DNA of 64,000 nt, taken from contig JAPLYZ010000007.1 in assembly GCA_026395295.1 (NCBI GenBank), positions 370 through 64,369 on the forward strand. The letters are read 5' to 3'. The notes beneath the pieces are model-generated. The model ran no database searches. It had not been told where the DNA came from and was given only the letters and a program-made list of their open reading frames with translations. Source of the DNA: Candidatus Staskawiczbacteria bacterium (GTDB taxonomy: Bacteria; Patescibacteriota; Minisyncoccia; Minisyncoccales; Staskawiczbacteraceae). Below, in pieces: positions 1 through 64,000 of this stretch; the stretch's first letter is position 1, and each line of letters starts with the position of its first letter. The position numbers were made by a program, and so were the translations under genes.

Positions 1-411
1 CGGTATAGCGTTCAACGCTTCATTGTTGCACACCAATATAGACTCTGCTTTGCTGTGCCCCAAGATAAAAATCGGATCGTGTCTAAAAAGCCACTGCCCC
101 AAAGACCTAAAATTTTCCAAAATATGACTCTTGAGAGAAAACCCTTGGAGAAAATTTTTAGGAACGCGATGAGCTCCTCCCCCGGGACCCCTGACATATG
201 CCACGGGCAACAAAGCTCCTATGTAGCTTGCCATCCAATCGTTGGCGTAGGTAACGTGGTGGAATATGTCGAAATGAACTTGTTTATGAAGTTTTTTAGC
301 AACAAAGTATGCTTTTATTACAATATTCCAACCTAAAACACCTTCACCTCCGTCACCGAATCTTCTGTCGGGGTCTTTGAGACATGAATATGCGCAGACT
401 AATAATTTCAT
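1..411 (-). CDS. Glycosyltransferase (GT-B, group-1/GT4-like), N-terminal part; gene runs off the left edge
   Basis: Absent from the ORF track because it has no stop in the window. Minus-strand translation from ATG 411..409 reads MKLLVCAYSCLKDPDRRFGDGGEGVLGWNIV...FDIFHHVTYANDWMASYIGALLPVAYVRGPGGG, a typical group-1 GT N-terminus. Its ATG overlaps the TGA of the upstream gene (ATGA at 408..411). Confidence 0.6.
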   Translation of the reverse strand, partial: MKLLVCAYSCLKDPDRRFGDGGEGVLGWNIVIKAYFVAKKLHKQVHFDIFHHVTYANDWMASYIGALLPVAYVRGPGGGAHRVPKNFLQGFSLKSHILENFRSLGQWLFRHDPIFILGHSKAESILVCNNEALNAIP

Positions 412-1610
412 TTTTTATTGTTTTTTAAATTCATAAGTATTGGCTCTAGTTTATCCACTATATTTTCCCAGCGATACTCTTTCTTTATTAACGCTAAAGA
501 GTTTCTTGATAACCTCTGGCTCAATTCGGGATTATTCAGCAAACCAATAACGCTATTGGAAAAATCCTTCTCGTTGTTGGCTATAATTAAATGTTCTTTA
601 TCAATTACTTTAATGCCCCTGCACCCAACGCTGGTTGAAACAATCGGGATGCCGCTGGCCATTGCTTCAAAAACTTTTAATTTTGTTCCCGCTCCAAAAC
701 GATAAGGTGCCACAAAAACTTTTCCCATTCTATAGTAATCTCCGATGTTCTCTACTGTGCCGGTTACGCGAACTCCTGGTGCTAAACCAAGATTTTTAAC
801 CTCGGCAACAGGATCAGACCCCACTATCCAAAGCTCGGCATCATTAATTTGCTCTTTAATTTTTGTAAAAATAGAACTAACAAACCAAACTGCAGAGTCG
901 ATATTCCTGCGTATATTCATTCCGCCTGACAATATTATATAGTTGCGGTTGTTCTTTGAAATATCGGCCGGATAATATTTTTTTTCGTCAACGCCATTAG
1001 GGACCACCCATACTTTTTTATTCGTTTGTTTGCGGGTAAATTTGGCCTCTTCTTCAGAAACACATAAAATAACGTCAACCTTAGAAAAAATTTTCTTATG
1101 AAACCTTTTTAATTTTATTAAATTGATAACAGAAAAAATTTTTTCTTTCAACCCGCCTTCGTGCAGATAATCTTCGTAAACCAATTCCTCACACTCAGGA
1201 TGGTCCAATAAAACCGACGTGTTGCCGACTGCGCCATCAAAAAGTATGTTTCCCAGAACCGATAGATTCACCCATATTAGGTCGAACTTTTGCAAAGACA
1301 ATGCATTGCTAAAACTTCTCTTCAATGAATCTGTGTAAAAATTTAAAACAGGATACGGCTGGAGAGAGAATAATGATCTTACTGCAGACCCAAAAGATCC
1401 CCTGTTATCTAATTCAAAAAACCGCACTTCTTTACAGACACTTTTCAACGGATTATCAGGCATTATTTTAGGGTTCTTATCTTTACTGCCCGCCAACAAA
1501 ATAATTTCATGCCCTCTGCCCGAAAGTTCTCTCAATAAATTAAATATTCTTACTGATGTGCCTCCATATATCGGCCAGGGCACATAAGGCGAAACCATTA
1601 AAATTTTCAT
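408..1610 (-). CDS. GT4-family glycosyltransferase
   Basis: 400-aa ORF. N-terminus MKILMVSPYVPWPIYGGTSVRIFNLLRELSGRGHEI; C-terminal GT4-type segment FGAGTKLKVFEAMASGIPIVST. Confidence 0.8.
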   Translation of the reverse strand: MKILMVSPYVPWPIYGGTSVRIFNLLRELSGRGHEIILLAGSKDKNPKIMPDNPLKSVCKEVRFFELDNRGSFGSAVRSLFSLQPYPVLNFYTDSLKRSFSNALSLQKFDLIWVNLSVLGNILFDGAVGNTSVLLDHPECEELVYEDYLHEGGLKEKIFSVINLIKLKRFHKKIFSKVDVILCVSEEEAKFTRKQTNKKVWVVPNGVDEKKYYPADISKNNRNYIILSGGMNIRRNIDSAVWFVSSIFTKIKEQINDAELWIVGSDPVAEVKNLGLAPGVRVTGTVENIGDYYRMGKVFVAPYRFGAGTKLKVFEAMASGIPIVSTSVGCRGIKVIDKEHLIIANNEKDFSNSVIGLLNNPELSQRLSRNSLALIKKEYRWENIVDKLEPILMNLKNNKK

Positions 1611-1615
1611 TTTTT

Positions 1616-3532
1616 TTACAGCTTAGAATTGGACTTAGGTATTAATTTGATTATCTGTCCTACCGGATCCACATTGCTAACCAATTCATAAATCGCGTCC
1701 CTTGACCTGTCTCCAAAAACTTTTTTGTCTTCTGCCGGCAGGTTCATTAACTTCTCAATGCAAACAGCCAATTCATTAACATCTCCAACTGGAAATACAA
1801 ACCCATTGTACTCATTTTTAACCAAGTCTACAATAGAACCAACCTTATCAGAAGCTATAACAGGAAGCCCAAAACACATAGCCTCATTTACTGCCAGCGG
1901 CAAAGCGTCTTTTTTAGACGGCATCACAAAAGCATCTGCCATCGCATAAAAATTGAAAACCGAATCTCTTTGCTGAAACCCAACCATTTTAACATTATGA
2001 AGATTCGATCTATCAATTGTTTGCTCAACTTTTTTACGTATAGGACCATCGCCAACTATAAATAATTTTTTGTTTTCGCTAGCAATCTTGCCATATGCCT
2101 CCAAAAGCGCGATCGGGGATTTTTCCACAGACAGCCGGCCAACATACAAAATGACGAAATCATCTTCTTTCACGCCAAAGGACCTTCTTATACTCTTTCT
2201 CTCTGCCTTCATCTTTTCCCCTTTTTCAAGCAAGTTTTCATATCCCCAAGAAAAAGGCATTTTTAAAATTTTCTCTGGTTTGGCTCCGTAATAAAGATAC
2301 ATTTGCCTGTTTGCCTCTCCTGCCGCCAAAAATCCCGAAGTTCTTTTGAATAAAAACTTAAGCAATATCTGTTTCGCTAATCTTTTTAAAAATACATCCT
2401 GGTGCTCGGACAGGATATTGTTATCTGTCATAAATATAACTGGCGTATTAGACTTTAAGCAAGCATAGAATGCCAACCACCACGTCAAATCATTCCATGC
2501 ATAAAGTATAACCGCATCAAATTTCCCATTTTTTATTTCCTTCAGAACGCCTAAATTTATCAAACCAAGTGGCGAGATAAGATAGGAGGGCATTGGCGAA
2601 TAGTTTTTTATAAATTTATACTTGTAACCTTGCAACAGGTCATTTTTAGGAGTTATATCAGACTTTGTTTTATACCTTTTTTTGACATCAATACCATCTA
2701 TTGTTTCTTTCGAACAGTAATAAACAGTCAAATCTATTTCCGAAGAGAGAGCTATTTTTTTGTAAAATGGAGCAATATAATACAAAGGCGCCGGAGATAC
2801 AATTGCAATTTTATTTTTTTGGGATAATTTTTTACCTTTTTTTATGCACACTATTTCCCAATTATAATAACCAAAAATCGGAATTTTTATATTTCGCGCC
2901 AGTCTCATAAAAAAACTGCTGGCAAATATATTTTTTTCGGCCCCTATTTTTTTCAATATAAAATTAATGACGGAACGATATGTAAGCGTCTTCCTATTTT
3001 CTATAACCTCTAAATTATATTTTCTTAAGACGTCTAAAAGCTGACTTTCTTTTGTGTACTCTCTCAAGTGTGTCGGGTCCAGCGCCCACCTGCCGTTGCA
3101 TTTATAAAAGTACCAGCCGTACCATTTTTTAAAGACAGTTGAAAGATAAACAATGCCATTTTCTGACAACATCCTGCAAACTTCTTTAACCAAATCCTCA
3201 TCACTTTCTACGTGCTCTATAAGCTGAACTGATGAAATAAAATTAACACTATCGCTTCCCAAGCTTTTTACGTTGCAGGCGTCTTCGACAGAACATATAA
3301 TATCTTTATTTATCTTCTTAACCAGTTCTATTCTGTTCCTTGAAAGATCAACTGCATAAACTTTTTTTCCTTTCAAATAACCTTTTTTGTTCAACGCGTA
3401 TAAAAGCGAACCATCTCCACACCCTAAATCTAAAAAGGTATCCGGACTCGCCTTATCAAAATACTCTAAAAATAGCTTCGGCGCCCGATCCATATAAAAC
3501 TGTCTGTATTTTGCGTATTCTTCAATGTCCAT
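1616..3532 (-). CDS. Bifunctional class I SAM-methyltransferase / GT4 glycosyltransferase fusion
   Basis: 638-aa ORF. N-terminal MTase motif I FLDLGCGDGSLLYAL with YAVDLS; C-terminal GT4 signature PSKKDALPLAVNEAMCFGLPVIAS. Confidence 0.75.
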   Translation of the reverse strand: MDIEEYAKYRQFYMDRAPKLFLEYFDKASPDTFLDLGCGDGSLLYALNKKGYLKGKKVYAVDLSRNRIELVKKINKDIICSVEDACNVKSLGSDSVNFISSVQLIEHVESDEDLVKEVCRMLSENGIVYLSTVFKKWYGWYFYKCNGRWALDPTHLREYTKESQLLDVLRKYNLEVIENRKTLTYRSVINFILKKIGAEKNIFASSFFMRLARNIKIPIFGYYNWEIVCIKKGKKLSQKNKIAIVSPAPLYYIAPFYKKIALSSEIDLTVYYCSKETIDGIDVKKRYKTKSDITPKNDLLQGYKYKFIKNYSPMPSYLISPLGLINLGVLKEIKNGKFDAVILYAWNDLTWWLAFYACLKSNTPVIFMTDNNILSEHQDVFLKRLAKQILLKFLFKRTSGFLAAGEANRQMYLYYGAKPEKILKMPFSWGYENLLEKGEKMKAERKSIRRSFGVKEDDFVILYVGRLSVEKSPIALLEAYGKIASENKKLFIVGDGPIRKKVEQTIDRSNLHNVKMVGFQQRDSVFNFYAMADAFVMPSKKDALPLAVNEAMCFGLPVIASDKVGSIVDLVKNEYNGFVFPVGDVNELAVCIEKLMNLPAEDKKVFGDRSRDAIYELVSNVDPVGQIIKLIPKSNSKL

Positions 3533-3535
3533 ATC

Positions 3536-4684
3536 TTAAGCCGTAAAATCGTTAACTATTTTTATTATACTTTTCTTAAAATTTTCAATAGAAAATTTAT
3601 GGCTAACCTCTGCCAGCCGTACGCGTAAATTTTCCTGCGCGTTAGTGTCGCATAAGACGGCTTCAATCTTCTTGACCGCATCATTGATGTTATCATAAAT
3701 TAGGGCTGAATCATTTACTATTTCTGTTTGACCGCCGCCGTTCGGAGCAAAAACAATGCAACCAGCGTTAACCATTTCGGCAACTGCAATGCCAAACGGC
3801 TCGTTGCTTCGGCCGGAAATGCCGTATTTATATCTTGCAATAAAATTCAGTTTATCTTGCCCGTACATAGGACCTTCGAAAAAACACCAATCTTTATTAT
3901 TCCCGCAAATCTTTTGAACTTTTTTTGCATAATCTGGGTCGTCAATTTTACCTATGATATGCAAATTAACACTCGGTCTTGTTTTCCTGACTTCTTTTAC
4001 TATTTCTATTATTTTTTCTACCTGTTTTTCAGGAGATATTCTGCCAAGACACACAAAATCTTCTTTTTTTTCCATCCAAGCAATGTATTGACAATCGCCC
4101 GCTATACAAGGATAAATAACCCCCGATTTAATTTTGTAAAATTCTTCTATAATTTGTTTCGTCCAACAAGAGTTCGATATTGTGATATTTTTCTTCCACC
4201 CATCTTCATAAGTCCCAGATAAATTCTCGGCAAGTTTTAGGTAACATTTTCTTAAGAATGATTTTTCATAAAGCCACTTCCGAGCTTTATTCGGCTCAGG
4301 ATCATACATTCTCCGCAATTCATCATTAAAAGATAAATCCGCAATAAATTGAATCCCTTTTTTGCCAAAATCCATAACATTGTATGTTGAAATCACAATG
4401 TCAAAATCAGAGGCTACTTTTTTGGCAAATCTTGCCAACCTATACGACCTCAACGCATCAAATCTATTCTTAAATAATCTTGGCGCTTTGATCTCTACAG
4501 TTTTGATTTCGCCCTCTTTAATATCAGTGCCATAATATTCATTAAGCTTCCCTAAATCGGCCTTGTCTCCACTAATCAAAGAGAGATCATAGTCTTTTTT
4601 CAACACCTCTGCAACCCAAAGAGCCACGGACTCAGAGCCGCCCAACTTTAATTGTGGATGAATAATAGCTATTTTTTTTCTCAT
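3536..4684 (-). CDS. GT4-family glycosyltransferase
   Basis: 382-aa ORF. C-terminal GRSNEPFGIAVAEMVNAGCIVFAPNGGGQTEIV is GT4-like. Only 3 nt separate it from the upstream gene. Confidence 0.7.
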   Translation of the reverse strand: MRKKIAIIHPQLKLGGSESVALWVAEVLKKDYDLSLISGDKADLGKLNEYYGTDIKEGEIKTVEIKAPRLFKNRFDALRSYRLARFAKKVASDFDIVISTYNVMDFGKKGIQFIADLSFNDELRRMYDPEPNKARKWLYEKSFLRKCYLKLAENLSGTYEDGWKKNITISNSCWTKQIIEEFYKIKSGVIYPCIAGDCQYIAWMEKKEDFVCLGRISPEKQVEKIIEIVKEVRKTRPSVNLHIIGKIDDPDYAKKVQKICGNNKDWCFFEGPMYGQDKLNFIARYKYGISGRSNEPFGIAVAEMVNAGCIVFAPNGGGQTEIVNDSALIYDNINDAVKKIEAVLCDTNAQENLRVRLAEVSHKFSIENFKKSIIKIVNDFTA

Positions 4685-4716
4685 TATATTAATTCAACAA
4701 ATTATGCATTTAAAAA

Positions 4717-5499
4717 TTATCTGCCTGCGTAAAGCAAAGAATAATTCCCGGGCTTTATCATAACCTTAAATCCGTTATTTTCTAAAAATTCGACCAAACT
4801 GCGAACGTTATCGTTCTCATCACTATCGTGGTATTCCATGCTTATTTTTTTTATAATGCCTAATGTTTTTTTAGAACAATTAAATAAAATTTTATACTCT
4901 GAGCCTTCGCAATCCATTTTTAGAAAATCTATCCTAAAAATATTATTTCCTCTAACGAAATCATCCAAAGAAATTGTATCGACCATAATCTTTTTTAACT
5001 GCGACCGTCCGCCAAAATTAAAAAAAGAATGCACTCCATGATTATTCTCATCCAAAAAAATAGTTGCCTGACCGGTTGTATCCAAAACAGCTTTATTTAT
5101 AGGAAAAACATTTTTAATTTTATTTATTTCTATATTTTCCCTAAGCATCATAAAATTTTCCGGAGTTGGCTCGAAAGAAAATATTTTTCCATTTTTTGCA
5201 AGCCTCGCGGCAAAAATAGAGAACACACCTATGTGAGCTCCTATGTCTACCACCGTGTCTTCTTCTTTTATCTCAAATCCTTGCGGAGTGTAGCACCTAT
5301 GAGTATAAATCTCATCTATTATACCCCTATCTTTTGAACCAGAACGTACTTTGTATTTAGCGCCACCCCTAAGGCGATAAATTATATATTTGTTTTTAAC
5401 CAGACCAAAATGGTCGGCAAAATAGGTAAAAAAATTCTCAAAGCTTTTAACTTCGTTAATAGCGGTTCTTGCTTTAGATATGATTTTTTTTATAAACAT
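4717..5499 (-). CDS. FkbM-family methyltransferase
   Basis: 260-aa ORF with VVDIGAHIGVFS, FSFEPTPENF and IDFLKMDCEGSEYKIL, the usual FkbM pattern. Confidence 0.75.
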   Translation of the reverse strand: MFIKKIISKARTAINEVKSFENFFTYFADHFGLVKNKYIIYRLRGGAKYKVRSGSKDRGIIDEIYTHRCYTPQGFEIKEEDTVVDIGAHIGVFSIFAARLAKNGKIFSFEPTPENFMMLRENIEINKIKNVFPINKAVLDTTGQATIFLDENNHGVHSFFNFGGRSQLKKIMVDTISLDDFVRGNNIFRIDFLKMDCEGSEYKILFNCSKKTLGIIKKISMEYHDSDENDNVRSLVEFLENNGFKVMIKPGNYSLLYAGR

Positions 5500-5506
5500 T
5501 TTTTTA

Positions 5507-6823
5507 TTATTTTTTACTTATTTTTCCAATTACCTCCAAAAAACGCCTGCTCGCATCATATCTTGTTTCAATGTAGTCGTTGTTAAATCCAACTTTGAAT
5601 TCTTCTGCGTCAGGAGCTTTGGCTATTTTTTCAAGATATTGCGCTACTTCTTCGACAGTTTTAAATGACTTATTGCAGGCTCCAAGTTTCTCGAAATTGT
5701 CCACATAAGCCGGATAATTCATAAGTTGCAAAGAAATTTTCGACCTTATAGCCGCCTCCACCAATGAAGTTGAAGAAAAACTTATAAATATATCTGCTTT
5801 GTCTAATGTATTCTCCAATTTCTCCTTCTCCGGAGTAAATCGTATGTTCGGCAGTTTTTTCATTAGAAATCCTCTGTCTTCGGCATAATGGTGTCTGTAA
5901 ATAAACTTTATGTTCAATTTTTTGCAAATTTCAGAAAGATAGTTTATGGTTCCCAATTTCACTTTCAGTAACTCTTTGTTGTGTCTTTGTAGGTCTTGAC
6001 CTAAATAACAAACAACAAGAGCGCTCTTATTCGCCAGACTGCCACCTTTCTTTTCAATTGTATGAGGATAACCCAAAACATAAACATTCTCCGGTTTCCT
6101 CATATTTTTAGTCAAGCAAATTTCTTTAAAATAATTTCCCCAAACTAAAACATACTCTGCTGTCTTAAAATCAAGCACGGGGTTGGGCATATTATGTATC
6201 GCGTGCTGAATCACCAAAACAGGAATGCCTAACTTCCTCCCTATCATTACAATCGCCCGTTCAATCGGAAATACATCGTATGTTAGGACGATATAATCAG
6301 GCTTTACAATCATCAGCCTCTCTTCAATTTTAAAAACTAACCGTCTAAGATATTTTATGTCTTTATTTTCCAAATAAAAAATGACCAACTGCTCTAAATC
6401 ATTAGTCTGTATATAACCCGTTAAATTAAGAATGGCGAACAATCTGTCTTTCTTGCCTTGAGCAATTAATCTTGTTTGGTAATGTTTTTTAGCCTCAGAA
6501 ATAATATGAAAATACTTTGACTCTTCAAACAAAATTTTCTTTTTCCCATCTTTTTTTAGCCTACTATACAATTTTAAAAAATTTTTATCTAAAAAATCGA
6601 GCAATATTCTATATCTATTATAATTCTCAATATGGCGTTTTTGCCCCTCAATAAAAGAACTCTCGTTAATATCTTTAGCCCACTTTATCTTCTTGTATGT
6701 GTTCAGATAATCAAGTATCAAAAAATCGGCAACATCTTTATCGCTCCAAAGATCGAAGTTGTTAAATCCTAATTTTTCGTAATATTGTAAATCAAAAATG
6801 TTATTTTCTTCCGCTTTTTCCAT
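5507..6823 (-). CDS. Hypothetical protein, tandem paralog A (C-terminal half looks GT-B/Rossmann-like)
   Basis: 438-aa ORF, collinear with the neighbouring 447-aa ORF (YYEKLGFNNFDLWSDKDVADFLILDYLNTY vs YYKKLGFNKPESWNSDDLSQFLIWDFLNAY; ENVYVLGYP; IFISFSSTSLVEAAIRSKISLQL vs IFVGYSSTALVEAAMRKKIVLQL). I recognise no family. Confidence 0.5.
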   Translation of the reverse strand: MEKAEENNIFDLQYYEKLGFNNFDLWSDKDVADFLILDYLNTYKKIKWAKDINESSFIEGQKRHIENYNRYRILLDFLDKNFLKLYSRLKKDGKKKILFEESKYFHIISEAKKHYQTRLIAQGKKDRLFAILNLTGYIQTNDLEQLVIFYLENKDIKYLRRLVFKIEERLMIVKPDYIVLTYDVFPIERAIVMIGRKLGIPVLVIQHAIHNMPNPVLDFKTAEYVLVWGNYFKEICLTKNMRKPENVYVLGYPHTIEKKGGSLANKSALVVCYLGQDLQRHNKELLKVKLGTINYLSEICKKLNIKFIYRHHYAEDRGFLMKKLPNIRFTPEKEKLENTLDKADIFISFSSTSLVEAAIRSKISLQLMNYPAYVDNFEKLGACNKSFKTVEEVAQYLEKIAKAPDAEEFKVGFNNDYIETRYDASRRFLEVIGKISKK

Positions 6824-8144
6824 ATTTTTTTTCTTCTATCTCGCTTATTATCCCTAAAAAACGATTGCCCGGGGTATCTCTTGTTTCCACATAATCATTA
6901 TTAAACTTTAATGCCGATTCCTTCAAGTAAGGGCTTTCGACCATCTTCGTCAAATAACTTTCCAGCTCATTGATACTTTTAGACGATTTATCGCAAACTC
7001 CCAGCTCCTCCAAATTATCCAGCTCTATGGGCAAATCCATAAGTTGCAAAACAATTTTCTTCCTCATTGCAGCCTCAACTAACGCGGTCGACGAATAACC
7101 AACAAAAATATCTGCTCTGCTGAACGTTTCTTCAATTCTTTCGTTCTTTTTAGTAAATTCCACCCCCGACAAATTATTTTCCATAGCCACCCTGTCTTCC
7201 CCCCATGGATGAGGACGATAAATAAATTTAAGCCCCAAATTTTTACATATTAAAGAAAGTCTTTTCACTGTTTCTATTTTAATCTTTAAAAAATTTTTAT
7301 TAAACCTCTCGAAATCCTGGGCCAGATAACAGACCACATAATTTCTTTTTTTATCGGTCTTGTTTTCTTGGTTTTTTGGAGAATATGGATAACCCAAAAC
7401 ATAAACATTTTCCGGCTCTCTTATATTATTATCAACGTATAAATCTTTAAAATGCTTGCCCCAAACTAAGATATAATCTGCTGATTTTCCGCCCATCAGT
7501 GGCTCTAATAAGGGTCCATATTTCATGGATAAAATTCCGTCTTGTATTTCCATGGTAGTAATGCCAAGTTTTCTGGCCACCAGCACAATCGCTTTTTCAA
7601 CCGGGAGCAAATCATTTTTCAGTATTATATAATCAGGCTTAATAATCTTTAACCTTTTCTCCACAAGCTCTATCAACCTATAAAGATATTTTAAATTTCT
7701 TTCTTTTAAATAGTGAAACACATTTCTATTCAATTCGTTCGTATTCATATATCCGGAAAAATCCTTTCTGATGAACAACCTGTCTCTTTTCCCTTGGTCA
7801 ATCAATCCTATCTGATAATTCTTGCCGGTTTCAGATATAACAGAAGGACATCTTGAATTTTGGAACAAAACTTTTTTTTTGCTCTGCTTGCCATTAAACA
7901 ACACCTGCAATCTAAATATAGCCTCATCCAAAAAATCAAAAAACATCTGACTCGCGCTGTTTTTCTCTGCCAAATATTTGCTATCGGCAATAAATGATTC
8001 CGGTATATCTTTTCCCATAACGGTATTACTGTACGCATTCAAAAAATCCCAAATTAAAAATTGAGATAAATCATCACTGTTCCATGACTCGGGCTTGTTA
8101 AATCCTAATTTTTTATAGTAAGAATAGTTTCTGACTAAATTCAT
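6801..8144 (-). CDS. Hypothetical protein, tandem paralog B
   Basis: 447-aa ORF. Full-length similarity to 5507..6823; overlaps it by 23 nt. Confidence 0.5.
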   Translation of the reverse strand: MNLVRNYSYYKKLGFNKPESWNSDDLSQFLIWDFLNAYSNTVMGKDIPESFIADSKYLAEKNSASQMFFDFLDEAIFRLQVLFNGKQSKKKVLFQNSRCPSVISETGKNYQIGLIDQGKRDRLFIRKDFSGYMNTNELNRNVFHYLKERNLKYLYRLIELVEKRLKIIKPDYIILKNDLLPVEKAIVLVARKLGITTMEIQDGILSMKYGPLLEPLMGGKSADYILVWGKHFKDLYVDNNIREPENVYVLGYPYSPKNQENKTDKKRNYVVCYLAQDFERFNKNFLKIKIETVKRLSLICKNLGLKFIYRPHPWGEDRVAMENNLSGVEFTKKNERIEETFSRADIFVGYSSTALVEAAMRKKIVLQLMDLPIELDNLEELGVCDKSSKSINELESYLTKMVESPYLKESALKFNNDYVETRDTPGNRFLGIISEIEEKKYGKSGRK

Positions 8145-8194
8145 TTGGTTTTAAGTCTAGTAAAAATTGCTTATTGTTGATAATATAATTATAT

Positions 8195-9637
8195 ATGTCT
8201 TACAAAAAATTTACAAAAGATGTTGGAATTTTAAGCTTGACCCAAGTCATAGCTGCTTTAAGCGGAATTATCACTTTGCCCATTATAACAAAACTTTTGG
8301 GCGTAGAAAATTATGGAATCTGGATACAATTGTTGGTGACCTTGGGGCTGGTATCTTCCATCGCCATTATAAACCTTCCGTACACTTTGGTCAGGTTTCT
8401 CCCGGGAGAAAAAAACAAAGAAGAAATCCAAGATGGAATTTGGTCTGTATTTATTATGGTGTTTGTTATTCTTATAGTTATTTCCGCTTTGTTAATATTT
8501 TTTTCCGGCGTTATTTCTCTGTTCTTAGGATGCACTCAAAATTTTGTTTTAATTCTGTCTCTGATAATAATATTTGAATGTTTAAACCAGATATTTTACA
8601 ATACTTTCAGGGCATTCCAAGAAATCAAAAAATACTGCTTTTTCACAATTTCCCAAACCATAGGACAAGCAGTGTTAATACTCTCAGCAATAATTTTAGG
8701 ATATGGATTGCTGGGAGCCGTCCTGTCTCTCTTGCTGATAAGAATCATCATATTCCTAATAGCAGGCGCCATGGTCATCAAAAAAGTTGGTGTTAAAATT
8801 CCCAAATTTTTGAGGATAAAAGAATACTTGTCTTTTTGCCTGCCGCTTATTCCAGCAGACACTTCTTCGTGGATCATCCAATCAAGCGATAAATATTTTA
8901 TAGGATTATTCTTGGGAACAATTTTTGTCGGATATTACGCGCCGGCCTATACGCTCGGATCTTTCATCGCCTTTTTTATAATGCCGCTGGGATTTTTATT
9001 GCCGGCCACGCTTTCAAAGCATTATGATGAAAACAAAATAGACGAAGTAAAAGTGTATTTGAAATATTCCTTAAAATATTTTTTAATGATCGCCATACCC
9101 GCGTTCTTCGGACTTTCTGCTTTATCAAGACCTCTTTTATCAACATTTTCCACTCCGGAAATTGCTCAGCATTCGTATCTTGTTGTTCCACTGGTGGCAT
9201 TGGGCATGCTGTTGTCTGGGATCTACGCAATCACTAATCAAATTATTATTTTAAAAAAGAAAACGAAAATAAGTGGGGCTATTTGGATTGTGGCTGCTTT
9301 TTTAAATTTTGGCCTAAACTTTATATTTGTCCCGCTCTTCGGAATTCTAGGGGCGGCGCTTACCACCCTTTTAGCTTACGCCATTATTACTGTTCTAAAT
9401 TGGCGCTACTCTTTCAAAGAACTCAAATTTGATATCGACTGGCAGTTTATTCTTAAAAGCCTTTTTGCTTCACTTTTAATGGCTCTATTTGTTTTTTGGC
9501 TAAAACCTGTCGGGCTATACAAGAATATATATGCTATCATTTCCGGAGTATTAATTTATGGAATTTTAATCTTTTCATTAAGAGGATTTTCCAAACAAGA
9601 GTTTCAATTATTTAAAAATATTACAAAAAATAGTTAA
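8195..9637 (+). CDS. Polysaccharide/oligosaccharide flippase (MOP/Wzx-like)
   Basis: 480-aa ORF, hydrophobic throughout with many predicted helices, sitting inside the glycan locus. ATG at 8195. It is the only plus-strand gene in the first 22 kb. Confidence 0.7.
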   Translation: MSYKKFTKDVGILSLTQVIAALSGIITLPIITKLLGVENYGIWIQLLVTLGLVSSIAIINLPYTLVRFLPGEKNKEEIQDGIWSVFIMVFVILIVISALLIFFSGVISLFLGCTQNFVLILSLIIIFECLNQIFYNTFRAFQEIKKYCFFTISQTIGQAVLILSAIILGYGLLGAVLSLLLIRIIIFLIAGAMVIKKVGVKIPKFLRIKEYLSFCLPLIPADTSSWIIQSSDKYFIGLFLGTIFVGYYAPAYTLGSFIAFFIMPLGFLLPATLSKHYDENKIDEVKVYLKYSLKYFLMIAIPAFFGLSALSRPLLSTFSTPEIAQHSYLVVPLVALGMLLSGIYAITNQIIILKKKTKISGAIWIVAAFLNFGLNFIFVPLFGILGAALTTLLAYAIITVLNWRYSFKELKFDIDWQFILKSLFASLLMALFVFWLKPVGLYKNIYAIISGVLIYGILIFSLRGFSKQEFQLFKNITKNS

Positions 9638-10764
9638 AACACAAGCCTCCTTGAACCTTTAGACATCATTGAATTTGATACAACAATATGAAGCCAGACT
9701 TTCTGCCACTTTTCTCTGTATTTTGCCTTAACAAAAGTCTTATACATTTCTTTTAAAATAATCGACGGGGTGACTAAGAAAATAATAAAAAAAAACGAAA
9801 CTAAAAACGCATCCATCCACGTTGCTTGCCGAAAAAATAATTTTACGCAACCGATAAACGAGTGGTAGTTAAAAGTGTCAAACGCCTTCATAGATCCCAT
9901 TTCTTTAATAGCGCGTCTTCTAATCTTTTTTTCCTCGCCAGTAATTATTCTCCTATAAAAATCACCTACATATTTACTGGCCAACAATAAATGGTCAAGC
10001 TTTTTCCATGCCACATAGTATAAAGAAAATTTGTCCTCAACGTAATATTTATAGCAATGCAGACTTTCATGTATGATTGCCTCATTAAACCTCAAAACCT
10101 CTAACTGCTGATATTTTAGAAGCATCAGCTGATATATAAAAACATGTATATAACTTGTCGTCACCGCCTTTGCAATATAAGCATTTTCTTCTTTCAAAAT
10201 CTTTTTTAGAAATTTATTATTTAATAATAATATGGAAAGAAAAGAATTATTAGAACGTATTCCTATGATATCTTTTATATCTGTTTTATACATTTTAGGT
10301 TTTGTTTCTTCAATAGTGTCAAAATATGCTATTTCTTTCCCATTTTTTTCATCGGTGCAATACGATTCGTGGCCCAAAAGAATAATCCCTGTGTTATCAT
10401 CACAATAGTCTTTTATAAAATTAATCACTTTTTTGAAACCGCCGTCAACTATCATATCATCGTCGCCCAAAAGCCATACGAATTCGCCGTCAGACATTTC
10501 CATAATTTTTAATACATTTCCGTCATAACCCAAATTCTCGCTATTCTCATTGTAGCTTATTAGCCCCGGATACCTTGTCTGAAAGCCGGCTACAACCTCA
10601 CTCGTATTATCCGTTGAACAATTATTGGATATACATATTTGAAAAATCCCCTCTAGCTCGTTAGCCTCCGGCGCGATATGGCTCAAAAGATTCTGTAAAA
10701 AAACCGCCCTATTGTAGGTAGGTATGGCGATGCTTATTAGAGGCTTATTGTTCTTTTTTTTCAT
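9634..10764 (-). CDS. GT2-family glycosyltransferase with C-terminal membrane segment
   Basis: 376-aa ORF. ISIAIPTYNRAVFLQNLL and WLLGDDD are GT-A/GT2 motifs; hydrophobic stretch AFLVSFFFIIFLVTPSIIL near the C-terminus. Confidence 0.7.
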   Translation of the reverse strand: MKKKNNKPLISIAIPTYNRAVFLQNLLSHIAPEANELEGIFQICISNNCSTDNTSEVVAGFQTRYPGLISYNENSENLGYDGNVLKIMEMSDGEFVWLLGDDDMIVDGGFKKVINFIKDYCDDNTGIILLGHESYCTDEKNGKEIAYFDTIEETKPKMYKTDIKDIIGIRSNNSFLSILLLNNKFLKKILKEENAYIAKAVTTSYIHVFIYQLMLLKYQQLEVLRFNEAIIHESLHCYKYYVEDKFSLYYVAWKKLDHLLLASKYVGDFYRRIITGEEKKIRRRAIKEMGSMKAFDTFNYHSFIGCVKLFFRQATWMDAFLVSFFFIIFLVTPSIILKEMYKTFVKAKYREKWQKVWLHIVVSNSMMSKGSRRLVF

Positions 10765-10806
10765 CGATTTTGCTTGTCAGTCCGTCGGCCATGACAAAAT
10801 AAAATT

Positions 10807-11760
10807 TCAATATAATTTTTTGTTTTCCCGAAACCAATTTATAGTTTTTAAAATTCCCGACTCAAAATCATGGTTAATTCTCCAGTCAAAAGTTCCCATA
10901 GCTTTTTTGTTGTCGGCTTGGAAAAAATTTGATTCTTTATAATAGCTGCTTCTTTCCCCATAATTAACATTCAGCTTCTCACCCAATAATTCCCCTATAA
11001 TTCTGACAACCTCCTTGATAGAGTGTTGCTTGCCAGAACCTATGTTAAATATCTCTCCTTTGTAGTTATGTTTTTTTTCTAAGATTTTTATGAAGACGTC
11101 CATCAAGTCTTCAATAAAAATAAAATCCCTAACATAATTTGGTGAAGCTAAATCTATTCTTCTTCCCTCTAAAGCATTTAAGATTATATACGGAATTAAT
11201 CTTTGACCGTCCTCAAAATACCCGAATGGAGTAAAAAGCCTCAAATTTACAACAGGAAAATTATTTTCTTCTGCTATTTTCTTTAATAACAGTTCTGCGG
11301 CTAACTTCGTTACTCCATAAACGTTCGACGGATCAACGGGATCTTCTTCATTAATACTGGTTTTTTTTGATTTATATTCTGAACAACTGCTGGCATTAAC
11401 AAATGTTGACACCTTACAGCCTTTTAATGAATTTACTAAATTTATTGTCCCGCATATATTTATGTCTATCATTTTTCTCAAATCATGCTGAACAGACGGA
11501 TAAACTCCATAACTCGCCAGATGGAAGATAACGCTTGGACTTACGCTGTTTACAAATTTAGACAGTCTATCACTGTCTTCTATGTCAACATATCTAATAG
11601 TGACCTTATCTAATACATCTTTCAATCTCCACAAATTGGCATGTTTTTTTTCGATTATAAATACCTCAAAATCACCGCTAGAAACTAGTTTCCTAGTTAA
11701 ATTAGACCCGATAAAACCAGCTCCGCCGGTAATCAAAACTTTTGTCTTCTTTTTTGCCAT
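10807..11760 (-). CDS. NAD-dependent sugar epimerase/reductase (extended SDR)
   Basis: 317-aa ORF. ITGGAGFIGSN Rossmann motif and YGVTK (YxxxK). Confidence 0.7.
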   Translation of the reverse strand: MAKKKTKVLITGGAGFIGSNLTRKLVSSGDFEVFIIEKKHANLWRLKDVLDKVTIRYVDIEDSDRLSKFVNSVSPSVIFHLASYGVYPSVQHDLRKMIDINICGTINLVNSLKGCKVSTFVNASSCSEYKSKKTSINEEDPVDPSNVYGVTKLAAELLLKKIAEENNFPVVNLRLFTPFGYFEDGQRLIPYIILNALEGRRIDLASPNYVRDFIFIEDLMDVFIKILEKKHNYKGEIFNIGSGKQHSIKEVVRIIGELLGEKLNVNYGERSSYYKESNFFQADNKKAMGTFDWRINHDFESGILKTINWFRENKKLY

Positions 11761-12683
11761 TCGAATGTTTCCTTAACACCATCTTGAAAGCTAGTTTTTG
11801 GTTGCCAACTCAAAACTTCTTTTGCCTTAGTCCAATCAAGATACTGTTTTGGTATTTCATTCTTTGTAATGTTCAATACTTTATAACCTATCCTTACGTC
11901 TAGTATCTTCTCGATATTATTTATAATCTCAATAACATTAAATATGTTTTTTGACCCGAAATTAAATGCTTCTCCGTAATTTTTTTTATAATTAGATAGT
12001 TTTATACAGCCTAAAACTATATCCTTAACGTAGGTGTATTCCCTAATCATTTTTCCATCGCTCCTTATCAGAAACTCTTTATTCTTAATTACCGACTCTA
12101 TAATTCCAGGTATTATTCTAGAAAGATTCATATCTCCCGGTCCGAAAACATTGCTAAATCTTGTGATTAAAATCGGCAAACCATACGTTGAAAAATATGC
12201 CCGAGCTATTAAATCGGCAGACGATTTCGAAACGTCATAAGGATGATCTCCTCTTAAGGGAAAATCTTCTCTATAGGGCAAATTTTTGGATTTCCCGTAT
12301 GCTTTGTCTGAAGAAACAACTATAATCGCCTCCATATGTCCCAGTTTTCTGCAGGCTTCCAAAACATTAACTGTGCCCATAACATTGGTCTCAATGGCGT
12401 CAAAAGGTTTTTGATAGGCATCTCCAACAATAGCCTCTGCGGCTAAATGAAAAACAACATTTGGATTTTCTTTTTTAAAAACTTCCCGAAGTTTTTTGCT
12501 CCTTACGTCAATCTTATAAAATTTCGCCTTAGAATTTATATTCTCTTTTCTACCTGAAGACAGGTTGTCTATCACAACAACCTTATTTTTTTGCTCAACC
12601 AGTTCATTTACCAAATTAGAACCGATAAACCCGGCGCCCCCGGTCACCAATATTTTTTTTGTTTTTATTTCCATATTTTCCAT
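11733..12683 (-). CDS. NAD-dependent sugar dehydratase (extended SDR), CDP-glucose 4,6-dehydratase-like by context
   Basis: 316-aa ORF. VTGGAGFIGSN and YDVSK. It lies immediately downstream of the glucose-1-phosphate cytidylyltransferase and overlaps it. Confidence 0.6.
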   Translation of the reverse strand: MENMEIKTKKILVTGGAGFIGSNLVNELVEQKNKVVVIDNLSSGRKENINSKAKFYKIDVRSKKLREVFKKENPNVVFHLAAEAIVGDAYQKPFDAIETNVMGTVNVLEACRKLGHMEAIIVVSSDKAYGKSKNLPYREDFPLRGDHPYDVSKSSADLIARAYFSTYGLPILITRFSNVFGPGDMNLSRIIPGIIESVIKNKEFLIRSDGKMIREYTYVKDIVLGCIKLSNYKKNYGEAFNFGSKNIFNVIEIINNIEKILDVRIGYKVLNITKNEIPKQYLDWTKAKEVLSWQPKTSFQDGVKETFEWQKRRQKF

Positions 12684-13435
12684 TTTGGGTCTTTACACCA
12701 TAATTCATTCAAATATAAAAAATCTTTGTAAGTGTCCATTCCATACCAAAATCCTTCGTGTTTGTACAAAGCCAGCTGCTTTTCTGGTATAAGCCGGGCC
12801 AAAGAATCTTCAATCATATCCCCTTCTTTTATGAAATCAAAAAATTCCTTATTAAAAATCATAAAACCTCCGCTGACATAATCAAAAAGTAAAGGCTTTT
12901 GGGCAAATTCTGTTACCAAATTGTCTTTACCGGCGTTAACCAACCCCCATTTAGATGACGGGTGAACTCCTGTGATGGTAGCCATTTTTCCGTGGCTTTT
13001 ATGAAACTCAACCAATTTTCCGATATCAATGTCGGCGACTCCATCTCCATAAGTCAGCATAAATGCATCCTCTGTGATATACTTTTTAAGCTTTAAAACT
13101 CTCTCTCCGTGCGGAGTTTCCAGCCCTGTTTCAACAAAAATTATATTGAAATCATTTTTTTCTCCGTCAGCTTCAAAAAAATCGGCAATTTTTCCTTTTT
13201 CCGGGTTAAATGAAAAATCGCTGGTATAATATTTTTGCTTTAAAAAATAATCTTTGATAGAGTCGCTTTTGTAACCTAAGGCCAAAACAAAATTGTTATA
13301 ACCATAATGGTTATATATTTTCATAATATGCCACAAAATCGGTTTTCCTCCTATTTCTACCATGGGCTTTGCCTTAAACTCGGTTTCTTCTCTTAAACGG
13401 GTGCCGGATCCTCCACAAAGTATTATTGTTTTCAT
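12665..13435 (-). CDS. rfbF: Glucose-1-phosphate cytidylyltransferase
   Basis: 256-aa ORF. MKTIILCGGSGTRLREETEFKAKPMVEIGGKPILWHIM is a near-canonical RfbF/DdhA N-terminus. Confidence 0.85.
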   Translation of the reverse strand: MKTIILCGGSGTRLREETEFKAKPMVEIGGKPILWHIMKIYNHYGYNNFVLALGYKSDSIKDYFLKQKYYTSDFSFNPEKGKIADFFEADGEKNDFNIIFVETGLETPHGERVLKLKKYITEDAFMLTYGDGVADIDIGKLVEFHKSHGKMATITGVHPSSKWGLVNAGKDNLVTEFAQKPLLFDYVSGGFMIFNKEFFDFIKEGDMIEDSLARLIPEKQLALYKHEGFWYGMDTYKDFLYLNELWCKDPKWKIWK

Positions 13436-13439
13436 ATTT

Positions 13440-14765
13440 TTATTTTTTTAATTCGCTGATATTATCATATACCTTTCCGAAGGCAGAAATCAAATCATCT
13501 AAATCTTTCTTTTTGAAAGGCGGGGTCATTAGGTCGTGGGTAATTAGTTCTTTGTTGTGCATTTTTTCAGTCACCGGACACAACCCCTCTGAATAATCTA
13601 ATTTTCCTTTATAAAAAGAACACTTAAACGGACATCCTTTGTCGCCGAAACCAATCAATTTTTGGTAAAGAGGCAAAAGATAAAGAGGCTTTACATATCC
13701 ACAACCTATTAAAACGCCCTGATTTTCTCTGCTCTCCATAGGCATAAGCTCGGCTTTTACGGCTTCAATGAATTTATTCCTTGAAACCCCGACAACTTCT
13801 TCTTTATATTTTAACGGATGTTTATAAAAAACATGTTTGCATTGCGGTCTGACTTTGGCCGGCTCTAAAAAGGGAAATTTAGAAAATTTTTCAGACAAAT
13901 ACTCGACGTTCTTTAATCTCGCTTCCAGTAGCTTATCTAATTTTTTCAACTGAACTCTGGCTATAGCCGCTTCCACCTCGGTCATTCTGAAATTAAAACC
14001 AATCATATTGACTAGAGATGAATAGCCCTTGTCTCCCACCACTGCCTCTGCATGATTCCTAATCAATCTAACTTTTTCTGCTAATTCATCGTTATCAGTT
14101 ACCACCATTCCACCTTCGCCGGTGTGGATATGTTTGTGGTAATTTAAAGAATAAACTCCAATGTCTCCCAAGGTCCCGGCCATTCTGCCTTTATATTCTG
14201 CCCCGGGCGCCTGGGCAGCATCTTCTATCACGTATAAATTATGCTTTTTTGCGATTGCATTAATTTTATCTGCGTCGTACGGCTGTCCAAAAATATCTAC
14301 TGCTATTATGGCTTTTGTTCTTTCTGTAATTTTGCTTTCAACTGATTCCGGATCAATACAAAAAAAATCTTTTTCAATATCGGCGAAAACAGGTATTGCA
14401 TTATACACAAGAGGGGCGCTTGCCGATATACACATTGAATAGGGACTAACTATAACTTCGTCGCCTGGACCTAGGCCACAGGCCCCCACCGCGCAATATA
14501 AGCCCGATGTGGCGCTGTTAACACTTATGGCGTGCTTTACCCCAAAGTATTTTGCCCATTCTTTCTCTAACCTGCGAACTTCCGGTCCTCCGTAAAAATC
14601 CTCGTGCCAAGCTCCCAGATATTTTGAAAGCACCCCTGTTTTTAAGACACTTGAAACGGCCTTAATTTCCTCTTGTCCTATTGTCTGGTAGAAAGGAAAA
14701 AGTTTCGTCCTTATTTTTGGCCCTCCGTGTATCGCTAATTTGTGATTATTTTTTTCAAATTTCAT
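13440..14765 (-). CDS. DegT/DnrJ/EryC1/StrS-family PLP aminotransferase (nucleotide-sugar)
   Basis: 441-aa ORF. SVNSATSGL, IEDAAQAPGA and the PLP-lysine region YSLNYHKHIHTGEGG. Confidence 0.8.
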   Translation of the reverse strand: MKFEKNNHKLAIHGGPKIRTKLFPFYQTIGQEEIKAVSSVLKTGVLSKYLGAWHEDFYGGPEVRRLEKEWAKYFGVKHAISVNSATSGLYCAVGACGLGPGDEVIVSPYSMCISASAPLVYNAIPVFADIEKDFFCIDPESVESKITERTKAIIAVDIFGQPYDADKINAIAKKHNLYVIEDAAQAPGAEYKGRMAGTLGDIGVYSLNYHKHIHTGEGGMVVTDNDELAEKVRLIRNHAEAVVGDKGYSSLVNMIGFNFRMTEVEAAIARVQLKKLDKLLEARLKNVEYLSEKFSKFPFLEPAKVRPQCKHVFYKHPLKYKEEVVGVSRNKFIEAVKAELMPMESRENQGVLIGCGYVKPLYLLPLYQKLIGFGDKGCPFKCSFYKGKLDYSEGLCPVTEKMHNKELITHDLMTPPFKKKDLDDLISAFGKVYDNISELKK

Positions 14766-15811
14766 TTATTTTCTAAAATATGCTCTATTAGGCTCGCTAC
14801 TTTATCGGCTGATTTATTTTTGGTATATTTTGTCCGCTGCCTTTTTTCAGATAAAACTTTCCCTTTCAAAACGCTCTCTATTACCCCAAGAATATCTTCC
14901 TTTTTATACACCGGAACAGACCATCCGTAAACATTACTCCGCAAAGTATCGCTTGTTGCGTCTTTTCCGGGTTGATAGCTCAACACCTTTTTACCCATTA
15001 AAGCTGCGTCGAAAAGAGCCATAGAGTGCATGCCCATTATTAATTCTGCTTTTTGGGTGAGCGCATCTGCATTTACATCGCCTTTTAACTTTTCAATACT
15101 CAATTTAGAATCTTTAATTATACTATCATATTTATCCTTATCTTTTTCTCTTGAAGGATGGAATTTTATAATTATCTTTTTTTCCGGATACCTTTTATCT
15201 AAAACATCAACAATGTCTTTGAAAACATCTACCTCGCTCATTCCTTTGCTGGAAAAGGGTTGCGAATAAAAAACAATAAGATTTTTTTCTTCTCTCGTTT
15301 TTTTAATATCAGAAAACTTATCAAAACGGGGATTACCGACAATTTTAATAATGTCCGAGGGAATTCCTATTTTTTCCAAATCACCTTTCATTTCTCCATC
15401 TATGACCAATATGCTATCAGGAATAAATTCTAACTTTTTTCCAAATCTTTCCCCATAGTTTATCCAGGAATCAACTATGCTTATCGCTGGCCTACCCGCA
15501 TCTTTTGAGGCTTTTATTATTTTCTTATCAAGTGAATCTTCTAATTCCGTGTTATTTGTATCGGTAATAAATAAGTCCGGATTCTCTTTCTCAATAATAT
15601 CTTCTACTTCTTGGACTGAAAAACCTACTGATAAATGTAGATTCTTAATGCCTTTTTTCTCGGCGTATTCATAGATATCTTTGTTGCCCAAAAATAAAGC
15701 GAATTCAAATTTTCCGTCATTTTGGATCCTTTCAATCACCGGAAAGAAGACGTCTATTCCTCCCGCTTGCTCTGCGACAAAAATTATATATTTTTTTTCT
15801 ATTTTGCGCAT
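14762..15811 (-). CDS. Hypothetical protein, GT-B-like; distant resemblance to the 5507/6801 paralogs
   Basis: 349-aa ORF. The C-terminal half (KIVGNPRFDKF, LIVFYSQPF, IIIKFHPSRE, ELIMGMHSMALFDAALMGKKVL) has the same order of elements as the tandem paralogs. Confidence 0.4.
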   Translation of the reverse strand: MRKIEKKYIIFVAEQAGGIDVFFPVIERIQNDGKFEFALFLGNKDIYEYAEKKGIKNLHLSVGFSVQEVEDIIEKENPDLFITDTNNTELEDSLDKKIIKASKDAGRPAISIVDSWINYGERFGKKLEFIPDSILVIDGEMKGDLEKIGIPSDIIKIVGNPRFDKFSDIKKTREEKNLIVFYSQPFSSKGMSEVDVFKDIVDVLDKRYPEKKIIIKFHPSREKDKDKYDSIIKDSKLSIEKLKGDVNADALTQKAELIMGMHSMALFDAALMGKKVLSYQPGKDATSDTLRSNVYGWSVPVYKKEDILGVIESVLKGKVLSEKRQRTKYTKNKSADKVASLIEHILENK

Positions 15812-16746
15812 ATTTTTTGAGCCTCATATCCATCTTTTATGTCGCATATAAGGTTGCCACCTCTTATAATGGCGTCATATAAGTTATCTACTGCATAATA
15901 TAAAGCCTTGCCCATTGAAGTTTTTGTCGTTTTTCCTAAAGAAACATTTTTATAACCTTTAAACGTGGCGTCGTCGCTTAAAAAATACTCCCGCATTTCG
16001 AAACCGTTATTTATAATTCTTATCCTGGCTTTCTCGAAAAAAAGGTCTAGCTCAAAAATTGTAAAATGCCTTGAGTCTATGGCGTTTAATAAGATTTCTT
16101 TTCCATTTCTCAATTTCAATACAGCCGAAACCGTTGGATCTTTTCTGCTAAAATCATAAATTTCCGAAATCATCTTTTTATTTTTTATTTCTCCAAAAAA
16201 ATAGCGCAATAAATCTATCAAGTGCGACCCGTTGTGCAAAAAACCTTTGCCGTAGACTCCATTGCCGGTTAAAAATTTTCCGTATTTTCCTCCGGCAATC
16301 ATTTTTTTCAAATCATGGAATTCCGGTACAAATCTTCTTGTATAATTCACTAAAAATTTACGGCTTTTAAAAAATTCGGATCCGATGATTTTGCGTGAAT
16401 CTTCAAGGCTATCTGTCAGCGGTTTTTCTATTATTCCACCCAAAATATCTGTTTTCGCCGTCTCCTTTAAAATCTTATAGTGCTCCTCATCCGGGGCGCA
16501 GATAGACACGACGTCTATTTTTATATTTTTACGCAATTCCGAAATTGTTTTAGCCGAAGATCCGCCCCATATTTTTGCAGCTTGTTCAGCTTTTTTTATA
16601 TCATTATCCACGAAACCAACCAGCTTGAATCCGGGATGATTTGTGTAGGCATGAGCATGAGTCAAAATATTCCTTGAACTAGGATTATCGTAAAACGCCC
16701 CTATATTGCCTGCGCCAATGATCGCCGCATTTAATTTATTTGACAT
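15799..16746 (-). CDS. Gfo/Idh/MocA-family oxidoreductase
   Basis: 315-aa ORF. N-terminal Rossmann LNAAIIGAGNIGAFY plus EKPL motif (GGIIEKPL). Confidence 0.65.
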   Translation of the reverse strand: MSNKLNAAIIGAGNIGAFYDNPSSRNILTHAHAYTNHPGFKLVGFVDNDIKKAEQAAKIWGGSSAKTISELRKNIKIDVVSICAPDEEHYKILKETAKTDILGGIIEKPLTDSLEDSRKIIGSEFFKSRKFLVNYTRRFVPEFHDLKKMIAGGKYGKFLTGNGVYGKGFLHNGSHLIDLLRYFFGEIKNKKMISEIYDFSRKDPTVSAVLKLRNGKEILLNAIDSRHFTIFELDLFFEKARIRIINNGFEMREYFLSDDATFKGYKNVSLGKTTKTSMGKALYYAVDNLYDAIIRGGNLICDIKDGYEAQKICAK

Positions 16747-17497
16747 AATTTATAAAAGGATTTTTCCTGATTATATGCTTGTTAATTTTCATCAATTCTG
16801 GGTTTTCCCTCAACAAGTCCACCACGTCCTCTGCGGAAAAATCTGTATTTTTAGAATATAAATTTTCATAAATTTTACTTATGAGCTCATAATCTTCTTG
16901 AGTGTCTAAGGTTATTTGAAGTTCCGGCCAAAACATTTTTCCTCCAGCCTTCCAATTTTTCAAGCGATATTTTTCAGGATGCATATAAATATACAGTGAA
17001 ACATGCTCCCTGTCTTTCGGGTTTTTGGTTGTTCTTTCCACTTCTTCTAAAACCGACGTCGGGAAAATTTTCACGTCGAATCCCATAGGAAAAGATCTTT
17101 CTATGCAGTTGGATGCAAAATCGTGTTGATCTGAAAAAAAATCTTTAATTGTATAATCAACGTGTCGCCAGTCAATACAAATATTATCTCCGGGAATTTC
17201 TACAATTAAATCTGCCTTATGCAACTTAGCTGCCTCCAAAACACGCCGTAATACGTCATCTTCACTGCCACGATAATAACGGCAACCTATCTTCTCGCAC
17301 AGTTCAACGATGCAGTCGTCTGTTTTATTGACAGTTGTGGCAACTATTATATCGTCAGAATGTTTGCTTTTACGTAACCTCTCTATCATCCTATACAAAC
17401 AAGGCTCACCCAGCACGGGCATTAAAACTTTCCCCGGCAACCGGGTTGAGGTCATACGCGCTTCAACGATAACAGCAATTTTTTTATTATTTATCAT
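16736..17497 (-). CDS. Cytidylyltransferase (SpsF / CMP-nonulosonate synthetase-like)
   Basis: 253-aa ORF. KIAVIVEARMTSTRLPGKVLMPVLGEP is the typical N-terminus of this family. A NeuB-type synthase lies nearby. Confidence 0.7.
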   Translation of the reverse strand: MINNKKIAVIVEARMTSTRLPGKVLMPVLGEPCLYRMIERLRKSKHSDDIIVATTVNKTDDCIVELCEKIGCRYYRGSEDDVLRRVLEAAKLHKADLIVEIPGDNICIDWRHVDYTIKDFFSDQHDFASNCIERSFPMGFDVKIFPTSVLEEVERTTKNPKDREHVSLYIYMHPEKYRLKNWKAGGKMFWPELQITLDTQEDYELISKIYENLYSKNTDFSAEDVVDLLRENPELMKINKHIIRKNPFINYVK

Positions 17498-17503
17498 AAT
17501 AAA

Positions 17504-18190
17504 TTACTTTGTAAAAACCCTCACCCAGTAATTTCGACCGAAATCTGCAATTTCCTTGCAATTAAACTGCTCTATTTGCCTCATGCCTAAGTTCTCAAAA
17601 ATCTTTTTGTAACGACGGGGAAAATGACGCCATGTCACCCCATCTTCGTCTTCAATTATAATTAAATATTTTTTTGTTATCCTCGCCACTTCCGAAAATA
17701 CAAATTCGCTGTCTGGATGAATATGCTGGAAAACAGCCATTGTGAACACAACATCAAAAGAATCGTTCTCTATTGTTTTAACCGCGTTTTCAACGGAATT
17801 AATATCAACTTTGACTGACGACAAAATTTTCGGATAAACTCTCTTCATTAACTCAACCGCCTCCTTGCTAATTTCTATGCCTCTCAAATTTTTATAACCG
17901 GCGACGAACAAGTAATTCAGATTCCTCCCGACATTGCAACCAATTTCTAAAATTTTATCCTGGGAATCTGCATATTTTTTAAAAAATTTAAGCAAAAATT
18001 CGCTCCTTTGCACCGGTTCTATATAGCTATTTGGCGCATTATGGTCCATTGGATCGCGCCAATATCTTTCAAGTTCTGCTCTCGATTTTTTAGCAGTCAC
18101 TAAATTCCTCAATCGCCTGTTTGCCCAAAAATAGAACGGTCTTAACGCTGATTTTATCGGCTCTGGTATTGCTTTTACTAGTTTTTTCAT
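17504..18190 (-). CDS. Class I SAM-dependent methyltransferase
   Basis: 228-aa ORF. Motif I ILEIGCNVGRNL, later FDVVFTMAVFQHI. Confidence 0.65.
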   Translation of the reverse strand: MKKLVKAIPEPIKSALRPFYFWANRRLRNLVTAKKSRAELERYWRDPMDHNAPNSYIEPVQRSEFLLKFFKKYADSQDKILEIGCNVGRNLNYLFVAGYKNLRGIEISKEAVELMKRVYPKILSSVKVDINSVENAVKTIENDSFDVVFTMAVFQHIHPDSEFVFSEVARITKKYLIIIEDEDGVTWRHFPRRYKKIFENLGMRQIEQFNCKEIADFGRNYWVRVFTK

Positions 18191-18214
18191 TTTTTAAATA
18201 TATCCAAAATATTT

Positions 18215-19270
18215 TTATAGAAAATCTTTCCACCTTATCAACTCATCTTTTTTTATGGCCTTTTTTGTTTTTCTGCCTATAATCTTATTCAAGTATTTCG
18301 GGTAAATCCCGGTTCCCGGCCTTTTACAATCGAGCATTTCTCTCCTGACTGTTACTCCTTTTGGAATGTTTGTAATTGAAACTATGCTCCGTTTATCATA
18401 GGTTCTGGTTTCCTTTTCGCACTTAAAAATCTTCTTCTTCGATTCTCCTAAAAGCGTTTCTGTCAATCTTACCGACTCAACCAATTGTTTCATTTCTTCA
18501 GGGTCAACCGACAGCCAATGGTCTGCCGAATCTGGCAAGGTCTTGTCAGTAGTATAATGCTTTTCAATTACCTTGGCCCCAACTGCCGCTGCTATCTGTG
18601 GCGACTGAACTCCCATAGTGTGGTCTGAAATTCCTATTACTAAATCTGGGAATTCTTTTTCTAAAGTTTTAATAACATTTAAATTAGAGTCTTTCAGTTC
18701 GGTTGGATAACAAAGAGTGCAATGCAATAAAATAATTTTTTTATTGCCCGCTTTTTTTATAACTCCAACAGACTCTTTTATCTCTTCTAGGGTTGATGCC
18801 CCGGTTGATAGCATAATCGGAATATTGTGCTTGGCTATATGCTCTAAAAATGGAAGGCAGCTCATGTCCGACGACGCGACTTTGATTGCTTTCATGCCAA
18901 TAGATACAAGATAATCTGCCGACTTTGCGCTAAACGGCGTTGATAAAAACTCTATATTATTTTCTTGGCAAATTTTAATAAGTTTCGGATAGTTTTCTAA
19001 TGGAAAGCCGCCTGTCTTTTCGTACGCTTCATACTGGGTGCGCCTGTCTTTATCTCCTTTCCAATTCCAAAATTTAGGAGCGCCTCGAACCACAAGGTCG
19101 TCTGCCACATATGTCTGAAATTTTATCGCATCAGCTCCAGCTTTGGCGGCCCTTACAATCAATTCTTCTGCCCTTTCCAAAGAACCGTTATGGTTGACAC
19201 CCGCTTCGGCAATTATGTAAGTTGAGCAGTCTTTACCTATAAATTTATTCCCTATTTTTATTTTTTTCAC
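18215..19270 (-). CDS. neuB: Nonulosonic (sialic/legionaminic/pseudaminic) acid synthase, NeuB family
   Basis: 351-aa ORF. STYIIAEAGVNHNGSLERAEELI, KFQTY, and a C-terminal SAF-like domain (RSIVSITNIPKGVTV). Confidence 0.85.
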   Translation of the reverse strand: MKKIKIGNKFIGKDCSTYIIAEAGVNHNGSLERAEELIVRAAKAGADAIKFQTYVADDLVVRGAPKFWNWKGDKDRRTQYEAYEKTGGFPLENYPKLIKICQENNIEFLSTPFSAKSADYLVSIGMKAIKVASSDMSCLPFLEHIAKHNIPIMLSTGASTLEEIKESVGVIKKAGNKKIILLHCTLCYPTELKDSNLNVIKTLEKEFPDLVIGISDHTMGVQSPQIAAAVGAKVIEKHYTTDKTLPDSADHWLSVDPEEMKQLVESVRLTETLLGESKKKIFKCEKETRTYDKRSIVSITNIPKGVTVRREMLDCKRPGTGIYPKYLNKIIGRKTKKAIKKDELIRWKDFL

Positions 19271-19913
19271 GCGCTTTCGTCTCCCATTTTATTCTTTCCG
19301 CCCTATCGTTGGTCATGTTGTCTGCATGCATGCGGTAACGATATAACGGAAGGCGTAAATAGTAGCCGTTAAAATTTTTTAAATATCTTGTCAAAAGGTC
19401 AAAATCCTCTGCATTTTTTAGGTCTTTATCATAAAGACCTATAGCCTCTAAACAAATCTTGCGAAACATCACTCCTGCCCCATGCCTATACAATTTATCT
19501 ATTGTGTTCAAAGAGACCCTTTCTATAAATTCTTCCTGCTCTCCGACTTTTATGTGGTCGGAATATATAAAACCTATGTCCGGGTTTGCAATCATCAACT
19601 CGGTCATAAAAAGGAGTGTGTTCTCATTTATGTAATCATCCGCGTCAACCCTAATTATAAAACTGCCCAAGGCTTTTCTTATCCCTATATTAGAGGCTTC
19701 TGCCACGCCGACATTATCTTTTAAATAAATTGGCAAAATATCACTGCCAAAACTCTCTATTACATCTCGGCTTTTGTCTGTAGAAGCATCATCAATTACT
19801 ATTATTTCATACCTTCCTCTATCTAAAGATTGCTTCAAGCAACTCCTAATTGCTCTGCTAATATAGGCCTTTTTGTTAAAATTAGTAATGATTACACTGG
19901 CGTCTATCGACAT
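19245..19913 (-). CDS. GT2-family glycosyltransferase
   Basis: 222-aa ORF. SVIITNFNKKAYISRAIRSCLKQ, VIDDASTD, RVDADD. Confidence 0.75.
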   Translation of the reverse strand: MSIDASVIITNFNKKAYISRAIRSCLKQSLDRGRYEIIVIDDASTDKSRDVIESFGSDILPIYLKDNVGVAEASNIGIRKALGSFIIRVDADDYINENTLLFMTELMIANPDIGFIYSDHIKVGEQEEFIERVSLNTIDKLYRHGAGVMFRKICLEAIGLYDKDLKNAEDFDLLTRYLKNFNGYYLRLPLYRYRMHADNMTNDRAERIKWETKAREKNKNRE

Positions 19914-19939
19914 AAATTTTTCTTATTTCTTGAAACTTT

Positions 19940-20581
19940 TTATTTATGTTTTTCTGACAAAGCTTTTTTAAAAAAAGCCATTTTGTCTTTATGGCGAGTC
20001 ATGTTTCCCGAATGCATCATATACCGATACAAGGGTAATTCTATCCTATGAATGTTATATTTTTTGAGGTAGCGCGCCCTCAAATCTTTTTCTTCGTTGT
20101 AAAGAAAATTTTCGTCGTATAATCCAATGTCAACCAAATTATCTTTTTTAAACATTATTCCGCAAGCAATCGGGTGGTCTTCTGAATTCCTCCTCTCAAT
20201 AACCCTCTCTTCTTCATCAACCAATAAATAATCGCAGCAGACCGCATCAAAATCTTTATTAAACTCTATGAAACTGTAAAGGATTTTTAGAAAATCTTCG
20301 TGCAGATAATCGTCGTCGTCTACCCTGACAATAAACTTGCCCAACGCCTGCTTAATACCGGCATTGCAAGCATAAGGCAAGCCCGTATTTTTCGGCAAAT
20401 TTATTACTTTTATTGAATCGCTAAAAACATTTAAAATTGCCTCTGTTTGGTCGGAACTTCCGTCGTTAACCACAATAATTTCATAATTCTGCTTAGACCA
20501 TACTTGGTCTAGCAGGCTCCGAATCGCCCGACCGATATATTTTTCCCTATTATGAGTTGGGACTATAACGCTTACTTTCAT
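19940..20581 (-). CDS. GT2-family glycosyltransferase
   Basis: 213-aa ORF. VSVIVPTHNREKYIGRAIRSLLDQ, VVNDGSSD, RVDDDD. Paralogous in layout to 19245..19913. Confidence 0.75.
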   Translation of the reverse strand: MKVSVIVPTHNREKYIGRAIRSLLDQVWSKQNYEIIVVNDGSSDQTEAILNVFSDSIKVINLPKNTGLPYACNAGIKQALGKFIVRVDDDDYLHEDFLKILYSFIEFNKDFDAVCCDYLLVDEEERVIERRNSEDHPIACGIMFKKDNLVDIGLYDENFLYNEEKDLRARYLKKYNIHRIELPLYRYMMHSGNMTRHKDKMAFFKKALSEKHK

Positions 20582-20591
20582 ATCATTAGAC

Positions 20592-21530
20592 TTATCGCTT
20601 AATTATTTTTTTAAACCACGCGACAGTCTCTCTGAGACCGTCCTCAAAATTATACTTCACCCGCCATTCAAGTTGCCTTTCTGCTTTTAAACAATCCAGA
20701 CAACTTCTCTGCTGTCCGATTTCTTTATCGGCCTTATATAATTTTTCGCATTCGCGCCCGCTCGCCCTTTTTATTATTTCAAAAACATTATTGATGTCCG
20801 TTTCTTTTCCTGTTCCTATGTTGAATATTCCCGACTTATCTGTTTTCATAGCAAAAATAGCCGACTCAACGACATCTTTAACATAAATAAAATCTCTTGT
20901 CTGTTTTCCATTTCCGAAAATTATTGGACTTTTGCCAGAAAGTATTTTCCCGCAAAAAATTGCCACCACCCCTGCTTCGCCTTTCTCATCCTGCCTCGGA
21001 CCATAGACATTGGCAAACCTCAAAGACACGTAATTTAAACTAAAATTTTTGTAATAATACGCCAAATATTTTTCTGTGGTCAACTTGCCAATTCCATAGG
21101 GCGACGCCGGACATTCAGCGTAACTTTCTGAAGTAGGGAAAACTTCTGTCTTGCCATAGACTGCCGCGCTTGAAGCAAAAACAATTTTTTTGACTCCAAA
21201 CCCCCTGCAATTTTCTAAAATATTAATACTTCCGATGATATTAGTATTAGCATCTCCTATCGGGTCTTTTACGGATTTTTTTATATCAATCTGCGCAGCA
21301 AAATGAAAAACTATTTCTGGTTTTTCTTTTTTAAAAATATCACCAATTTTTTTATCACGCACATCAATCTTATATAATTTAGCCTTAGGGTTTAAATTAT
21401 ATTTTTTGCCGGAAGATAAGTCATCTATTACTACAACTGCGTAACCATCTGCAACCAATTTGTCTACAAGATTAGACCCAATAAAACCTGCTCCCCCAGT
21501 TACTAAAATTTTTTTATCGAGCGTACTCAT
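20592..21530 (-). CDS. UDP-sugar 4-epimerase-like extended SDR
   Basis: 312-aa ORF. VTGGAGFIGSN, SSAAVYG, YGIGK. Confidence 0.7.
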   Translation of the reverse strand: MSTLDKKILVTGGAGFIGSNLVDKLVADGYAVVVIDDLSSGKKYNLNPKAKLYKIDVRDKKIGDIFKKEKPEIVFHFAAQIDIKKSVKDPIGDANTNIIGSINILENCRGFGVKKIVFASSAAVYGKTEVFPTSESYAECPASPYGIGKLTTEKYLAYYYKNFSLNYVSLRFANVYGPRQDEKGEAGVVAIFCGKILSGKSPIIFGNGKQTRDFIYVKDVVESAIFAMKTDKSGIFNIGTGKETDINNVFEIIKRASGRECEKLYKADKEIGQQRSCLDCLKAERQLEWRVKYNFEDGLRETVAWFKKIIKR

Positions 21531-21535
21531 TTTTT

Positions 21536-21976
21536 TTATTTAGCCCCAGCTATGTTTTTCAAAAGCCAAGAAGAACTCTGAACCTTACCCCCGCCAACAT
21601 TATTGATCACTTTTATATTAAATTTTTTGCAAGCTTCTGTTTCATTTTCCGGGATGTTACCCGAATTCCTGTCCCCGCCTTTGGCAAAAAATAATTCTGC
21701 ACTAGGATATTTTTTAGCAATCGCAATCAGACTCTCGGCAACTGTCTTGTCTTTATCAATTGCCAAAATGACGTCGTCGGCATATCGCAAAGCTTTTATT
21801 ATTTCTATCCTCTCCTGCTCCGGCATAAAGGGGGTTGATCCTTTAATTTTAACTTGTGCGTCGTTGTTTACAATAACAACCAAAAAATCACCCAAATTTT
21901 TGGCCTCCCTTATCAAATTTATATGCCCGATATGCAAGGGGTTGAAGAATCCTGATGTGATTACAACCTTTTTCAT
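21536..21976 (-). CDS. Cytidylyltransferase-like nucleotidyltransferase (TagD / RfaE domain II-like)
   Basis: 146-aa ORF. SGFFNPLHIGHINLI carries the HxGH motif. Confidence 0.65.
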   Translation of the reverse strand: MKKVVITSGFFNPLHIGHINLIREAKNLGDFLVVIVNNDAQVKIKGSTPFMPEQERIEIIKALRYADDVILAIDKDKTVAESLIAIAKKYPSAELFFAKGGDRNSGNIPENETEACKKFNIKVINNVGGGKVQSSSWLLKNIAGAK

Positions 21977-22012
21977 TGCTTTTTTTGTTTTTTATTTATA
22001 TCATAAACTAAC

Positions 22013-24271
22013 ATGAAAAACAATATCAACGAGAAAAAATTACACTGGCTGTATTCAGCAGGATTATTCATAATTTTAGCTCTGCCAATTTTAACGTTGC
22101 CGCCATGGTTTTACCCACCAGACTGGGGAAAAGTCATTATATTCAGAAGCCTTCTGGCAATAATGCTATTTTTCTTCGCGTGGAACGTTTTATATAAAAA
22201 AGATACATTTACGAGGGCTCAATTAAAAAATTATCCGGTTCTTTGGGCGTTAGGCGCGTTCTTTGTCGTTTTCCTGCTTGCCAGTATATTCTCGGTTAGC
22301 CCTGGCTTCAGTTTTTGGGGCTCTCCATATCGCGCAGGTGGAACAATGAATCTCGCCTTTTATTCAGCTTTCACTGCGTTGGCGTTTTGTCTTCTCAAGA
22401 AAGAACACTGGGAAAAAGTATGGATTCTTTCAATTGCAGTTGGAGTATTTGTTTCTTTAGTGGGGCTCATCCAGCTTTACGGACTTTTTAACAATGTCTT
22501 TGTGAGTGTAGGGAACAGGCCGGGTTCAACTATAGGAAACCCTATATTTTTGGGAATTTATCTTTTGCTGCTATTTTTCCCATCTTTAGCTCTGGCAATA
22601 AAAGAACCCTTCGACACGGCTCAGGGCAAACTCAAAAAAATATTTTATATTTTTTCCGGGCTAATTTTCCTATACACAATTTTAATAACAGGCAGTAGGG
22701 CCGCCTATCTTGGAATTGTTGTCGGGGCTTCATTTTTCCTATTATTTTACCCTAAAAAGTTTAAACTGTTAAAAGTTTGTCTTGCTTTGTTTTTGATATC
22801 TATTTTTCTAACTGTCTCATATGTCAACACGCGACCGGAGTATCCTTCAGGTTACCCAAAAATACTTCAAAACCGAATTACCGAACAAATAATTCCCAGA
22901 TTATCTGTCAAAAAAGCATTCGGCGATGAAAGATTTATGGCGTGGCAGACAGTGGTGAAAGAAATTAAAGATAGGCCAATTCTAGGGTGGGGTCCTGAAA
23001 ACTTATCTGTTGGTTTTGATAAAAATTATAATCCAACAATTACCCCATCTCCTTGGTGGGACAAGGCTCACAACATATTTTTAGACATAGGGGCCCAAGC
23101 AGGTATTTTGGGAATTTTGGCTTATGTTTTTCTATTTATAGTCTTATTTCAACAGCTTCACAAAGCCAAATCCGGTGGAAATGCGCTGATGGCGGGCGGA
23201 GTACAAGCAACTTTGGCCGGCTACTTAACGGCGAATTTTTTCAGTTTTGATTCATTCCCTACTTATCTTATTTTCTTCCTGATAATTTCCTATACGCTTT
23301 ACCTTTCTTCCCCTGGCAAAGATGAAACAAAAAATACTAACCAACCGCCAAAAATCATAAAACCACACGTGGGGCCCGCAATCATGTTCGTATTATTCTG
23401 CATACTAATAATCTTCTTATGGCAGTATAATTTAATGCCAGCTCAAATAAATAAACAAATAAACGTAGCGAGCAACCTTATAGACCAAAAAAAATGCGAC
23501 GCAGCCTTTGCCATTCTCGATAAACAATTGCAAAGCCACAGTTTTTTAGACTCCTTTGTAAGGATGGAATATGTAAATGATATAAAAATTTGCGCCAGCT
23601 ACTTCCCCGGGAATGATTCGGCCTACGCAAAAAAAGGGGTTGAGCTGTTAAAAGAAGCTGTAAAAATCCAATCGCTTTACACAAGATACTGGATCTATTT
23701 AGGCGGCTTCACCACAATCATCGCCGACAACGAACGCGACGCTGTGAAAAAAGAAAATCTAATTCTGGAGGCTTACTCTTATTTTGACAAAGCAGAAAAA
23801 TTATCGCCTCTGCACACAGAGACCCTTCTGGAAAGAGCAAAGGCAAATATGGTGGCAGGCAATTACGGAGAAATGAAAATTAATGCAGAAAAATGTCTGT
23901 CTGCAGATTCAATTTCAGGCGGATGTTATTGGATCAAAGGATTGGCAGAATTATATCTGGGAGATATAAACAGCGCAAAGGCAGATTTACAAAAGGCTCA
24001 AGACAAAGGGTATGATGTTGATACCCTTAGGTCTATGTACGACCTGGTCAATGCTTACGCGGCGACTAAAAATTACCAAGACCTGTCTGCTGTTTATCTA
24101 CGACTAATAAAAAGGGACCCAACTGTCCCGGAATATCACTCCTCGCTGGCTTTTACTTATGCAAAAATGAAAGAATATCAAAAATCCAGAGAAGAAGCCC
24201 TTAGGTTTTTGCAACTGATGCCCGGGGCGAAAGACGAAGTTGACGCTTTTCTAAAAACCCTGCCAAATTGA
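22013..24271 (+). CDS. O-antigen-ligase/polymerase-like membrane protein with C-terminal TPR-like domain
   Basis: 752-aa ORF. The N-terminal ~470 aa are polytopic (ITGSRAAYLGIVVG loop resembles Wzy_C); the C-terminal ~270 aa are soluble and helical-repeat-like. Confidence 0.65.
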   Translation: MKNNINEKKLHWLYSAGLFIILALPILTLPPWFYPPDWGKVIIFRSLLAIMLFFFAWNVLYKKDTFTRAQLKNYPVLWALGAFFVVFLLASIFSVSPGFSFWGSPYRAGGTMNLAFYSAFTALAFCLLKKEHWEKVWILSIAVGVFVSLVGLIQLYGLFNNVFVSVGNRPGSTIGNPIFLGIYLLLLFFPSLALAIKEPFDTAQGKLKKIFYIFSGLIFLYTILITGSRAAYLGIVVGASFFLLFYPKKFKLLKVCLALFLISIFLTVSYVNTRPEYPSGYPKILQNRITEQIIPRLSVKKAFGDERFMAWQTVVKEIKDRPILGWGPENLSVGFDKNYNPTITPSPWWDKAHNIFLDIGAQAGILGILAYVFLFIVLFQQLHKAKSGGNALMAGGVQATLAGYLTANFFSFDSFPTYLIFFLIISYTLYLSSPGKDETKNTNQPPKIIKPHVGPAIMFVLFCILIIFLWQYNLMPAQINKQINVASNLIDQKKCDAAFAILDKQLQSHSFLDSFVRMEYVNDIKICASYFPGNDSAYAKKGVELLKEAVKIQSLYTRYWIYLGGFTTIIADNERDAVKKENLILEAYSYFDKAEKLSPLHTETLLERAKANMVAGNYGEMKINAEKCLSADSISGGCYWIKGLAELYLGDINSAKADLQKAQDKGYDVDTLRSMYDLVNAYAATKNYQDLSAVYLRLIKRDPTVPEYHSSLAFTYAKMKEYQKSREEALRFLQLMPGAKDEVDAFLKTLPN
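22607..22628. repeat. GC-rich mini-element copy inside a CDS (cccttcgacacggctcagggca)
   Basis: Matches the minus-strand reading of 41748..41768 (cccttcgacaagctcagggca) except for the central 2-3 nt. Translated in frame as PFDTAQGK. Confidence 0.6.
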
Positions 24272-24277
24272 CACGCG

Positions 24278-25291
24278 TCATTTAGACGCAGAATAATTTT
24301 GGTAAATGGCTTGGGAAACGTTTTTTATGGTGTTTTGCAGACTGTTCAAATTGTTCCCGCCGGTCATCACGCAAACAAAATATGGGCTAGCCGGATAATA
24401 GACTATCCCGCAATCGTGCAACTCTATTCTGCTTATTTGTTGGTCCTGCAAATCAACGTGTTCGCCGAATTTGTGTGAAACAACTATATTTTTCGGCACA
24501 CCGGCAACGAGCCCAGCATTAAAACTTGTTTTTGATAAAATATCCAGCGCCTTTTCAGACATTTTTTTGTCTAAATAAGTGGCGGAATATAAAATTCTGA
24601 AGAACAAGGAATACGCCCTTGGTGAAATAGTAAAATTATCTGTTGTCTTGGGATTTTCTATATTGAGGACATTGTAAATGGAATCCAAAGACGCTTGGTC
24701 GGCATTAGCTGAAAGAAGTGCAGTGGCGCCATTATCCGAATCAACAACCATTTCGCTTATCAAGTCCTCAATTGCATAGCTTTTACCAACAATCAAGCTC
24801 GAAGGAACATTAACAATGTTTGTTCCCACCAAGTCTGCTGTTTTTTTATCGTAAAAAAGTTTACTATTCAACAAAGAGGAGTCATTTTCTGCCTTTTTGA
24901 AGTAAGATACCATCATCACAACTTTCAGCATACTGGCTGGGCTATATTTATCGTTTTCATTAATACCCACCCATCGGCCACGGTCAAGGTCATAAAAAAA
25001 TACCGACGCGTCAGACAGGTTGTTGCTTTTCTCGTCGTTGTTTATTATATCCCTTATTTTGTTTTTCAAAGACGCCATCTCTGACTGCTGATCAGCTGAC
25101 GGTAAAATGTAAGCCAACAAAGGGTCAATAAATTTATAAGAAGAGTTGTGCTCTCTTATTGGTTTTATAACATCCAATTTTTTATTTAGTATATTGCTCT
25201 CATAACCAGCACCCAAAAAATAACCGGCAACTCCGCCAATAGTCAACAAACCGGCGCACATCAAAATAATTTTTATAAATTTTTTTATCAT
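24278..25291 (-). CDS. Membrane-anchored serine hydrolase (class A beta-lactamase / PBP-like)
   Basis: The ORF-track start at 25315 is TTG, so I prefer ATG at 25291 (MIKKFIKIILMCAG, N-terminal TM). Motifs SMLK (SxxK), SDN and HKFG (KTG-like) occur in the expected order. Confidence 0.6.
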   Translation of the reverse strand: MIKKFIKIILMCAGLLTIGGVAGYFLGAGYESNILNKKLDVIKPIREHNSSYKFIDPLLAYILPSADQQSEMASLKNKIRDIINNDEKSNNLSDASVFFYDLDRGRWVGINENDKYSPASMLKVVMMVSYFKKAENDSSLLNSKLFYDKKTADLVGTNIVNVPSSLIVGKSYAIEDLISEMVVDSDNGATALLSANADQASLDSIYNVLNIENPKTTDNFTISPRAYSLFFRILYSATYLDKKMSEKALDILSKTSFNAGLVAGVPKNIVVSHKFGEHVDLQDQQISRIELHDCGIVYYPASPYFVCVMTGGNNLNSLQNTIKNVSQAIYQNYSASK

Positions 25292-25334
25292 AAGTGTTAT
25301 TATATAATAACACAAATATATAAATCAGTGAAAA

Positions 25335-25362
25335 CAAAAAACCACCCGAAGGTGGTTTTTTG
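25335..25362 (-). terminator. Rho-independent terminator after the giant surface-protein gene
   Basis: accacc-cgaa-ggtggt hairpin (25341..25356) flanked by A-run and T-run. On the minus strand it reads hairpin then tttttgtttt. Confidence 0.7.
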
Positions 25363-25407
25363 TTTTATTCTCAACCTTTTCACAAGAAAGGCGAGAAAGT
25401 TTTACAA

Positions 25408-28400
25408 CTAGTAAGCGCGCACTGTCTCTGTTGGTGAGTTGGATGTCTGTAACAGATAACCATCATACCAATCAGCTGAAGATGCTGCGTTTGTGTAGCT
25501 GTGGATTACAGGTGTGCCTGATGAAATATCAGACCAGATGAAGTTGTATGTTCCTGTTCCGCTTCCAGAATTGGACTGTGTTGCTGACAATCCATAGACT
25601 GTTGAAACAGAGCTTGTGTCTAAGTAGCTTCCACCATAACTTGTGGTTTGAGCGCATACAGCGGCGTCATAAGGCATGTATGTTGACACAGCGTCTGGAC
25701 CATTACCTCCTGAAGGATTTGTGAATTCATTCACATTTGCCTTCAAAGTGTAGGTATTGGTTGTTCCGGCAGTAATATCTTCCTCTGTGGTGAATACCAC
25801 TACTACTGTTCCCGAACCAATTGTGTTGGTTGCTTTCAAGCTTGCTCCTGCTGCAGGGGTTCCGCTAGAACCGGCTCCGGCGTTTACAATGGCAACACTG
25901 TCGGTAATGTTGGTAGTTCCTTTGAAGAACGTGAAGTTATTCAAATAGTTACCTGTGCCGTTGTTGTTGGCCATTGCTGTTGTAAACTTCATTTGTTTTA
26001 CAGCAACCGGTCCGCTTGTTGGGGCTCCAACTGTGAACTTATAGAGTTCTACGTTAGCGCCTGTTGTGGCGGATGAATCAGTACCTGCGTAAGCTAATGT
26101 TGGAACTGACTTGAAGACGTATGTCTTGTTGGCTGTCTTTGTGCTAAAGAGGGTTGAGCCATCACTGTCTGATGTCTGAACTCCCTGGCTGTTGGCAACC
26201 TTAATATAAGACATATATGGCTGGACATCAATATTTGTTGTTCCTGCGTCTGCTGTAAGTCCTGGGCTCAAATTGAGCACCACTGCTAATGACTTGTAGG
26301 AATTTGCAGGAAGATTGATTGTCAAACCTGTAAAGTATGCAACATATTTCGAGCTCAAGTACTGAACTGGGGCTGTGGCATAAACTGTGCCTGTTGAATT
26401 ATCCTTCAAGGATACATTCACAACCGCGGCAGCTGCTGCGGCTGTTCCAGTTGAGTTAGCTGCTCCCAGCGCGAATTTCAACTCATTAATTGTGTATGAG
26501 TCGTTTTGAGCTGTGAACTTGTAGATACCAGCAGTAACGGGCTGATTGCCTGATACTATCTGGTTGGTAGGTGTTTGTGAATCTTGAGTTGCGTTGAATG
26601 CGCCAGAGCTGAAGGTGATTGTCTGACCGGCCAATACTGAGTCGCTGGTTGTTGTTACAGCCGTAGATGAGCCGGTAGTAATACCTTTCACCTCTACGTT
26701 GGCAATTCCTGTTGTGTTTCCTGCTTTGGAAGCATTAACATCTCCGTAAACCATAACATCTATGGTTGTTCCAGCTGGCAACTGATGGTTGATCGTGAAA
26801 GTGTTGTTGCCTGATGTGGCTGGTGTTGCTATAGAGGAAGTGGTTTGTGTTCCGTATTTAACATACAAATTGGTTGTGTATGTTTCTAATCTTGTTAAGC
26901 TCACTAAAATTGTGTTCAAGTTGACGGCTTCTGTTGTTGCAGATGTCAAAGTGAAGTGAGCTAATTTGACTTGAGTCAAAGGAGATACGAAAACTTGGTC
27001 TGTGTATGCGGCAAATTTTGAGAATGACAAGCTCCCGCCTGCTATTGTCAAAGAATTTGCTGTTACAGTTGCTGTTGGAACGTCAACGCTCTGAGAAGAA
27101 ATCTGTCCCATGCCGTTTCCGGTTGGGTTAAGCAATTCAACTTGAATGGTATCGTTGTTTTGGATACCTGTTGTTGTCAAGGTATATCCGTTTACGTTGT
27201 CCCAAATATCGGCCCTAACCTCCAAAGTTACTGGAGTTGCTGGGTCAATAATCAAGGATGAACCTAAGTTATAGGTTGTGTATCCTGTTGAATACCCTGT
27301 ACATTTCAAAGCTGTTGTGCTTCCGATTTGTACGCCATTAGCATACAAAGCGCCGTTTCTCAAGGCTGTTGCTCCATTATTAATGGAACAAACTGCTGCT
27401 ACTTTCAATGAATCAACCTTAACTCTTTCACCTGTTGCTTTAAGAGTAAATTTACCCAAAAGCTGGTTTGAAGCTGTGTTGATAACATTGCTTGCAGGAG
27501 AATCAGTTGTCTTTTGGACTGTGACTGCTCCATAAGCAATTGTCTGAACGCCGGTTGATACTGGGAATGTGCTGCTGTTAGATACTGTTGACAATATGTT
27601 TGCTCCATATTGAGAATCAACAACTCTTATGTCAGCTGCATTTCTCACTGAAAAATAGAAGTTTCTGTATGAACCGCCGATTACGTCTGCCAAAACTTTG
27701 ACATCTCTTGTTCCGGTTTGCAATGAAACTGGAGAAGAGGTGAAATCAAATGTTAAATAACCATTTGAATCCAAATTGGCAACTGCAGAACCTTTCTGCA
27801 CGCCGTCAATAAACAATCTAAAGTTTTGAAGGTCAGAATAATTGACGCTTCCAATTTCTCTCAATCTCAACCACTGAAGGTTAGCCGCTCTTACACCGAT
27901 TGATACCGAGTTATCAAACACGACTGTGTCAACTGCTGGTGTCAATGAATTGTTTGTGGTTGGTGTTGTTGATGTTGAATATGTCATTACAACAGTGCCT
28001 AAGCTGGCTCCGCTGAATGCTTGCATCAAGTTGCCGTTCAATGGGAAATTTCCTTTTACTGAACTGGCAGTTGTTGTAACGTCGGTGGCAGATGCCAATG
28101 CTATTCCAACTGTTTCACCGCTTGAGGATGAAAGGTCAGAATAAACAGTGATTGTTGCTGAACTGCCTGCTGGGACTGTGAAAAGTCCTGTTGAATCGTT
28201 GAATGTGATTACTCCAGATGAAACTGAAGCTGCGTCGGTTAATCTATTTGCTCCCTGGAACAAATAAACATTTGCTAAATCAGCGTCAGCTGACATGCCG
28301 AGTCTGTGCAACTTTAATGTTGTTACTTTTGCTGCTACACTGTCTCCGTTGGCGAAAACGAATTTTGCCATTGGGGCTAATGCTTGGCTGGTAACAACTG

Positions 28401-28932
28401 CTGCAGCTGCTGGGTTGTCAGATGCGAATTGAGCTGTCAATCCTGTTCCTGTCGGAATAACATTATTGTTGTTATTATTATTGTTGTTGTTATTGGAAGC
28501 TGTTCCAATTTCTGCATTTAATGCTCCTCTTGTCATAGGACCAACCTGATTTGCAGGTGTAAATCCTTTGGCTGTCTGGTATTTTCTAACAGCAACCAAG
28601 GTCTTTGGACCAAAAGTTGTTGTTTCGTTTCCAGGCGAGCCTGCTCCTGTTACTGCAATTCGAGTCGTAGCTGTTCTGTTCAAGATTGATTGTAAGCATT
28701 TTACATCTGATCCTGTTGCGCCAACTGTCAAATTGCGTGAAAATGTAACTCCTGCGCAAGCGCCGCTTCCTGATGCTCCAGGTGTGCCTGACAAACCACT
28801 CAATTGTGATTGCAAGGCAGCGATCTGGGCCATCAGTTCGTCAACGGTTACGGCCTGAGTTACTGCAGGAGCAACTACTGCAACCAATGCCAATGCGACA
28901 ATGGTTGTTATAATTGTTCTTTTTATACTCAT
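25408..28932 (-). CDS. Giant cell-surface protein: signal/TM, coiled segment, peptidoglycan-binding domain, poly-Asn linker, then ~6 divergent beta-rich repeat modules (S-layer-like)
   Basis: 1174-aa ORF. MSIKRTIITTIVALALVAVVAPA; PG_binding_1-like GSDVKCLQSILN...GPKTLVAVRKYQTAKGF. T/S/A/V/N-rich modules recur with the pattern LK(L/V)..G...DL.N..L. G+C is higher than the surroundings (hand counts 32/60 at 26401-26460 and 26/60 at 27001-27060). Confidence 0.65.
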   Translation of the reverse strand: MSIKRTIITTIVALALVAVVAPAVTQAVTVDELMAQIAALQSQLSGLSGTPGASGSGACAGVTFSRNLTVGATGSDVKCLQSILNRTATTRIAVTGAGSPGNETTTFGPKTLVAVRKYQTAKGFTPANQVGPMTRGALNAEIGTASNNNNNNNNNNNVIPTGTGLTAQFASDNPAAAAVVTSQALAPMAKFVFANGDSVAAKVTTLKLHRLGMSADADLANVYLFQGANRLTDAASVSSGVITFNDSTGLFTVPAGSSATITVYSDLSSSSGETVGIALASATDVTTTASSVKGNFPLNGNLMQAFSGASLGTVVMTYSTSTTPTTNNSLTPAVDTVVFDNSVSIGVRAANLQWLRLREIGSVNYSDLQNFRLFIDGVQKGSAVANLDSNGYLTFDFTSSPVSLQTGTRDVKVLADVIGGSYRNFYFSVRNAADIRVVDSQYGANILSTVSNSSTFPVSTGVQTIAYGAVTVQKTTDSPASNVINTASNQLLGKFTLKATGERVKVDSLKVAAVCSINNGATALRNGALYANGVQIGSTTALKCTGYSTGYTTYNLGSSLIIDPATPVTLEVRADIWDNVNGYTLTTTGIQNNDTIQVELLNPTGNGMGQISSQSVDVPTATVTANSLTIAGGSLSFSKFAAYTDQVFVSPLTQVKLAHFTLTSATTEAVNLNTILVSLTRLETYTTNLYVKYGTQTTSSIATPATSGNNTFTINHQLPAGTTIDVMVYGDVNASKAGNTTGIANVEVKGITTGSSTAVTTTSDSVLAGQTITFSSGAFNATQDSQTPTNQIVSGNQPVTAGIYKFTAQNDSYTINELKFALGAANSTGTAAAAAAVVNVSLKDNSTGTVYATAPVQYLSSKYVAYFTGLTINLPANSYKSLAVVLNLSPGLTADAGTTNIDVQPYMSYIKVANSQGVQTSDSDGSTLFSTKTANKTYVFKSVPTLAYAGTDSSATTGANVELYKFTVGAPTSGPVAVKQMKFTTAMANNNGTGNYLNNFTFFKGTTNITDSVAIVNAGAGSSGTPAAGASLKATNTIGSGTVVVVFTTEEDITAGTTNTYTLKANVNEFTNPSGGNGPDAVSTYMPYDAAVCAQTTSYGGSYLDTSSVSTVYGLSATQSNSGSGTGTYNFIWSDISSGTPVIHSYTNAASSADWYDGYLLQTSNSPTETVRAY
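28462..28494 (-). repeat. Run of 11 Asn codons (mixed AAT/AAC) forming a linker
   Basis: Plus strand attattgttgttattattattgttgttgttatt, which is NNNNNNNNNNN between the PG-binding domain and the repeat modules. Confidence 0.9.
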
Positions 28933-29090
28933 TTTTTTGTGTTTTTTTAATTTAATTTTTATTTTTTTATTTCTCGTCGGTCGACCATTACTTGTTCGCG
29001 GCTTGTTGCTCGCGATTTTACGTACTAATCACGAACTGACCGCAAAAATTTACCCCGTTGAATAACAGGGACGACTCGTCAAATGTTAAA

Positions 29091-29807
29091 TTATTTGTTT
29101 ATCAATAATATCTTCTCTAACGCGTCCGCATATTTCCCTTGGTCGCATAAATTCTCTATTTCAGTCAATATATTCCTCTGATCATCGGTAAGTGTTGTTT
29201 TATGCAAATCAGCCAACTGACCTTGAACAACTGTTTGGTATAAATCTTTTATATCTGGGTTTGTTGCCAAATCTGTCCCTGGGACATCGGCTAAGGTTTT
29301 TAAGCCACTGGCTATATCTTTTAATGTTCTAGGATTTTTGGTCGGATCATCTTTTAGGCTCTTAGCAGCAGCTTTTACTTCGTTTATTGCTGGAGACATA
29401 TTATCTTTTCTACCGTCTTTAGCGACTTGGGCCAAATCATTTATTCTATTGTTAAAAACTACTATATCTTGTCCTAACCCCGAGCTACCTGTTAAGGCCG
29501 CCTGCGATTGCTCGGCTATCCTTTTTACTGGGAACAACAAATCGCCTGGCATTGCATATCCAATAAATCCGAAAGCTCCCAAAACAAAGAAAAAAACAAC
29601 TGCGAAAGAATAGGCTAATTTCTTCTGAAAAAATAAAGAAGAAACAACATCCATAAAACTTATCTCTTTTGTTGGAGCTAAAACCACTTTCGTTTCTTTC
29701 TTTGCCAAAATTTGCGATTTAAGCAAAACAGCCCATTCTTTTCTGGGCTTAATTTCCTTCAATTGCTTCAATGACCCTATAAGTTGTTCTTGATTTAATT
29801 TTGTCAT
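29091..29807 (-). CDS. Anti-sigma-like single-pass membrane protein (DUF5667-like)
   Basis: The ORF-track start at 29837 is TTG; I prefer ATG at 29807 (MTKLNQEQLIGSLKQLKEIKPRKEW) with aagg 8 nt upstream. It has a central TM helix (LAYSFAVVFFFVLGAFGFIGYA) and lies downstream of the ECF sigma gene. Confidence 0.5.
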   Translation of the reverse strand: MTKLNQEQLIGSLKQLKEIKPRKEWAVLLKSQILAKKETKVVLAPTKEISFMDVVSSLFFQKKLAYSFAVVFFFVLGAFGFIGYAMPGDLLFPVKRIAEQSQAALTGSSGLGQDIVVFNNRINDLAQVAKDGRKDNMSPAINEVKAAAKSLKDDPTKNPRTLKDIASGLKTLADVPGTDLATNPDIKDLYQTVVQGQLADLHKTTLTDDQRNILTEIENLCDQGKYADALEKILLINK

Positions 29808-29861
29808 TGTATGCCTTGTATAAGTATGACGCTTCAACCCTGTGATTTGTTACACAATTTT

Positions 29862-29888
29862 GTCATCCCCGTGTAAACGGGGATCCAG
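29862..29888. repeat. GC-rich hairpin mini-element, copy 1 (gtcatccccgtgtaaacggggatccag)
   Basis: Self-complementary core tccccg-tgtaaa-cgggga. Same family as 29909..29935 in inverted orientation. Confidence 0.8.
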
Positions 29889-29908
29889 AGTATTTTATTT
29901 TAACTCAT

Positions 29909-29935
29909 CTGGATTCCCGCTTTCGCGGGAATGAC
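29909..29935. repeat. GC-rich hairpin mini-element, copy 2 (ctggattcccgctttcgcgggaatgac)
   Basis: Its reverse complement gtcattcccgcgaaagcgggaatccag aligns with copy 1 at both ends (gtcat.cccg......cggg.atccag). Confidence 0.8.
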
Positions 29936-29945
29936 ATAATAAAAA

Positions 29946-30455
29946 CTATGACTCCTGAATTATATTTCTGAGGTCTTTTAGTCCCCGGTGTAACATTACT
30001 CTCACAGTGCCCTCTGGTTTATTCAATAGTTCGGCTATACTGGCAACTGGCATATCTTCCAAATAATGCCAAATTATTATGTCCTGGTGGTCTTTGTTCT
30101 CCAATTTTTGTATAGCCTTTCTAACAATATTAATATCGGCGCTTAAAATTGCCTTATCTTGGGCAGTTGTTCCTGGGTCAACTATTTCCGGGCTGGCATC
30201 AACTGACACAAGCTTTGTCCTACCCTTGCCCCTATAGTGGTCTACAACCGCGTTCCTAGCTATTTGATATAAGAATGCCCCTGGGTTTTTTACTTCGGAA
30301 TTAGGGCTCTGAAACGCTTCCCAGCCCCTTAAAAACACCTTAGATGTTATATCTTCGGCCGTTTCTTGAGAATCTACTTTCAAATAGACAAACCTGTATA
30401 TTTTATCAATATACTGGTCGTAAATCTGGCTAAATTGTTCGCTTAAGTTATCCAT
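29946..30455 (-). CDS. ECF-type RNA polymerase sigma-70 family factor
   Basis: 169-aa ORF. Region 2 (FLYQIARNAVVDHYR) and region 4 HTH (IAELLNKPEGTVRVMLHRGLKDLR). Confidence 0.85.
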   Translation of the reverse strand: MDNLSEQFSQIYDQYIDKIYRFVYLKVDSQETAEDITSKVFLRGWEAFQSPNSEVKNPGAFLYQIARNAVVDHYRGKGRTKLVSVDASPEIVDPGTTAQDKAILSADINIVRKAIQKLENKDHQDIIIWHYLEDMPVASIAELLNKPEGTVRVMLHRGLKDLRNIIQES

Positions 30456-30504
30456 CTATCAAGGCTTAATAATATAACAAAAACCTCATAAAGTCAATCA
30501 TTTT

Positions 30505-30558
30505 GATAGGACAAATATCCGATCAACAAATGTCCTATCAACAAACACTTTGTCCTAC
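30505..30558. promoter_or_regulatory. Operator-like repeats upstream of the sigma gene
   Basis: gataggaca (30505..30513) and tgtcctatc (30531..30539) form a 9-bp inverted repeat with a 17-nt spacer. A third half-site ttgtcctac lies at 30550..30558, and atcaacaaa occurs twice. Confidence 0.4.
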
Positions 30559-30562
30559 CTGT

Positions 30563-31195
30563 TTATCTTATATCGCTACGCAAGCTATAAAAAACCTGAT
30601 TAAAATCACCAGATCTCACTATTTTTCCAGTCTCTAATAACCCATCTAAATCCCTTCTTATGGTTCTTTTAGTAATATCTGGTAATATTGTTTGTAAATC
30701 CATAACTTGCGCCTTATCGTTCTTGCTTAAAAATTCGAGGATTTGCTTTTGCCGGTCGGAAGCATCAAAGTTATCAGAAGTTAATTTTTCTACGACGTTA
30801 TCTAATGTTGGTTCTCTTATTTCTTGTGTGCCTTCTTTTGGTCTCAACGCATTATCTATGCCGGGCAATTTCTGGGTTGATTCTATCACCGGCGCAAGTT
30901 CCCTTTTTATTTTTTCGTATTCGTTGGCAATAATTAAAAAATTAACCGAATTCAACCAACCCTGTGATTTCCCTATCCAAAAATAGCCTAAAAGAATCTC
31001 TATGTCTTCTAAAAGTTGAACCTTTGTCTTCTCGTTTTGAAAAGACATCCAGCCGCTGTTCTGGTTTATCAAAACCAAATGATCCATTATGGCCAAAGCT
31101 TTGTCTTTTGCTCTGTGCTTTAATGGGTCTGATTCCGGGAAAAAATCCAGCACCTTATAAACCGTATTTGTTAATTTTAAATATTTGTTTTCCAT
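30563..31195 (-). CDS. DeoR-type HTH transcriptional regulator with N-terminal helical domain
   Basis: 210-aa ORF. C-terminal DRQKQILEFLSKNDKAQVMDLQTILPDITKRTIRRDLDGLLETGKIVR is a DeoR-type winged HTH. Confidence 0.6.
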   Translation of the reverse strand: MENKYLKLTNTVYKVLDFFPESDPLKHRAKDKALAIMDHLVLINQNSGWMSFQNEKTKVQLLEDIEILLGYFWIGKSQGWLNSVNFLIIANEYEKIKRELAPVIESTQKLPGIDNALRPKEGTQEIREPTLDNVVEKLTSDNFDASDRQKQILEFLSKNDKAQVMDLQTILPDITKRTIRRDLDGLLETGKIVRSGDFNQVFYSLRSDIR

Positions 31196-31203
31196 GTTCC
31201 TAA

Positions 31204-31232
31204 AATTTAACAGGAAAAAAACTAAAAGTCAA
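31204..31232 (-). promoter_or_regulatory. Sigma-70-like promoter for 30563..31195
   Basis: Minus strand TTGACT (31232..31227), 17 nt spacer, TAAATT (31209..31204). Confidence 0.45.
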
Positions 31233-31262
31233 AATTATTGACGTTTAGTAAGTATATCACAA

Positions 31263-32357
31263 TTACTTCTGATTAGCGAACTGTCCGCATGCGGCCTGTA
31301 TGTCGTCGCCAAATCTATACCTTTGAGAAAAATTTATTTTTGCTCTTTTTAGTATATTCTTAAAACTTTCTACTCTTTTTGTGCCGGACGGTTCAAAACT
31401 TCCCGTTTTGTTATACAAAATTAAGTTAACAAAATATAATTTCTTTACCCTGAGCGGAGTCGAAGGGTTGTCCATCAATTTTGCCAGTTCTCTGGCGCAC
31501 TCGTCCGAATCATTAACATTTTTGATTAACACATACTCAAACATAACTTTCCTCCCGGTTTTTTTAATATAGACATCAACTGCTTTTAGAACAGCTTCCA
31601 ACGGATATTTTTTGCTTATGGGCATAAGCTCTGAACGCAATTTATTATTTGGCGCATGCAAAGAAATTGCTAAGTTAAGTTGCAAACCTTCTTTAGAAAA
31701 TTTTTCAATGCCCCCAATAATTCCCGATGTCGAAACAGAAATTGACCTGGCGCCTATGTTAAAGCATGCTTTGTTGTTCAAAATTCTTATTGATTTTAAA
31801 ACATTGTCATAATTCAAAAATGGCTCGCCCATTCCCATATAAGTCACGTTAGTAATTTTATTATTTTTTAGTCCTGTGGTTCGGACTACGGGACTGTTTT
31901 GCAAATAACGCTCAAAAAATAAAACCTGCTCTAAAATTTCATTTGCAGACAAATTTCTTTTAAAACCCATTTTACCCGTGGCGCAAAACAAACACCCCAA
32001 CGGACAACCAACCTGCGAAGAAACGCAAACTGTATTTCTGGCATCTTCATGCCTCATCAAAACAGTTTCAACCATTAAGCCGTCCTTCAAGGTTATTCTG
32101 GCTTTTATGCTGTTTGAGCCAATTACGCCAACTTCTGCGACCGCATAATTTGGCGTATCCATATTTTTTTTGGAAAACAAAACGTCCGCTTCAATTTCAA
32201 GCGGGCATTCTTTGTTCAGTTTATCCCTTAAATCTTTTGAAAAAAAGGTTGCTTCCGACCAATCAGAAATAAAATTTTTCAAAACCGCCTCTTTTGCTTG
32301 CTTTAGGCGGTACTTCGGCTCATTCTCCAAAACTCTTTCTAAGTTGTTTATATCCAT
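31263..32357 (-). CDS. rlmN: 23S rRNA/tRNA adenine-C2 methyltransferase, radical SAM
   Basis: 364-aa ORF. CVSSQVGCPLGCLFCATG (CxxxCxxC), MGMGEP, and ISLHAPNNKLRSELMP. Confidence 0.85.
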   Translation of the reverse strand: MDINNLERVLENEPKYRLKQAKEAVLKNFISDWSEATFFSKDLRDKLNKECPLEIEADVLFSKKNMDTPNYAVAEVGVIGSNSIKARITLKDGLMVETVLMRHEDARNTVCVSSQVGCPLGCLFCATGKMGFKRNLSANEILEQVLFFERYLQNSPVVRTTGLKNNKITNVTYMGMGEPFLNYDNVLKSIRILNNKACFNIGARSISVSTSGIIGGIEKFSKEGLQLNLAISLHAPNNKLRSELMPISKKYPLEAVLKAVDVYIKKTGRKVMFEYVLIKNVNDSDECARELAKLMDNPSTPLRVKKLYFVNLILYNKTGSFEPSGTKRVESFKNILKRAKINFSQRYRFGDDIQAACGQFANQK

Positions 32358-32390
32358 AGGTTATTTCTACTATTTTTTATGAAATTTTGC

Positions 32391-32421
32391 AAAAAAAAAT
32401 GGCCGAGAACTTGTCTCGACC
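32391..32421 (-). terminator. Rho-independent terminator of 32440..33156
   Basis: Minus strand ggtcgaga-caagt-tctcggcc (8-bp stem including one G-U) followed by a TTTTTTTTT run. Confidence 0.75.
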
Positions 32422-32439
32422 TTGCGCCGTTGCTCAAGC

Positions 32440-33156
32440 TTAGAGCGCGCCCTTGAAGTCCGCCAACTGCTTTGCCCAAACCTTGAAAAGCGTCGGTTGA
32501 AATTGCTCTGGCAGGTAAAACTGGGTCTGTCCCTGCGCCTTGACAGAGGAACGCGGGTCAAAGGGCGACGCCGAAGAACATTCAAGCGCCAGCCAACTTA
32601 GTTTGCCGACGCTGAACTCCTCAAACAGTTGCGCCAAACTGCGCATTCCGCCCAAGCCGAGTTCCTGCCAGTAAACGGTCCCTTGACCGTCTCTCGCAAT
32701 CCTTTGGATAATTTGGTTAACTGAGGGGGCAACTTCAACAACAGCTTGGAAAACCTGGAGCTTAGAAGATATCTCCTCGGAATAAGGAGTAAATACAACA
32801 CCCCTTTCTGCCAGCTTGATGCATCCACCGACTCTTAGATTCAGAATAAATTCACGGTCTGTTTCATAACGGTGAAATTGCTGGCTGTTTTCTTTCCGCC
32901 CTTGGTGATAGAGAAGCGCTGTCGTTACGCTGTTATCTTCTTCCACGAAAGAGAATTCGCGTTTATGAAGCGCTTCCAAGAAATCTCCCTTGATTTCGTA
33001 ACCGCCGAAAGGCTTTGAGTGCCAATAGACGCCATCATTTTGCCCGACCTCAATGCCTAAATGAGTAAAAACCCTGGTAACCAAGTCCTGCTCGCTGATC
33101 AACTCTTTGTTGACCAGCTTCACCGCCTCCGCTAACTGTTCTTCATTGTATGTCAT
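32440..33156 (-). CDS. Hypothetical protein (GC-rich orphan gene)
   Basis: 238-aa ORF with no motif I recognise. Hand count 29/60 G+C at 32461-32520. It has its own promoter, a GGAAGAGG Shine-Dalgarno and a terminator. Confidence 0.6.
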   Translation of the reverse strand: MTYNEEQLAEAVKLVNKELISEQDLVTRVFTHLGIEVGQNDGVYWHSKPFGGYEIKGDFLEALHKREFSFVEEDNSVTTALLYHQGRKENSQQFHRYETDREFILNLRVGGCIKLAERGVVFTPYSEEISSKLQVFQAVVEVAPSVNQIIQRIARDGQGTVYWQELGLGGMRSLAQLFEEFSVGKLSWLALECSSASPFDPRSSVKAQGQTQFYLPEQFQPTLFKVWAKQLADFKGAL

Positions 33157-33216
33157 AAAACACCTCTTCCATTTCTATTGTTTTTGTTGTCTCTATTTGT
33201 GAATGAGCCTAATTGC

Positions 33217-33245
33217 ATACTAACAAGCCCAATTAAGATTGTCAA
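33217..33245 (-). promoter_or_regulatory. Sigma-70-like promoter for 32440..33156
   Basis: Minus strand TTGACA (33245..33240), 17 nt spacer, TAGTAT (33222..33217). Confidence 0.5.
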
Positions 33246-33247
33246 GT

Positions 33248-34960
33248 TTAATCGGCCGGAACAACTGGAATTGCGCAGTCGGTTATGCTTTTATCGGTTT
33301 CGAAAATATCTTTTATTTCGCTGTTGGAAAAAGTGTTTGAATTTAAAATTGGGGTTGGGCAGACTATTGCCGAGGTGTCGGGCTTAATCCACTCGTCCTC
33401 ATAAATTCCGTATGGCTGGTCTTGAAAACTTGAGTTGTTAATTGTCGGGCTTCCTCCTTGCACGAAAACAGCTTTGCCAGGAGTAATTCCGTATATTTGC
33501 GTTCTGTGGTCAAGAAATTTCACATTATCAACCACTGACGAAGAGTTTTGCAACCAAACGCCGTTGTTCTTGTTGTGCTGAATAATTGAATTTTTTAATA
33601 AAATTGACGACTGGTCAACTCTAATGGCAGCGCCAAAACTTCGACCATCTGCATAAAAAGCTCCGCTCAAATTCACATCAACACTCTCCAAATCCGAATC
33701 TTTGCTGGTTTCCAAAAACCACAAACCATTCCAGCCACCGGGCAAAATCCAATCTCTGTCGTAATAATATGACCGAAAAATAATAGGTTTGTCGGAAGTC
33801 CCCACTGCTTTAAGAGTTCCTCCAATCTGCAAACCATCCCAATTGTCCTGAAACGCCATTATAACCCCAGGCTTTAAGGTCAAAGTCATTCCTTCCGGAA
33901 CCACCATTATTTTATCAAAAAGATAAGGCAAATCTGGCTCTAAAATCGTATCTTTTTCCATGTCGGCCCTGACCCAAATAGCAGCGATAGTTCCCAAAGC
34001 ATCGGCGTCTCCCAAAATCTTATTACCTGAGAACGACGGTCCGTTAAAAGTATTTAAAATAACAGGGTGCCAATTATTTTCAAAATTATTATTCTGCACA
34101 TTGACATCTGCTTCGCCCGTGCCAATTGAACCCAGCTCAATAAAAACGCCGTAATTGTTGTCTTTAAAATAATTGTCTGTGATTTGGACATTTCCGCCAA
34201 TAGCATGAATCGCAACGGCGTTAAAATCGCTCCACATATCAACTCTCTGCTGGTTTAAAAATCGGCTATTAGCAATAACCGCCAAAGAATTCAGCAAATA
34301 CAACCCACGGTTCAAGTTTTTTTCAAAGATAGAATTTTTAATTGAAATTGAAGATTGCTCAACTTTCACAGCCGCGCCTTGGGGCAAATAGGCTCCGCCA
34401 TATCTGAAGACAGCGTCCTCAAATTCAGAGCCGGAACTATTATTGGTAAAATTTATCACCCTCCATTCGCCATCGCTTGGAGATGACAAACTCCCATCTC
34501 CATTAGTATCGCCACCATATTCATCATCTGAAAATGATGTAAAAACAATTTTGTCGGCATCTGTTCCTATTGCTTTTACTGTTCCTGCAACATTTAAGTT
34601 TGATCCTGTGTCAAAAAACTTTATTACAACGCCTGGCTCAATGGTCAAAGTAACCCCCTCTGAAACAGAGATATTATTCTTAAACAAATATGGACTTAAC
34701 GACTTCTTCAGTATCGTGTCTTGCGTAAAACTAAAATTATCAAAAAGATAAAACCTTGGCGTTGGAGCTTTGGGAGTCGGCGCGTTAAAAATCTGAAAAT
34801 CAACTGAGTTGTTGTTTGTGTCCTGCGGACTATCGTAATTCAAATTCCACTTTCTTTGAATGCTCTGGCCTGCCGGCGGATTCTGCGCGGTTGCCTTTTC
34901 AAAATCTTTAGCCAAACCAAAACCAACTTTATCAACAATTATTCCCTGAGGATTTTTCAA
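33248..34960 (-). CDS. Right-handed beta-helix repeat protein; probably the C-terminal part of the interrupted gene 35093..37435
   Basis: 570-aa ORF. It begins in the middle of a lamin-tail domain (KNPQGIIVDKVGFGLAKDFEKATAQNPPAGQSIQRK...NNNSVDFQIFNAPTPKAPT), then carries parallel beta-helix repeats (SISIKNSIFEKNLNRGLYL; VQITDNYFKDNNYGVFI; SILLKNSIIQHNKNNGVWL). Confidence 0.7.
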   Translation of the reverse strand: MKNPQGIIVDKVGFGLAKDFEKATAQNPPAGQSIQRKWNLNYDSPQDTNNNSVDFQIFNAPTPKAPTPRFYLFDNFSFTQDTILKKSLSPYLFKNNISVSEGVTLTIEPGVVIKFFDTGSNLNVAGTVKAIGTDADKIVFTSFSDDEYGGDTNGDGSLSSPSDGEWRVINFTNNSSGSEFEDAVFRYGGAYLPQGAAVKVEQSSISIKNSIFEKNLNRGLYLLNSLAVIANSRFLNQQRVDMWSDFNAVAIHAIGGNVQITDNYFKDNNYGVFIELGSIGTGEADVNVQNNNFENNWHPVILNTFNGPSFSGNKILGDADALGTIAAIWVRADMEKDTILEPDLPYLFDKIMVVPEGMTLTLKPGVIMAFQDNWDGLQIGGTLKAVGTSDKPIIFRSYYYDRDWILPGGWNGLWFLETSKDSDLESVDVNLSGAFYADGRSFGAAIRVDQSSILLKNSIIQHNKNNGVWLQNSSSVVDNVKFLDHRTQIYGITPGKAVFVQGGSPTINNSSFQDQPYGIYEDEWIKPDTSAIVCPTPILNSNTFSNSEIKDIFETDKSITDCAIPVVPAD

Positions 34961-35092
34961 GGCCAGTGAATTGTCATTAGTAAGAGTTATGTCTGATAAA
35001 ATATCAGAATTAGCAAATTCTCTTGAAATAAGAAAATAACTATGCGCTGGTATTATTTTATCCTTAAAATTAGTTGACGAAACAAAAGCGCC

Positions 35093-35095
35093 CTA
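35093..35095 (-). other. In-frame TAG interrupting a lamin-tail domain
   Basis: Minus strand reads ...aga aaa aaa cag aac gac gcg tct TAG ggc gct ttt gtt tcg tca.... The frame stays open for 44 more codons down to the ATG at 34960. Confidence 0.9.
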
Positions 35096-37435
35096 AGACG
35101 CGTCGTTCTGTTTTTTTCTTTGCAGATACCAGCCGGTTAGGTCTACGTCTGTGGAATTGGGATTATAAAGTTCAACAAATCTCTGCCCAATTGGATCTAT
35201 TTGCACTTCATTTATCAGAATCTTCTGAACTAAACTTATTTTTGTTGTTGTTGGTGTTGCAGGCAACCAGTCGCTTGTATTTCCTGCCGTGTCGGTTGCT
35301 TGTAGTTGAAAATTATATATCTTTCCGTCCTGACCTATAAAATTTTTGGCAAGGTTAGCGGACACCGGGTTTCCGCTAACTTCCACCAACTCGTCTGCCT
35401 GCCAAGCGCCTCCATCTTCTTGCCACCTAAATACATAACTATCAACTCCCGATGGCGAAACCGCGCCGACAACCGGGTCTGTTATTGTAAAATTAATTGA
35501 AAAATTAGTTTCTGTTTGCGCTGGCTCTAAAGAAAAGATAATCTGTGGGGCACTTGTATCTTTTGGCTCCGGCGGAACATATGTAATATTTTGCGCTTTT
35601 GGGGTTGGAATTTGCAACTCAAAGTCATTTGAATTATTATCTGTATCCTGTTCCGCTCCATCAGTTGAAGTTTTCCTGCCAATGCTCTGGCCCGACCCGG
35701 GATTTTGCACGGATAATAATTCCGGATCAGAGGCGCTCCCAAATCCTAACTTATCAGAAATTTCTCCGCTAGGATTTTTTAAGGCAAAAGAGTTATCGCT
35801 TGTAATAGGATTGTCGGTAAAAACATCCGCCAGCCCCAAAAAATATCCTGTTCGGGCAATTAAAAAATACCCATTCGCGGATATTTTTTTTCCTGAAAAT
35901 AAATTATTAGAAACGTATGTTGACCAGCTTGAGCTACTGGCTGTTTTCCTTTGCAAATACCAATTAGTCAGATCAATTTCTTGGTTATTAGGATTGTATA
36001 ATTCCACAAACTCTTCCTTTGAGTCTGACACGCCGGCTGCTCCTACTTCAGAAATTAAAATTTTAGGATAAACTGTCTCGCTCACCCCTCCGCCGCCTGT
36101 ATTGCCTGCTGAATTGTTTACAACTTGATTATCGCTTTGATTATCATCTTGATTATTCTGTAATGTCAAATTTTGTTCAAAAGTATTCGGGATATTTTGA
36201 TTTTGGTTTTGACTTTCAAGATTTATATCATCTGGATTTTGGTTCTGGCTATTGGAATTTCTTTGTTGTTGCAGAGTCAAAATTTCCTGTCTTATAATAT
36301 CTATTTTCTCCTGAATATCGTCTAACAAATCCTGCCTGTTTTGTTCTGTTACTAAGCTCACGTCGTACCCGCCAATTCCGCCGTCATCAGTTGTGATGCC
36401 AATAACTTCCCCTGCTGGCGGATCTTCCTCGGAAGTTTGTTGCTGAGGCTGACTATTCTCCAGACTCGTCAAGACCGGAGCCGAAACCAAAGAAGCTCCC
36501 GAAAAATCATTCCTATGAAAAATTTGAACAATATCAGAACCAACTTCCTGCCCGAAATTATAAACTCCTTTGAATAAAGAGCCAACTAAATTCATTGTCT
36601 GGGGAGAAAAACCTGTTGTGCAGTATTGGCCATAATCTTTAACATTGTCTGCCAAGTAATACCCCTCATTTGTGATCCAATAAACAATGTCTTGTTTCGG
36701 CTGAACAAAACACTCGGTTTTGTCTTTTGTTGCGGTTAATCCATTTAGCCTTTTGTTCATGTCTGTAACTATCCTGTCAGGAGCTTGGACTAAATAAACA
36801 TCGCTTAAAGAATGTCCGCCAATTAAGCTTGCGTCCTCTTCTTTTGAAAGTTTTAAGTTAATGTTTGGAGGCAAAGGTTGCCTGGCAGAACCTAAGGCGG
36901 TCAAATTCTTAACAATTGCGTTGACAACCTTATCAGTGCTGGAAGTTAAATACCCGTCGTTGCCCGCCACTCGGTCAGCAGGGGTGGCAATATTATAAAC
37001 AGCAATAGAATTTTTATCTACGCCATGGTTAACTAAATAGTCATAAGCTGCGTTTGTGTAAAAAGTCCCTTGCGAATGTCCAACCAGCAAAATTTTCTGA
37101 GTTTTCAAGTCAGTATGCGCCTGGCGCAAAATGTTTGTTAAATCATAGTCTAAATATCCGCCCATATATGCCTGAACCGACGCGTCAATCATATCAGCCA
37201 GCCCGCTAATATGCGAAGGATTATAACCAGTTGTGAACGCTACGTCTTTATCATTTCCGTAATTATCATATAAAAATTCCAGTTTTTCCGTATTTTTTTT
37301 CGCATCAGCCTCGCTGAAAGTAAGCATACCATTCACGAAAAAAACTGTTGTCCCGGATTTATTACAATCAGCAAAAACAAATATTGGCGCTCCGAGCGAC
37401 AAAAAAATAATTAAAAGAAAAATAATAAACTTCAT
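35093..37435 (-). CDS. Secreted alpha/beta-hydrolase (GHSQG lipase/esterase motif) + Q/N-rich linker + lamin-tail domain + Ig-like domain + start of a second lamin-tail domain
   Basis: 780-aa ORF. Signal peptide MKFIIFLLIIFLSLGAPIFVFA; ILLVGHSQGTF; LTD signature EFVELYNPNNQEIDLTNWYL, repeated at the C-terminus (RFVELYNPNSTDVDLTGWYLQRKK) just before the stop. Confidence 0.7.
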   Translation of the reverse strand: MKFIIFLLIIFLSLGAPIFVFADCNKSGTTVFFVNGMLTFSEADAKKNTEKLEFLYDNYGNDKDVAFTTGYNPSHISGLADMIDASVQAYMGGYLDYDLTNILRQAHTDLKTQKILLVGHSQGTFYTNAAYDYLVNHGVDKNSIAVYNIATPADRVAGNDGYLTSSTDKVVNAIVKNLTALGSARQPLPPNINLKLSKEEDASLIGGHSLSDVYLVQAPDRIVTDMNKRLNGLTATKDKTECFVQPKQDIVYWITNEGYYLADNVKDYGQYCTTGFSPQTMNLVGSLFKGVYNFGQEVGSDIVQIFHRNDFSGASLVSAPVLTSLENSQPQQQTSEEDPPAGEVIGITTDDGGIGGYDVSLVTEQNRQDLLDDIQEKIDIIRQEILTLQQQRNSNSQNQNPDDINLESQNQNQNIPNTFEQNLTLQNNQDDNQSDNQVVNNSAGNTGGGGVSETVYPKILISEVGAAGVSDSKEEFVELYNPNNQEIDLTNWYLQRKTASSSSWSTYVSNNLFSGKKISANGYFLIARTGYFLGLADVFTDNPITSDNSFALKNPSGEISDKLGFGSASDPELLSVQNPGSGQSIGRKTSTDGAEQDTDNNSNDFELQIPTPKAQNITYVPPEPKDTSAPQIIFSLEPAQTETNFSINFTITDPVVGAVSPSGVDSYVFRWQEDGGAWQADELVEVSGNPVSANLAKNFIGQDGKIYNFQLQATDTAGNTSDWLPATPTTTKISLVQKILINEVQIDPIGQRFVELYNPNSTDVDLTGWYLQRKKQNDAS

Positions 37436-37441
37436 ATCAAT

Positions 37442-38239
37442 TTAGAATGCGATGTCGCATTTATTGCCAGATAACGACGAGTAGCTTGTCATATATTTTT
37501 TATATGCATCTGAATATGTTTTCTTCCGCAAATCTGTATTCAGAACTAGATTGGTCACCTCCTTATCTTTTTGGTCCAAAATGGTGACTGCACTCAGAGC
37601 CGCCATAGATTCACTCATAATCGAAAGACCGAAACATTGATATGCCGATCCTTCTTTTTGCATCGCTGGGACTAATGTCTCTGAGTTAGAAACCTGGGTT
37701 AATTCCAGTTGCAAGGCTTGGGCGTATTGGAGCTCGGCGGCGCGGATTTTGGCTGAATCAGGATATTTTTTGAAAATTGCCAGCTCAACGTCATCGCGAA
37801 TATAGTTTTTATTGGTATCAATGCCAGCAAGCGTTGAGTCATTAAGTTTTTGGTCGGGCGCAGGCGGTAAATTTTTGCCCATCACGTCGTCCATTGTAAT
37901 TTTTTGCGAGTTTATAAAATCAATGGCTCTTTGAGTCCTCTCTTTTTCAGCAATGTGCCACATTCCAAAAATCCAAAACGCAACATACAAAATAAAAATA
38001 ATCGCACAAAAAACAAACAAAATTTTCCAGGGCTTGGCAAACTTAGGGTGTTTTTCAATAAAATTTTTCTTAAAAAATATGGCAAAAATTGTTGGCAGGG
38101 TTATAAAAATCCAAATAAAAATCCCAATTCCTAATTGAGTTTTGTTTTGGACAAAAAATATACCTCCTGAAAGATACGCAACCAAGCCAAGAACAATAAT
38201 TCTAGCTATCAACGCCAAACTTTTTGTAAAAATATTCAT
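37442..38239 (-). CDS. Hypothetical membrane protein
   Basis: 265-aa ORF. Three N-terminal hydrophobic helices followed by a soluble domain. No recognised motif. Confidence 0.55.
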   Translation of the reverse strand: MNIFTKSLALIARIIVLGLVAYLSGGIFFVQNKTQLGIGIFIWIFITLPTIFAIFFKKNFIEKHPKFAKPWKILFVFCAIIFILYVAFWIFGMWHIAEKERTQRAIDFINSQKITMDDVMGKNLPPAPDQKLNDSTLAGIDTNKNYIRDDVELAIFKKYPDSAKIRAAELQYAQALQLELTQVSNSETLVPAMQKEGSAYQCFGLSIMSESMAALSAVTILDQKDKEVTNLVLNTDLRKKTYSDAYKKYMTSYSSLSGNKCDIAF

Positions 38240-38346
38240 GAAATAAAACTACTGGCCCTGTCGGGGCATTAATTTTGATTGCAATAGTTCTATAATTATA
38301 CAATTTTGTAAAAATACGTGTCAAATGCCACCTGATTTTATTTGGA

Positions 38347-38377
38347 TAAAAAAAGCTCGCGGTGTGTTATCGCGAGC
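38347..38377 (-). terminator. Rho-independent terminator of 38391..38888
   Basis: Minus strand gctcgcg-ataacacac-cgcgagc followed by TTTTTTT. Confidence 0.75.
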
Positions 38378-38390
38378 GCTAACTGTGACC

Positions 38391-38888
38391 CTAAGCCACA
38401 GGTGAATCTACCGAGAACCAACCTCGAGTCTGTTCCGAAAGGATGTCGTAAATATGCTTGTTCCTGCTGATTGAGGCGATCTCAATCACCTTGAAACGGT
38501 CAATGAGACCAGCTTGAGAGGCAACGAACGTCATCAACGCTTCGTCGTCCAGCTCTGGTAGTCCGGAAAAAGAGAATATAAGAGACCCCGCCCTTACAGC
38601 TCCGGCCCACTTGTTTTCTCCTGGGTTTCTGGTCTGCCAGCTCGTGTCATGAGCAGAATTGACAAAAAGCCTCACTGCTTTCTCTTGCGAAAAAGTCCGA
38701 TACTTTTCCGCCTTTTCCGGCGGACAAACACCGATTTCGCAAATCAACTTTATTCGGCCGAGTGCAGCGGTGTCCATTACGGTGAAATAGCCGTAATTCC
38801 TATCAAGCTTGCACTTCTCGACAAGCGAAGCCATTCCAAGTTCCACCAACTCAATTAGCGCAGTTGGGGTCAAATGTCCAATCATCAT
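38391..38888 (-). CDS. Hypothetical protein (GC-rich orphan gene)
   Basis: 165-aa ORF. Hand count 30/60 G+C at 38521-38580. GGAGG Shine-Dalgarno, own promoter and terminator. No recognised motif. Confidence 0.6.
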   Translation of the reverse strand: MMIGHLTPTALIELVELGMASLVEKCKLDRNYGYFTVMDTAALGRIKLICEIGVCPPEKAEKYRTFSQEKAVRLFVNSAHDTSWQTRNPGENKWAGAVRAGSLIFSFSGLPELDDEALMTFVASQAGLIDRFKVIEIASISRNKHIYDILSEQTRGWFSVDSPVA

Positions 38889-38942
38889 AAATAGTCCTCC
38901 AATTATTTTGTCAGTTTTGTCAGTTGTTAACGAACCGCTTAT

Positions 38943-38971
38943 ATCTTAAACCTATTATCAAATTTTGTCAA
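38943..38971 (-). promoter_or_regulatory. Sigma-70-like promoter for 38391..38888
   Basis: Minus strand TTGACA (38971..38966), 17 nt spacer, TAAGAT (38948..38943). Downstream direct repeats ctgacaaaa x2. Confidence 0.5.
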
Positions 38972-38977
38972 ATCTAA

Positions 38978-41680
38978 CTACTTCCTTGAGGTGGATAATT
39001 TTCTCTTCTCGACCATTTTTGGCAAAATCTTGGGCGAGTCAAAAATCATCTTACCGCCTTGCTCGTCAATTAAAACACGAGAACCTTCTGCAATCTCGTT
39101 AGTTACAATTTTCACTGACAACGGGTCCAAAATTAACCTTTGGATAACTCGTTTTAACGGCCGCGCGCCCAAATTTTGGTCAAACCCTTCTTTCACCAAA
39201 AACTCTTTTGCTCTTTCGGAAATTTCAATTTTTATTTCTTTGGTCGCCAAACGCTTTTCAACCTTTGCCAGCTCTAAATCAACAATTCTCTTAATCTGCT
39301 CTTGGCGCAAATAGTTAAATATAACAATTTCATCAATTCTGTTCAAAAACTCCGGGCGGAATGAATCGCGCAAGGTATCAAATATCTTTTCCCGCATTGA
39401 CTCGCGCTGAACCAGCTCCTCTTTGGTGTTAAACCCAATTGACGACATTTTGTTGATGTAGTCCGAGCCCAAGTTAGAGGTCATTATAATAATTGTATTT
39501 TTGAAAGAAACCATTCTGCCCTTAGAGTCGGTAAGCCGTCCGTCTTCAAAAATTTGCAGGAGAATATTAAACACATCCGGGTGGGCTTTTTCAACTTCGT
39601 CTAACAATAAAACAGAGTATGGCCTTCGCCTAACTTTTTCTGTAAGCTGACCGGCTTCTTCATAGCCAACATATCCCGGAGGCGAACCAATAATTTTGGA
39701 AACTGTGTGCCTCTCCATATACTCTGACATATCCAGCCTTATTAACGCTTTTTCGTCGTTAAATAAAAATTCTGCCAAAGCGCGGGCGCACTCTGTTTTT
39801 CCAACGCCTGTAGGCCCCAAAAATAGAAATGAACCCAAGGGTTTATTCTCTTCAGAAATTCCGGCCCTTGCCCGTCGAATAGCTCTTGAAATTGCTGAAA
39901 TCGCCTCTTCTTGTCCAATAACACGCCTGTTCAAAGTGTCTTCCATTGTTTCTAATTTTTTGGCTTCTTCGGTAATTAAACGCATAACCGGAATCCCTGT
40001 CCATCGCGAAACAACTTTAGAAACTTCCTCCTCGGTCACTTCTTCTTTAAGAAGCCGATGTTCTTTTTGTATTTTTATCAGTTTTTGTTCCACCTGATTC
40101 AGCTCTTTCATTAATTCCGGAATTCTCCCATATTTTATCTCGGCAACTTTTTCCAAATCTGCTTCGCGCTGGGCAATTTCCGTCTGATAAGAAAGGTTGT
40201 CTAATTTCTCTCTGATGTCTTTTATTTTGTTAATAAGCTCTTTTTCAGCTCCCCATTTCAATCTCAACGCTTTTGTTTTTTCGTTTAAATCTGCCAACTC
40301 CCTGGCGATAACTTTCAAACGCCTTTCAGAACCGCTCTCTTTTTTCAGCGCTTGTTTTTCAATTTCTAGTTTCATTATGGCTTCGTCATATTTTTCAAGT
40401 TCTTGAGGGTCAGACTCAATTTCTAATCTCAGGGCAGACGCCGCTTCGTCCATTAGGTCAACAGCTTTGTCTGGCAAAAATCTGTCAGAAATATATCTGT
40501 TTGCCAAATCGACTGCGGCTTTTATGGCAGAATCTTTTATTTTTACTCCATGGTGAACTTCATATTTTTCTTTAATTCCGCGTAAAATTGCCACAGCATC
40601 TTCAACATTCGGCTCTTGCACATAAATCGGTTGGAATCTTCTTTCCAGCGCAGGATCTTTTTCAATATATTTTTGATATTCTCTTGTGGTTGTCGCTCCA
40701 ATAGCCCTTAATTCTCCGCGAGACAAAGCCGGTTTTAATAAATTTGAAGCGTCAATTGCTCCTTCTGCAGCTCCAGCTCCAACCAATGTATGCAACTCGT
40801 CAATAAACAAAATATATTTTCCTGCAGCCCGCGATAATTCTTTCAGCAAAGCCTTAATGCGTGTTTCAAATTCTCCTCTATATTTTGTGCCGGCAATTAT
40901 AGCTCCTAAATCCAAAGAAATGACCTCTTTATTTTTTAGAAAATCCGGCACGTTCCCCCTGGCGATCCTTTGGGCAAAACCTTCAACAATTGCTGTTTTT
41001 CCAACTCCGGCTTCGCCAATTAGCACCGGGTTATTTTTTGTTCTCCTGGAAATTATCTGCATCAATCTCCGAATTTCGTTGTCTCTGCCTACTATTGGAT
41101 CAATTTTTCCTGCGGCCGCCAAATTAGTCAAATTTCTGGTGTATTTTTCAATCACCTGAAACTTTGATTCAGGTTCCGGGTCGGTAATTCTTTGTCCGCC
41201 CCTAACTTGCGACAAAACTTTCATTACTGCTTCATAATCAAGTTTCGCATTTTTAAAATTATTCCCTTCGCCCGATGTAATAAAATTTATTTTCTCTAAA
41301 ACATCTTTGGCTCCGGACTTAGTGTCCAGCAACGCCAAAAACAAATGCTCAACTGAAATAAACTCGTCGTTCATTTTTATGGCTTCTTGCCTGGCTCTGT
41401 CTAAAACTTTTGCCATGTCTTGCGTAAGATAAAACTGGCCAAATGCCTGCGGAGTTAAAATTGTCGGAATTTTTGTAATTTGAGCTTCAACTTTTTTCTT
41501 CAAGGAATCTCCGTCAACTCCAAGTTTTTGTAAAACAGTGGTTATAATTGAACCTTCTTGAGAAAGTAAAACATACAACAAATGCAGGGCGTCAATTTGC
41601 GATTGTCCCTTTTCTTGCGCCAGCTGTTGCGCCTGCATTAATGCATCTTGCGCTTTGTTTGTAAAATTTGCTCCGTTCAC
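38978..41680 (-). CDS. clpB: ATP-dependent chaperone/disaggregase ClpB
   Basis: 900-aa ORF with GTG start. Clp N-domain (FTNKAQDALMQAQQLA), two AAA+ modules (GEAGVGKTAIVEG; GPTGVGKTECARALA) and a long coiled-coil middle domain. Confidence 0.9.
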   Translation of the reverse strand: MNGANFTNKAQDALMQAQQLAQEKGQSQIDALHLLYVLLSQEGSIITTVLQKLGVDGDSLKKKVEAQITKIPTILTPQAFGQFYLTQDMAKVLDRARQEAIKMNDEFISVEHLFLALLDTKSGAKDVLEKINFITSGEGNNFKNAKLDYEAVMKVLSQVRGGQRITDPEPESKFQVIEKYTRNLTNLAAAGKIDPIVGRDNEIRRLMQIISRRTKNNPVLIGEAGVGKTAIVEGFAQRIARGNVPDFLKNKEVISLDLGAIIAGTKYRGEFETRIKALLKELSRAAGKYILFIDELHTLVGAGAAEGAIDASNLLKPALSRGELRAIGATTTREYQKYIEKDPALERRFQPIYVQEPNVEDAVAILRGIKEKYEVHHGVKIKDSAIKAAVDLANRYISDRFLPDKAVDLMDEAASALRLEIESDPQELEKYDEAIMKLEIEKQALKKESGSERRLKVIARELADLNEKTKALRLKWGAEKELINKIKDIREKLDNLSYQTEIAQREADLEKVAEIKYGRIPELMKELNQVEQKLIKIQKEHRLLKEEVTEEEVSKVVSRWTGIPVMRLITEEAKKLETMEDTLNRRVIGQEEAISAISRAIRRARAGISEENKPLGSFLFLGPTGVGKTECARALAEFLFNDEKALIRLDMSEYMERHTVSKIIGSPPGYVGYEEAGQLTEKVRRRPYSVLLLDEVEKAHPDVFNILLQIFEDGRLTDSKGRMVSFKNTIIIMTSNLGSDYINKMSSIGFNTKEELVQRESMREKIFDTLRDSFRPEFLNRIDEIVIFNYLRQEQIKRIVDLELAKVEKRLATKEIKIEISERAKEFLVKEGFDQNLGARPLKRVIQRLILDPLSVKIVTNEIAEGSRVLIDEQGGKMIFDSPKILPKMVEKRKLSTSRK

Positions 41681-41769
41681 ACTTCGACTCGCCCTCGTTT
41701 CGCTCGGGCTTCGCTCAGTGCAAGTACTGTTCTTGCGCGAGTCGAAGTGCCCTGAGCTTGTCGAAGGGT
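41680..41769. repeat. Composite GC-rich repeat element abutting the clpB start codon
   Basis: 13-bp inverted repeat cacttcgactcgc (41680..41692) / gcgagtcgaagtg (41737..41749), then tgccctgagcttgtcgaaggg (41748..41768). It stands out sharply against the AT-rich flanks. Confidence 0.7.
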
Positions 41770-41794
41770 ATTCAATATTACGTCTAATATGTCT

Positions 41795-41823
41795 ATTTTA
41801 GTCCAAAACCAAAAATAAATCAA
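41795..41823 (-). promoter_or_regulatory. Sigma-70-like promoter of clpB
   Basis: Minus strand TTGATT (41823..41818), 17 nt spacer, TAAAAT (41800..41795). Confidence 0.45.
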
Positions 41824-41849
41824 TAGCACTCTCAACCCGAGAGTGCTAA
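41823..41849. promoter_or_regulatory. CIRCE element (HrcA operator)
   Basis: Minus strand TTAGCACTC-tcgggttga-GAGTGCTAt matches the consensus TTAGCACTC-N9-GAGTGCTAA at 17 of 18 positions. Confidence 0.8.
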
Positions 41850-41875
41850 AATGTCTAATTAAACAACTTTGTACT

Positions 41876-42316
41876 TTATTTTTTCTTTGGAGATTTAGAT
41901 GCAAATCTCTTTTTCTCTACTCGCCTTTCGGGTTCTTCGGTTTTTCCAGACACTTCGGCAGTTCCTGCTTCTTGCCTCCCTATTTCAGCCACTGGTTTTG
42001 GCTGTCCTTTTGATCCATATTTTTCAACCGCCTCTTCAATTATCTTTTTTAAACATACTGCTTTTTCTGTTAATAATCTTTTTTGAGCTTCTGTAACTCT
42101 TAGATAAGCTGTCCTTTTCGCCTCTTCCATTATTTTAGCTCTTGCAGAATCAACCATGTCCGGAAGAATATCTTTTCTGTTGTCATAAGATAAAACTCCC
42201 TTGCCTGCTACCGTAGGAATTTTTATTTCGGTGAACCATCCTGTTTTGGTTCTTTCAACCGCATAACCATCATTAATCAATTTATCAAGAACAACGTCTC
42301 CACCATCGCCTCCCAA
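41876..42316 (-). CDS. Hypothetical protein with Lys/Glu-rich tail; start uncertain (TTG)
   Basis: 146-aa ORF. The frame is open further upstream (DKYLADIRQKLGL...) back to a TGA with no ATG, so it may be 5'-truncated. Confidence 0.4.
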   Translation of the reverse strand: MGGDGGDVVLDKLINDGYAVERTKTGWFTEIKIPTVAGKGVLSYDNRKDILPDMVDSARAKIMEEAKRTAYLRVTEAQKRLLTEKAVCLKKIIEEAVEKYGSKGQPKPVAEIGRQEAGTAEVSGKTEEPERRVEKKRFASKSPKKK

Positions 42317-42482
42317 TCCTAATTTCTGCCTGATGTCTGCCAGATATTTATCTCAAGATAGCAATATTTTACCCGATTTTCAAATTTATCTTTAAATTAT
42401 TTTACGAAAGTTAATTACTCTCTCTCAGATTCGGACTTTAATGTATCGCATAATTTTTTCATAATTATTCAACAGGGTGAAT

Positions 42483-43106
42483 TTAAGATAAACTAAATTC
42501 TATCAATGCTTTTTTTATAACTTCATCGCTGGTTTCAAACCCTTTTTTCCAAACAACCTGCTCTCGGTAATCCATATCGTCAAAATAAGCAAGTTGTCTT
42601 CTCAACAATTTTTCATTAAATTCTTTACCAAAAATCTCATCTGATTTTTTACAAATTTCCTTTATGGAATGATAATCCTTCATAATGAAGTACAGGTCAA
42701 CATAATCTTTCCATTTTGGTCTTCGCCCTAAAGCATATGCTTTCATTGCGCTAAGAGTTAAAATATCAGGCATTTTTATCGTATCATCAAAATTTTCCGA
42801 AAAATTGACCTTGAACAGATAATGAAAAAAGGTAAATCTTACCATGTTTATCTCAATTGTGTATTGTCCGGTTTCGTCTCTTATGGTTCTGGGTATTCGT
42901 TCTGCTCTAATTATTTTCCGTCGTATTTTCACGTTATCAAATTCTTCAAACGAAAATAAATCAAAATCAATAGATTCTCTATGTCCAATATGAAGCGCGA
43001 TAGCTGTTCCGCCGACTAAGCCAAAATTCTTATTGAATAATTTTACCACATGCAAAAGCCCTTCCTGCTCCTTTGTCAAAATTTCTCTATGAAAATTATT
43101 TTGCAT
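42483..43106 (-). CDS. Nucleotidyltransferase AbiEii/AbiGii-family toxin (type IV TA)
   Basis: I prefer ATG at 43106 (MQNNFHREILTKEQEGLLHVV...). FGLVGGTAIALHIGHRESIDFDLF is the typical AbiEii N-terminal motif. It overlaps the upstream small gene by 11 nt. Confidence 0.65.
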   Translation of the reverse strand: MQNNFHREILTKEQEGLLHVVKLFNKNFGLVGGTAIALHIGHRESIDFDLFSFEEFDNVKIRRKIIRAERIPRTIRDETGQYTIEINMVRFTFFHYLFKVNFSENFDDTIKMPDILTLSAMKAYALGRRPKWKDYVDLYFIMKDYHSIKEICKKSDEIFGKEFNEKLLRRQLAYFDDMDYREQVVWKKGFETSDEVIKKALIEFSLS

Positions 43107-43371
43107 GAGCTTCAAAGTATAAATTGAAATAATTTTTTGTTTTATCGTCGTAATTAGTCCTAAAGCCGCTTGTTTGTTTCCTAAAAATCTCTGCCATTTT
43201 TTTAATGCCAATAATTTTAATAAGTTTTTGCACATCATCCCAACCGCCATAATTTAATGTGTGCTCAATTATTGACTCTTCGCCTAAATTTTCAGGGTCT
43301 TTTACATACCAAACAAGATGCTTCCTTTCTCGCATATATTTTTTAAGCTCGCTTTTTTTTGTGTCTTTCAT
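43096..43371 (-). CDS. Small protein, putative cognate antitoxin of the AbiEii-like gene
   Basis: 91-aa ORF whose end overlaps the start of the toxin gene (translational coupling). It is much shorter than a classical AbiEi. Confidence 0.45.
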   Translation of the reverse strand: MKDTKKSELKKYMRERKHLVWYVKDPENLGEESIIEHTLNYGGWDDVQKLIKIIGIKKMAEIFRKQTSGFRTNYDDKTKNYFNLYFEAHAK

Positions 43372-43454
43372 ACTTTATTTTATCATAATTTTAGGCTGAA
43401 TTCAATGCAAACCGGCACACAATGCAACGACCATTATTTTATTGTATCAAAAAA

Positions 43455-43486
43455 TAAATAAAAAAGCCACGTGAAGAGCACATGGC
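43455..43486 (-). terminator. Rho-independent terminator after 43504..43776
   Basis: Minus strand gccatgtg-ctcttca-cgtggc followed by ttttttatttatttttt. Confidence 0.6.
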
Positions 43487-43503
43487 AACCCCTTGGCAAA
43501 CAC

Positions 43504-43776
43504 TTAAAGAGTAACAAGTCCTGCGTCAAAAAGAGATTTGAAAAGAACCCCAGAATCAACGACGGCGACAAGTCTTTTCCCATTTCCACTCTCGGCTTTG
43601 ACGAAATGTCCGCTTGCCAACTTGAGCAGACGATTCTTGGCAAGGTCCCATTTTTCCAAATCAACGGGCAAAACCATGGCTTTTTCTCCCTTTCCTCCTA
43701 CAATCTTTATTTCCACCGCCCAGCGCGACTCAGGACCGATAACCCGAACATATATTTCATTCCCATTTTTTTTCAT
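43504..43776 (-). CDS. Hypothetical protein
   Basis: 90-aa ORF, 12 nt downstream of 43789..43989. No recognised motif. Confidence 0.45.
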   Translation of the reverse strand: MKKNGNEIYVRVIGPESRWAVEIKIVGGKGEKAMVLPVDLEKWDLAKNRLLKLASGHFVKAESGNGKRLVAVVDSGVLFKSLFDAGLVTL

Positions 43777-43788
43777 AACCTCATCTTT

Positions 43789-43989
43789 CTAAAACAGCAC
43801 TTGGTTTGTAACAACCAACAAAACACCGGGAAGGGACTTTACAATTGCTGGATCAAACCCAAAATCTCCGCCAGGTGCCCTTAACACGTTATTTTTGTCT
43901 AACTCTGGCGCAAACCCTAATTCCTGCAACTTCTTGATAACCGCGCCAACCTCTTCTTTACTGGCATCTCTTTTTATCTCAATAACCAT
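43789..43989 (-). CDS. Small ferredoxin-like/ACT-like protein (hypothetical)
   Basis: 66-aa ORF. From memory, MVIEIKRDASKEEVGAVIKKLQELGF resembles the N-terminal regulatory ferredoxin-like domain of Thermotoga-type DAHP synthase (MIVVLKPGSTEEDIRKVVKLAE...). Tentative. Confidence 0.35.
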   Translation of the reverse strand: MVIEIKRDASKEEVGAVIKKLQELGFAPELDKNNVLRAPGGDFGFDPAIVKSLPGVLLVVTNQVLF

Positions 43990-44030
43990 AATTGACTCTT
44001 TCTGTTTAGTTTTTAAAGTGCAGCGCTTTG

Positions 44031-44062
44031 TTAAAAAGCAAAAGCCCCTTGGAGGGGGGCTT
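44031..44062 (-). terminator. Terminator-like hairpin inside the leader of 43789..43989
   Basis: Minus strand aagcccc-cctccaa-ggggctt followed by ttgcttttt. Confidence 0.55.
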
Positions 44063-44185
44063 ATTTGAATTTTCTAAATTTTATTATTTCTTATTTTAGA
44101 ATGCTCAAATCAACCTCTCTCCTAAAGAAGCTAAAAAAGAAATAAAACCAGTTGTTTGTTCGGTTAATTTGATTCATACAATTAT

Positions 44186-44213
44186 AGTTTATCAGAAAAT
44201 AATTCTGTGTCAA
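44186..44213 (-). promoter_or_regulatory. Sigma-70-like promoter downstream of htrA
   Basis: Minus strand TTGACA (44213..44208), 16 nt spacer, TAAACT (44191..44186). An overlapping TATAAT lies at 44186..44181. Confidence 0.4.
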
Positions 44214-44250
44214 CCCCGTTAGAAGTCTTGAACAAGACTTCTAACGGGGT
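44213..44250. repeat. Perfect 17-bp-stem hairpin just after the htrA stop
   Basis: accccgttagaagtctt-gaac-aagacttctaacggggt. No U-tract follows on the minus strand, so it is more REP-like than a canonical terminator. Confidence 0.8.
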
Positions 44251-44256
44251 CAATGG

Positions 44257-45612
44257 CTAAGATGACCGTTCTCCCAAGGTTACAATTACATCCTGTTCTT
44301 TGCCGTCCCTTAAAATTCGCAAAGTAACTTTATCTCCGGCATTATGTTTTTGTATCATTTTTGACATTGGACTATCGGTGGTAATTTTCTCTCCGTCTAC
44401 CTTCAGAATAACATCTTTTTCTTTAATTCCAGCTTTTTCCGCCACAGAACCAGAAGTCACAGCTAATTCTCCTTTACTCCCCTTAAGGACTAGCGCTCCA
44501 TAGTCAACCGACAAATTATACTTTTCTTTAACCTGCTCATCAACCAAAATATATCTTACCCCCAAAAACGGATAAACAATTTTATTTGTTTTGGCAACTT
44601 GGTCAATATCTTTTTTCGCCATATTTATTGGAATAGCAAAACCAATAGCCTCTGCCCCTTGCGCCATAGCTGTATTAATACCAATAACTTCACCCCTCAA
44701 ATTCAATAAGGGTCCGCCAGAATTTCCAGAGTTAATTGCCGCATCTGTCTGTATTATGTCTTCCAATGTTTCCGAAAATGAACCCAACTGATCAGAAGCA
44801 GAAATTGTTCTGCCGAGACCCGAGATCACGCCCACCGAAACTGTGTTGCGGAATTGACCCAGCGCGTTTCCGATTGCAATAGCTGTCTGACCTATTTGTA
44901 TCCCCGAAGAATCTCCCAGAGTTACCGGCTGAAAAATTGTCCCGCCATTCGACGGGATCCCGCTGTGGCGGGAAATTTTTATAACTGCCAAATCCTGAAC
45001 CGGGTCAAGCGCCAAAACTTTTGCCGGATACTTTTGTCCATCGTTTGTAAAAACCGTATAATCTGCCTTGTTATCTGAAACAACGTGCTTATTCGTTAAA
45101 ACCAGCCCATCAGCTGAAACAATAAATCCAGACCCTGCTCCTATTTGCTGATACTTGGTTCCTTTTTGCACCTGTTGGGGAATTTGGATATCAAAGGGTC
45201 CAAAAAAATCTCCGAACGGATTATCACTGCTACCGTTATTGCCAAATGGATCTACGAGTTGCTGTTCGTAAACCGGAACGTTTTTAGAAATAACAATACT
45301 GACAACAGATGGCGAAACTTTTTTAGCGGCATCAATAATCGCTTGCTCGTAAGAGATGCCTGAAACGTAAGGTTTTGTGGCGGACTGATCGTTGTTCTTT
45401 TCTTTTTTTGGCGCTGTTGTTTCAAAATACTTTAGAAATGCTTGTGTTTCCGACGGAAAATAATGCAGAGCGGTAATACCAACATAAATACCAATAATGT
45501 ACCCTGCAACAACCAAGAGCAAAGCGCCTAAAAACACCTTATTTTTAATAATTTTTAAGCTTTTATTTTTAACTTCTGAAAAGTTATATTGTGGCAAATT
45601 GTACAAACTCAT
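44257..45612 (-). CDS. htrA: HtrA/DegP-family serine protease with PDZ domain
   Basis: 451-aa ORF. N-terminal TM helix; catalytic triad contexts TNKHVV, DLAVIKI and GNSGGPLLN; C-terminal PDZ (GIKEKDVILKVDGEKI). Confidence 0.9.
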   Translation of the reverse strand: MSLYNLPQYNFSEVKNKSLKIIKNKVFLGALLLVVAGYIIGIYVGITALHYFPSETQAFLKYFETTAPKKEKNNDQSATKPYVSGISYEQAIIDAAKKVSPSVVSIVISKNVPVYEQQLVDPFGNNGSSDNPFGDFFGPFDIQIPQQVQKGTKYQQIGAGSGFIVSADGLVLTNKHVVSDNKADYTVFTNDGQKYPAKVLALDPVQDLAVIKISRHSGIPSNGGTIFQPVTLGDSSGIQIGQTAIAIGNALGQFRNTVSVGVISGLGRTISASDQLGSFSETLEDIIQTDAAINSGNSGGPLLNLRGEVIGINTAMAQGAEAIGFAIPINMAKKDIDQVAKTNKIVYPFLGVRYILVDEQVKEKYNLSVDYGALVLKGSKGELAVTSGSVAEKAGIKEKDVILKVDGEKITTDSPMSKMIQKHNAGDKVTLRILRDGKEQDVIVTLGERSS

Positions 45613-45661
45613 GGAGAAAATTTTTAATTTTAAATTATTTTTAATAATACGATTTTGGTTG

Positions 45662-46381
45662 TTATTTTGGTTCAGCCTTGTCGTAATGGTCGAATCTATA
45701 ATTAAAAATATCTGACTTTACCGGACCCAAAAAAATCATATAAAGTTCGCAAAGAAAAAATTTAATGCCGGTCAAAACCCAGCCGTCTGTTTTAAATCTT
45801 CTGTCTGAAATAAAAAGTTTTGCTGATTTTATAATCCCAAACCTTGCCTTGAACAATTTTACCGCCTGCCTGGCTAAATAATGATCTTCGGCTAGTTTCA
45901 CATCTTCATCAAATCCTCCCAGTTTTTCAAAAAGATTTTTTTTAACAATAATTCCCATTGCCGCGTGAGGTAAAATTCTCTCTAATAAAATAATAGGATA
46001 ATTATAAAAAAAATTCAAGAGAAATGAAGAGATTTTGCTTTTTGAGAGTGGCGCCAGGCAAAAACTGGCAACTTCAAGCTTGTGCCTGACAAATTCCGCC
46101 AATGTTTTTTTAAAAAAATTACCAGGTAAAATTGTGTCGGCGTCTACAAAAAATAGCAGTTCGCCTTTAGCAACCTTTTCGCCTTCGTTTCTTCCTTTTG
46201 CCGGCAACCCACCGGGAACAATTTTGCAATTATACCTCTTGGCGATTTCCAAGGTTTTATCTGTAGAACCGGCATCGGCCAAAATTATTTCGTAATCTGA
46301 AAAATCTTGCTCTTTGATTGACGCTAAAAGTAGAGGCAAATACTTTTCCTCATTTAACGCTGGAATAATAATTGACAACAT
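45662..46381 (-). CDS. GT2-family glycosyltransferase
   Basis: 239-aa ORF. LSIIIPALNEEKYLPLLLASI, ILADAGSTD, FVDADT. Confidence 0.75.
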   Translation of the reverse strand: MLSIIIPALNEEKYLPLLLASIKEQDFSDYEIILADAGSTDKTLEIAKRYNCKIVPGGLPAKGRNEGEKVAKGELLFFVDADTILPGNFFKKTLAEFVRHKLEVASFCLAPLSKSKISSFLLNFFYNYPIILLERILPHAAMGIIVKKNLFEKLGGFDEDVKLAEDHYLARQAVKLFKARFGIIKSAKLFISDRRFKTDGWVLTGIKFFLCELYMIFLGPVKSDIFNYRFDHYDKAEPK

Positions 46382-46457
46382 AATTTTTTTCTTTTTTACA
46401 AACTGGCAACTGTGAATAAATGATTGACTTGACGCTATTCTTTGTGCTATATTAAAA

Positions 46458-46516
46458 GTGGCTCTTGGAGGGCTTTGGCCCTGTCACGGCTATCCAAGCT
46501 GTAGCCAAGCGCCACT
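46458..46516. ncRNA. Structured intergenic element (three-helix junction): candidate small RNA or complex terminator
   Basis: Outer helix gtggctcttgg / ccaagcgccac (10 of 11 pairs) encloses agggc-tttg-gccct and ggcta-tccaagctg-tagcc. Plus-strand TTGACT-18-TATATT lies upstream (46424..46453) and a T-run follows at 46539..46544. On the minus strand the outer helix is followed by TTTT. Confidence 0.25.
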
Positions 46517-46547
46517 AAAGAATACTGCATCAGCGGTGTTTTTTAGT

Positions 46548-47030
46548 TTAATCTAAAGCTGGGTTGCCACTGCATAAAATTCGCTTACTGCTTGCTTTAT
46601 CAATGCCCCAAAATGGAATTATGCTCCAAAAATGTTTTTCCCCGCCAATTACCTCTTTTACGATAACTTTTACACGAACATTTTCTAAAACAGCAATAAA
46701 TTCGTAAAATGTCATATCTTTCATAAGGTATTTCCATTGTCCGTTCGTATTATTGTTTTCAAACTGTTTCGTTTGCCAAATACCTTGAAGTGTATGCGAT
46801 TTTCTCAACACTTGTGGCGCAAGATGCAAAAGTTTTAATCGGGGGTATTGGTCTTTTTGCGCCCGTGCCTGCTGGTCAGATTTAAATTTAAGATGGCGAA
46901 GTCCTTTTGCGTTGAAAGATATTTTTTCTGAAAAATATGGACAATAAATTGAATCAAAATTTTGATAAAGTTTTTCCGCCTCGTCTTTGACCTTTGTAAA
47001 TTCCTCTTGATTAAAATTAAACTTTCCCAT
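46548..47030 (-). CDS. Hypothetical protein
   Basis: The ORF-track start at 47045 is TTG; I prefer ATG at 47030 (MGKFNFNQEEF) with an aaagg upstream. No confidently recognised motif. Confidence 0.45.
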   Translation of the reverse strand: MGKFNFNQEEFTKVKDEAEKLYQNFDSIYCPYFSEKISFNAKGLRHLKFKSDQQARAQKDQYPRLKLLHLAPQVLRKSHTLQGIWQTKQFENNNTNGQWKYLMKDMTFYEFIAVLENVRVKVIVKEVIGGEKHFWSIIPFWGIDKASSKRILCSGNPALD

Positions 47031-47045
47031 ACCTTTTTTTCTCAA

Positions 47046-48164
47046 TTATTTTTGTGACAAGAATTTTTCACAGGCTTGTTCAATCCTTTTCTTCATTTTT
47101 CCTTCAAAATTTGTTTTGGAACCAAGTCGCGCTTTATTGTGCTGAGAAAAAACAGCTCTCACTTTTTTAGTTATTGTATTTGGCAGATTTATAACTTCGG
47201 CATCTCCCTGCAACGTCAGTCTTCCCCTTTTTATAAAAGACTCCGCCATAACAATAATGTCTTTTCCGCCATAATTAGAAATTATAACGTCAAGCGCCCT
47301 ATCCGCATCTTCTAATTTCTGCGACCTCCTGTATTCCTCTGTAAAAGCGCTGGATAAAAAATCCAGCAGGTCTGTAGCCTTCTTGTCTTTCTCGCTTGTA
47401 ACCTTCTCCTTATTAAAAATAATATCTGGCATATTCAAAACCGGTTTACCTAATTTTCCATCTTCGTTTTCCTGAAAGATAATATCGCTGACCAGTATTT
47501 CGCCTACTGCCCCATGCTTATCGTGCATTTCCCCGATATATTTTGAGGCTTCGGCCAAGGCTTGGAATCTGTCGGCCACTTTTAGTTTATCGGATTTAAT
47601 CATATCTGACCTATAAACATCCTGAAGCGCCACACCTTGAGTATAAATTTCCGGCTTTTTAATTTCTATTCCGTTTTCATGAGGGCCATAATATTCAGAG
47701 AGACCTAACCTTTCAATATTTTTCGCCACTTCTTCGTTTCCTCCACGATATCTCTTGGTGCCGGGAGCTAAAAATCTTAAGAACCATTTTGGGTGGCTTT
47801 TAAGCAACTTCCACGGCTCCCTCACCGTGTGTTCGTCGAAAGTTCTAAGCACGGCGTCTCCCGCTTTATCAATTTTTGAAATAACTCCACTTGTGTCCCA
47901 AACCATTTTTCCGTCTTCAATTTTTATTTTCCCGCCATACACTCCAACTGTGCTTTTATATTCCTCGTTCGGCAGTCTTGATTCGTTAACTATTCCTTGG
48001 ACTTTCCTTCCCAAAGATTCCCTCATGAAACCCTCCTTGTCTGCTTCTTGTTGTGGCAATCCACCGCTCTCTAGACCCGTAGCCATCTTTTTTAAGGCAT
48101 CTGACATTTCTTTTTGCTCTTGAGTTTCATCTTCCGGAGCATTAAACTCTTCTTGTTTTGTCAT
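47046..48164 (-). CDS. Hypothetical protein, possibly kinase-like fold with substituted catalytic residues
   Basis: 372-aa ORF with an acidic N-terminus. EMHDKHGAVGEILVSDIIF resembles an HGDL...N kinase catalytic loop, but with E for D and no N. Weak. Confidence 0.3.
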   Translation of the reverse strand: MTKQEEFNAPEDETQEQKEMSDALKKMATGLESGGLPQQEADKEGFMRESLGRKVQGIVNESRLPNEEYKSTVGVYGGKIKIEDGKMVWDTSGVISKIDKAGDAVLRTFDEHTVREPWKLLKSHPKWFLRFLAPGTKRYRGGNEEVAKNIERLGLSEYYGPHENGIEIKKPEIYTQGVALQDVYRSDMIKSDKLKVADRFQALAEASKYIGEMHDKHGAVGEILVSDIIFQENEDGKLGKPVLNMPDIIFNKEKVTSEKDKKATDLLDFLSSAFTEEYRRSQKLEDADRALDVIISNYGGKDIIVMAESFIKRGRLTLQGDAEVINLPNTITKKVRAVFSQHNKARLGSKTNFEGKMKKRIEQACEKFLSQK

Positions 48165-48170
48165 ATTTTT

Positions 48171-49211
48171 CTAATTACTAAATAATTGTTTGGCTTCGTT
48201 CCATATTCCGGGCTGATTTTGAGTGGTTTTCATCCAGTACCACCATTCTACTCCCCAAAAATAAAATTTGTCCAGGCCTGTTTCTTTGGCAAACTCAACA
48301 TCCTCATTAAAAATATCCGGGTTCATTGATTTTAACTGTTCGTCTAATGGAGCATCCATTAGAGCTTTCGATGCCCAAGGTTCTGCCTGTAATTCTATAC
48401 AAATAACTTTTTTCCCAAATTTGTCTTTTATAATTTGAGCTTTCTTAGCATAAGTCATGGGGTTTAAAAAAGAGTAATTGGCATTAAAACCAAAGGTATC
48501 TGTAACGTGCACCCAAGCGTTTCTATACATTGTAATTCCGACAATGTCGGCTATTTCCGCAGCGTTAGTCCATGCTGACTGCTCTCCCGAATCAGAGATA
48601 ATTATCTGACGCGAAGGATCAAGCGATTTTACCAAAGCAACTTCCGTTTTCAAAAAATTATCATTTTTGTAATACCATGCCGGACATTCGCCAAACTTAA
48701 ACAGAGGCTCATTTTCTACCTGCCAATTAATAATGGCTTTTGAATTTTTATATCTTAAAACAACCTCGGTGATATATTTTAATAACTCAGCCTGCTGACG
48801 GTCTTCCGACAAATTCCGAACCCAGCCGGGAGTGTGGCACTCGGGCCATCGTCCGGTTTTCATTCCAAGCACGTAAATGACTTTCACATTATTTTGCTCG
48901 GCCCGTTTTATCTGCCAATCAACGTCATCAAAATAGAAACTATCTTGTTTGCCCTCAATCCAATTCCAATTTGTGTGAAGTTTTATGTTTTTTACGCCCA
49001 AATCATTAATTATGGCAGAGTAGGCTTCTTTCCAATTAAGTTTCAAATATTCTGCTTGGGACTGAGAGAAATCAACTCCCCAAATGCTATCTTCAACAAT
49101 CGTAACCTTCCCGGAAGAAAAATAAAAAAACATTGCGCCAAGCGCCAATGCCAGTGAAATTACTATAGCTACAAATGCCCAAAGAAATATTTTAAAAAAT
49201 TTAGACATCAA
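48171..49211 (-). CDS. Membrane-anchored clan GH-A (TIM-barrel) glycoside hydrolase
   Basis: 346-aa ORF. N-terminal TM helix; NWQVENEP (acid/base NEP motif) and a later IELQAEPW candidate nucleophile. Confidence 0.6.
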   Translation of the reverse strand: MMSKFFKIFLWAFVAIVISLALALGAMFFYFSSGKVTIVEDSIWGVDFSQSQAEYLKLNWKEAYSAIINDLGVKNIKLHTNWNWIEGKQDSFYFDDVDWQIKRAEQNNVKVIYVLGMKTGRWPECHTPGWVRNLSEDRQQAELLKYITEVVLRYKNSKAIINWQVENEPLFKFGECPAWYYKNDNFLKTEVALVKSLDPSRQIIISDSGEQSAWTNAAEIADIVGITMYRNAWVHVTDTFGFNANYSFLNPMTYAKKAQIIKDKFGKKVICIELQAEPWASKALMDAPLDEQLKSMNPDIFNEDVEFAKETGLDKFYFWGVEWWYWMKTTQNQPGIWNEAKQLFSN

Positions 49212-49232
49212 AAATTAATTATTAATTAGAAA

Positions 49233-50528
49233 TTAGGAATTAGAAATTATTTGCTCAATGTTGTATGTTCCTTTTTTTTCAATTTCCATAAAACCCTGCA
49301 TTGCCATTTCCGCCAAATCGCCTCCGTCCAATAAATCATAAAACCACTGGTCAGTATATTTTAAGGTTTCTTGAGCAGCGCCGGCGCCTATGTGCAACAG
49401 CCACTTTTTATTAAAATCCTCTTGCGAACCAATTGTTGGCGCAATAATTATGGGAATTCCCAAACCCGCGTAAAAAGAAAGCTCTGATGGTTTTGTCCAC
49501 AAAACATCTGTTTCCCTAAGCGCTTCATTGAAGTTTTTAAAGTATTCGTCTGTTGTCATTCCGGAAAGTATTTGGACCCATCCATCTAATTTTAAGTCTT
49601 TAATATTTTCCATAAAATATCTTCTCAGCTCCTCTCTTACTCCAACGGCAATAACAAATCTTAGTTTCTTGTCTTTTATCTTTTCTTTCAAACTGTTTAT
49701 CGCCCCCAAAGGCACTTCTTTCTGCGCCCCGGCGCCCCCTATAGAAAACATTATAGTTAAAGGATGGTCTGACTTTTGTGGCAATTTTCCTAAGGAACCT
49801 TTAATCAATGGTTCATAGGTTTTTCTGTATCGTCTGCTTGGATCTAAATTCAGAATACGGTGCCCCATATCTTGCTTCAAAATTTCCAAATTTTTGCCTA
49901 GGTTTTCTTTGGGCAGAGGGTATCCGGTCAAAAAAATGCGCTCTGGTTTTACGCCATAAAGTTTTAACCTATCCCTCACCCATGTACAAGGAGCAAAATA
50001 CTCAATCTTGCTTTTTTGAGAGTTTAACGAAACCCATGACCTGTTTATATCCGCATCGCAAATAACGCAATAAATTTTCCCTGGATATTTCAATTCTTCG
50101 GCCATAAAAGCCGGAGTGAAAAATGTAGACACTATTGGCAATGGATTCTTTTTGAACCTTTCAATCAAGTCTCTGCCCCATCCTTTCCTGATAAAATAAA
50201 AAATGTTTTTTAAGGAAAAAACCGGACGAGATAAGTCCCTCTTAGGATAGTAAGTTAAAATCCTTTGAAACCTATCCAAAAGAGAAAAAACAGGATCTCC
50301 AAAAAAAGGGATCCTTTTGAATCTTGAAATAAATTCGTACAGATAACGGGTCTGCTGCCAAAAATTTTTGTCTTTCTTGGGTATGCCGTCGTAGTTATTG
50401 GCGCAAATAACCTTGTCGCCAAAAGCAATATCCCTCAACGGATAAGCTGTTCTCTGATGACCATAGCCCATGTCAGCGGCTACCACCCAAGCCTGTCCTT
50501 GTTTTGTTATTTTTTTTCTGTTTTCCAT
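49233..50528 (-). CDS. GT-B-fold glycosyltransferase-like protein (MGDG-synthase/GT28-like), tentative
   Basis: 431-aa ORF. AADMGYGHQRTAYPL near the N-terminus and MFSIGGAGAQKE in the second half resemble the two Rossmann halves of GT28-type enzymes. Confidence 0.35.
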   Translation of the reverse strand: MENRKKITKQGQAWVVAADMGYGHQRTAYPLRDIAFGDKVICANNYDGIPKKDKNFWQQTRYLYEFISRFKRIPFFGDPVFSLLDRFQRILTYYPKRDLSRPVFSLKNIFYFIRKGWGRDLIERFKKNPLPIVSTFFTPAFMAEELKYPGKIYCVICDADINRSWVSLNSQKSKIEYFAPCTWVRDRLKLYGVKPERIFLTGYPLPKENLGKNLEILKQDMGHRILNLDPSRRYRKTYEPLIKGSLGKLPQKSDHPLTIMFSIGGAGAQKEVPLGAINSLKEKIKDKKLRFVIAVGVREELRRYFMENIKDLKLDGWVQILSGMTTDEYFKNFNEALRETDVLWTKPSELSFYAGLGIPIIIAPTIGSQEDFNKKWLLHIGAGAAQETLKYTDQWFYDLLDGGDLAEMAMQGFMEIEKKGTYNIEQIISNS

Positions 50529-50578
50529 TATTACTATTATACATTATTTTTTAGAAAGTTTTAACACCCCTGCACATA

Positions 50579-50607
50579 CTTGCAAATAAATGTATATGTG
50601 ATATAAT
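50579..50607 (+). promoter_or_regulatory. Sigma-70-like promoter for 50675..51118
   Basis: TTGCAA (50579..50584), 17 nt spacer, TATAAT (50602..50607). GGGAG Shine-Dalgarno before the ATG. Confidence 0.55.
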
Positions 50608-50674
50608 ATATTTACTCGCGTTGAATAATGGAACAATGTGAGAACAGAACCTTTACAAGTTAGGGAGCTAAATT

Positions 50675-51118
50675 ATGGAAAGATATCGTGCTATAAAGAA
50701 TCCGAATCCGAAAGCTATATTCATCAGATGCGGAGACCCGCGGTTTAGGATAGCGTTTCGCGATTTTCCCAAAGAATTGGGATTTGAACAGGGAGATTTC
50801 GTGCCGATCGACGTTGCCGGAGGACCGGCGGCGCTGGCGTACAGAAGAACACGTGCGGCCGACTTCTGCCACATGAGACGGCAAATTGAATTTTTCCTTG
50901 GCCACTTCAGATCTATTCAGTTGGTGGTTATCATTGGCCACCAAGATTGCGGTTATTACAAAGCCATTGGGAATCCGGCTCCGGACCAGGAGAAGCTTGA
51001 CCTACCAAAAGCCGCGAAAACCATTCGAGGAATGGCGCCAGAAGCGGAAGTTCAATCCTACTATGCCAAATTCGCTGACGAAAGTCGCGAAGAAATCGTT
51101 TTTGAAAAAGTAGGGTGA
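50675..51118 (+). CDS. Small beta-carbonic-anhydrase-like protein (GC-rich orphan gene)
   Basis: 147-aa ORF. IRCGDPR (CxDxR) and IGHQDCG (HxxC) are the two beta-CA zinc-ligand motifs; GDFVPIDVAGG resembles the GD.FV.RNAGN segment. Hand count 30/60 G+C at 50761-50820. Confidence 0.45.
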   Translation: MERYRAIKNPNPKAIFIRCGDPRFRIAFRDFPKELGFEQGDFVPIDVAGGPAALAYRRTRAADFCHMRRQIEFFLGHFRSIQLVVIIGHQDCGYYKAIGNPAPDQEKLDLPKAAKTIRGMAPEAEVQSYYAKFADESREEIVFEKVG

Positions 51119-51133
51119 CAAACCCTAAGCGTT

Positions 51134-51160
51134 GTCGTGGAAAAATCCACGGCTTTTTTT
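51134..51160 (+). terminator. Rho-independent terminator of 50675..51118
   Basis: gtcgtgga-aaaa-tccacggc stem-loop followed by TTTTTTT (51154..51160). Confidence 0.75.
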
Positions 51161-51166
51161 ATTAAA

Positions 51167-52660
51167 CTAAATAAACTTTCGAGTATATTTTCTGTTCAAA
51201 TAACTTGTGACAGAAGCTATTGTTAAATAGGAAATGGCCAGCCATGCCCAATGAATGTTTTGAACTGTTTTCATCGCCCATGGTTGCGAGAAAAAATCTA
51301 TCACTTTTACAAAATATGTCAGCAAAAGCCAGCAAGGAACAGATAAAATCCAGCCCAACCAACTGGAAAAAACTCCGGCTATTGACGCTAAAAATCCAAG
51401 ACCCATAAGCCATGAAACAATAGGCAAAACCAAAAAATTTGTAACAGGCGCCACAAAAGATATATTCCCGAAGTTATAAACCATAACGGGTAAGGTGAAA
51501 ATTTGAGCCGCAAAAGTTGTTGAAACAATACTGACCAGGTTTTCCGCTTTATCTTTGGTAAAAACTTTTATAAATTTTTTAATAAGCGGGTCTAAATATA
51601 TCAACCCCAAAACAGCCAAAAAAGAAAGCTGAAACCCAACATCATAAATTAGAAGCAAAGGGTTTATCAAAAGCATTATTGAACAAGCTAAAGTTATCAA
51701 CCTAGAACTCATGGTTTGTCTGCCAATTTTTTGGGATAAAAGATAGACTCCGCCCATAATGCCGGCCCTTACTCCAGAAGACGGCAAACCGGTCAGCACA
51801 ATATATGTACAGATAAAAACCATTGCAATATAAAAAGCCTGCCCTCTCCAGAAACCCATGGCCAGCAACAGAAACATAATAATTGAAGCCAAAATCACAA
51901 CATGCGTGCCGGAAACAGCTATGACATGACGCAGTCCGGTGATATTAAGCTTTACCTTCAAATCATTTGTCATGGCTCCATTATCTCCCAATATTGTTCC
52001 TTCTAAAATTGAACTTTGCGGAGGTAAAAAATTATGCTTGATGCTTTCCCTTATCTTTCCTTTGAAAAACAAAATCCAAGAATAAATTTTTTGAAATATA
52101 CTCGGCTTTATTTTGCCTACTTCCCCGCCCGAGGCGGGTCCGCCTAGGGCGGAAATCTTAGGGAACCCCATTATAGAGTAAATATGGTCTTTTAATAAAT
52201 AATTTTTATAATTAAAAGTATCGGTAACTGATGGAGTTTCCAGTTTACCTGTAATTTTTACTGTGTCTAAATACTTATATTCAGGATATCGGTTGGTGGT
52301 TACCAGAATTACACTATCGCCAACTTCTACTTTCAACTTCTGGAAAGTGTCTCTGACATCCGGCTCGCCTGCAACTACGCCGGTCATAAAAACTTGCCCC
52401 CTCCCATTAAACTTACTTAATTTATCATTAGCGATATTGAATTCTGAAATCTGAACCCTCACAATGCCGACGACTATCAATAATAAACATAACCCTGCGA
52501 CAGAGCTTACCCTCTTTACTAAAAAAGATAAAAAAACAAGAACGACCCCCAAAAATAAAATCCCCCAAATAAAATTTTGAGGAATTTTTATTACAGATTC
52601 CAAAAATATTCCCGCAACAAATGACAGACAAAAATAAAATAATATCTTAGACGCGCTCAT
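51167..52660 (-). CDS. comEC: ComEC/Rec2-family DNA-uptake channel protein (no metallo-beta-lactamase domain)
   Basis: 497-aa polytopic ORF. ITGLRHVIAVSGTHVVIL competence-domain motif; N-terminal OB/DUF4131-like region. Confidence 0.8.
   Translation of the reverse strand: MSASKILFYFCLSFVAGIFLESVIKIPQNFIWGILFLGVVLVFLSFLVKRVSSVAGLCLLLIVVGIVRVQISEFNIANDKLSKFNGRGQVFMTGVVAGEPDVRDTFQKLKVEVGDSVILVTTNRYPEYKYLDTVKITGKLETPSVTDTFNYKNYLLKDHIYSIMGFPKISALGGPASGGEVGKIKPSIFQKIYSWILFFKGKIRESIKHNFLPPQSSILEGTILGDNGAMTNDLKVKLNITGLRHVIAVSGTHVVILASIIMFLLLAMGFWRGQAFYIAMVFICTYIVLTGLPSSGVRAGIMGGVYLLSQKIGRQTMSSRLITLACSIMLLINPLLLIYDVGFQLSFLAVLGLIYLDPLIKKFIKVFTKDKAENLVSIVSTTFAAQIFTLPVMVYNFGNISFVAPVTNFLVLPIVSWLMGLGFLASIAGVFSSWLGWILSVPCWLLLTYFVKVIDFFSQPWAMKTVQNIHWAWLAISYLTIASVTSYLNRKYTRKFI
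52124..52153. repeat. Two tandem GC-rich mini-hairpins inside comEC
   Basis: cccgcc-cga-ggcggg (52124..52138) and tccgcc-tag-ggcgga (52139..52153), translated in frame as SALGGPASGG. Confidence 0.7.
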
Positions 52661-52675
52661 CCTTATTGTACAGTA

Positions 52676-52711
52676 GTCTTACAAATATACAAGCTTATAT
52701 ATTTGTAAGAC
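52676..52711. promoter_or_regulatory. 36-bp palindrome A-left (gtcttacaaatata-c-aagctt-a-tatatttgtaagac)
   Basis: 14-bp perfect arms around an AAGCTT core. It ends 1 nt before the stop codon of 52713..53240 and 15 nt upstream of the comEC ATG. Confidence 0.8.
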
Positions 52712-52712
52712 G

Positions 52713-53240
52713 TTAGATTTCTTCAATTATAAATACTTTAACGTAATTATCTAATGAATGCATCTGCAACAATTGCTCTGTTTTCCCTGAAACATCATAA
52801 GGTGAAACCCAAACGCTTTGTTGAAGTAATTTATAGCCAAGATTAATCAAAATGCTCTTTAATAGATTCCTTGCCTTTCTACGCTTTTCAGGAATATCAA
52901 AAATTAACATTATCCACTTGCCATCTTTTCTCTTCTTCTTTCCTTCGATAGCAAAACTTGCTTTCAGCGCCTTACTTATCCCATCTTTTGTAAGAATTAT
53001 AGCTTTTTTATTTTCTAAATTTTTTATCTTTATGTAGCCTTTTCTCTTAAGATAATAAATAAGGTTTCTGAACTCCCTTTTGTTTCTGTCGTTTCTGTAT
53101 TTTTTATAAATTGGGTTTTGCGGACCTGGCAAGAAGTTCCTCATAGTAGGCGCTCTGAACGCAAAATCAGCAATATTGCCCGCACTGCTCAAAAAATTAT
53201 AGACATCCCAAAGAAACTGATCTGTGATTGATATTCTCAT
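52713..53240 (-). CDS. wHTH + Cas2-like (PaaX-type) DNA-binding protein, paralog 1
   Basis: 175-aa ORF. wHTH-like FRNLIYYLKRKGYIKIKNLENKKAIILTKDGISKA, then a Cas2/PaaX-middle-domain-like core KWIMLIFDIPEKRRKARNLLKSILINLGYKLLQQSVWVSPYD. Confidence 0.6.
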   Translation of the reverse strand: MRISITDQFLWDVYNFLSSAGNIADFAFRAPTMRNFLPGPQNPIYKKYRNDRNKREFRNLIYYLKRKGYIKIKNLENKKAIILTKDGISKALKASFAIEGKKKRKDGKWIMLIFDIPEKRRKARNLLKSILINLGYKLLQQSVWVSPYDVSGKTEQLLQMHSLDNYVKVFIIEEI

Positions 53241-53290
53241 TTTAGTATCATCTTAATATCGTTCGTCTCCTACATTTTATATTTTATCAC

Positions 53291-53328
53291 AGTCTTACAA
53301 ATTTAGAAGCTTGTATATTTGTAAGACT
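53291..53328. promoter_or_regulatory. 38-bp palindrome A-right (agtcttacaaat-ttag-aagctt-gtat-atttgtaagact)
   Basis: 12-bp perfect outer arms with the same half-site and AAGCTT core as 52676..52711. It lies 50 nt upstream of the ATG at 53240, with TAAAAT boxes between. Confidence 0.8.
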
Positions 53329-53365
53329 ATTTATCATGGGAAAAGTAGATAAAAACAGACAAGAA

Positions 53366-53394
53366 TTGACAAAAAAATTAATTAGGATTAACAT
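53366..53394 (+). promoter_or_regulatory. Sigma-70-like promoter for 53437..53727
   Basis: TTGACA (53366..53371), 17 nt spacer, TAACAT (53389..53394). Confidence 0.5.
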
Positions 53395-53436
53395 AAAAAT
53401 AAGTTAACAATTCGAACTTTGACAAAAGGATTCCCG

Positions 53437-53727
53437 ATGAATAAATTGAATGCAATTTTTGATAAGATGGCAAGGGCAATCGCGCCATTTTCATGGCCCT
53501 TGGCAATTATCTGCAGCTTGCTAACGTTCGCTTACCAATCGACTAAGCTGCATAATAGCCCAACATTCACTGCCGTCTTTGCCGGCGTTTTTCTCTCCTG
53601 CTCAATCTTTTTATGGGCCGAGTTCTGGATAAGGCGCAATCGGCTTTATCCCCTTGCCGGGCTTTGCTCTTCAATCTGGTTGCTTATGAGTACGATGCTT
53701 TTCATCAAGCTCATCGAGCTGTTATAA
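53437..53727 (+). CDS. Small membrane protein (hypothetical)
   Basis: The ORF-track start at 53419 is TTG; I prefer ATG at 53437 (MNKLNAIFDK) with aagga 8 nt upstream. About three hydrophobic helices. Looks GC-richer than its flanks by eye (no count made). Confidence 0.5.
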   Translation: MNKLNAIFDKMARAIAPFSWPLAIICSLLTFAYQSTKLHNSPTFTAVFAGVFLSCSIFLWAEFWIRRNRLYPLAGLCSSIWLLMSTMLFIKLIELL

Positions 53728-53728
53728 T

Positions 53729-53759
53729 GCCCCCCCCCGGCTTTAAGGGGGCTTTTTTT
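53729..53759 (+). terminator. Rho-independent terminator of 53437..53727
   Basis: gccccc...gggggc stem followed by TTTTTTT. It overlaps the nrdG stop region. Confidence 0.65.
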
Positions 53760-54462
53760 ATCTAAGTTGGCAGAGTTTAAAATATGGCGAAATTTCTTTG
53801 ACAATTTCATCCAAAAAATCTTTTTTGAATGGTTTTACTTTCTCGAATTCCGGGTCAATGGTTTTTTCTGCCCTAAAATTTTGCAAATAGTATTTAACAT
53901 TTTTACCGCCAATCCATTTTGCAATTTCCAAAAAATCTTCTTTCGTGTGTATTGTAGGCACAACAGTTGTGCGAAATTCAAAATCCAATTTCCCATTTTT
54001 CAAAAAACCAACACTTTCTTTTATTTTGTCTATTGTTATCCCTTCTGTCATTAAGCTTTGATAAGCAGGATTTTTAGGGGAGGCCTTGATGTCCATTGCA
54101 ACGTAATCTATTAAATTTTTGCTAATTAAATCTTCCAAAATTTCCGGGTTTGAACCATTGGTATCTAACTTAACGAAATATCCTAAAATTTTAATTTTTT
54201 CTATAAACTGAGCCAACTCTTTATTTATTGTCGGCTCTCCTCCACAGACTACGACCCCTTCTAAAAGTCCTTGCCGGCTTTTTAAAAAATCAAAAAACTC
54301 TTTTTCAGAAATTCTCGGCTGTTTTACAATTTTCAAAGGTAAAACCAGCTCCGAGGAATAACACCACGGACATCTGAAGTTACACCCAGCCAAAAAAACA
54401 ACACAGGCAATTTTCCCCGGGTAATCAATTAAAGTTGTTTTTTGCAAGCCGGCGATTATCAT
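53758..54462 (-). CDS. nrdG: Anaerobic ribonucleoside-triphosphate reductase activating protein (radical SAM)
   Basis: 234-aa ORF. VVFLAGCNFRCPWCYS (CxxxCxxC) and VVCGGEPT. Downstream of nrdD. Confidence 0.85.
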   Translation of the reverse strand: MIIAGLQKTTLIDYPGKIACVVFLAGCNFRCPWCYSSELVLPLKIVKQPRISEKEFFDFLKSRQGLLEGVVVCGGEPTINKELAQFIEKIKILGYFVKLDTNGSNPEILEDLISKNLIDYVAMDIKASPKNPAYQSLMTEGITIDKIKESVGFLKNGKLDFEFRTTVVPTIHTKEDFLEIAKWIGGKNVKYYLQNFRAEKTIDPEFEKVKPFKKDFLDEIVKEISPYFKLCQLR

Positions 54463-54475
54463 ACTTTAATATAAC

Positions 54476-54506
54476 AAAAAAGCCCCTTACTTAAAAGGGC
54501 TTTTTT
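54476..54506 (-). terminator. Terminator-like hairpin between nrdD and nrdG
   Basis: agcccctt-actt-aaaagggct flanked by an A-run (54476..54480) and a T-run (54501..54506). On the minus strand the hairpin is followed by TTTTT. Confidence 0.55.
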
Positions 54507-54509
54507 ATT

Positions 54510-56678
54510 TTATGCAGTTACTTTTTGTTCCACGGGCGAACTTTCTTTCACTGCTTCTGTCGGGCAGATAAACTCCTTTCGTTCTTTGTATTCTTCCTGC
54601 TTGCCTTTATGCCATTGCTGAACAGGCCTGATATAACCCACTACCCTTGAATAAACCTCGCAAGGCTGTTTTATGGTGCACTGAGGACACTCGAAATGTT
54701 CGCCGGAGATATAACCGTGTGTCGGACAAATTGAGAATGTTGGAGTCAAAGTAATATATGGCAAGCTATAATTTTCACATATTTTTCTCACTAAATTCTT
54801 TGCCATATTAGGATCAGAAATTTTCTCTCCTAAAAATATGTGCAAAACAGTTCCACCGGTATATTTTGTTTGAAGGTCGTTTTGCAGTTCAAGAGCTTGA
54901 AAAATATCGTCAGTAAATCCAACAGGCAACTGGCTGGAATTAGTGTAATAAGGGACTTCCTTGGTGCCGGCTGTAACAATATCAGGATATTTTTCTTTAT
55001 CGGTTTTCGCCTGCCTATAACTTGTCCCTTCTCCCGGGGTTGCTTCCAAATTATATAAATTCCCCGTTTCTTCCTGGAATTTAACCATTTTGTCTCTCAT
55101 AAAGTCCAAAATTTCAATCGCAAACTTTTTGCCCTTTGGGGTTGTTATGTCTTCTTCTAAAAAGTTAATCAAAGCTTCGTTCATGCCCATTATTCCAATA
55201 GTCGAAAAATGGTTCCCAAAATAAGTGTTTCTCATCTTTTTCATTTCCTCTAAATAGTGCCTCGAATAAGGGTAAAGTCCTTTTTCCATGAAGTCGTCTA
55301 AAGCTTTTCTTTTAATTTCCAAACTTTCTTTTGCCAGCTCCATCAAATGGCTAAGCTTATCAAAAAATTCTGATTTTGTTTTTGATGTGTATCCGATTCT
55401 TGGCAGGTTTATAGTAACTACTCCAATTGATCCTGTTTTTGGCGAAGAGCCGAATAATCCTCCTCCTCTTTTGTAAAGTTCTCTGTTGTCTAAACGCAAT
55501 CTGCAGCACATTGACCTGGCATCATCCGGACTCATGTCGGACTGGATAAAGTTGGAAAAATAATTTATGCCGTATTTTGCCGTTGCCTCCCACATTGCCG
55601 CCAAATTTGGATTGTCCCACTCAAAATCTTTAGTAATTGAGACTGTCGGAATTGGAAAAGTAAACGGCCTGCCGGATGCATCGCCCTCCATCAAACCTTC
55701 GTAGAACGCTCTGATAAACATATCCATTTCCGGCTGAAAATCTCCATAAGTTTCGTCTTGAACTTCGCCTCCTATAATAATCGGCTGTTTCGCCAAAAAT
55801 GCCGGCGGTTTGATGTCTAAGGAAACATTCAAAAATGGTGTTTGAAAACCAACGCGAGTTGGCACCATGCAACTGTACAAAAATTCCTGCATCACCTGCT
55901 TAACTTGTTTGTAATCTAATTTGTCATATCTTATAAACGGAGCCAAAAGCGTATCAAAGTTGGAAATGGCATTTGCTCCGGCTGTTTCTCCTTGCAAAGT
56001 GAACAAAACATTAACCAATTGTCCCATGGCAGTTCTCAAATGCTTTGGAGGTTTGCATTCTATTTTTCCGGGAACTCCCCCAAATCCTTTTATTAAAAAA
56101 TCATACAAATCCCATCCTGCGCAATATGGCGCCAAAAGTTCTAAATTATGAATATGAAAATCTTCGTTTGCCGCCGCATCTCTTATTTCTTTGGGATAAA
56201 TTTTATTCAGCCAATATTTCTTGGAAATGTAAGAGCCCACATACTGGTTTAATCCCTGCAAGGAAAAAGTCATATTGGCATTCTCTTTTACCTGCCAATC
56301 AATTTCTTTAAGATAACTGTCTATTTTTTCCGATGACTCGTCGCTGACTTTTGCCGCTTCGCGGATTGCCCTTCTTTGCTCTCTGTACAAAACATAGGCC
56401 TTGGCTGTTTCAACTAAACCCTCCAGCATAAGCGCCTCCTCAACAATGTCTTGTATCTGCTCTATGCTCGGAGTTTCGTCTTTTTTAAATCTGCGGTTCA
56501 GTAAGCTGACAACTTTATCTGAAACTCTTTTTGAAACTACACCATCTCCCTGGTTTGTCGCCACAACTGCTTTGTGAACTGCCTCTGCAATTTTTTCCTG
56601 CTCAAAATTAACAACCCTTCCGTCTCTTTTACGAACTTTTTCCACGTGATTTTTTACCTCCTCTTTTTCTGATGTCAT
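54510..56678 (-). CDS. nrdD: Class III (anaerobic) ribonucleoside-triphosphate reductase with N-terminal ATP-cone
   Basis: 722-aa ORF. ATP-cone (VRKRDGRVVNFEQEKIAEAV), C-terminal Zn-ribbon cysteines (CPTHGYISGEHFECPQC) and glycyl-radical motif SRVVGYIRPV. Confidence 0.9.
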   Translation of the reverse strand: MTSEKEEVKNHVEKVRKRDGRVVNFEQEKIAEAVHKAVVATNQGDGVVSKRVSDKVVSLLNRRFKKDETPSIEQIQDIVEEALMLEGLVETAKAYVLYREQRRAIREAAKVSDESSEKIDSYLKEIDWQVKENANMTFSLQGLNQYVGSYISKKYWLNKIYPKEIRDAAANEDFHIHNLELLAPYCAGWDLYDFLIKGFGGVPGKIECKPPKHLRTAMGQLVNVLFTLQGETAGANAISNFDTLLAPFIRYDKLDYKQVKQVMQEFLYSCMVPTRVGFQTPFLNVSLDIKPPAFLAKQPIIIGGEVQDETYGDFQPEMDMFIRAFYEGLMEGDASGRPFTFPIPTVSITKDFEWDNPNLAAMWEATAKYGINYFSNFIQSDMSPDDARSMCCRLRLDNRELYKRGGGLFGSSPKTGSIGVVTINLPRIGYTSKTKSEFFDKLSHLMELAKESLEIKRKALDDFMEKGLYPYSRHYLEEMKKMRNTYFGNHFSTIGIMGMNEALINFLEEDITTPKGKKFAIEILDFMRDKMVKFQEETGNLYNLEATPGEGTSYRQAKTDKEKYPDIVTAGTKEVPYYTNSSQLPVGFTDDIFQALELQNDLQTKYTGGTVLHIFLGEKISDPNMAKNLVRKICENYSLPYITLTPTFSICPTHGYISGEHFECPQCTIKQPCEVYSRVVGYIRPVQQWHKGKQEEYKERKEFICPTEAVKESSPVEQKVTA

Positions 56679-56750
56679 ATTTTTCTTGGGACAAAAAAAT
56701 GGCCTAAGCCTTAATTAACTTTTAATATTATCTCACTATTACTATACTAC

Positions 56751-56778
56751 ATTTTACTCCAAAGAAAAATCGTGTCAA
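56751..56778 (-). promoter_or_regulatory. Sigma-70-like promoter of nrdD
   Basis: Minus strand TTGACA (56778..56773), 16 nt spacer, TAAAAT (56756..56751). Leader is about 65 nt. Confidence 0.5.
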
Positions 56779-56940
56779 ATTTTATTTCCGAGAGAAGCCC
56801 TGTGGATAAACTAATTAAACACTCAAAAATATGTTTTCGCAGGAAACTAAGCAATAAAAACCACCACTTACTAAAAACTCCAGTAAAAATTCCGGTGATA
56901 TGCAACGAATAATAAACAACGTATAATATATACAATGTAT

Positions 56941-56980
56941 AGTGGTAGCGTTTTTGTCGTTCGCCAAAAAACTTACCACT
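56941..56980. promoter_or_regulatory. 40-bp degenerate palindrome B-left (agtggtagcgtttttgtcgttcgccaaaaaacttaccact)
   Basis: Identical to 57571..57610 at 36 of 40 positions. It starts 11 nt after the stop of 56992..57570 and lies about 160 nt upstream of the nrdD -35 box. Confidence 0.8.
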
Positions 56981-56991
56981 ACCACCTTAAA

Positions 56992-57570
56992 CTAATTTAA
57001 CTTAAATCTAAATTTCAAACGCTCTTCACCGTCGATAAAATCCGCTAAAACGAACTTCACATATTTCTCCAATTTTAATAATTTAACCAGCGCCGCTACT
57101 TCTCTTCGGCAATCATATGGATAAACGAATAAACTTTTCTGAAACTCATAAAATCCTGCAGACTTAAATCTATACCTTAGCGCATTCCTCCCCTTTCTAC
57201 ACTCCTCGGGAATATCAAAAGCAAATATTCTCCACTTCTCATCCCATTTTTCTTTTCTATTCTCAAGCCTTCTAAAAGTAATATTTAACGCTCTTAACAT
57301 CCCCTTTTCAGTTAAAGAAACAAGCACCGAGCCATTGTAGTTTTCCTTTTTCTTTATTAATTTTTGTTTGTTTAGGTCTCTAATTCCATCTTTCATTTTC
57401 CCTGGACTAATTTCATTTTTCCAATGGTCAAAATGTTCTGAAATCCAAAACTTCTTTTTCGCCCTATAGCTAAAACCGTAATCTACAGAATCGTACAAGT
57501 GCAATAAAATTTCCTCAATTATAGAATTTTTCATTAATTTAATTATACCGCAAATAATATCAAAAGTCAT
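56992..57570 (-). CDS. wHTH + Cas2-like (PaaX-type) DNA-binding protein, paralog 2
   Basis: The ORF-track start (57609) lies inside the palindrome. Plausible starts are ATG 57570 (MTFDIICG...) or ATG 57534 (MKNSIIEEIL...), the latter preceded by TATAAT at 57547..57542. Cas2-like core KWRIFAFDIPEECRKGRNALRYRFKSAGFYEFQKSLFVYPYD aligns with paralog 1. Confidence 0.6.
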   Translation of the reverse strand: MTFDIICGIIKLMKNSIIEEILLHLYDSVDYGFSYRAKKKFWISEHFDHWKNEISPGKMKDGIRDLNKQKLIKKKENYNGSVLVSLTEKGMLRALNITFRRLENRKEKWDEKWRIFAFDIPEECRKGRNALRYRFKSAGFYEFQKSLFVYPYDCRREVAALVKLLKLEKYVKFVLADFIDGEERLKFRFKLN

Positions 57571-57610
57571 AGTGGTAGCGTTTTTGTCGTTCGACAAAAA
57601 CGCTACCACT
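57571..57610. promoter_or_regulatory. 40-bp palindrome B-right (agtggtagcgtttttgtcg-tt-cgacaaaaacgctaccact)
   Basis: Perfect 19-bp arms with a 2-nt centre. It directly abuts the first in-frame ATG of 56992..57570. Confidence 0.85.
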
Positions 57611-57633
57611 ACTAATACAAAGTATCAATACAA

Positions 57634-57667
57634 CAAAAAACCGCCGAAAAAAATTTAGCGGTTTTTT
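57634..57667 (-). terminator. Bidirectional-looking rho-independent terminator after 57674..57886
   Basis: aaccgc...gcggtt hairpin flanked by an A-run and a T-run. Confidence 0.65.
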
Positions 57668-57673
57668 GAATCT

Positions 57674-57886
57674 TTAAATTGCCGCGATTTTTGCCATAAA
57701 ATAGTCAAACTTTTCCTTGCTCATCTGAATAACCGACTTTGGCTTTCTGGAAATCTTTTTTCGCTTGGCAGCAACTTTTTTCCCTTGCCTCGCCGTAGCT
57801 TTACGCGAAGGCGAGTTCTTCGTGACAACTTTTCTCTTTTTCGCAACCACCTTTTTCTTAGTTGCGACTTTTTTGACTTTTTTCAT
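57674..57886 (-). CDS. Small lysine-rich basic protein (histone-H1-like tail), hypothetical
   Basis: 70-aa ORF. KKVKKVATKKKVVAKKRKVV...KKVAAKRKK followed by a short conserved-looking C-terminus SKEKFDYFMAKIAAI. Confidence 0.45.
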   Translation of the reverse strand: MKKVKKVATKKKVVAKKRKVVTKNSPSRKATARQGKKVAAKRKKISRKPKSVIQMSKEKFDYFMAKIAAI

Positions 57887-57923
57887 AATTTCAGGACTAC
57901 TAATTTACCGATCAGTACGAATA

Positions 57924-57950
57924 TACTAATTACGAATTCGTATATTAGTA
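57924..57950. promoter_or_regulatory. Imperfect palindrome with perfect 12-bp core tacgaattcgta upstream of 57674..57886
   Basis: tactaat-tacgaattcgta-tattagta. The motif ttactaat / attagta occurs three times on the minus strand. Confidence 0.4.
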
Positions 57951-57983
57951 AAAAATTAGTAAGTCGTAGTCTTGTCGCAACTT

Positions 57984-58412
57984 TTATATTTCCTCTATTC
58001 TTTTCTTAAGGACAGAATTGTTTTTCTTCCTTAGTTCTTTTATCTCTTCGTCATGTTCTAACCTCATCTTTCTCTCCTTCTCTTCCAGCTGATGTGCCAA
58101 TTCTATAAACTCGGGCGTGCCCCTGCTTGACAACGCATTTATGTACGCCTCCCTGTTATTTTGAAATATTTCATCTCTAAGACTATTAAGTTTTTCCAGG
58201 CGAGCATAAAGGCGTTCTTTTATTTTATCCGCCTCAACATCAAAATTAAATTCTGTTTCTTCGACCTTAGGCTCTGTTGCTCCTTCAACAGAATCCACAC
58301 TTGTTTCTGCCGGAATTGCACTTTCCGGAACAGGTGCTTCTGCTCCTTGAGCCGGCACCCCCTCCTCTGGAGGCAATTCTTCTCCCTCTTTTCTTAATAC
58401 TTCTCCGTTCAT
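57984..58412 (-). CDS. Acidic/Pro-rich N-terminus + coiled-coil protein (hypothetical), immediately downstream of ftsZ
   Basis: 142-aa ORF. N-terminal half EEGVPAQGAEAPVPESAIPAETSVDSVEGATEPKVEE looks disordered; the C-terminal half is heptad-like (KIKERLYARLEKLNSLRDEI...). Confidence 0.45.
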   Translation of the reverse strand: MNGEVLRKEGEELPPEEGVPAQGAEAPVPESAIPAETSVDSVEGATEPKVEETEFNFDVEADKIKERLYARLEKLNSLRDEIFQNNREAYINALSSRGTPEFIELAHQLEEKERKMRLEHDEEIKELRKKNNSVLKKRIEEI

Positions 58413-58423
58413 AATTTTACCGT

Positions 58424-58455
58424 ACCCTAAATTTAGAACGTTCTATTTTTAGGGT
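58424..58455. promoter_or_regulatory. 32-bp near-palindrome between ftsZ and the 142-aa ORF
   Basis: accctaaatttagaac / gttctatttttagggt, 14 of 16 arm positions complementary. It ends 11 nt upstream of the ATG at 58412. Confidence 0.5.
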
Positions 58456-58503
58456 ATGCTTAGTTTTTTTGTATTTTCGACCTTTTTTATTTATTTATAT
58501 TTA

Positions 58504-59427
58504 TTATACCAACTTTGTGGCGATTACGGTAATTTTTATTTCACCTTTTTTGAGTTCCTTGTCTTTTACTGCGCCAAAAATTATTTGAGCCTTAGGGTCA
58601 ACATTTTTGGTAATAACTTTGGCGGCTTCTTGAATCTCATTCAAAGTTATATCATTTCCCGAAACAGAAAACAAAACTCCTTTTGCCCCCTTGATTGAAA
58701 AATCCAAAAGTGGAGAACTAATTGCTATTTCTGCTGCCCGAACCGCGCGATTTTCTCCCAATGCTTTGCCCACTCCAAAAAGCGCTTGGCCGGAATTCTT
58801 CATAACAGATAAAACCGATGCAAAATCAATGTTTATAATTCCCGGCACTAAAATTAAATCAGTTATTGATTGAGCAGCTTCCCGTAAAATATCGTCACAG
58901 ATTAAAAAGGCGCTTGATACAGTAGTTTTTTCATCTATAACTTTCAAAAGCTTGTCATTGGAAATTACCAGCAAAGAGTCAACCTTGCCTGTTAAATTTT
59001 TCAAAGCTGTTTTGGCAACTTCTTTTCTCTCTTGACCTTCAAAAGAAAAAGGAGTTGTAACAACCGCAATAGTTAAAATTCCAAGTCCTTTTGCAAGCTC
59101 GGCAACAACAGGCGAAGCTCCGCTTCCGGTTCCTCCCCCAAGTCCGCAAGTTACAAAAACCATATCTGCCCCCTTCAAGTTTTCCAAAATTTCCTGTTTA
59201 GATTCTTCCGCTGACTTTCTGCCTAACTCCGCATCCATTCCAGTGCCAAGCCCCTTTGTGGTGTCTTTTCCAATTAGGATTTTTTTATGGCTTTTTGAAA
59301 AATACAAAGCCTGCGCGTCTGTGTTCACCGCCAGCAATTCAACTTCCTGCATCTGAAATTTCGCCATTCTTGAAACAGTGTTAGACCCGGATCCTCCCAC
59401 TCCAATAACTTTTATTTTCGGATTCAT
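58504..59427 (-). CDS. ftsZ: Cell-division GTPase FtsZ (core only, 307 aa)
   Basis: VIGVGGSGSNTV, GGGTGSGASPVVAE (tubulin signature), NTDAQAL. The ORF ends at ...KITVIATKLV, i.e. at the end of the globular core. Confidence 0.9.
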   Translation of the reverse strand: MNPKIKVIGVGGSGSNTVSRMAKFQMQEVELLAVNTDAQALYFSKSHKKILIGKDTTKGLGTGMDAELGRKSAEESKQEILENLKGADMVFVTCGLGGGTGSGASPVVAELAKGLGILTIAVVTTPFSFEGQERKEVAKTALKNLTGKVDSLLVISNDKLLKVIDEKTTVSSAFLICDDILREAAQSITDLILVPGIINIDFASVLSVMKNSGQALFGVGKALGENRAVRAAEIAISSPLLDFSIKGAKGVLFSVSGNDITLNEIQEAAKVITKNVDPKAQIIFGAVKDKELKKGEIKITVIATKLV

Positions 59428-59432
59428 GAGTA

Positions 59433-60653
59433 TTAGGGTTTGAATGCCCTGAAGAATTTCTTCAACATAGAGCCTACATTCCCAGCAACTCCCAGTATAC
59501 CCTCTTCTGGGTCAAAATCAACCCCCTCAAGCGCCAAACCCACAACAGTGGCTAAGGCAGGGTCGTCTTGCAAACCGATAATGCCTTGTGGCGTTCCAAT
59601 TTCGCAGGCGAGTTTTAAAGTTTCTTTTGTGAGTTCTCTTATTTTCGGCATTTTGGCGCCTCCTCCGGTCAAAACAATTCCACCGGGCAACATTTCCTGA
59701 CGGTTAATTTTTTTCAGCTCTTTCTGAATTAAGTCTAAAATTTCAGAAACTCTTGGCTCAATAATGTCCACTAAATTTTTCTTTGTGAAATTAAGAGAAG
59801 ACGATTTATCAAAAACTTCAATTTTTTTTCTTGACTGATCTTTTTTGTCTTTTTCGCTTCTGGCGAACATACAGGTGCCGTGCTGTTTTTTTATTGACTC
59901 GGCAATTGCCACTTCTGTTTTGAGCCCTATGGCAATGTCATTTGTGATGTTGGCTGACCCAATTGGAAAAACAGCCAGGTGTAACAATTCCCCCTCTTCA
60001 AAAACCGCCAAAGAAGTTGTGGCAGCCCCAATGTCAATTAAAGCAACTCCCAGTTCTTTTTGTTGCGGAGTCAAAACAGCGTTAGCGGCCGCCAGCGGAG
60101 AAGGAATTACGTCGCTTATCTGCAATTTTGCATTTAAAACCGACTGAGTTAATTTTACAAAGTAAGGAGAAAAAACACATAACAACAAAACTTTTGCCTC
60201 AAGCCTCACGCCGGTTAAATCTTCCGGCTGTTTTATACCCTTCTGGTCGTCAATAATATATTCTCTCGGAAAAACATCCAGCACTTCTTCGTTTGAGGGA
60301 ATATTTATAGCTCTTGTTGCCTGTAAAACTCTTTCAATGTCTTCTTTAGAAATCCTGTTGTCAGCCCTGGAAACAGAAATTATTCCGTCCGATGGCGTAA
60401 CATAAAGATGACTGCCTCCAATGTTCACAAAAACAGAATTAATTTTTCTATTGCAATCTTTTTCTATGCCAGACATTATCATCTGCACATTTTTTGTTGT
60501 TTCCTCAACCGAAACCACAGCGCCCTTTCGAAGCCCAAAAGAAGGAACTTCCGCATATGACAAAACCTCCCAGTCTTTAGACTTTCTCTGGGCAACCAGC
60601 GCCTTGATGCTATATGTTCCAATATCTAAACCTGCAACAATATTTCCTTTCAT
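59433..60653 (-). CDS. ftsA: Cell-division protein FtsA (actin-like ATPase)
   Basis: 406-aa ORF. AGLDIGTYSIKALVA, ALIDIGAATTSLAVF, GIVLTGGGAKMP. Confidence 0.9.
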   Translation of the reverse strand: MKGNIVAGLDIGTYSIKALVAQRKSKDWEVLSYAEVPSFGLRKGAVVSVEETTKNVQMIMSGIEKDCNRKINSVFVNIGGSHLYVTPSDGIISVSRADNRISKEDIERVLQATRAINIPSNEEVLDVFPREYIIDDQKGIKQPEDLTGVRLEAKVLLLCVFSPYFVKLTQSVLNAKLQISDVIPSPLAAANAVLTPQQKELGVALIDIGAATTSLAVFEEGELLHLAVFPIGSANITNDIAIGLKTEVAIAESIKKQHGTCMFARSEKDKKDQSRKKIEVFDKSSSLNFTKKNLVDIIEPRVSEILDLIQKELKKINRQEMLPGGIVLTGGGAKMPKIRELTKETLKLACEIGTPQGIIGLQDDPALATVVGLALEGVDFDPEEGILGVAGNVGSMLKKFFRAFKP

Positions 60654-60673
60654 CGCTAATTTTTAGTTTTAAT

Positions 60674-61096
60674 TTATTTTAATAAATAAAAATCTTGTTT
60701 CTCTTCCATTTTCTTCGCCTCCTTCTCGGATTTTTCATGGTCGTATCCGCATAGATGCAAAATTCCATGAACAAAAACTTTCAGCATTTCTTTTTTAAAA
60801 CTAACTCCATATTTCTTGGCATTTTTTTTGACAACTGCCGGACAAATAACCACCTCGCCCAAAAGATTACCTTCTTTCAATTCAAAAGAAAGAACGTCTG
60901 TTGGCTTGTTCTTTTGGCGAAATTCATCGTTAAGCTTTTTCATCTCTGCCTCGTTAACAAATGCAACAGAGATTGTTTCCCTGCCTGCCGGCCGGCAGGT
61001 GTTTCTTCTATTTTCGCCTAATAACACTTTTTTTGCAACTGTGGAAAATTTCTTTTTATCCACAGGAAAATTTGTGAGGTTATTTATCTCAATCAT
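60674..61096 (-). CDS. ybeY: rRNA maturation RNase YbeY
   Basis: 140-aa ORF. HGILHLCGYDH zinc motif and KPTDVLSFE. Confidence 0.85.
   Translation of the reverse strand: MIEINNLTNFPVDKKKFSTVAKKVLLGENRRNTCRPAGRETISVAFVNEAEMKKLNDEFRQKNKPTDVLSFELKEGNLLGEVVICPAVVKKNAKKYGVSFKKEMLKVFVHGILHLCGYDHEKSEKEAKKMEEKQDFYLLK
60984..60999. repeat. 16-bp perfect GC-rich palindrome inside ybeY (cctgccggccggcagg)
   Basis: Translated in frame as CRPAGR. It is conspicuous against the AT-rich gene body. Confidence 0.8.
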
Positions 61097-61755
61097 TTGG
61101 TAAAGCTAAAACTGGAAATAATTTTATTAAACGTCTCGGCATAATTTAATCTTAATTTCGCCTCATTTTTTTTGTCACTGGGCGAAATATAAATATACTC
61201 GCTGATTTTGTATTGGAGATTGTTATGAAAAAGATAAAGCTGTTTTATTTTTCCAAAGTCAGGAGAATCTAAAAAGTCTTCCATTGCATTCTCGCCGGCT
61301 ATCGTAATATCGCCTGGATAGTTTCCAGTTTTATTCTTCGTGCTATCAGAGATGCAACCTATGGTAATTTCCAGAATAGTCCCGCTTGGAAAGCCAACTA
61401 TCGTGTATCCATTGCCCGTTGAGTTGTCCGGGTATTTAGAGCTTCTAAATCTGAACGCTCCTATCTCTCGCGCAGGAGCTCCAACCAGCCTGTCTGCCCT
61501 GCATTCTGTTAAAATTTTAGCGATGTTGTCTTCCGGATAAAGAGTTTTTTCTTCTGCAACCCAGTTGGCTGGCGCTTGCAATTTCAAACCATAATATTTA
61601 TTTTCAAGAAGATATGTATGCGTTTTATTGGCAAAAAAATTAGCATATAAAAAATAACCCAAAACAGACACTGCTAAAATAGCCAACAAAATAACCAAAA
61701 CAATTATAAAAAGTTTTTTACTTTTCTTTGCAGAAGTTTTGCGATGTTTTGTCAT
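61093..61755 (-). CDS. Membrane-anchored hypothetical protein
   Basis: The ORF-track start at 61788 is TTG; I prefer ATG at 61755 (MTKHRKTSAKKSKK). One N-terminal TM helix (LFIIVLVILLAILAVSVLGYFLY). Confidence 0.5.
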   Translation of the reverse strand: MTKHRKTSAKKSKKLFIIVLVILLAILAVSVLGYFLYANFFANKTHTYLLENKYYGLKLQAPANWVAEEKTLYPEDNIAKILTECRADRLVGAPAREIGAFRFRSSKYPDNSTGNGYTIVGFPSGTILEITIGCISDSTKNKTGNYPGDITIAGENAMEDFLDSPDFGKIKQLYLFHNNLQYKISEYIYISPSDKKNEAKLRLNYAETFNKIISSFSFTK

Positions 61756-61822
61756 TACTCTATTATACACCAATCTAAAGAAAAACAAAAAAAGAGCGGA
61801 CGCACCTGCGACCGCTTGGTTA

Positions 61823-63015
61823 TCAATAGCTCACTCGCGCGCTGGCAAAAGCAGCTTTGATGTCGTCGGCAATTGCTTCCACATTAGCGGAGGCAACTGC
61901 ATAACGGATGTAAGGAGGAAAGTGAACTCCGACAAGGCCGGCGTTCTCAATCATCGTAAAATTGAAGTCTCTGGCGTCTTTAATTTCTTTGCCGAAAGCG
62001 CGTTTCGGCGTCTGCCAAAGAGTGAAGAACCCTGCCTGAGGCTCTAACGCAAGACGCATTCCTGCATTGGTCAGAATTTGGCACAACAGGGACACCCTAC
62101 GCTGATAACGTTCTGCCACAGCCCGAATTAGGACTTTTTCATTTTCCAAAGCATAGAGTGCTCCGACTGCTAAAGGCGCGGCAAATCCGCTGTCAATGTT
62201 TCCTTTGACGGTTTTGATGTCACCGATGAAATCAGGCGACCCTGCCATAGCTCCTACGCGCCATCCGGTTCCATTGGCAATGAGTTTAGAAGCAGAAAAC
62301 GCTTCGGCCCAAGACAAATTGGGAAAACTGGTGGCAACGTCGGTAAGGGTTATGCTTTCACCATAGCTCAAAGCAGAGTAGGCCGCGTCATTGAAAAGCC
62401 TGGTGCCGTTCTTCTCACACCATTGGCAAAGCGATTCCAGCCATTCTCTGTTGGCAACTGCCCCGCTTGGATTGTGTGGATAATTCATCATCACCAACCC
62501 GGGTAATGAAGAACTCATAACGCGTACGAAATCACGTGGATCAAAAAGAAATTTGTTTTCCGGAGTCATTTCCGGCTCAAAAACTCCCTTGCCCAAAGAC
62601 CTACACCTGTCTCTTGGCGTCGGATAGCCGGGATTAGTAGTTGTTGCAACCACCTTCAATCCGGCGCCACACGCCTCAATAATAACTCCCAGCATGGGTT
62701 TGATTCCGGGGATTGGCAGGAAATCAACGTCTGCTCCCTCCTCATAAAATCCCTTCTTCAAATGGCCAGCCACAAACCTTCTGGCAAAGTCAGGAACCCC
62801 GGGGGACGCGTTGTCCTGATATTCGTGCATGGATATTCTTCTTCAGACATCACGGCTTGTGCCGCAGCCCGTCGGGCGCTAAACAAAGCAGGACCTGACG
62901 GCTGACCAATGGAAAGCTTTATCAGCTTAACGCCATTTTGCTGGGCTTGGGCAGACACGGCTTTGATTTCCTGGAACAAATTTGTTCCACCTGTTGGTAA
63001 CTTCGATTCTCTCAT
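61823..63015 (-). pseudogene. Class I aminotransferase (LL-diaminopimelate aminotransferase-like) split by a frameshift
   Basis: ORF 62758..63015 encodes the N-terminus (GTNLFQEIKAVSAQAQQNGVKLIKLSIGQPSGP...AVMSEEE). ORF 61823..62830 continues in another frame (MHEYQDNASPGVPDFARRF...NYPHNPSG...SASKLIANGTGWRVG). The frame change falls at about 62828-62840. Confidence 0.7.
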
Positions 63016-63048
63016 TTTCGTATTTCCTTTCTGGTTCTTCGATTGTTG

Positions 63049-64000
63049 TTATTTAAGTCCTGGCGGAAAAACTATCGCACGAAATAAATCTCCGACTTTC
63101 TCCGCTCGCCGAATCATAACAACGTTTTTGTTAGTGCCATCCTGGTCCAACAGTCCGGCTATCCGCGTGCGACCGTTGTAATTATCAGCCATGGCTCCTG
63201 AATGCGCGCCGGCGTTTCCTGCGACTAAAATGTCTCCGCGCCGAACAGATTTTGGCAGAAGACGCTCTTTGTCAACCGGCGTAAGCCTATCCCAATTCTC
63301 GCACTTCGGACCAACCACGTTGGCAAGATGCCGAGGACCGCTCCGCAACTTTCCATCTGGGGATAGCACATCAATGTGATGATGAGCGCCGTAGAAAGCC
63401 GGGCGCGGACAACCGGTCATTGCCGCTGCAACCCCGATGAAATGCCGATACTTCTGCATAACATGCAAAACCGGATTCACCAGGATTCCGTGGGGACCTG
63501 TAACAAAGCGGCCACACTCAGTAAAAAGCGATGGCATCCAGCCGTATTGACTGTGAAAATCGCGAAAAAGTTTGCTGATTTTTCCGCCGATCCATTCCAA
63601 ATGAAGTTCAGGGTCAGTCGGAAGATAGGGAATACCAAATCCCCCGCCAATGTTGATAAACTCAATCCTGATTACGAGTTTCCGATAAATATGGGCAGCG
63701 ACTTCCAGCATTGAACGGGTCGTTTCCACAAAATATGACGAGTGGCGTTCGTTTGAGCAAATCATTGTGTGGAGACCGAAGTGCTTGGCTCCGCAACCCA
63801 TCGCCGCCGCGTAGGCAGGAATAATCTGTCCGTAGGTTATGCCGTACTTTGATTTATACGGCTCGCCGATGATTGCTCCGCCTTTCCGCAATTTCCCGGG
63901 GTTAATCCGAAAACAAACTGTTTCCGGAAATTTCGGAACCAGCGGAATAAAAGTGATGTCATCCAAGTTCAGGATGCAACCACCGTCGGCTGATGCACAC
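63049..64000 (-). CDS. lysA: PLP-dependent group IV decarboxylase (diaminopimelate decarboxylase-like), N-terminus beyond the right edge
   Basis: The frame stays open to the window end (CASADGGCILNLDDITF...). FINIGGGFGIPY and the C-terminal beta-barrel region (GDILVAGNAGAHSGAMADNYNGRTR) fit this family. Hand count 34/60 G+C at 63361-63420. Confidence 0.6.
   Translation of the reverse strand, partial: CASADGGCILNLDDITFIPLVPKFPETVCFRINPGKLRKGGAIIGEPYKSKYGITYGQIIPAYAAAMGCGAKHFGLHTMICSNERHSSYFVETTRSMLEVAAHIYRKLVIRIEFINIGGGFGIPYLPTDPELHLEWIGGKISKLFRDFHSQYGWMPSLFTECGRFVTGPHGILVNPVLHVMQKYRHFIGVAAAMTGCPRPAFYGAHHHIDVLSPDGKLRSGPRHLANVVGPKCENWDRLTPVDKERLLPKSVRRGDILVAGNAGAHSGAMADNYNGRTRIAGLLDQDGTNKNVVMIRRAEKVGDLFRAIVFPPGLK

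Follow-up and report, generated by a model that had tools for sequence, protein, structure and literature searches.

Two short PaaX-like genes near nrdDG of a Candidatus Staskawiczbacteria bacterium, each bracketed by its own palindrome: probable autorepressor cassettes of a family found in other Patescibacteria

Why should a small gene carry the same long palindrome on both of its sides, and why should two such genes, each with a palindrome of its own, enclose nrdD and nrdG? The question is raised by a stretch of 64,000 nucleotides (64 kb) from a Candidatus Staskawiczbacteria bacterium, hereafter the window. The original prediction had read both gene products as a winged helix followed by a core like that of Cas2 or the PaaX middle domain, could not assign the layout to any described system, and proposed either a looping or roadblock autoregulatory switch or a selfish, REPtron-like unit. 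Our best explanation, to which we give a probability of about 60%, is that both units are self-contained autorepressor cassettes, that is, short PaaX-family repressors each encoded together with its own pair of sites. The neighbours named at the outset, comEC, nrdG, nrdD and a 102-aa membrane ORF, were all recovered, and the features on which the argument rests are the following:

51167..52660, minus strand: comEC, with Competence and DUF4131 domains
52675..52712, unstranded: D1, predicted downstream operator of unit 1, abutting the stop codon of paralog 1 (52713-52715)
52713..53240, minus strand: paralog 1, a short PaaX-like protein of 175 aa, winged helix plus Cas2-like PaaX_M domain
53281..53289, minus strand: extended -10-like element TGATAAAAT of a putative promoter, directly past U1 in the +23/24 register of other family members
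53291..53328, unstranded: U1, predicted upstream operator of unit 1, 38-bp palindrome AGTCTTACAAAT..AAGCTT..ATTTGTAAGACT
53758-54462, minus strand: nrdG, a neighbour outside the cassettes
54510-56678, minus strand: nrdD, a neighbour outside the cassettes
56751..56778, minus strand: promoter of nrdD, TTGACA-16-TAAAAT, which locus L092 conserves too; it lies 160 nt beyond D2
56940..56983, unstranded: D2, predicted downstream operator of unit 2, 8 nt past the stop codon, its gene-distal arm degenerate
56992..57534, minus strand: paralog 2, a short PaaX-like protein of 180 aa, start moved from 57570
57542..57570, minus strand: promoter-like ATGACT-17-TATAAT of paralog 2, its -35 overlapping U2 at the edge, its -10 ending 7 nt ahead of ATG 57534
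57570..57611, unstranded: U2, predicted upstream operator of unit 2, TAGTGGTAGCGTTTTTGTCG-TT-CGACAAAAACGCTACCACTA, with perfect 20-nt arms and a 2-nt centre
58421..58458, unstranded: solo palindrome of the family type, TACCCTAAATTTAGAACGTTCTATTTTTAGGGTA, between ftsZ and a 142-aa gene, no family gene adjoining

The proposed domain architecture was borne out by Pfam, NCBIfam and Foldseek searches, all of which found the relationship to PaaX or Cas2. Both proteins match the Pfam domain PaaX_M (PF20803) at 73-76 bits against a cut-off of 24 (E 1.6e-20 for paralog 1 and 1.8e-21 for paralog 2), and they align with each other over their full length at 28% identity (E 2e-18). Both end at 175-180 aa, directly past PaaX_M; Pfam found no PaaX_C domain in either, and no effector domain or signal is evident in them. 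In an AlphaFold model (mean pLDDT 83.6), the N-terminal elements are two helices (43-51 and 54-66) and a beta hairpin (70-83), and the best PDB match in Foldseek is E. coli PaaX (8a39, E 2.7e-5, 184 alignment columns), followed by Cas2 proteins (target-normalised TM 0.45-0.59) and winged-helix proteins, SSV1 F-93 and MepR among them. The NCBIfam cas2 profile TIGR01573 (cut-off 24.5) gives paralog 1 a score of 26.7 and paralog 2 one of 18.5. A protein with exactly the sequence of paralog 1 is known from a Candidatus Staskawiczbacteria MAG; one source labels it "CRISPR-associated endonuclease Cas2", a name that is a misannotation. Profile searches matched neither protein to a transposase or recombinase family, and a PADLOC search for defence systems yielded Cas2 models alone (E down to 1e-6), on which we rejected membership in a defence system.

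The palindromes were located on both sides of each gene, as had been claimed. The arms of U1 and D1 are matched at 17/19 and 17/18 positions, respectively, and U2 and D2 are 91% identical; in the 64 kb, the half-site of palindrome 2 occurs three times against none expected from shuffles, and the 12-mer of palindrome 1 four times against 0.56 expected, with neither half-site found away from its own gene in the window. The two palindromes had been called unrelated, which is true of their sequences but not of their architecture, common to both. Their placement needs one correction. The downstream copies do stand at or shortly past the stop codons, but U2 is not at the gene start: homologues of paralog 2 are 179-181 aa long and align from ATG 57534 (MKNSIIEE...), so that the start, earlier put at 57570, is almost certainly at 57534, and with the start there U2 lies 35 nt ahead of it, without overlap. 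From the position of its predicted promoter, the paralog 2 transcript would be near-leaderless.

A private site before and after the gene is a rule across the family and not a local oddity. In 77 loci from other Patescibacteria, the similarity between upstream and downstream copies exceeded the 99th percentile of non-cognate control pairs in 53, and most of the others also have both copies, weaker, at 26-31/38 identity; the clade of paralog 2 has the bracket likewise, and orthologous loci keep it. A family gene is found no more than 300 bp away from 59 of the 71 long palindromes of the family type, and in the same-genome DNA at hand (10-66 kb per genome for most loci) only the flanking copies occur, with a third nearby copy at two loci. 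The downstream copy starts between -6 and +2 nt from the stop codon in 25/53 loci and is retained where the neighbour is convergent (8/53, with 37/38 identity in L214), and the genes downstream differ among orthologues. The bracket thus moves with its gene, independently of nrdDG and comEC, and the downstream copy is part of the cassette. The family itself is large: at E <= 1e-3 it comprises 3,785 clusters at 50% identity, and the genomes of species representatives carry at least 553 of its genes. Small genomes hold 8 or more paralogs, and the sites detectable for these lie mostly beside their own gene. A metagenome scan with the 16-mer GGTAGCGTTTTTGTCG returned 120 stretches, most of them chance single matches and only five of them real sites (L099, L125, L135, L168 and L203). 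We found no described system with an operator-gene-operator layout in the searchable literature, nor anything on this short PaaX-like family in the full texts searched; it is apparently undescribed, its members being annotated as "hypothetical", "PaaX" or, wrongly, "Cas2".

Do the proteins recognise these palindromes? The 38-bp sites are conserved in two outer blocks, at positions 13 to 18 on either side of the dyad, and in the centre, at positions 1 to 4. The E. coli PaaX site is TGATTC(N27)GAATCA, 39 bp in total (PMC9493321), and the family sites likewise have inverted blocks about 27 bp apart and a predicted overlap with a promoter. In 17/53 upstream copies a -10-like hexamer starts at +15, counted from the dyad towards the gene, versus 4/53 in the opposite direction. 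Three residues co-vary with the bases. Residue 59, in the recognition helix, goes with the outer bases (N with TCTT, K with TAC[TC], Q with TAGC or TAAC); in the Cas2-like domain, residue 118 goes with centre positions 2-3 (E with CG, Q with AA(G), K with CA/AA(C), S with CA(G)) and residue 141 with centre position 1 (K with A, Q with G, H with C). Among protein pairs at least 50% identical, the odds ratios for these residues are 8-11, versus 0.5-1.5 for three control residues. Shared ancestry confounds such covariation, since a gene and its sites are in physical linkage; nevertheless, the control residues and the recurrent switches in close relatives argue against ancestry as the whole explanation. 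From the PaaX-like geometry and the three co-varying residues together, the proteins very probably bind their own palindromes, and the Cas2-like domain apparently reads the sequence of the operator centre. In addition, one Asp, aligned with what we take to be the position of the catalytic Asp of Cas2, is invariant in the family, and the residues that co-vary with the dyad bases stand beside it.

In the autorepressor cassette that we favour, the protein, with its winged helix at the N-terminus, PaaX_M as a Cas2-like dimerisation domain and no C-terminal effector domain of the PaaX kind, would be a repressor. It would sit as a dimer on a cognate palindrome about 38 bp long, its two recognition helices reading the outer blocks and the Cas2-like dimer placed on the dyad and reading the central 6-8 bp. 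The upstream copy, overlapping the gene's own promoter, would provide negative autoregulation, and the downstream copy, at the stop codon or a few nucleotides from it, would close the cassette, most likely by looping with the upstream copy over about 620 bp, by acting as a protein roadblock against read-through into the next gene, or by both. In some cassettes, unit 1 ahead of comEC included, the downstream copy may also cover the promoter of the next gene. Site, promoter, gene and site would then be passed on and diversify together, and at times move en bloc, as one self-contained unit. The distances between upstream and downstream copies show no helical phasing (Rayleigh p > 0.17), which is neutral for a loop of about 620 bp and lends it no positive support. 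A purely regulatory reading does not explain two things: the 8 or more paralogs per small genome, with their mostly self-flanking sites, and the fact that the two copies within a locus are more alike than the sites of positional orthologues, even at weakly constrained positions.

The alternative that survives best holds that the downstream copy is mainly an operator of the next gene's promoter, and that the protein co-regulates itself and one housekeeping target, here comEC and nrdDG; we consider it unlikely, while still giving it some weight. In its favour, D1 is followed by a -10-like TACAAT (52665-52670) in the register seen at U1, 4 nt ahead of the comEC ATG at 52660, and comEC is possibly transcribed from this D1-associated promoter; the downstream neighbour is co-directional in 44/53 loci, and a -10-like hexamer lies at +15/+16 on the distal side of 12/53 downstream copies. 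Solo sites also stand in intergenic DNA just ahead of genes, at 58421 in the window, in L035, and in L099 upstream of a glyS leader, and for this reason control of genes in trans by family proteins probably exists. However, co-directional neighbours are no more frequent downstream (83%) than upstream (88%), the downstream copy stays beside the stop codon in the convergent loci mentioned above, and close orthologues have unrelated genes downstream. As for nrdD, its conserved promoter lies 160 nt beyond D2, and D2 therefore does not overlap it.

The genomic surroundings tell the same against any special role at nrdDG. The window has two family genes, and no other locus among those fetched as L001-L092 has two. 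In L092, which shares the backbone of the window, 569 nt separate ftsZ from nrdD with no unit between them, and the closest relatives of unit 2 lie between map and tpiA. The enclosure of nrdDG by two units thus appears incidental, and a switch specific to nrdDG was rejected on these grounds together with the position of the nrdD promoter: the nrdDG genes of the window have no special two-sided switch. What stands of the proposed looping or roadblock switch is its autoregulatory part, which is our leading, though inferred, reading. The genes identified around the units of the window and in more than 80 related loci are housekeeping genes, the neighbours being comEC, nrdDG, ftsZ, tpiA, topA, holA, ligA, leuS and pilus genes, and no association with paa genes or aromatic catabolism was found among them. 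The absence of a CRISPR array was confirmed by a repeat scan, which found no array-like direct repeats in the 64 kb, and an association with CRISPR was rejected on that basis.

A selfish mobile cassette is a further alternative, which we think improbable. The palindromes would here be the ends of a small element, recognised and possibly nicked or synapsed for excision and integration by the protein encoded between them, with autoregulation as a secondary trait; semi-autonomous elements whose Cas2-fold dimer, with its invariant Asp pair on the dyad, synapses, nicks or cuts the bounding palindromes would have ends that evolve in concert, would at times be excised with a solo site left behind, and would relocate, a version to which we give the same low credence. 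Units do relocate as blocks within a conserved backbone: in the window and L090 the unit 1 type has nrdG and comEC on its two sides, in L003 and L008 a 346-aa gene and a MGDG synthase gene, with proteins 66-79% identical and clean empty junctions, and the homology of the unit 2 relatives at map-tpiA to the window ends at the outer edges of the palindromes. The two sites also evolve in concert, being identical at 31-37/38 positions within a locus versus 23-33/38 between orthologues, and in unit 1 a change from GT to AC has reached all four arms. The many paralogs in each genome, the solo sites as possible excision scars or targets, and the invariant Asp flanked by residues that follow the dyad bases point the same way. 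On the other side, no recombinase or transposase family was matched, neither multi-copy units of near-identical sequence nor dispersed sites turned up (mostly in 10-66 kb per genome), synteny is long-lived (dprA-[unit]-topA in five genomes and mutM-[unit]-holA in four), both copies are equally well kept with the upstream one integrated with the promoter, and in E. coli PaaX, too, the residue corresponding to the Asp is acidic. The empty junctions lack a target palindrome, which speaks against insertion into pre-existing palindromes, although the solo sites leave room for that model. Beside those sites, tblastn found no degraded family genes; the palindrome at 58421-58458 is likely either the operator of a paralog encoded elsewhere or the scar of a lost cassette. 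Of the selfish unit originally suggested, block relocation and concerted evolution of the two sites are thus upheld, and its REPtron-like form is not. If the elements were indeed mobile, they would represent mobile or self-maintaining DNA of a novel kind, and a free-living, sequence-specific relative of Cas2 would bear on the origin of the CRISPR adaptation module.

That the palindromes instead act in the transcript, as terminator, stabiliser or translational operator bound by the Cas2-like domain, is very improbable: a simple scan does flag U2 and D1 as terminator-like, the family genes in the window have no other obvious terminator, and the two copies of a locus show a modest excess of compensated (symmetric) differences (32 versus 21.3 +- 3.6 expected), but uncompensated differences number 177, the stems are AT-rich with no T-run after the hairpins and no consistent T-tract, the canonical terminators nearby serve other genes, and the inferred -10 lies inside or past the upstream copy, which is thus probably untranscribed, so that an RNA function cannot explain the sameness of the copies. 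No Rfam family reached the gathering score at the palindromes or in the 260-nt nrdD leader, and a riboswitch or other known RNA was rejected at both.

The proposed autorepressor cassettes matter beyond this window. Few DNA-binding families are expanded in the very small genomes of Patescibacteria, where gene regulation is almost unknown, and this family is one of them. Two copies of its own site beside each gene amount to a ready-made recognition code. A Cas2-like domain reading the dyad sequence is not described for PaaX or Cas2 in the searchable literature. With their operator-gene-operator layout, concerted evolution and block relocation, the units would be natural, orthogonal and self-insulated repressor cassettes, of interest both for their biology (looping, roadblock or selfish maintenance) and as building blocks in synthetic biology.

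Among known systems, PaaX of E. coli and Pseudomonas (PDB 8a39) is the nearest, with the same order of N-terminal winged helix and Cas2-like middle or dimerisation domain, an operator of 39 bp with outer inverted blocks (TGATTC-N27-GAATCA) like the 38-bp family site, and repression of its own promoter, as predicted here. PaaX, however, responds to phenylacetyl-CoA and has about 316 aa including the PaaX_C effector domain, whereas the family proteins have 175-180 aa without it, lie near no paa genes, and score 31 against a cut-off of 264 on the NCBIfam PaaX equivalog TIGR02277; they further differ in their dozens of private specificities, in the second operator copy at the stop codon and in the apparent readout of the centre by the Cas2-like domain. 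Cas2 shares the ferredoxin-like fold and the YDI/FDI motif, and in complexes with Cas1 its dimer runs along the DNA duplex; unlike Cas2, the family proteins have an additional N-terminal winged helix, stand alone among housekeeping genes with no array in the window, and apparently read a specific sequence.

In phage lambda, the cI gene lies between OR and OL, cooperative looping tunes its autoregulation, and specificities diversify as heteroimmunity. CI combines a helix-turn-helix with a LexA-like C-terminal domain, and the phage switch uses a 2.4-kb loop and several sub-sites per operator. The cassettes resemble it in having a repressor gene between its own operators and private specificities, and differ in fold, in having no phage context and in a looping that is here putative. 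In REPtrons, a gene is likewise flanked by two copies of a lineage-specific palindrome, but that gene encodes a RAYT, an HUH Y1 transposase, and a genome has tens to hundreds of REPs scattered over its whole length, whereas our proteins have a winged helix and PaaX_M only, with essentially two flanking copies in the 10-66 kb of same-genome DNA at most loci. Lastly, pdif and other Xer-dependent modules are also single genes or small groups of genes bounded by two sites (dif-like, about 28-38 bp, arm-centre-arm) that relocate as blocks; their sites are bound by the host XerC/XerD and are common to many modules, whereas here the sites co-vary with the protein encoded inside.

The flanking of a gene by two copies of its own palindrome is a property of a whole family of short PaaX-like proteins (wHTH plus Cas2-like PaaX_M) of Patescibacteria, and not of the window locus. 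In the window, our reading of 52400-57900 and an ORF listing bore out the originally described order of genes and palindromes, and both palindrome pairs were recovered by a repeat finder. U1 and D1, and likewise U2 and D2, denote the predicted upstream and downstream operators of units 1 and 2, the cassettes of paralogs 1 and 2:

57674-57886, minus strand: 70-aa Lys-rich gene (ORF), directly upstream of unit 2
57570-57611: U2 palindrome (repeat finder)
start at 57534, minus strand: paralog 2 (PaaX_M)
56940-56983: D2 palindrome (repeat finder)
54510-56678, minus strand: nrdD (Pfam NRDD and ATP-cone)
53758-54462, minus strand: nrdG (Pfam radical-SAM NrdG)
between nrdG and U1, plus strand: 102-aa membrane ORF (ORF listing)
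53291-53328: U1 palindrome (repeat finder)
52713-53240, minus strand: paralog 1 (PaaX_M)
52675-52712: D1 palindrome (repeat finder)
51167-52660, minus strand: comEC (Pfam Competence/DUF4131)

The start first proposed for paralog 2 had to be moved to 57534, given that its homologues are 179-181 aa long and alignable from the second Met; U2 then lies upstream of the gene and overlaps the -35 of a promoter-like site (ATGACT-17-TATAAT). The palindromes are indeed private to their flanks, far above chance, with half-sites found nowhere else in the 64 kb, and the window holds no CRISPR-like array and no Rfam family at gathering score. Besides these features, the Lys-rich ORF (57674-57886) is histone H1-like and has its own canonical terminator at 57634-57668, and a GC-richer palindrome with 21-nt arms at 44210-44253 (TCAACCCCGTTAGAAGTCTTG AA CAAGACTTCTAACGGGGTCAA), 3 nt past the stop of a 451-aa gene (44257-45612, minus strand), is free of a T-run and not of the family type.

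The wHTH/Cas2-like architecture proposed in the original prediction is upheld by Pfam, with PaaX_M ("PaaX protein central Cas2-like domain") in both small proteins (E 1.6e-20 and 1.8e-21), by an AlphaFold model made from a 28-sequence alignment (pLDDT 83.6), with a helical N-terminus and wing hairpin followed by a beta-alpha-beta-beta-alpha-beta domain, and by Foldseek against the PDB, where E. coli PaaX (8a39) was the top match and Cas2 proteins, the PaaX-like 3l09 and 3kfw, and wHTH proteins ranked lower. PaaX was also the sole match, a weak one, of a PDB sequence search, and NCBIfam gave weak PaaX and Cas2 matches; the two paralogs are 28% identical end to end. An exhaustive HMMER scan (E <= 1e-3) found 3,785 clusters at 50% identity, with a length of 170-200 aa in nearly all of the top 150 clusters, and a separate scan of one genome per species gave at least 553 family genes. 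All retained loci belong to Patescibacteria-type MAGs, which often encode several paralogs each (at least eight in one assembly), and our literature search found no paper on the family or the layout. The exact sequence of paralog 1 is a database entry (P0121, Candidatus Staskawiczbacteria MAG) that NCBI names "CRISPR-associated endonuclease Cas2", because it scores just over the cas2 cut-off (TIGR01573, 26.7 vs. 24.5); family members in Patescibacteria genomes are probably misannotated systematically in this way.

The gene with two palindromes recurs in related MAGs, where the original prediction had proposed to look for it. The first two orthologues fetched, P0005 (82% identity with paralog 2) and P0131 (71% with paralog 1), lie in other gene contexts with a cognate palindrome on both sides. 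Across 77 usable loci, the 250-nt upstream flank of each gene was matched without gaps to its 250-nt downstream flank; the best match had a median score of 21, compared with 9.3 ± 1.9 on average for non-cognate pairs, and 53 of the 77 scored above the 99th percentile of such pairs. In most of the others, too, both flanks carry a palindrome, and the outer and central blocks of the two match (26-31/38 identity); more distant members of the paralog 2 clade share the same bracket. Related loci totalling 774 kb contain 71 strong 38-bp palindromes, 59 of them no more than 300 bp from a family gene; shuffled sequence contained none. Copies in the same genome are limited to the flanking pair (10-66 kb searched for most loci), with a third copy nearby in two loci. 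In L081, a third copy of the operator of that locus (6992-7029; 36/38 identical) lies within an ORF read as RNase HII, apparently in an inserted protein segment. Other individual loci show a pilus-cluster cassette (L213) whose two near-perfect palindromes (~2904-2941 and ~3593-3630) are 29/38 identical and differ by symmetric changes in both arms, and a 17-nt tandem duplication (GAGATGGTTTGTTTAAT x2) directly past a downstream operator (L003, 5577-5610). In L213 the downstream site may be that of another paralog, which would hint at cross-regulation.

When the 53 pairs were aligned on the dyad, upstream and downstream copies agreed at 87-98% in the centre (±1 to 4; ACGRYCGT, AAAGCTTT, AACGTT and others), at 81-87% in the outer block (±15 to 17, often TATAC...), and at 57-77% in the variable middle (±5 to 14). 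The median distance from the upstream dyad to the ATG is 54 nt, and a -10-like hexamer starts exactly 15 nt from the dyad on the gene side in 17/53 loci and on the other side in 4/53; a second -10 register at +23/24 is the one used by unit 1. With these registers, transcripts of many family genes would have no leader or almost none. At comEC (52660-52670), paralog 2 (57534-57547), and many family genes, -10-like boxes end 4-8 nt before the start codon with no Shine-Dalgarno, which suggests from sequence that leaderless mRNAs are frequent in these organisms. Downstream, the dyad lies a median of 24.5 nt from the stop codon, and the 38-bp site starts -6 to +2 nt from the stop in 25/53 loci. The hairpins lack a consistent T-run after them, and differences between copies are mostly uncompensated (177, with 32 compensated vs. 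21.3 ± 3.6 expected), which together fit a DNA-level function better than an RNA hairpin.

Proteins that are more alike have sites that are more alike (outer block: Mantel r 0.35, p about 5e-4), a correlation that linkage alone could produce. Three alignment columns say more, as each goes with particular bases (paralog 1 numbering): residue 59, in the second turn of the recognition helix, goes with the outer bases (N with TCTT; K with TAC[TC]; Q with TAGC or TAAC); residue 118, after the invariant FDIP and three positions past the Asp that aligns to the catalytic Asp of Cas2, with dyad positions 2-3 (E with CG in 28/32; Q with AA(G); K with CA/AA(C); S with CA(G)); and residue 141, in the beta2-beta3 turn, with dyad position 1 (K or R with A in 17/18; Q with G in 21/24; H with C). 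Their odds ratios are 8.5, 10.2, and 11.0 among pairs at least 50% identical, vs. 0.5-1.5 for three control residues. Switches recur among close relatives; as one example, the loci L020 and L017 (E, CGATCG) and L026 (Q, AAGCTT) all have the outer half-site TATACTCTAA. We infer that the outer blocks would be read by the wHTH and the centre by the Cas2-like dimer.

The downstream copy is part of the cassette and not of the neighbour. Co-directional neighbours are background, being found downstream in 83% of loci and upstream in 88%. The copy stays by the stop codon in the 8/53 loci with a convergent neighbour, and in L214, where a convergent RNase J gene follows, the copies are 37/38 identical. 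Housekeeping neighbours, several assigned by eye from sequence, include dprA-[unit]-topA, mutM-[unit]-holA, ligA, leuS, ftsW, murF, femAB, tpiA, prepilin peptidase, and rmuC. D1 is followed, 4 nt ahead of the comEC ATG, by a TACAAT with the register seen at U1, which makes co-regulation of comEC plausible. The placement of nrdDG between two units, as originally described, looks like a coincidence, because among the fetched loci L001-L092 the window alone has two family genes. A conserved nrdD promoter (TTGACAC...GGAGTAAAATGTAGTA), common to the window and L092, lies 160 nt beyond D2. The NrdD orthologue of L090 (374-3532) and L092 (1637-4795) has 1052 aa with Pfam Intein_splicing and a faint LAGLIDADG_3, and window NrdD has 722 aa and no intein matches.

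The evidence best supports a short PaaX-type autorepressor cassette, in which a protein dimer is predicted to bind both flanking sites; the upstream site, once bound, would occlude the promoter, and the downstream site would close the unit through looping and/or roadblock, doubling in some cassettes as the operator of the next gene. We consider it unlikely that the cassettes are selfish or mobile elements, the one reading that easily accounts for their relocation, the concerted evolution of their copies, their solo sites, and the many self-directed paralogs in reduced genomes. As to relocation, along the shared backbone ftsZ-nrdD-nrdG-comEC-DUF6938-346aa-MGDG synthase, the window and L090/L092 (79% identical protein) have unit 1 between nrdG and comEC, and L003 and L008 (71% and 66%) have it between the genes for the 346-aa protein and MGDG synthase; the matching empty junctions (6 nt in the window, a 4-nt overlap in L003) have no palindrome. 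The closest relatives of unit 2 (79-83% identical, nearly the same site) lie at map-x-[unit]-tpiA in three assemblies, with DNA alignable from outer edge to outer edge of the palindromes. In L092, only 569 nt separate ftsZ from nrdD, and the 70-aa gene, a 142-aa gene, and unit 2 are all missing there. Copies within a locus are 31-37/38 alike, vs. 23-33/38 between positional orthologues, also in excess at weakly constrained positions; unit 1 has CTTACA in all four arms and L090, L003, and L008 have CTTGTA. Synteny groups last across species, and no unit was seen in several near-identical copies.

Some sites stand alone, with neither a family gene nor a pseudogene in the vicinity; these solo sites could be operators that act in trans or excision scars. 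They lie between a 146-aa gene and the gene that follows it (L035), upstream of the glycyl-tRNA synthetase gene leader (L099, unit-2-type, 37/38 identical), 3 nt past the stop of an unrelated gene (L125, unit-2-type), and in L168 (unit-2-type). The window has one at 58421-58458 (38 bp, family-type; centre GAACGTTC, outer TACCCTAAA), between ftsZ and the 142-aa acidic coiled-coil-like gene, 9 nt before the latter's ATG; it possibly serves a paralog encoded elsewhere as operator or is what remains of a lost cassette. In L099, a long structured leader separates the solo operator from the synthetase gene (4000-4380) and looks like a T-box leader.

Among known systems, identity with CRISPR Cas2 or with REPtrons was rejected by membership criteria. 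The layout of the family site matches the E. coli PaaX operator, TGATTC(N27)GAATCA (PMC9493321). The proteins are an offshoot of the PaaX family; they end where the C-terminal effector domain of PaaX would begin and lie outside a paa gene context. The closest functional analogy to our autorepressor cassette is phage lambda, in which the repressor gene cI sits between OR and OL, the operators of its own product.

Follow-up and report, generated by a model that had tools for sequence, protein, structure and literature searches.

In PaaX, the repressor of phenylacetate catabolism in E. coli W (structure 8a39; Pfam domains PF07848, PF20803 and PF08223), which has phenylacetyl-CoA as its inducer, a winged helix precedes a central domain that resembles Cas2. 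Its reported operator, TGATTC-N27-GAATCA, spans 39 bp, and PaaX also silences the promoter of its own gene, by steric hindrance (PMC9493321). In a genome of Staskawiczbacteria (Patescibacteria), we analysed a 64-kb stretch of DNA, hereafter the window, where a gene for a 175-aa protein with this same domain order lies between two AAGCTT-centred palindromes (Table 1). The likeness to PaaX may extend to the DNA, as a dyad-symmetric site of 36-38 bp, compared with ~39 bp for PaaX, is found at the gene's own candidate promoter. Unlike PaaX, the protein is half the length, lacks PaaX_C and any linkage to paa genes, and belongs to a group with many paralogues per genome, in Patescibacteria. The DNA differs as well: the palindrome is continuous through its centre, the centre covaries with the Cas2-like domain, and the gene is bracketed by two sites.

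Cas2 of the Cas1-Cas2 integrase has the same ferredoxin-like fold, and the Cas2 dimer rests on the middle of the DNA duplex. In E. coli, Cas2 contacts duplex DNA via N10, R14 and R16, just after beta-1 (PMC6395717). In the protein studied here, this contact element after beta-1 coincides with the covarying residues 116-121. Cas2 contacts the backbone only and is not sequence-specific. A further difference is that the present protein is a fusion to a winged helix.

Several repressors combine a promoter site with a second site, leading to cooperative repression or a roadblock, including lambda CI at OL/OR, LacI at O1/O2/O3 and DeoR. The putative second site described here is likewise several hundred bp away, with 571-799 bp between the centres of the 5' and 3' sites across the family. 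It differs from those systems in that its position is fixed by the regulator stop, and in that there are many paralogues, each with a private site. In roadblock repression by DNA-bound CcpA, CodY, PurR, or LacI at O2, elongating RNA polymerase must pass a site located downstream of a promoter or within an operon. A comparable putative site separates the regulator from comEC without an intervening terminator, but here it is intergenic and the same as the promoter site. To our knowledge, the control of transcription is almost entirely uncharacterised in bacteria of the Candidate Phyla Radiation, which are not growable alone. In the literature on PaaX and Cas2, on Cas2-like winged helices and on Patescibacteria regulators with palindromes, we found no account of the mini-PaaX family, and PMC13186573 contains nothing about operators.

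We consider it the best explanation, with a probability of roughly 0.7, that the palindromes are cognate operators of the 175-aa protein, which would read them in two parts and use the 5' site for autoregulation and the 3' site as a roadblock or loop partner.

Table 1. Coordinates of genes and candidate regulatory elements in the window.
Feature	Position	Strand	Basis or sequence
Unit 1 mini-PaaX regulator, 175 aa	52713..53240	-	PF20803, AF2 model, Foldseek
Unit 1 upstream (5') operator palindrome, putative	53291..53328	.	AGTCTTACAAAT-TTAG-AAGCTT-GTAT-ATTTGTAAGACT; also written agtcttacaaat-ttag-aagctt-gtat-atttgtaagact
Unit 1 downstream (3') operator palindrome, putative	52676..52711	.	gtcttacaaatata-c-aagctt-a-tatatttgtaagac
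Candidate regulator -10 region	53274..53289	-	extended -10 TGaTAAAAT (53289..53281) and second TAAAAT (53279..53274); read from sequence
-10-like TACAAT	52665..52670	-	read from sequence; in direct repeat D13
comEC (DUF4131 and Competence domains), co-directional downstream gene	51167..52660	-	PF03772 E=2e-51; PF13567
Unit 2 paralogue, 180-aa mini-PaaX upstream of nrdD	56992..57534	-	PF20803 E=2e-21; phmmer, BLASTP
Unit 2 upstream operator, putative	57570..57611	.	perfect 20+2+20 palindrome TAGTGGTAGCGTTTTTGTCG tt CGACAAAAACGCTACCACTA
Unit 2 downstream operator, putative	56941..56982	.	degenerate copy; direct repeat D14, 91% identity to upstream copy
Canonical GC-stem and T-tract terminators	57636-57668 and 54469-54513

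Domain structure and naming of the regulator

An earlier sequence-only reading of this DNA had labelled the protein a Cas2-like regulator. This is justified by a match to PF20803 (PaaX_M, 'central Cas2-like domain'; E=1.6e-20, 73 bits versus a cut-off of 24), a domain that all 120 homologues among the matches listed also carry. An AF2 model of the monomer (pLDDT 81) shows a winged helix with helices at residues 5-20 and 43-48, a recognition helix at about 54-67 and a wing of strands at 70-83, followed by a linker helix (85-99) and a Cas2-like beta-alpha-beta-beta-alpha-beta domain (109-172). The best Foldseek match was E. coli PaaX (8a39, E=3e-5, 185 columns aligned). Cas2 structures came next, matched with a probability of at least 0.99 over ~70 residues, and there were further matches to the winged helices of MarR, TubR and F-93. 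At the sequence level PaaX is a weak match over the same residues. The Pfam model of the PaaX N-terminus gave no score on the regulator, no PaaX_C domain was matched in the protein, which ends at residue 175, and TIGR02277 reached 31.3 bits versus a cut-off of 264.55, covering profile positions 33-149 of 279. As modelled, the regulator is a short PaaX-type protein with a winged helix and a Cas2-like domain but without the PaaX C-terminal domain.

An NCBI protein from Candidatus Staskawiczbacteria that is 100% identical to the regulator is named 'Cas2'. The name can be traced to a half-profile match to TIGR01573 just above the cut-off (26.7 versus 24.5 bits), which includes only profile positions 2-48 of 96. 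A direct-repeat scan of the window found no CRISPR array and cas1 was absent among the neighbours, which are nrdG, a small membrane ORF and comEC, with no paa genes nearby. We ruled out that this 175-aa fusion to a winged helix, encoded without cas1 among its neighbours or an array in the window, is a CRISPR Cas2; the protein is misannotated.

Palindromes in the window and across the family

Re-reading the DNA bore out the coordinates and sequences first given for both palindromes. The left (3') copy has perfect arms of 14 bp with one non-complementary pair, C/A, and the right (5') copy has perfect outer arms of 12 bp. The 22-nt identity reported between the reverse complement of the right copy and the left copy was also found, in the form of an 'a' followed by the left copy, and the described spacing is correct. 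The right copy lies 50 nt from the regulator ATG (53240) and the left copy 1 nt past the regulator stop, while the gap between the regulator and comEC (52661-52712) measures 52 nt, with the left palindrome ending 15 nt before the comEC ATG (52660). Both copies are part of a 48-nt direct repeat, D13 (52664-52711 and 53280-53327, 83% identity), which extends 12 nt beyond the palindrome and takes in a -10-like hexamer.

Allowing at most one mismatch, the half-site AGTCTTACAAAT occurs four times in the 64 kb, all within the two Unit 1 palindromes, and no further copies beyond chance were detected elsewhere in the window. A palindrome scan identified four palindromes scoring at least 14 in the window and none in any of 20 shuffles. 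With a dyad PWM trained only on other loci, the right and left copies ranked second (score 24.5) and third (20.8) in the window, where the 99.99th percentile of the background was 10.9. In each Unit 1 site, one inner half deviates from the ATAC-AAG consensus. The Unit 1 palindromes exceed chance expectation.

The palindrome-gene-palindrome layout is family-wide, with hundreds of related genes in these ultra-small bacteria bracketed alike. Among 85 unique homologues with enough flank, surveyed at a fixed palindrome threshold, 39 had matched palindromes on both sides and 24 had one on a single side (17 only 3', seven only 5'). Two homologues had differing copies on both sides, and in 20 none reached the threshold. 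Within 130 nt of either end of the gene, palindromes had a density of 3.79 per kb, versus 0.098 per kb elsewhere. The sequence of the palindrome is private to each locus, with a mean identity between copies of 32.1/36 inside a locus and 16.0/36 between loci, and paralogues of the same genome bear different palindromes (Unit 1 versus Unit 2; L008/L012/L013/L036). Mini-PaaX proteins fall into thousands of 50%-identity clusters. Their genes neighbour those for DegT, FemAB, DprA, TopA, LigA, HolA, MutM and RodA, and several positions are conserved in synteny across genomes (nrdG-reg-comEC, dprA-reg-topA, mutM-reg-holA and ligA-reg-X-rodA). The bracket itself is independent of the neighbouring genes.

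The Unit 2 protein, whose start codon was inferred from the alignment, is 28% identical to that of Unit 1. Its upstream palindrome lies 35 nt before the ATG and its downstream copy 9 nt past the stop, 262 nt before the nrdD ATG. The same layout was present in all six loci fetched for the Unit 2 subfamily. An orphan site is located after ftsZ (58422-58457).

Identical sites on either side of a gene, several diverged copies per genome, arms around a 6-bp centre that recall lox/dif-type sites and a bracket that does not depend on its neighbours are all features that att-like recombination or mobility sites could have. The gene would then be an excisable or transposable cassette, and the paralogues the result of cassette spread. 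However, neither the protein nor its neighbours contain a recombinase, transposase or HUH domain, the fully symmetric centres confer no orientation, and a third copy can occur in adjacent intergenic regions. The copies occupy conserved syntenic positions across genomes. An identity of 50-60% between paralogues indicates that there was no recent spread. Considering the conserved synteny and the absence of a recombinase, we rejected the mobile cassette as the least probable explanation.

Palindromes this long and near-perfect would fold as RNA, and the 3' copy adjoins the stop codon. They might act as hairpins that terminate the regulator mRNA, stabilise it or mark its processing, and the Cas2-like (VapD/Cas2 RNase-like) domain might cut or bind them. 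RNase activity is found in some homologues of Cas2 and VapD, the PDB entries 3exc and 3ui3 are among the fold matches of the regulator, the conserved Asp115 is retained, and differences between 5' and 3' copies are often symmetric in both arms. Conversely, the innermost pair is complementary in 53 of 58 palindromes, where a hairpin loop could not pair, and two or three innermost pairs are complementary in 49 of the 58. There is no excess of G.U-type mismatches (16 versus 11 out of 67). Many 5' copies overlap the -10 of a leaderless gene, placing them outside the transcript from that promoter, and residues of the recognition helix covary with the outer arms, as expected for the reading of double-stranded DNA. 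The sense strand also lacks a T-tract, although the window has canonical terminators. An intrinsic terminator was rejected on the basis of the AT-rich stem, the complementarity through the centre and the lack of a T-tract on the minus strand; in the terminator scan, the left copy stood out solely on the plus (antisense) strand. No Rfam family matched in the window. The palindromes thus look like double-stranded DNA sites rather than hairpins, and a role as RNA is very improbable.

Covariation between protein and DNA

We quantified covariation in 65 non-redundant pairs of protein and half-site. The result was block-diagonal. Residues 59, 63, 66 and 67 of the recognition helix covaried with DNA positions 12-18 from the dyad, and residues 116, 118, 120, 121, 125, 128, 141 and 146 of the Cas2-like domain with positions 1-6. 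Pairs with z of at least 6 comprised one with the centre and five with the outer positions for the recognition helix and wing, versus 17 and none for the Cas2-like domain (Fisher p=1.8e-4, statistics without tree correction). At residue 59, lysine goes with C15 in 23 of 27 cases, glutamine with G15 in 12 of 17 and asparagine with T15 in 10 of 13. At residue 141, lysine or arginine goes with A1 (14/15) and glutamine with G1 (41/47). Exceptions were observed in L015 and L097.

There is almost no dependence between residues 59 and 141 (z=2), and none of the variation at the centre of the DNA correlates with that of the outer block. Shared ancestry alone appears insufficient to explain the covariation. 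Switches of residue and base also co-occur inside single synteny groups. It is precisely at the specificity positions, 1-4 and 13-17, that the two copies of a locus agree, whereas their differences fall mainly at positions 5-12. At positions 7-10, we counted 45 symmetric versus 76 asymmetric arm-pairs among these differences. The symmetric ones are beyond base readout and need either DNA-shape constraints or palindrome-correcting mutation.

From the block structure of the covariation, we infer that the protein has its operators in these palindromes and reads each in two parts. The match between residues and bases is most likely a two-part code, with the recognition helix specifying the outer positions and the Cas2-like domain the centre. 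One dimer would span about 36-38 bp. Its two recognition helices would recognise bases ~12-18 from the dyad, within the outer arms (here GTCTTAC), and the Cas2-like domain would form the dimerisation core on the dyad and read the central ~12 bp (here TACAAG and CTTGTA on the two sides of the dyad). The earlier proposal that the product of the gene between the two palindromes binds both of them is most likely right, judging from the family-wide layout, the covariation and the promoter-like TGaTAAAAT.

The two sites, comEC and gene control in the family

The right copy had been placed between the gene and its -10 boxes, which is incorrect, as it is the boxes that occupy the middle position. Read along the minus strand, the palindrome is followed by TAAAAT (53286..53281), the second TAAAAT and the ATG, and the candidate -10 region starts 1 nt past the palindrome. 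Comparable elements follow the upstream palindrome in two orthologues (ATAAAATATAA in L046, TATAAT in L001). An (extended) -10 element comes after the 5' palindrome in the window, L036 and L021, and in ~13 of 25 5' copies a -10-like hexamer begins at +16 relative to the dyad, towards the gene. A -10-like hexamer ending 5-9 nt before the ATG was found for 32 of 95 regulators versus 7 of 57 window genes. A consensus promoter scan of 52500-53500 gave matches not above chance. We set aside the promoter it proposed inside the regulator 3' end (TAGATA-16-TATAAT), which is not conserved in orthologues. The absence of a Shine-Dalgarno motif could not be used as a sign of leaderless mRNAs, because the motif is present in only 7 of 57 window genes; the spacing from -10 to ATG served in its place.

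Because the right copy adjoins TGaTAAAAT, its position suggests autoregulation of the regulator, in line with that known for E. coli PaaX at Px. The 5' site would reach from about -16 to about -53 in the promoter of the regulator and would most likely occlude RNA polymerase, as PaaX does at Px. The protein could instead bind the palindromes as an activator or anti-terminator, given that the 5' palindrome of the window, like those of L036/L021, is roughly at or beyond -35, where class I/II activators bind. In about half of the 5' copies, however, an outer arm of the palindrome itself forms the -10, at 6-9 nt from the ATG, where a bound dimer would occlude RNA polymerase. It is not obvious what a 3' site past the stop codon would do in activation, and PaaX, the only characterised relative, is a repressor. 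Repression is the mode we presume, any ligand would be hypothetical, and activation is improbable.

A hexamer, TACAAT, is also found 5 nt past the left palindrome, an offset equal to that of TAAAAT past the right copy; the comEC ATG follows after a further 4 nt. The left copy might chiefly be a promoter-operator of comEC, with comEC as the regulator's specific target under direct repression. In that case, palindrome, 5 nt and -10 would form a module, and TACAAT would drive a leaderless or near-leaderless comEC mRNA. This would be consistent with the 48-nt repeat, which holds the hexamer at the same offset in both copies, and with the palindrome end being only 15 nt from the ATG. comEC is the downstream neighbour also in L001, L046 and L048, where the left copy is conserved, and the 3' palindrome is retained in all four comEC-linked orthologues. 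Across the family, 3' copies outnumber 5' copies (58 versus 48 of 85), and third copies occur before or behind neighbouring genes in L021 and L016. On the other hand, just 4 nt separate TACAAT from the ATG, and the hexamer lacks conservation in L001, L046 and L048, where the spacer is 47-85 nt. The -10 element at +16 from the dyad, carried by upstream copies, is usually missing from 3' copies. The 3' copies follow the regulator stop codon, mostly at -8 to +25 nt, and not the next start, to which the distance spreads from 14 to >600 nt. They are kept in four of five loci with a convergent downstream gene, plus L128. The downstream genes are highly diverse (FemAB, TopA, HolA, RodA and ComEC), and comEC is one among many different downstream neighbours. 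We regard a primary role as comEC operator as unlikely, though it is the alternative that we take most seriously.

The positioning by the stop codon and the persistence at convergent neighbours argue that the 3' copy is part of the regulator cassette rather than an operator dedicated to comEC. The sequence-only reading had held that comEC expression has to pass through a site bound by the upstream gene product. This remains valid as geometry only, in that a minus-strand transcript reaching comEC from upstream has to cross the left copy; no intrinsic terminator intervenes and the site is kept in comEC-linked orthologues. A comEC operator as such is not borne out by a site that tracks the regulator stop, usually comes without the +16 -10 and persists beside convergent genes. 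Within our preferred reading, the 3' site would be the second half of a conserved 'self-bracket' and most likely a roadblock and/or a looping partner for the 5' site. As such, the left copy in the Unit 1 locus must, if bound, also gate regulator- or upstream-derived transcription running into comEC.

More tentatively, and at somewhat less than even odds, we propose that the Cas2-fold dimer is a base-specific dyad reader with two winged helices and a modular code, and that the self-bracketed paralogues each gate one housekeeping junction. If so, residue 59 would set the outer triplet (TAC, TAG or TCT) and residues 141, 128, 120 and 125 the central hexamer. The junctions insulated or gated would be those of nrdG with comEC, dprA with topA, mutM with holA, ligA with rodA and degT with femAB, and the bracket would be a protein-operated transcriptional valve in almost wholly co-directional, regulator-poor genomes. 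The reading of DNA sequence by a Cas2-fold domain would be a new use of the fold, bearing on the relationship between Cas2 and PaaX. In terms of annotation, hundreds of 'Cas2' labels in CRISPR-poor lineages would be corrected. If the palindromes are operators with a readable code, pairs of regulator and site would be predictable straight from metagenomes and orphan sites, such as 58422-58457, would be assignable. The locus ties this candidate switch to comEC, the DNA-uptake channel, which is relevant for organisms believed to rely on scavenging DNA and nucleotides.

The short PaaX-type regulator of Unit 1

The Unit 1 protein, encoded between two AAGCTT-centred palindromes, carries a PaaX-type Cas2-like domain (see the table). 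It matched the Pfam Cas2 family at sub-threshold level only, and scored 26.7 bits on NCBIfam TIGR01573 (cas2; cut-off 24.5), over half of the profile only, and 31 bits on TIGR02277 (PaaX) against a cut-off of 264. NCBI lists an identical protein, from a genome bin of Candidatus Staskawiczbacteria, under the name 'CRISPR-associated endonuclease Cas2' because the half-profile TIGR01573 score just passes its cut-off; no CRISPR array was found in the 64-kb window. The AlphaFold2 model (pLDDT 81) contains a winged helix (H5-20, H43-48, recognition helix H54-67 and wing E70-83), followed by a linker helix and a beta-alpha-beta-beta-alpha-beta domain at 109-172. Its top structural match in the PDB was E. 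coli PaaX (8a39, E=3e-5), which a sequence search also matched weakly over the same residues; many Cas2 structures followed, covering the C-terminal half. Based on its domain, profile scores and fold, we therefore class the protein as a 'mini-PaaX' that lacks the C-terminal domain of PaaX. A profile search of 50%-identity clusters matched 5,595 representatives at E<=1e-3; at the stricter E<=1e-10 there were 2,911. The best matches were mostly 170-230 aa long.

Coordinates of the Unit 1 and Unit 2 features and of other elements in the window (a stroke marks the dyad)
Feature	Position	Strand	Description
Unit 1 regulator ORF	52713-53240	minus	175 aa; PF20803 'PaaX central Cas2-like domain', E=1.6e-20
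Unit 1 left palindrome	52676-52711		downstream copy
Unit 1 right palindrome	53291-53328		upstream copy
Divergent ORF	53437-53727	plus	small, ~96 aa, membrane-protein-like; no family match
Unit 2 paralogue	56992-57534	minus	180 aa
Unit 2 upstream palindrome	35 nt 5' of paralogue ATG		perfect 20+2+20
Unit 2 downstream palindrome	9 nt past paralogue stop		degenerate copy
Untranslated stretch	56683-56940		262 nt, Unit 2 downstream palindrome to nrdD ATG (56678); no Rfam match, no obvious gene
Orphan palindrome	58422-58457		GTACCCTAAATTTAGAAC/GTTCTATTTTTAGGGTAT; family type, PWM score 25.3
Unannotated gene	57984-58412	minus	142 aa
ftsZ	58504-59427	minus	
PWM rank 4 match	32123-32158		TTACGCCAACTTCTGCGA/CCGCATAATTTGGCGTAT; score 16.0; 14/18 positions symmetric
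ORF around rank 4 match	31263-32357	minus	
Other palindrome	44213-44250		ACCCCGTTAGAAGTCTTG aa CAAGACTTCTAACGGGGT; perfect 18+2+18, not mini-PaaX operator type
Unannotated ORF	44257-45612	minus	451 aa

A palindromic bracket around the regulator gene

The placement, arms and centres that a sequence-only reading had given for the Unit 1 palindromes were confirmed, and an inverted-repeat search returned arms of 18 and 19 nt with zero spacer. The half-site AGTCTTACAAAT occurs four times in the 64 kb at <=1 mismatch, always as an arm of the two Unit 1 sites, and looser matches are about as frequent as chance predicts (12 observed versus 10.9 expected). A palindrome scan found four palindromes scoring >=14 in the window versus none in 20 shuffles, and a dyad PWM trained without the window ranked the right copy second and the left copy third in the 64 kb. 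Both copies also form a 48-nt direct repeat (83% identity) that runs 12 nt past the palindrome on the gene-proximal side. The Unit 2 paralogue, 28% identical to the Unit 1 protein, has its own, unrelated palindrome.

We determined how often this layout recurs in 45 genome and 80 metagenome loci of Unit 1 homologues, which yielded 85 unique proteins with enough flank. Matched palindromes lay on both sides in 39, downstream only in 17 and upstream only in seven, while two had differing palindromes on the two sides and 20 had none at threshold; some of the 'none' or 'one-sided' scores, for example in L046, L048 and L020, reflect degenerate or more distant copies. Palindrome density was ~39x higher near the gene ends (up to 130 nt away) than in the rest of the same loci. 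Mean identity over the central 36 positions was 32.1/36 within a locus versus 16.0/36 between loci, and paralogues of a single genome have palindromes that differ from one another. In the Unit 2 subfamily, the six loci retrieved share the layout, five with both copies and one with the downstream copy only.

Further palindromes were observed in these sequences. Two loci have a third copy of the locus-specific palindrome in a neighbouring intergenic region: in L021 (1881-1920) before the regulator's upstream neighbour, and in L016 (about 4492-4526) after its downstream neighbour. Some regulators therefore have sites beyond the two that bracket the gene. In locus L013, 260 bp (501-759) beside an unrelated gene contain three distinct near-perfect palindromes, 34, 48 and 46 nt long. 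In the window, the top PWM match is the orphan palindrome between ftsZ and the 142-aa gene. No mini-PaaX gene adjoins it, and the gene for its putative regulator, predicted to be of the K59 'TAC' type, must lie at another locus. The rank 4 match falls within an ORF and could represent either an internal site or coincidence, and the palindrome at 44213-44250 lies directly past the stop of the 451-aa ORF.

Protein-DNA covariation at predicted double-stranded sites

Complementary bases run on across the dyad, where a hairpin loop could not pair: of 58 palindromes, 53 are complementary at the innermost pair and 49 at the innermost two, or three, pairs. G.U-type mismatches were not in excess (16, compared with 11 of the opposite kind, from 67), no T-tract follows the palindrome on the sense strand, though canonical terminators occur nearby, and no Rfam family matched in the window. 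For these reasons we treat them as predicted double-stranded operators rather than RNA hairpins. Base readout does not account for the numerous symmetric differences between 5' and 3' copies at positions 7-10 from the dyad; these could stem from constraints on DNA shape or from template switching that corrects palindromes, a known process.

We next paired each of 65 aligned, non-redundant proteins with the consensus half-site of its own palindrome and scored mutual information against permutations. The significant associations form two blocks: recognition-helix residues 59, 63, 66 and 67 covary with positions 12-18, and Cas2-like residues 116, 118, 120, 121, 125, 128, 141 and 146 with positions 1-6. 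At z>=6, the helix/wing had one central and five outer pairs, versus 17 central and no outer pairs for the Cas2-like domain (Fisher p=1.8e-4). At residue 59, K goes with TAC, Q with TAG and N with TCT; at residue 141, Q goes with G at position 1 and K/R with A (14/15). Further central associations are K128 with C4/A3, H120 with A3 and D125 with C5. Shared ancestry alone is an unlikely source of these associations, because residues 59 and 141 are nearly independent (z=2), no correlation links the central DNA block to the outer one, and residue and base switches occur together inside single synteny groups.

Unit 1 follows the outer rule (N59 with GTCTTAC) and, in one half of each site, the central rules (Q141 and K128 with CAAG/CTTG). 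Unit 2, left out of the covariation set, carries K141, and its half-site ends in CGA. Within a locus, the upstream and downstream copies match at positions 1-4 and 13-17, most of their differences falling at 5-12, which lends independent support to the adjacent protein reading these sites. Covarying residues 116-121 directly follow strand beta-1, and by the topology of the fold the post-beta-1 loop, the start of alpha-1 and the beta-2/beta-3 turn (residue 141) share one domain end. The equivalent residues of E. coli Cas2 (N10, R14, R16) contact the prespacer duplex (PMC6395717). The reported operator of E. coli PaaX, TGATTC-N27-GAATCA, is 39 bp long (PMC9493321), the size of the footprint implied for mini-PaaX sites.

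Probable roles of the two copies and the path into comEC

The sequence-only reading had placed the right copy between the gene and its TAAAAT boxes; on the minus strand the order is instead palindrome, TAAAAT boxes, ATG. The right palindrome stops 1 nt short of TGaTAAAAT, which places the predicted operator over about -16 to -53, and similar -10 elements follow the upstream site in L001 and L046. On the side facing the gene, ~13 of 25 upstream copies have a -10-like hexamer whose first base is 16 nt from the dyad; few downstream copies have one. Such a hexamer ends 5-9 nt before the ATG in 32/95 regulators (peak 6-7 nt), compared with 7/57 window genes and 11/80 downstream genes, and many regulators consequently look leaderless, with a predicted operator over the core promoter. 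Protein bound at the upstream site would most likely repress its own gene by occlusion, like PaaX at Px; it could instead act there as an activator, which we consider less likely.

A -10-like TATCAT lies at the mirror offset of the right palindrome, facing the divergent ORF, which is absent from the orthologous locus L001, where nrdG directly precedes the predicted operator. In L048, a tandem repeat of aggaataaggagagata (~4 copies, 2300-2380) separates the upstream palindrome from the regulator ATG. Across the window, 52 of 57 genes lie on one strand, and a Shine-Dalgarno-like motif was seen in only 7/57, with A-runs preceding many starts.

In most loci the downstream copy begins -8 to +25 nt from the regulator stop. 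Its spacing from the following gene start varies broadly, and it is kept in four of five loci with a convergent next gene and also in L128. Its neighbours vary (FemAB 17, TopA 6, HolA 5, ComEC 4, RodA 3). The stop-codon spacing, persistence at convergent genes and varied neighbours indicate that this copy is part of the regulator cassette. The two centres lie 571-799 bp apart, and the downstream copy would most plausibly serve as a roadblock and/or looping partner of the upstream site.

It had been proposed that comEC is reached only through the left copy. The geometry agrees, as comEC is co-directional, starts 15 nt past this copy and has no terminator in between; a reading as a dedicated comEC site is not supported, since across the family the downstream copy goes with the regulator cassette. 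Bound protein would nevertheless also gate transcription into comEC, and both sites are kept in 4/4 comEC-linked loci. TACAAT 4 nt before the comEC ATG, which is window-specific and not conserved, could be a second promoter copy. Many family members in L001-L125 neighbour DNA-uptake, replication or repair genes (comEC, dprA, topA, ligA, holA, mutM, nrdDG) and others cell-wall genes (DegT, FemAB, Mur ligase, RodA), which may mirror the gene content of small genomes.

A literature search found no description of the mini-PaaX family or its sites. What goes beyond sequence statistics and fold prediction here is inference. PaaX repressors and palindromic operators are already known kinds; new are the short domain layout, the regular bracketing of the gene, the presence of many paralogues that each have a private site, and, as we infer from the covariation, base readout by the Cas2-like domain.
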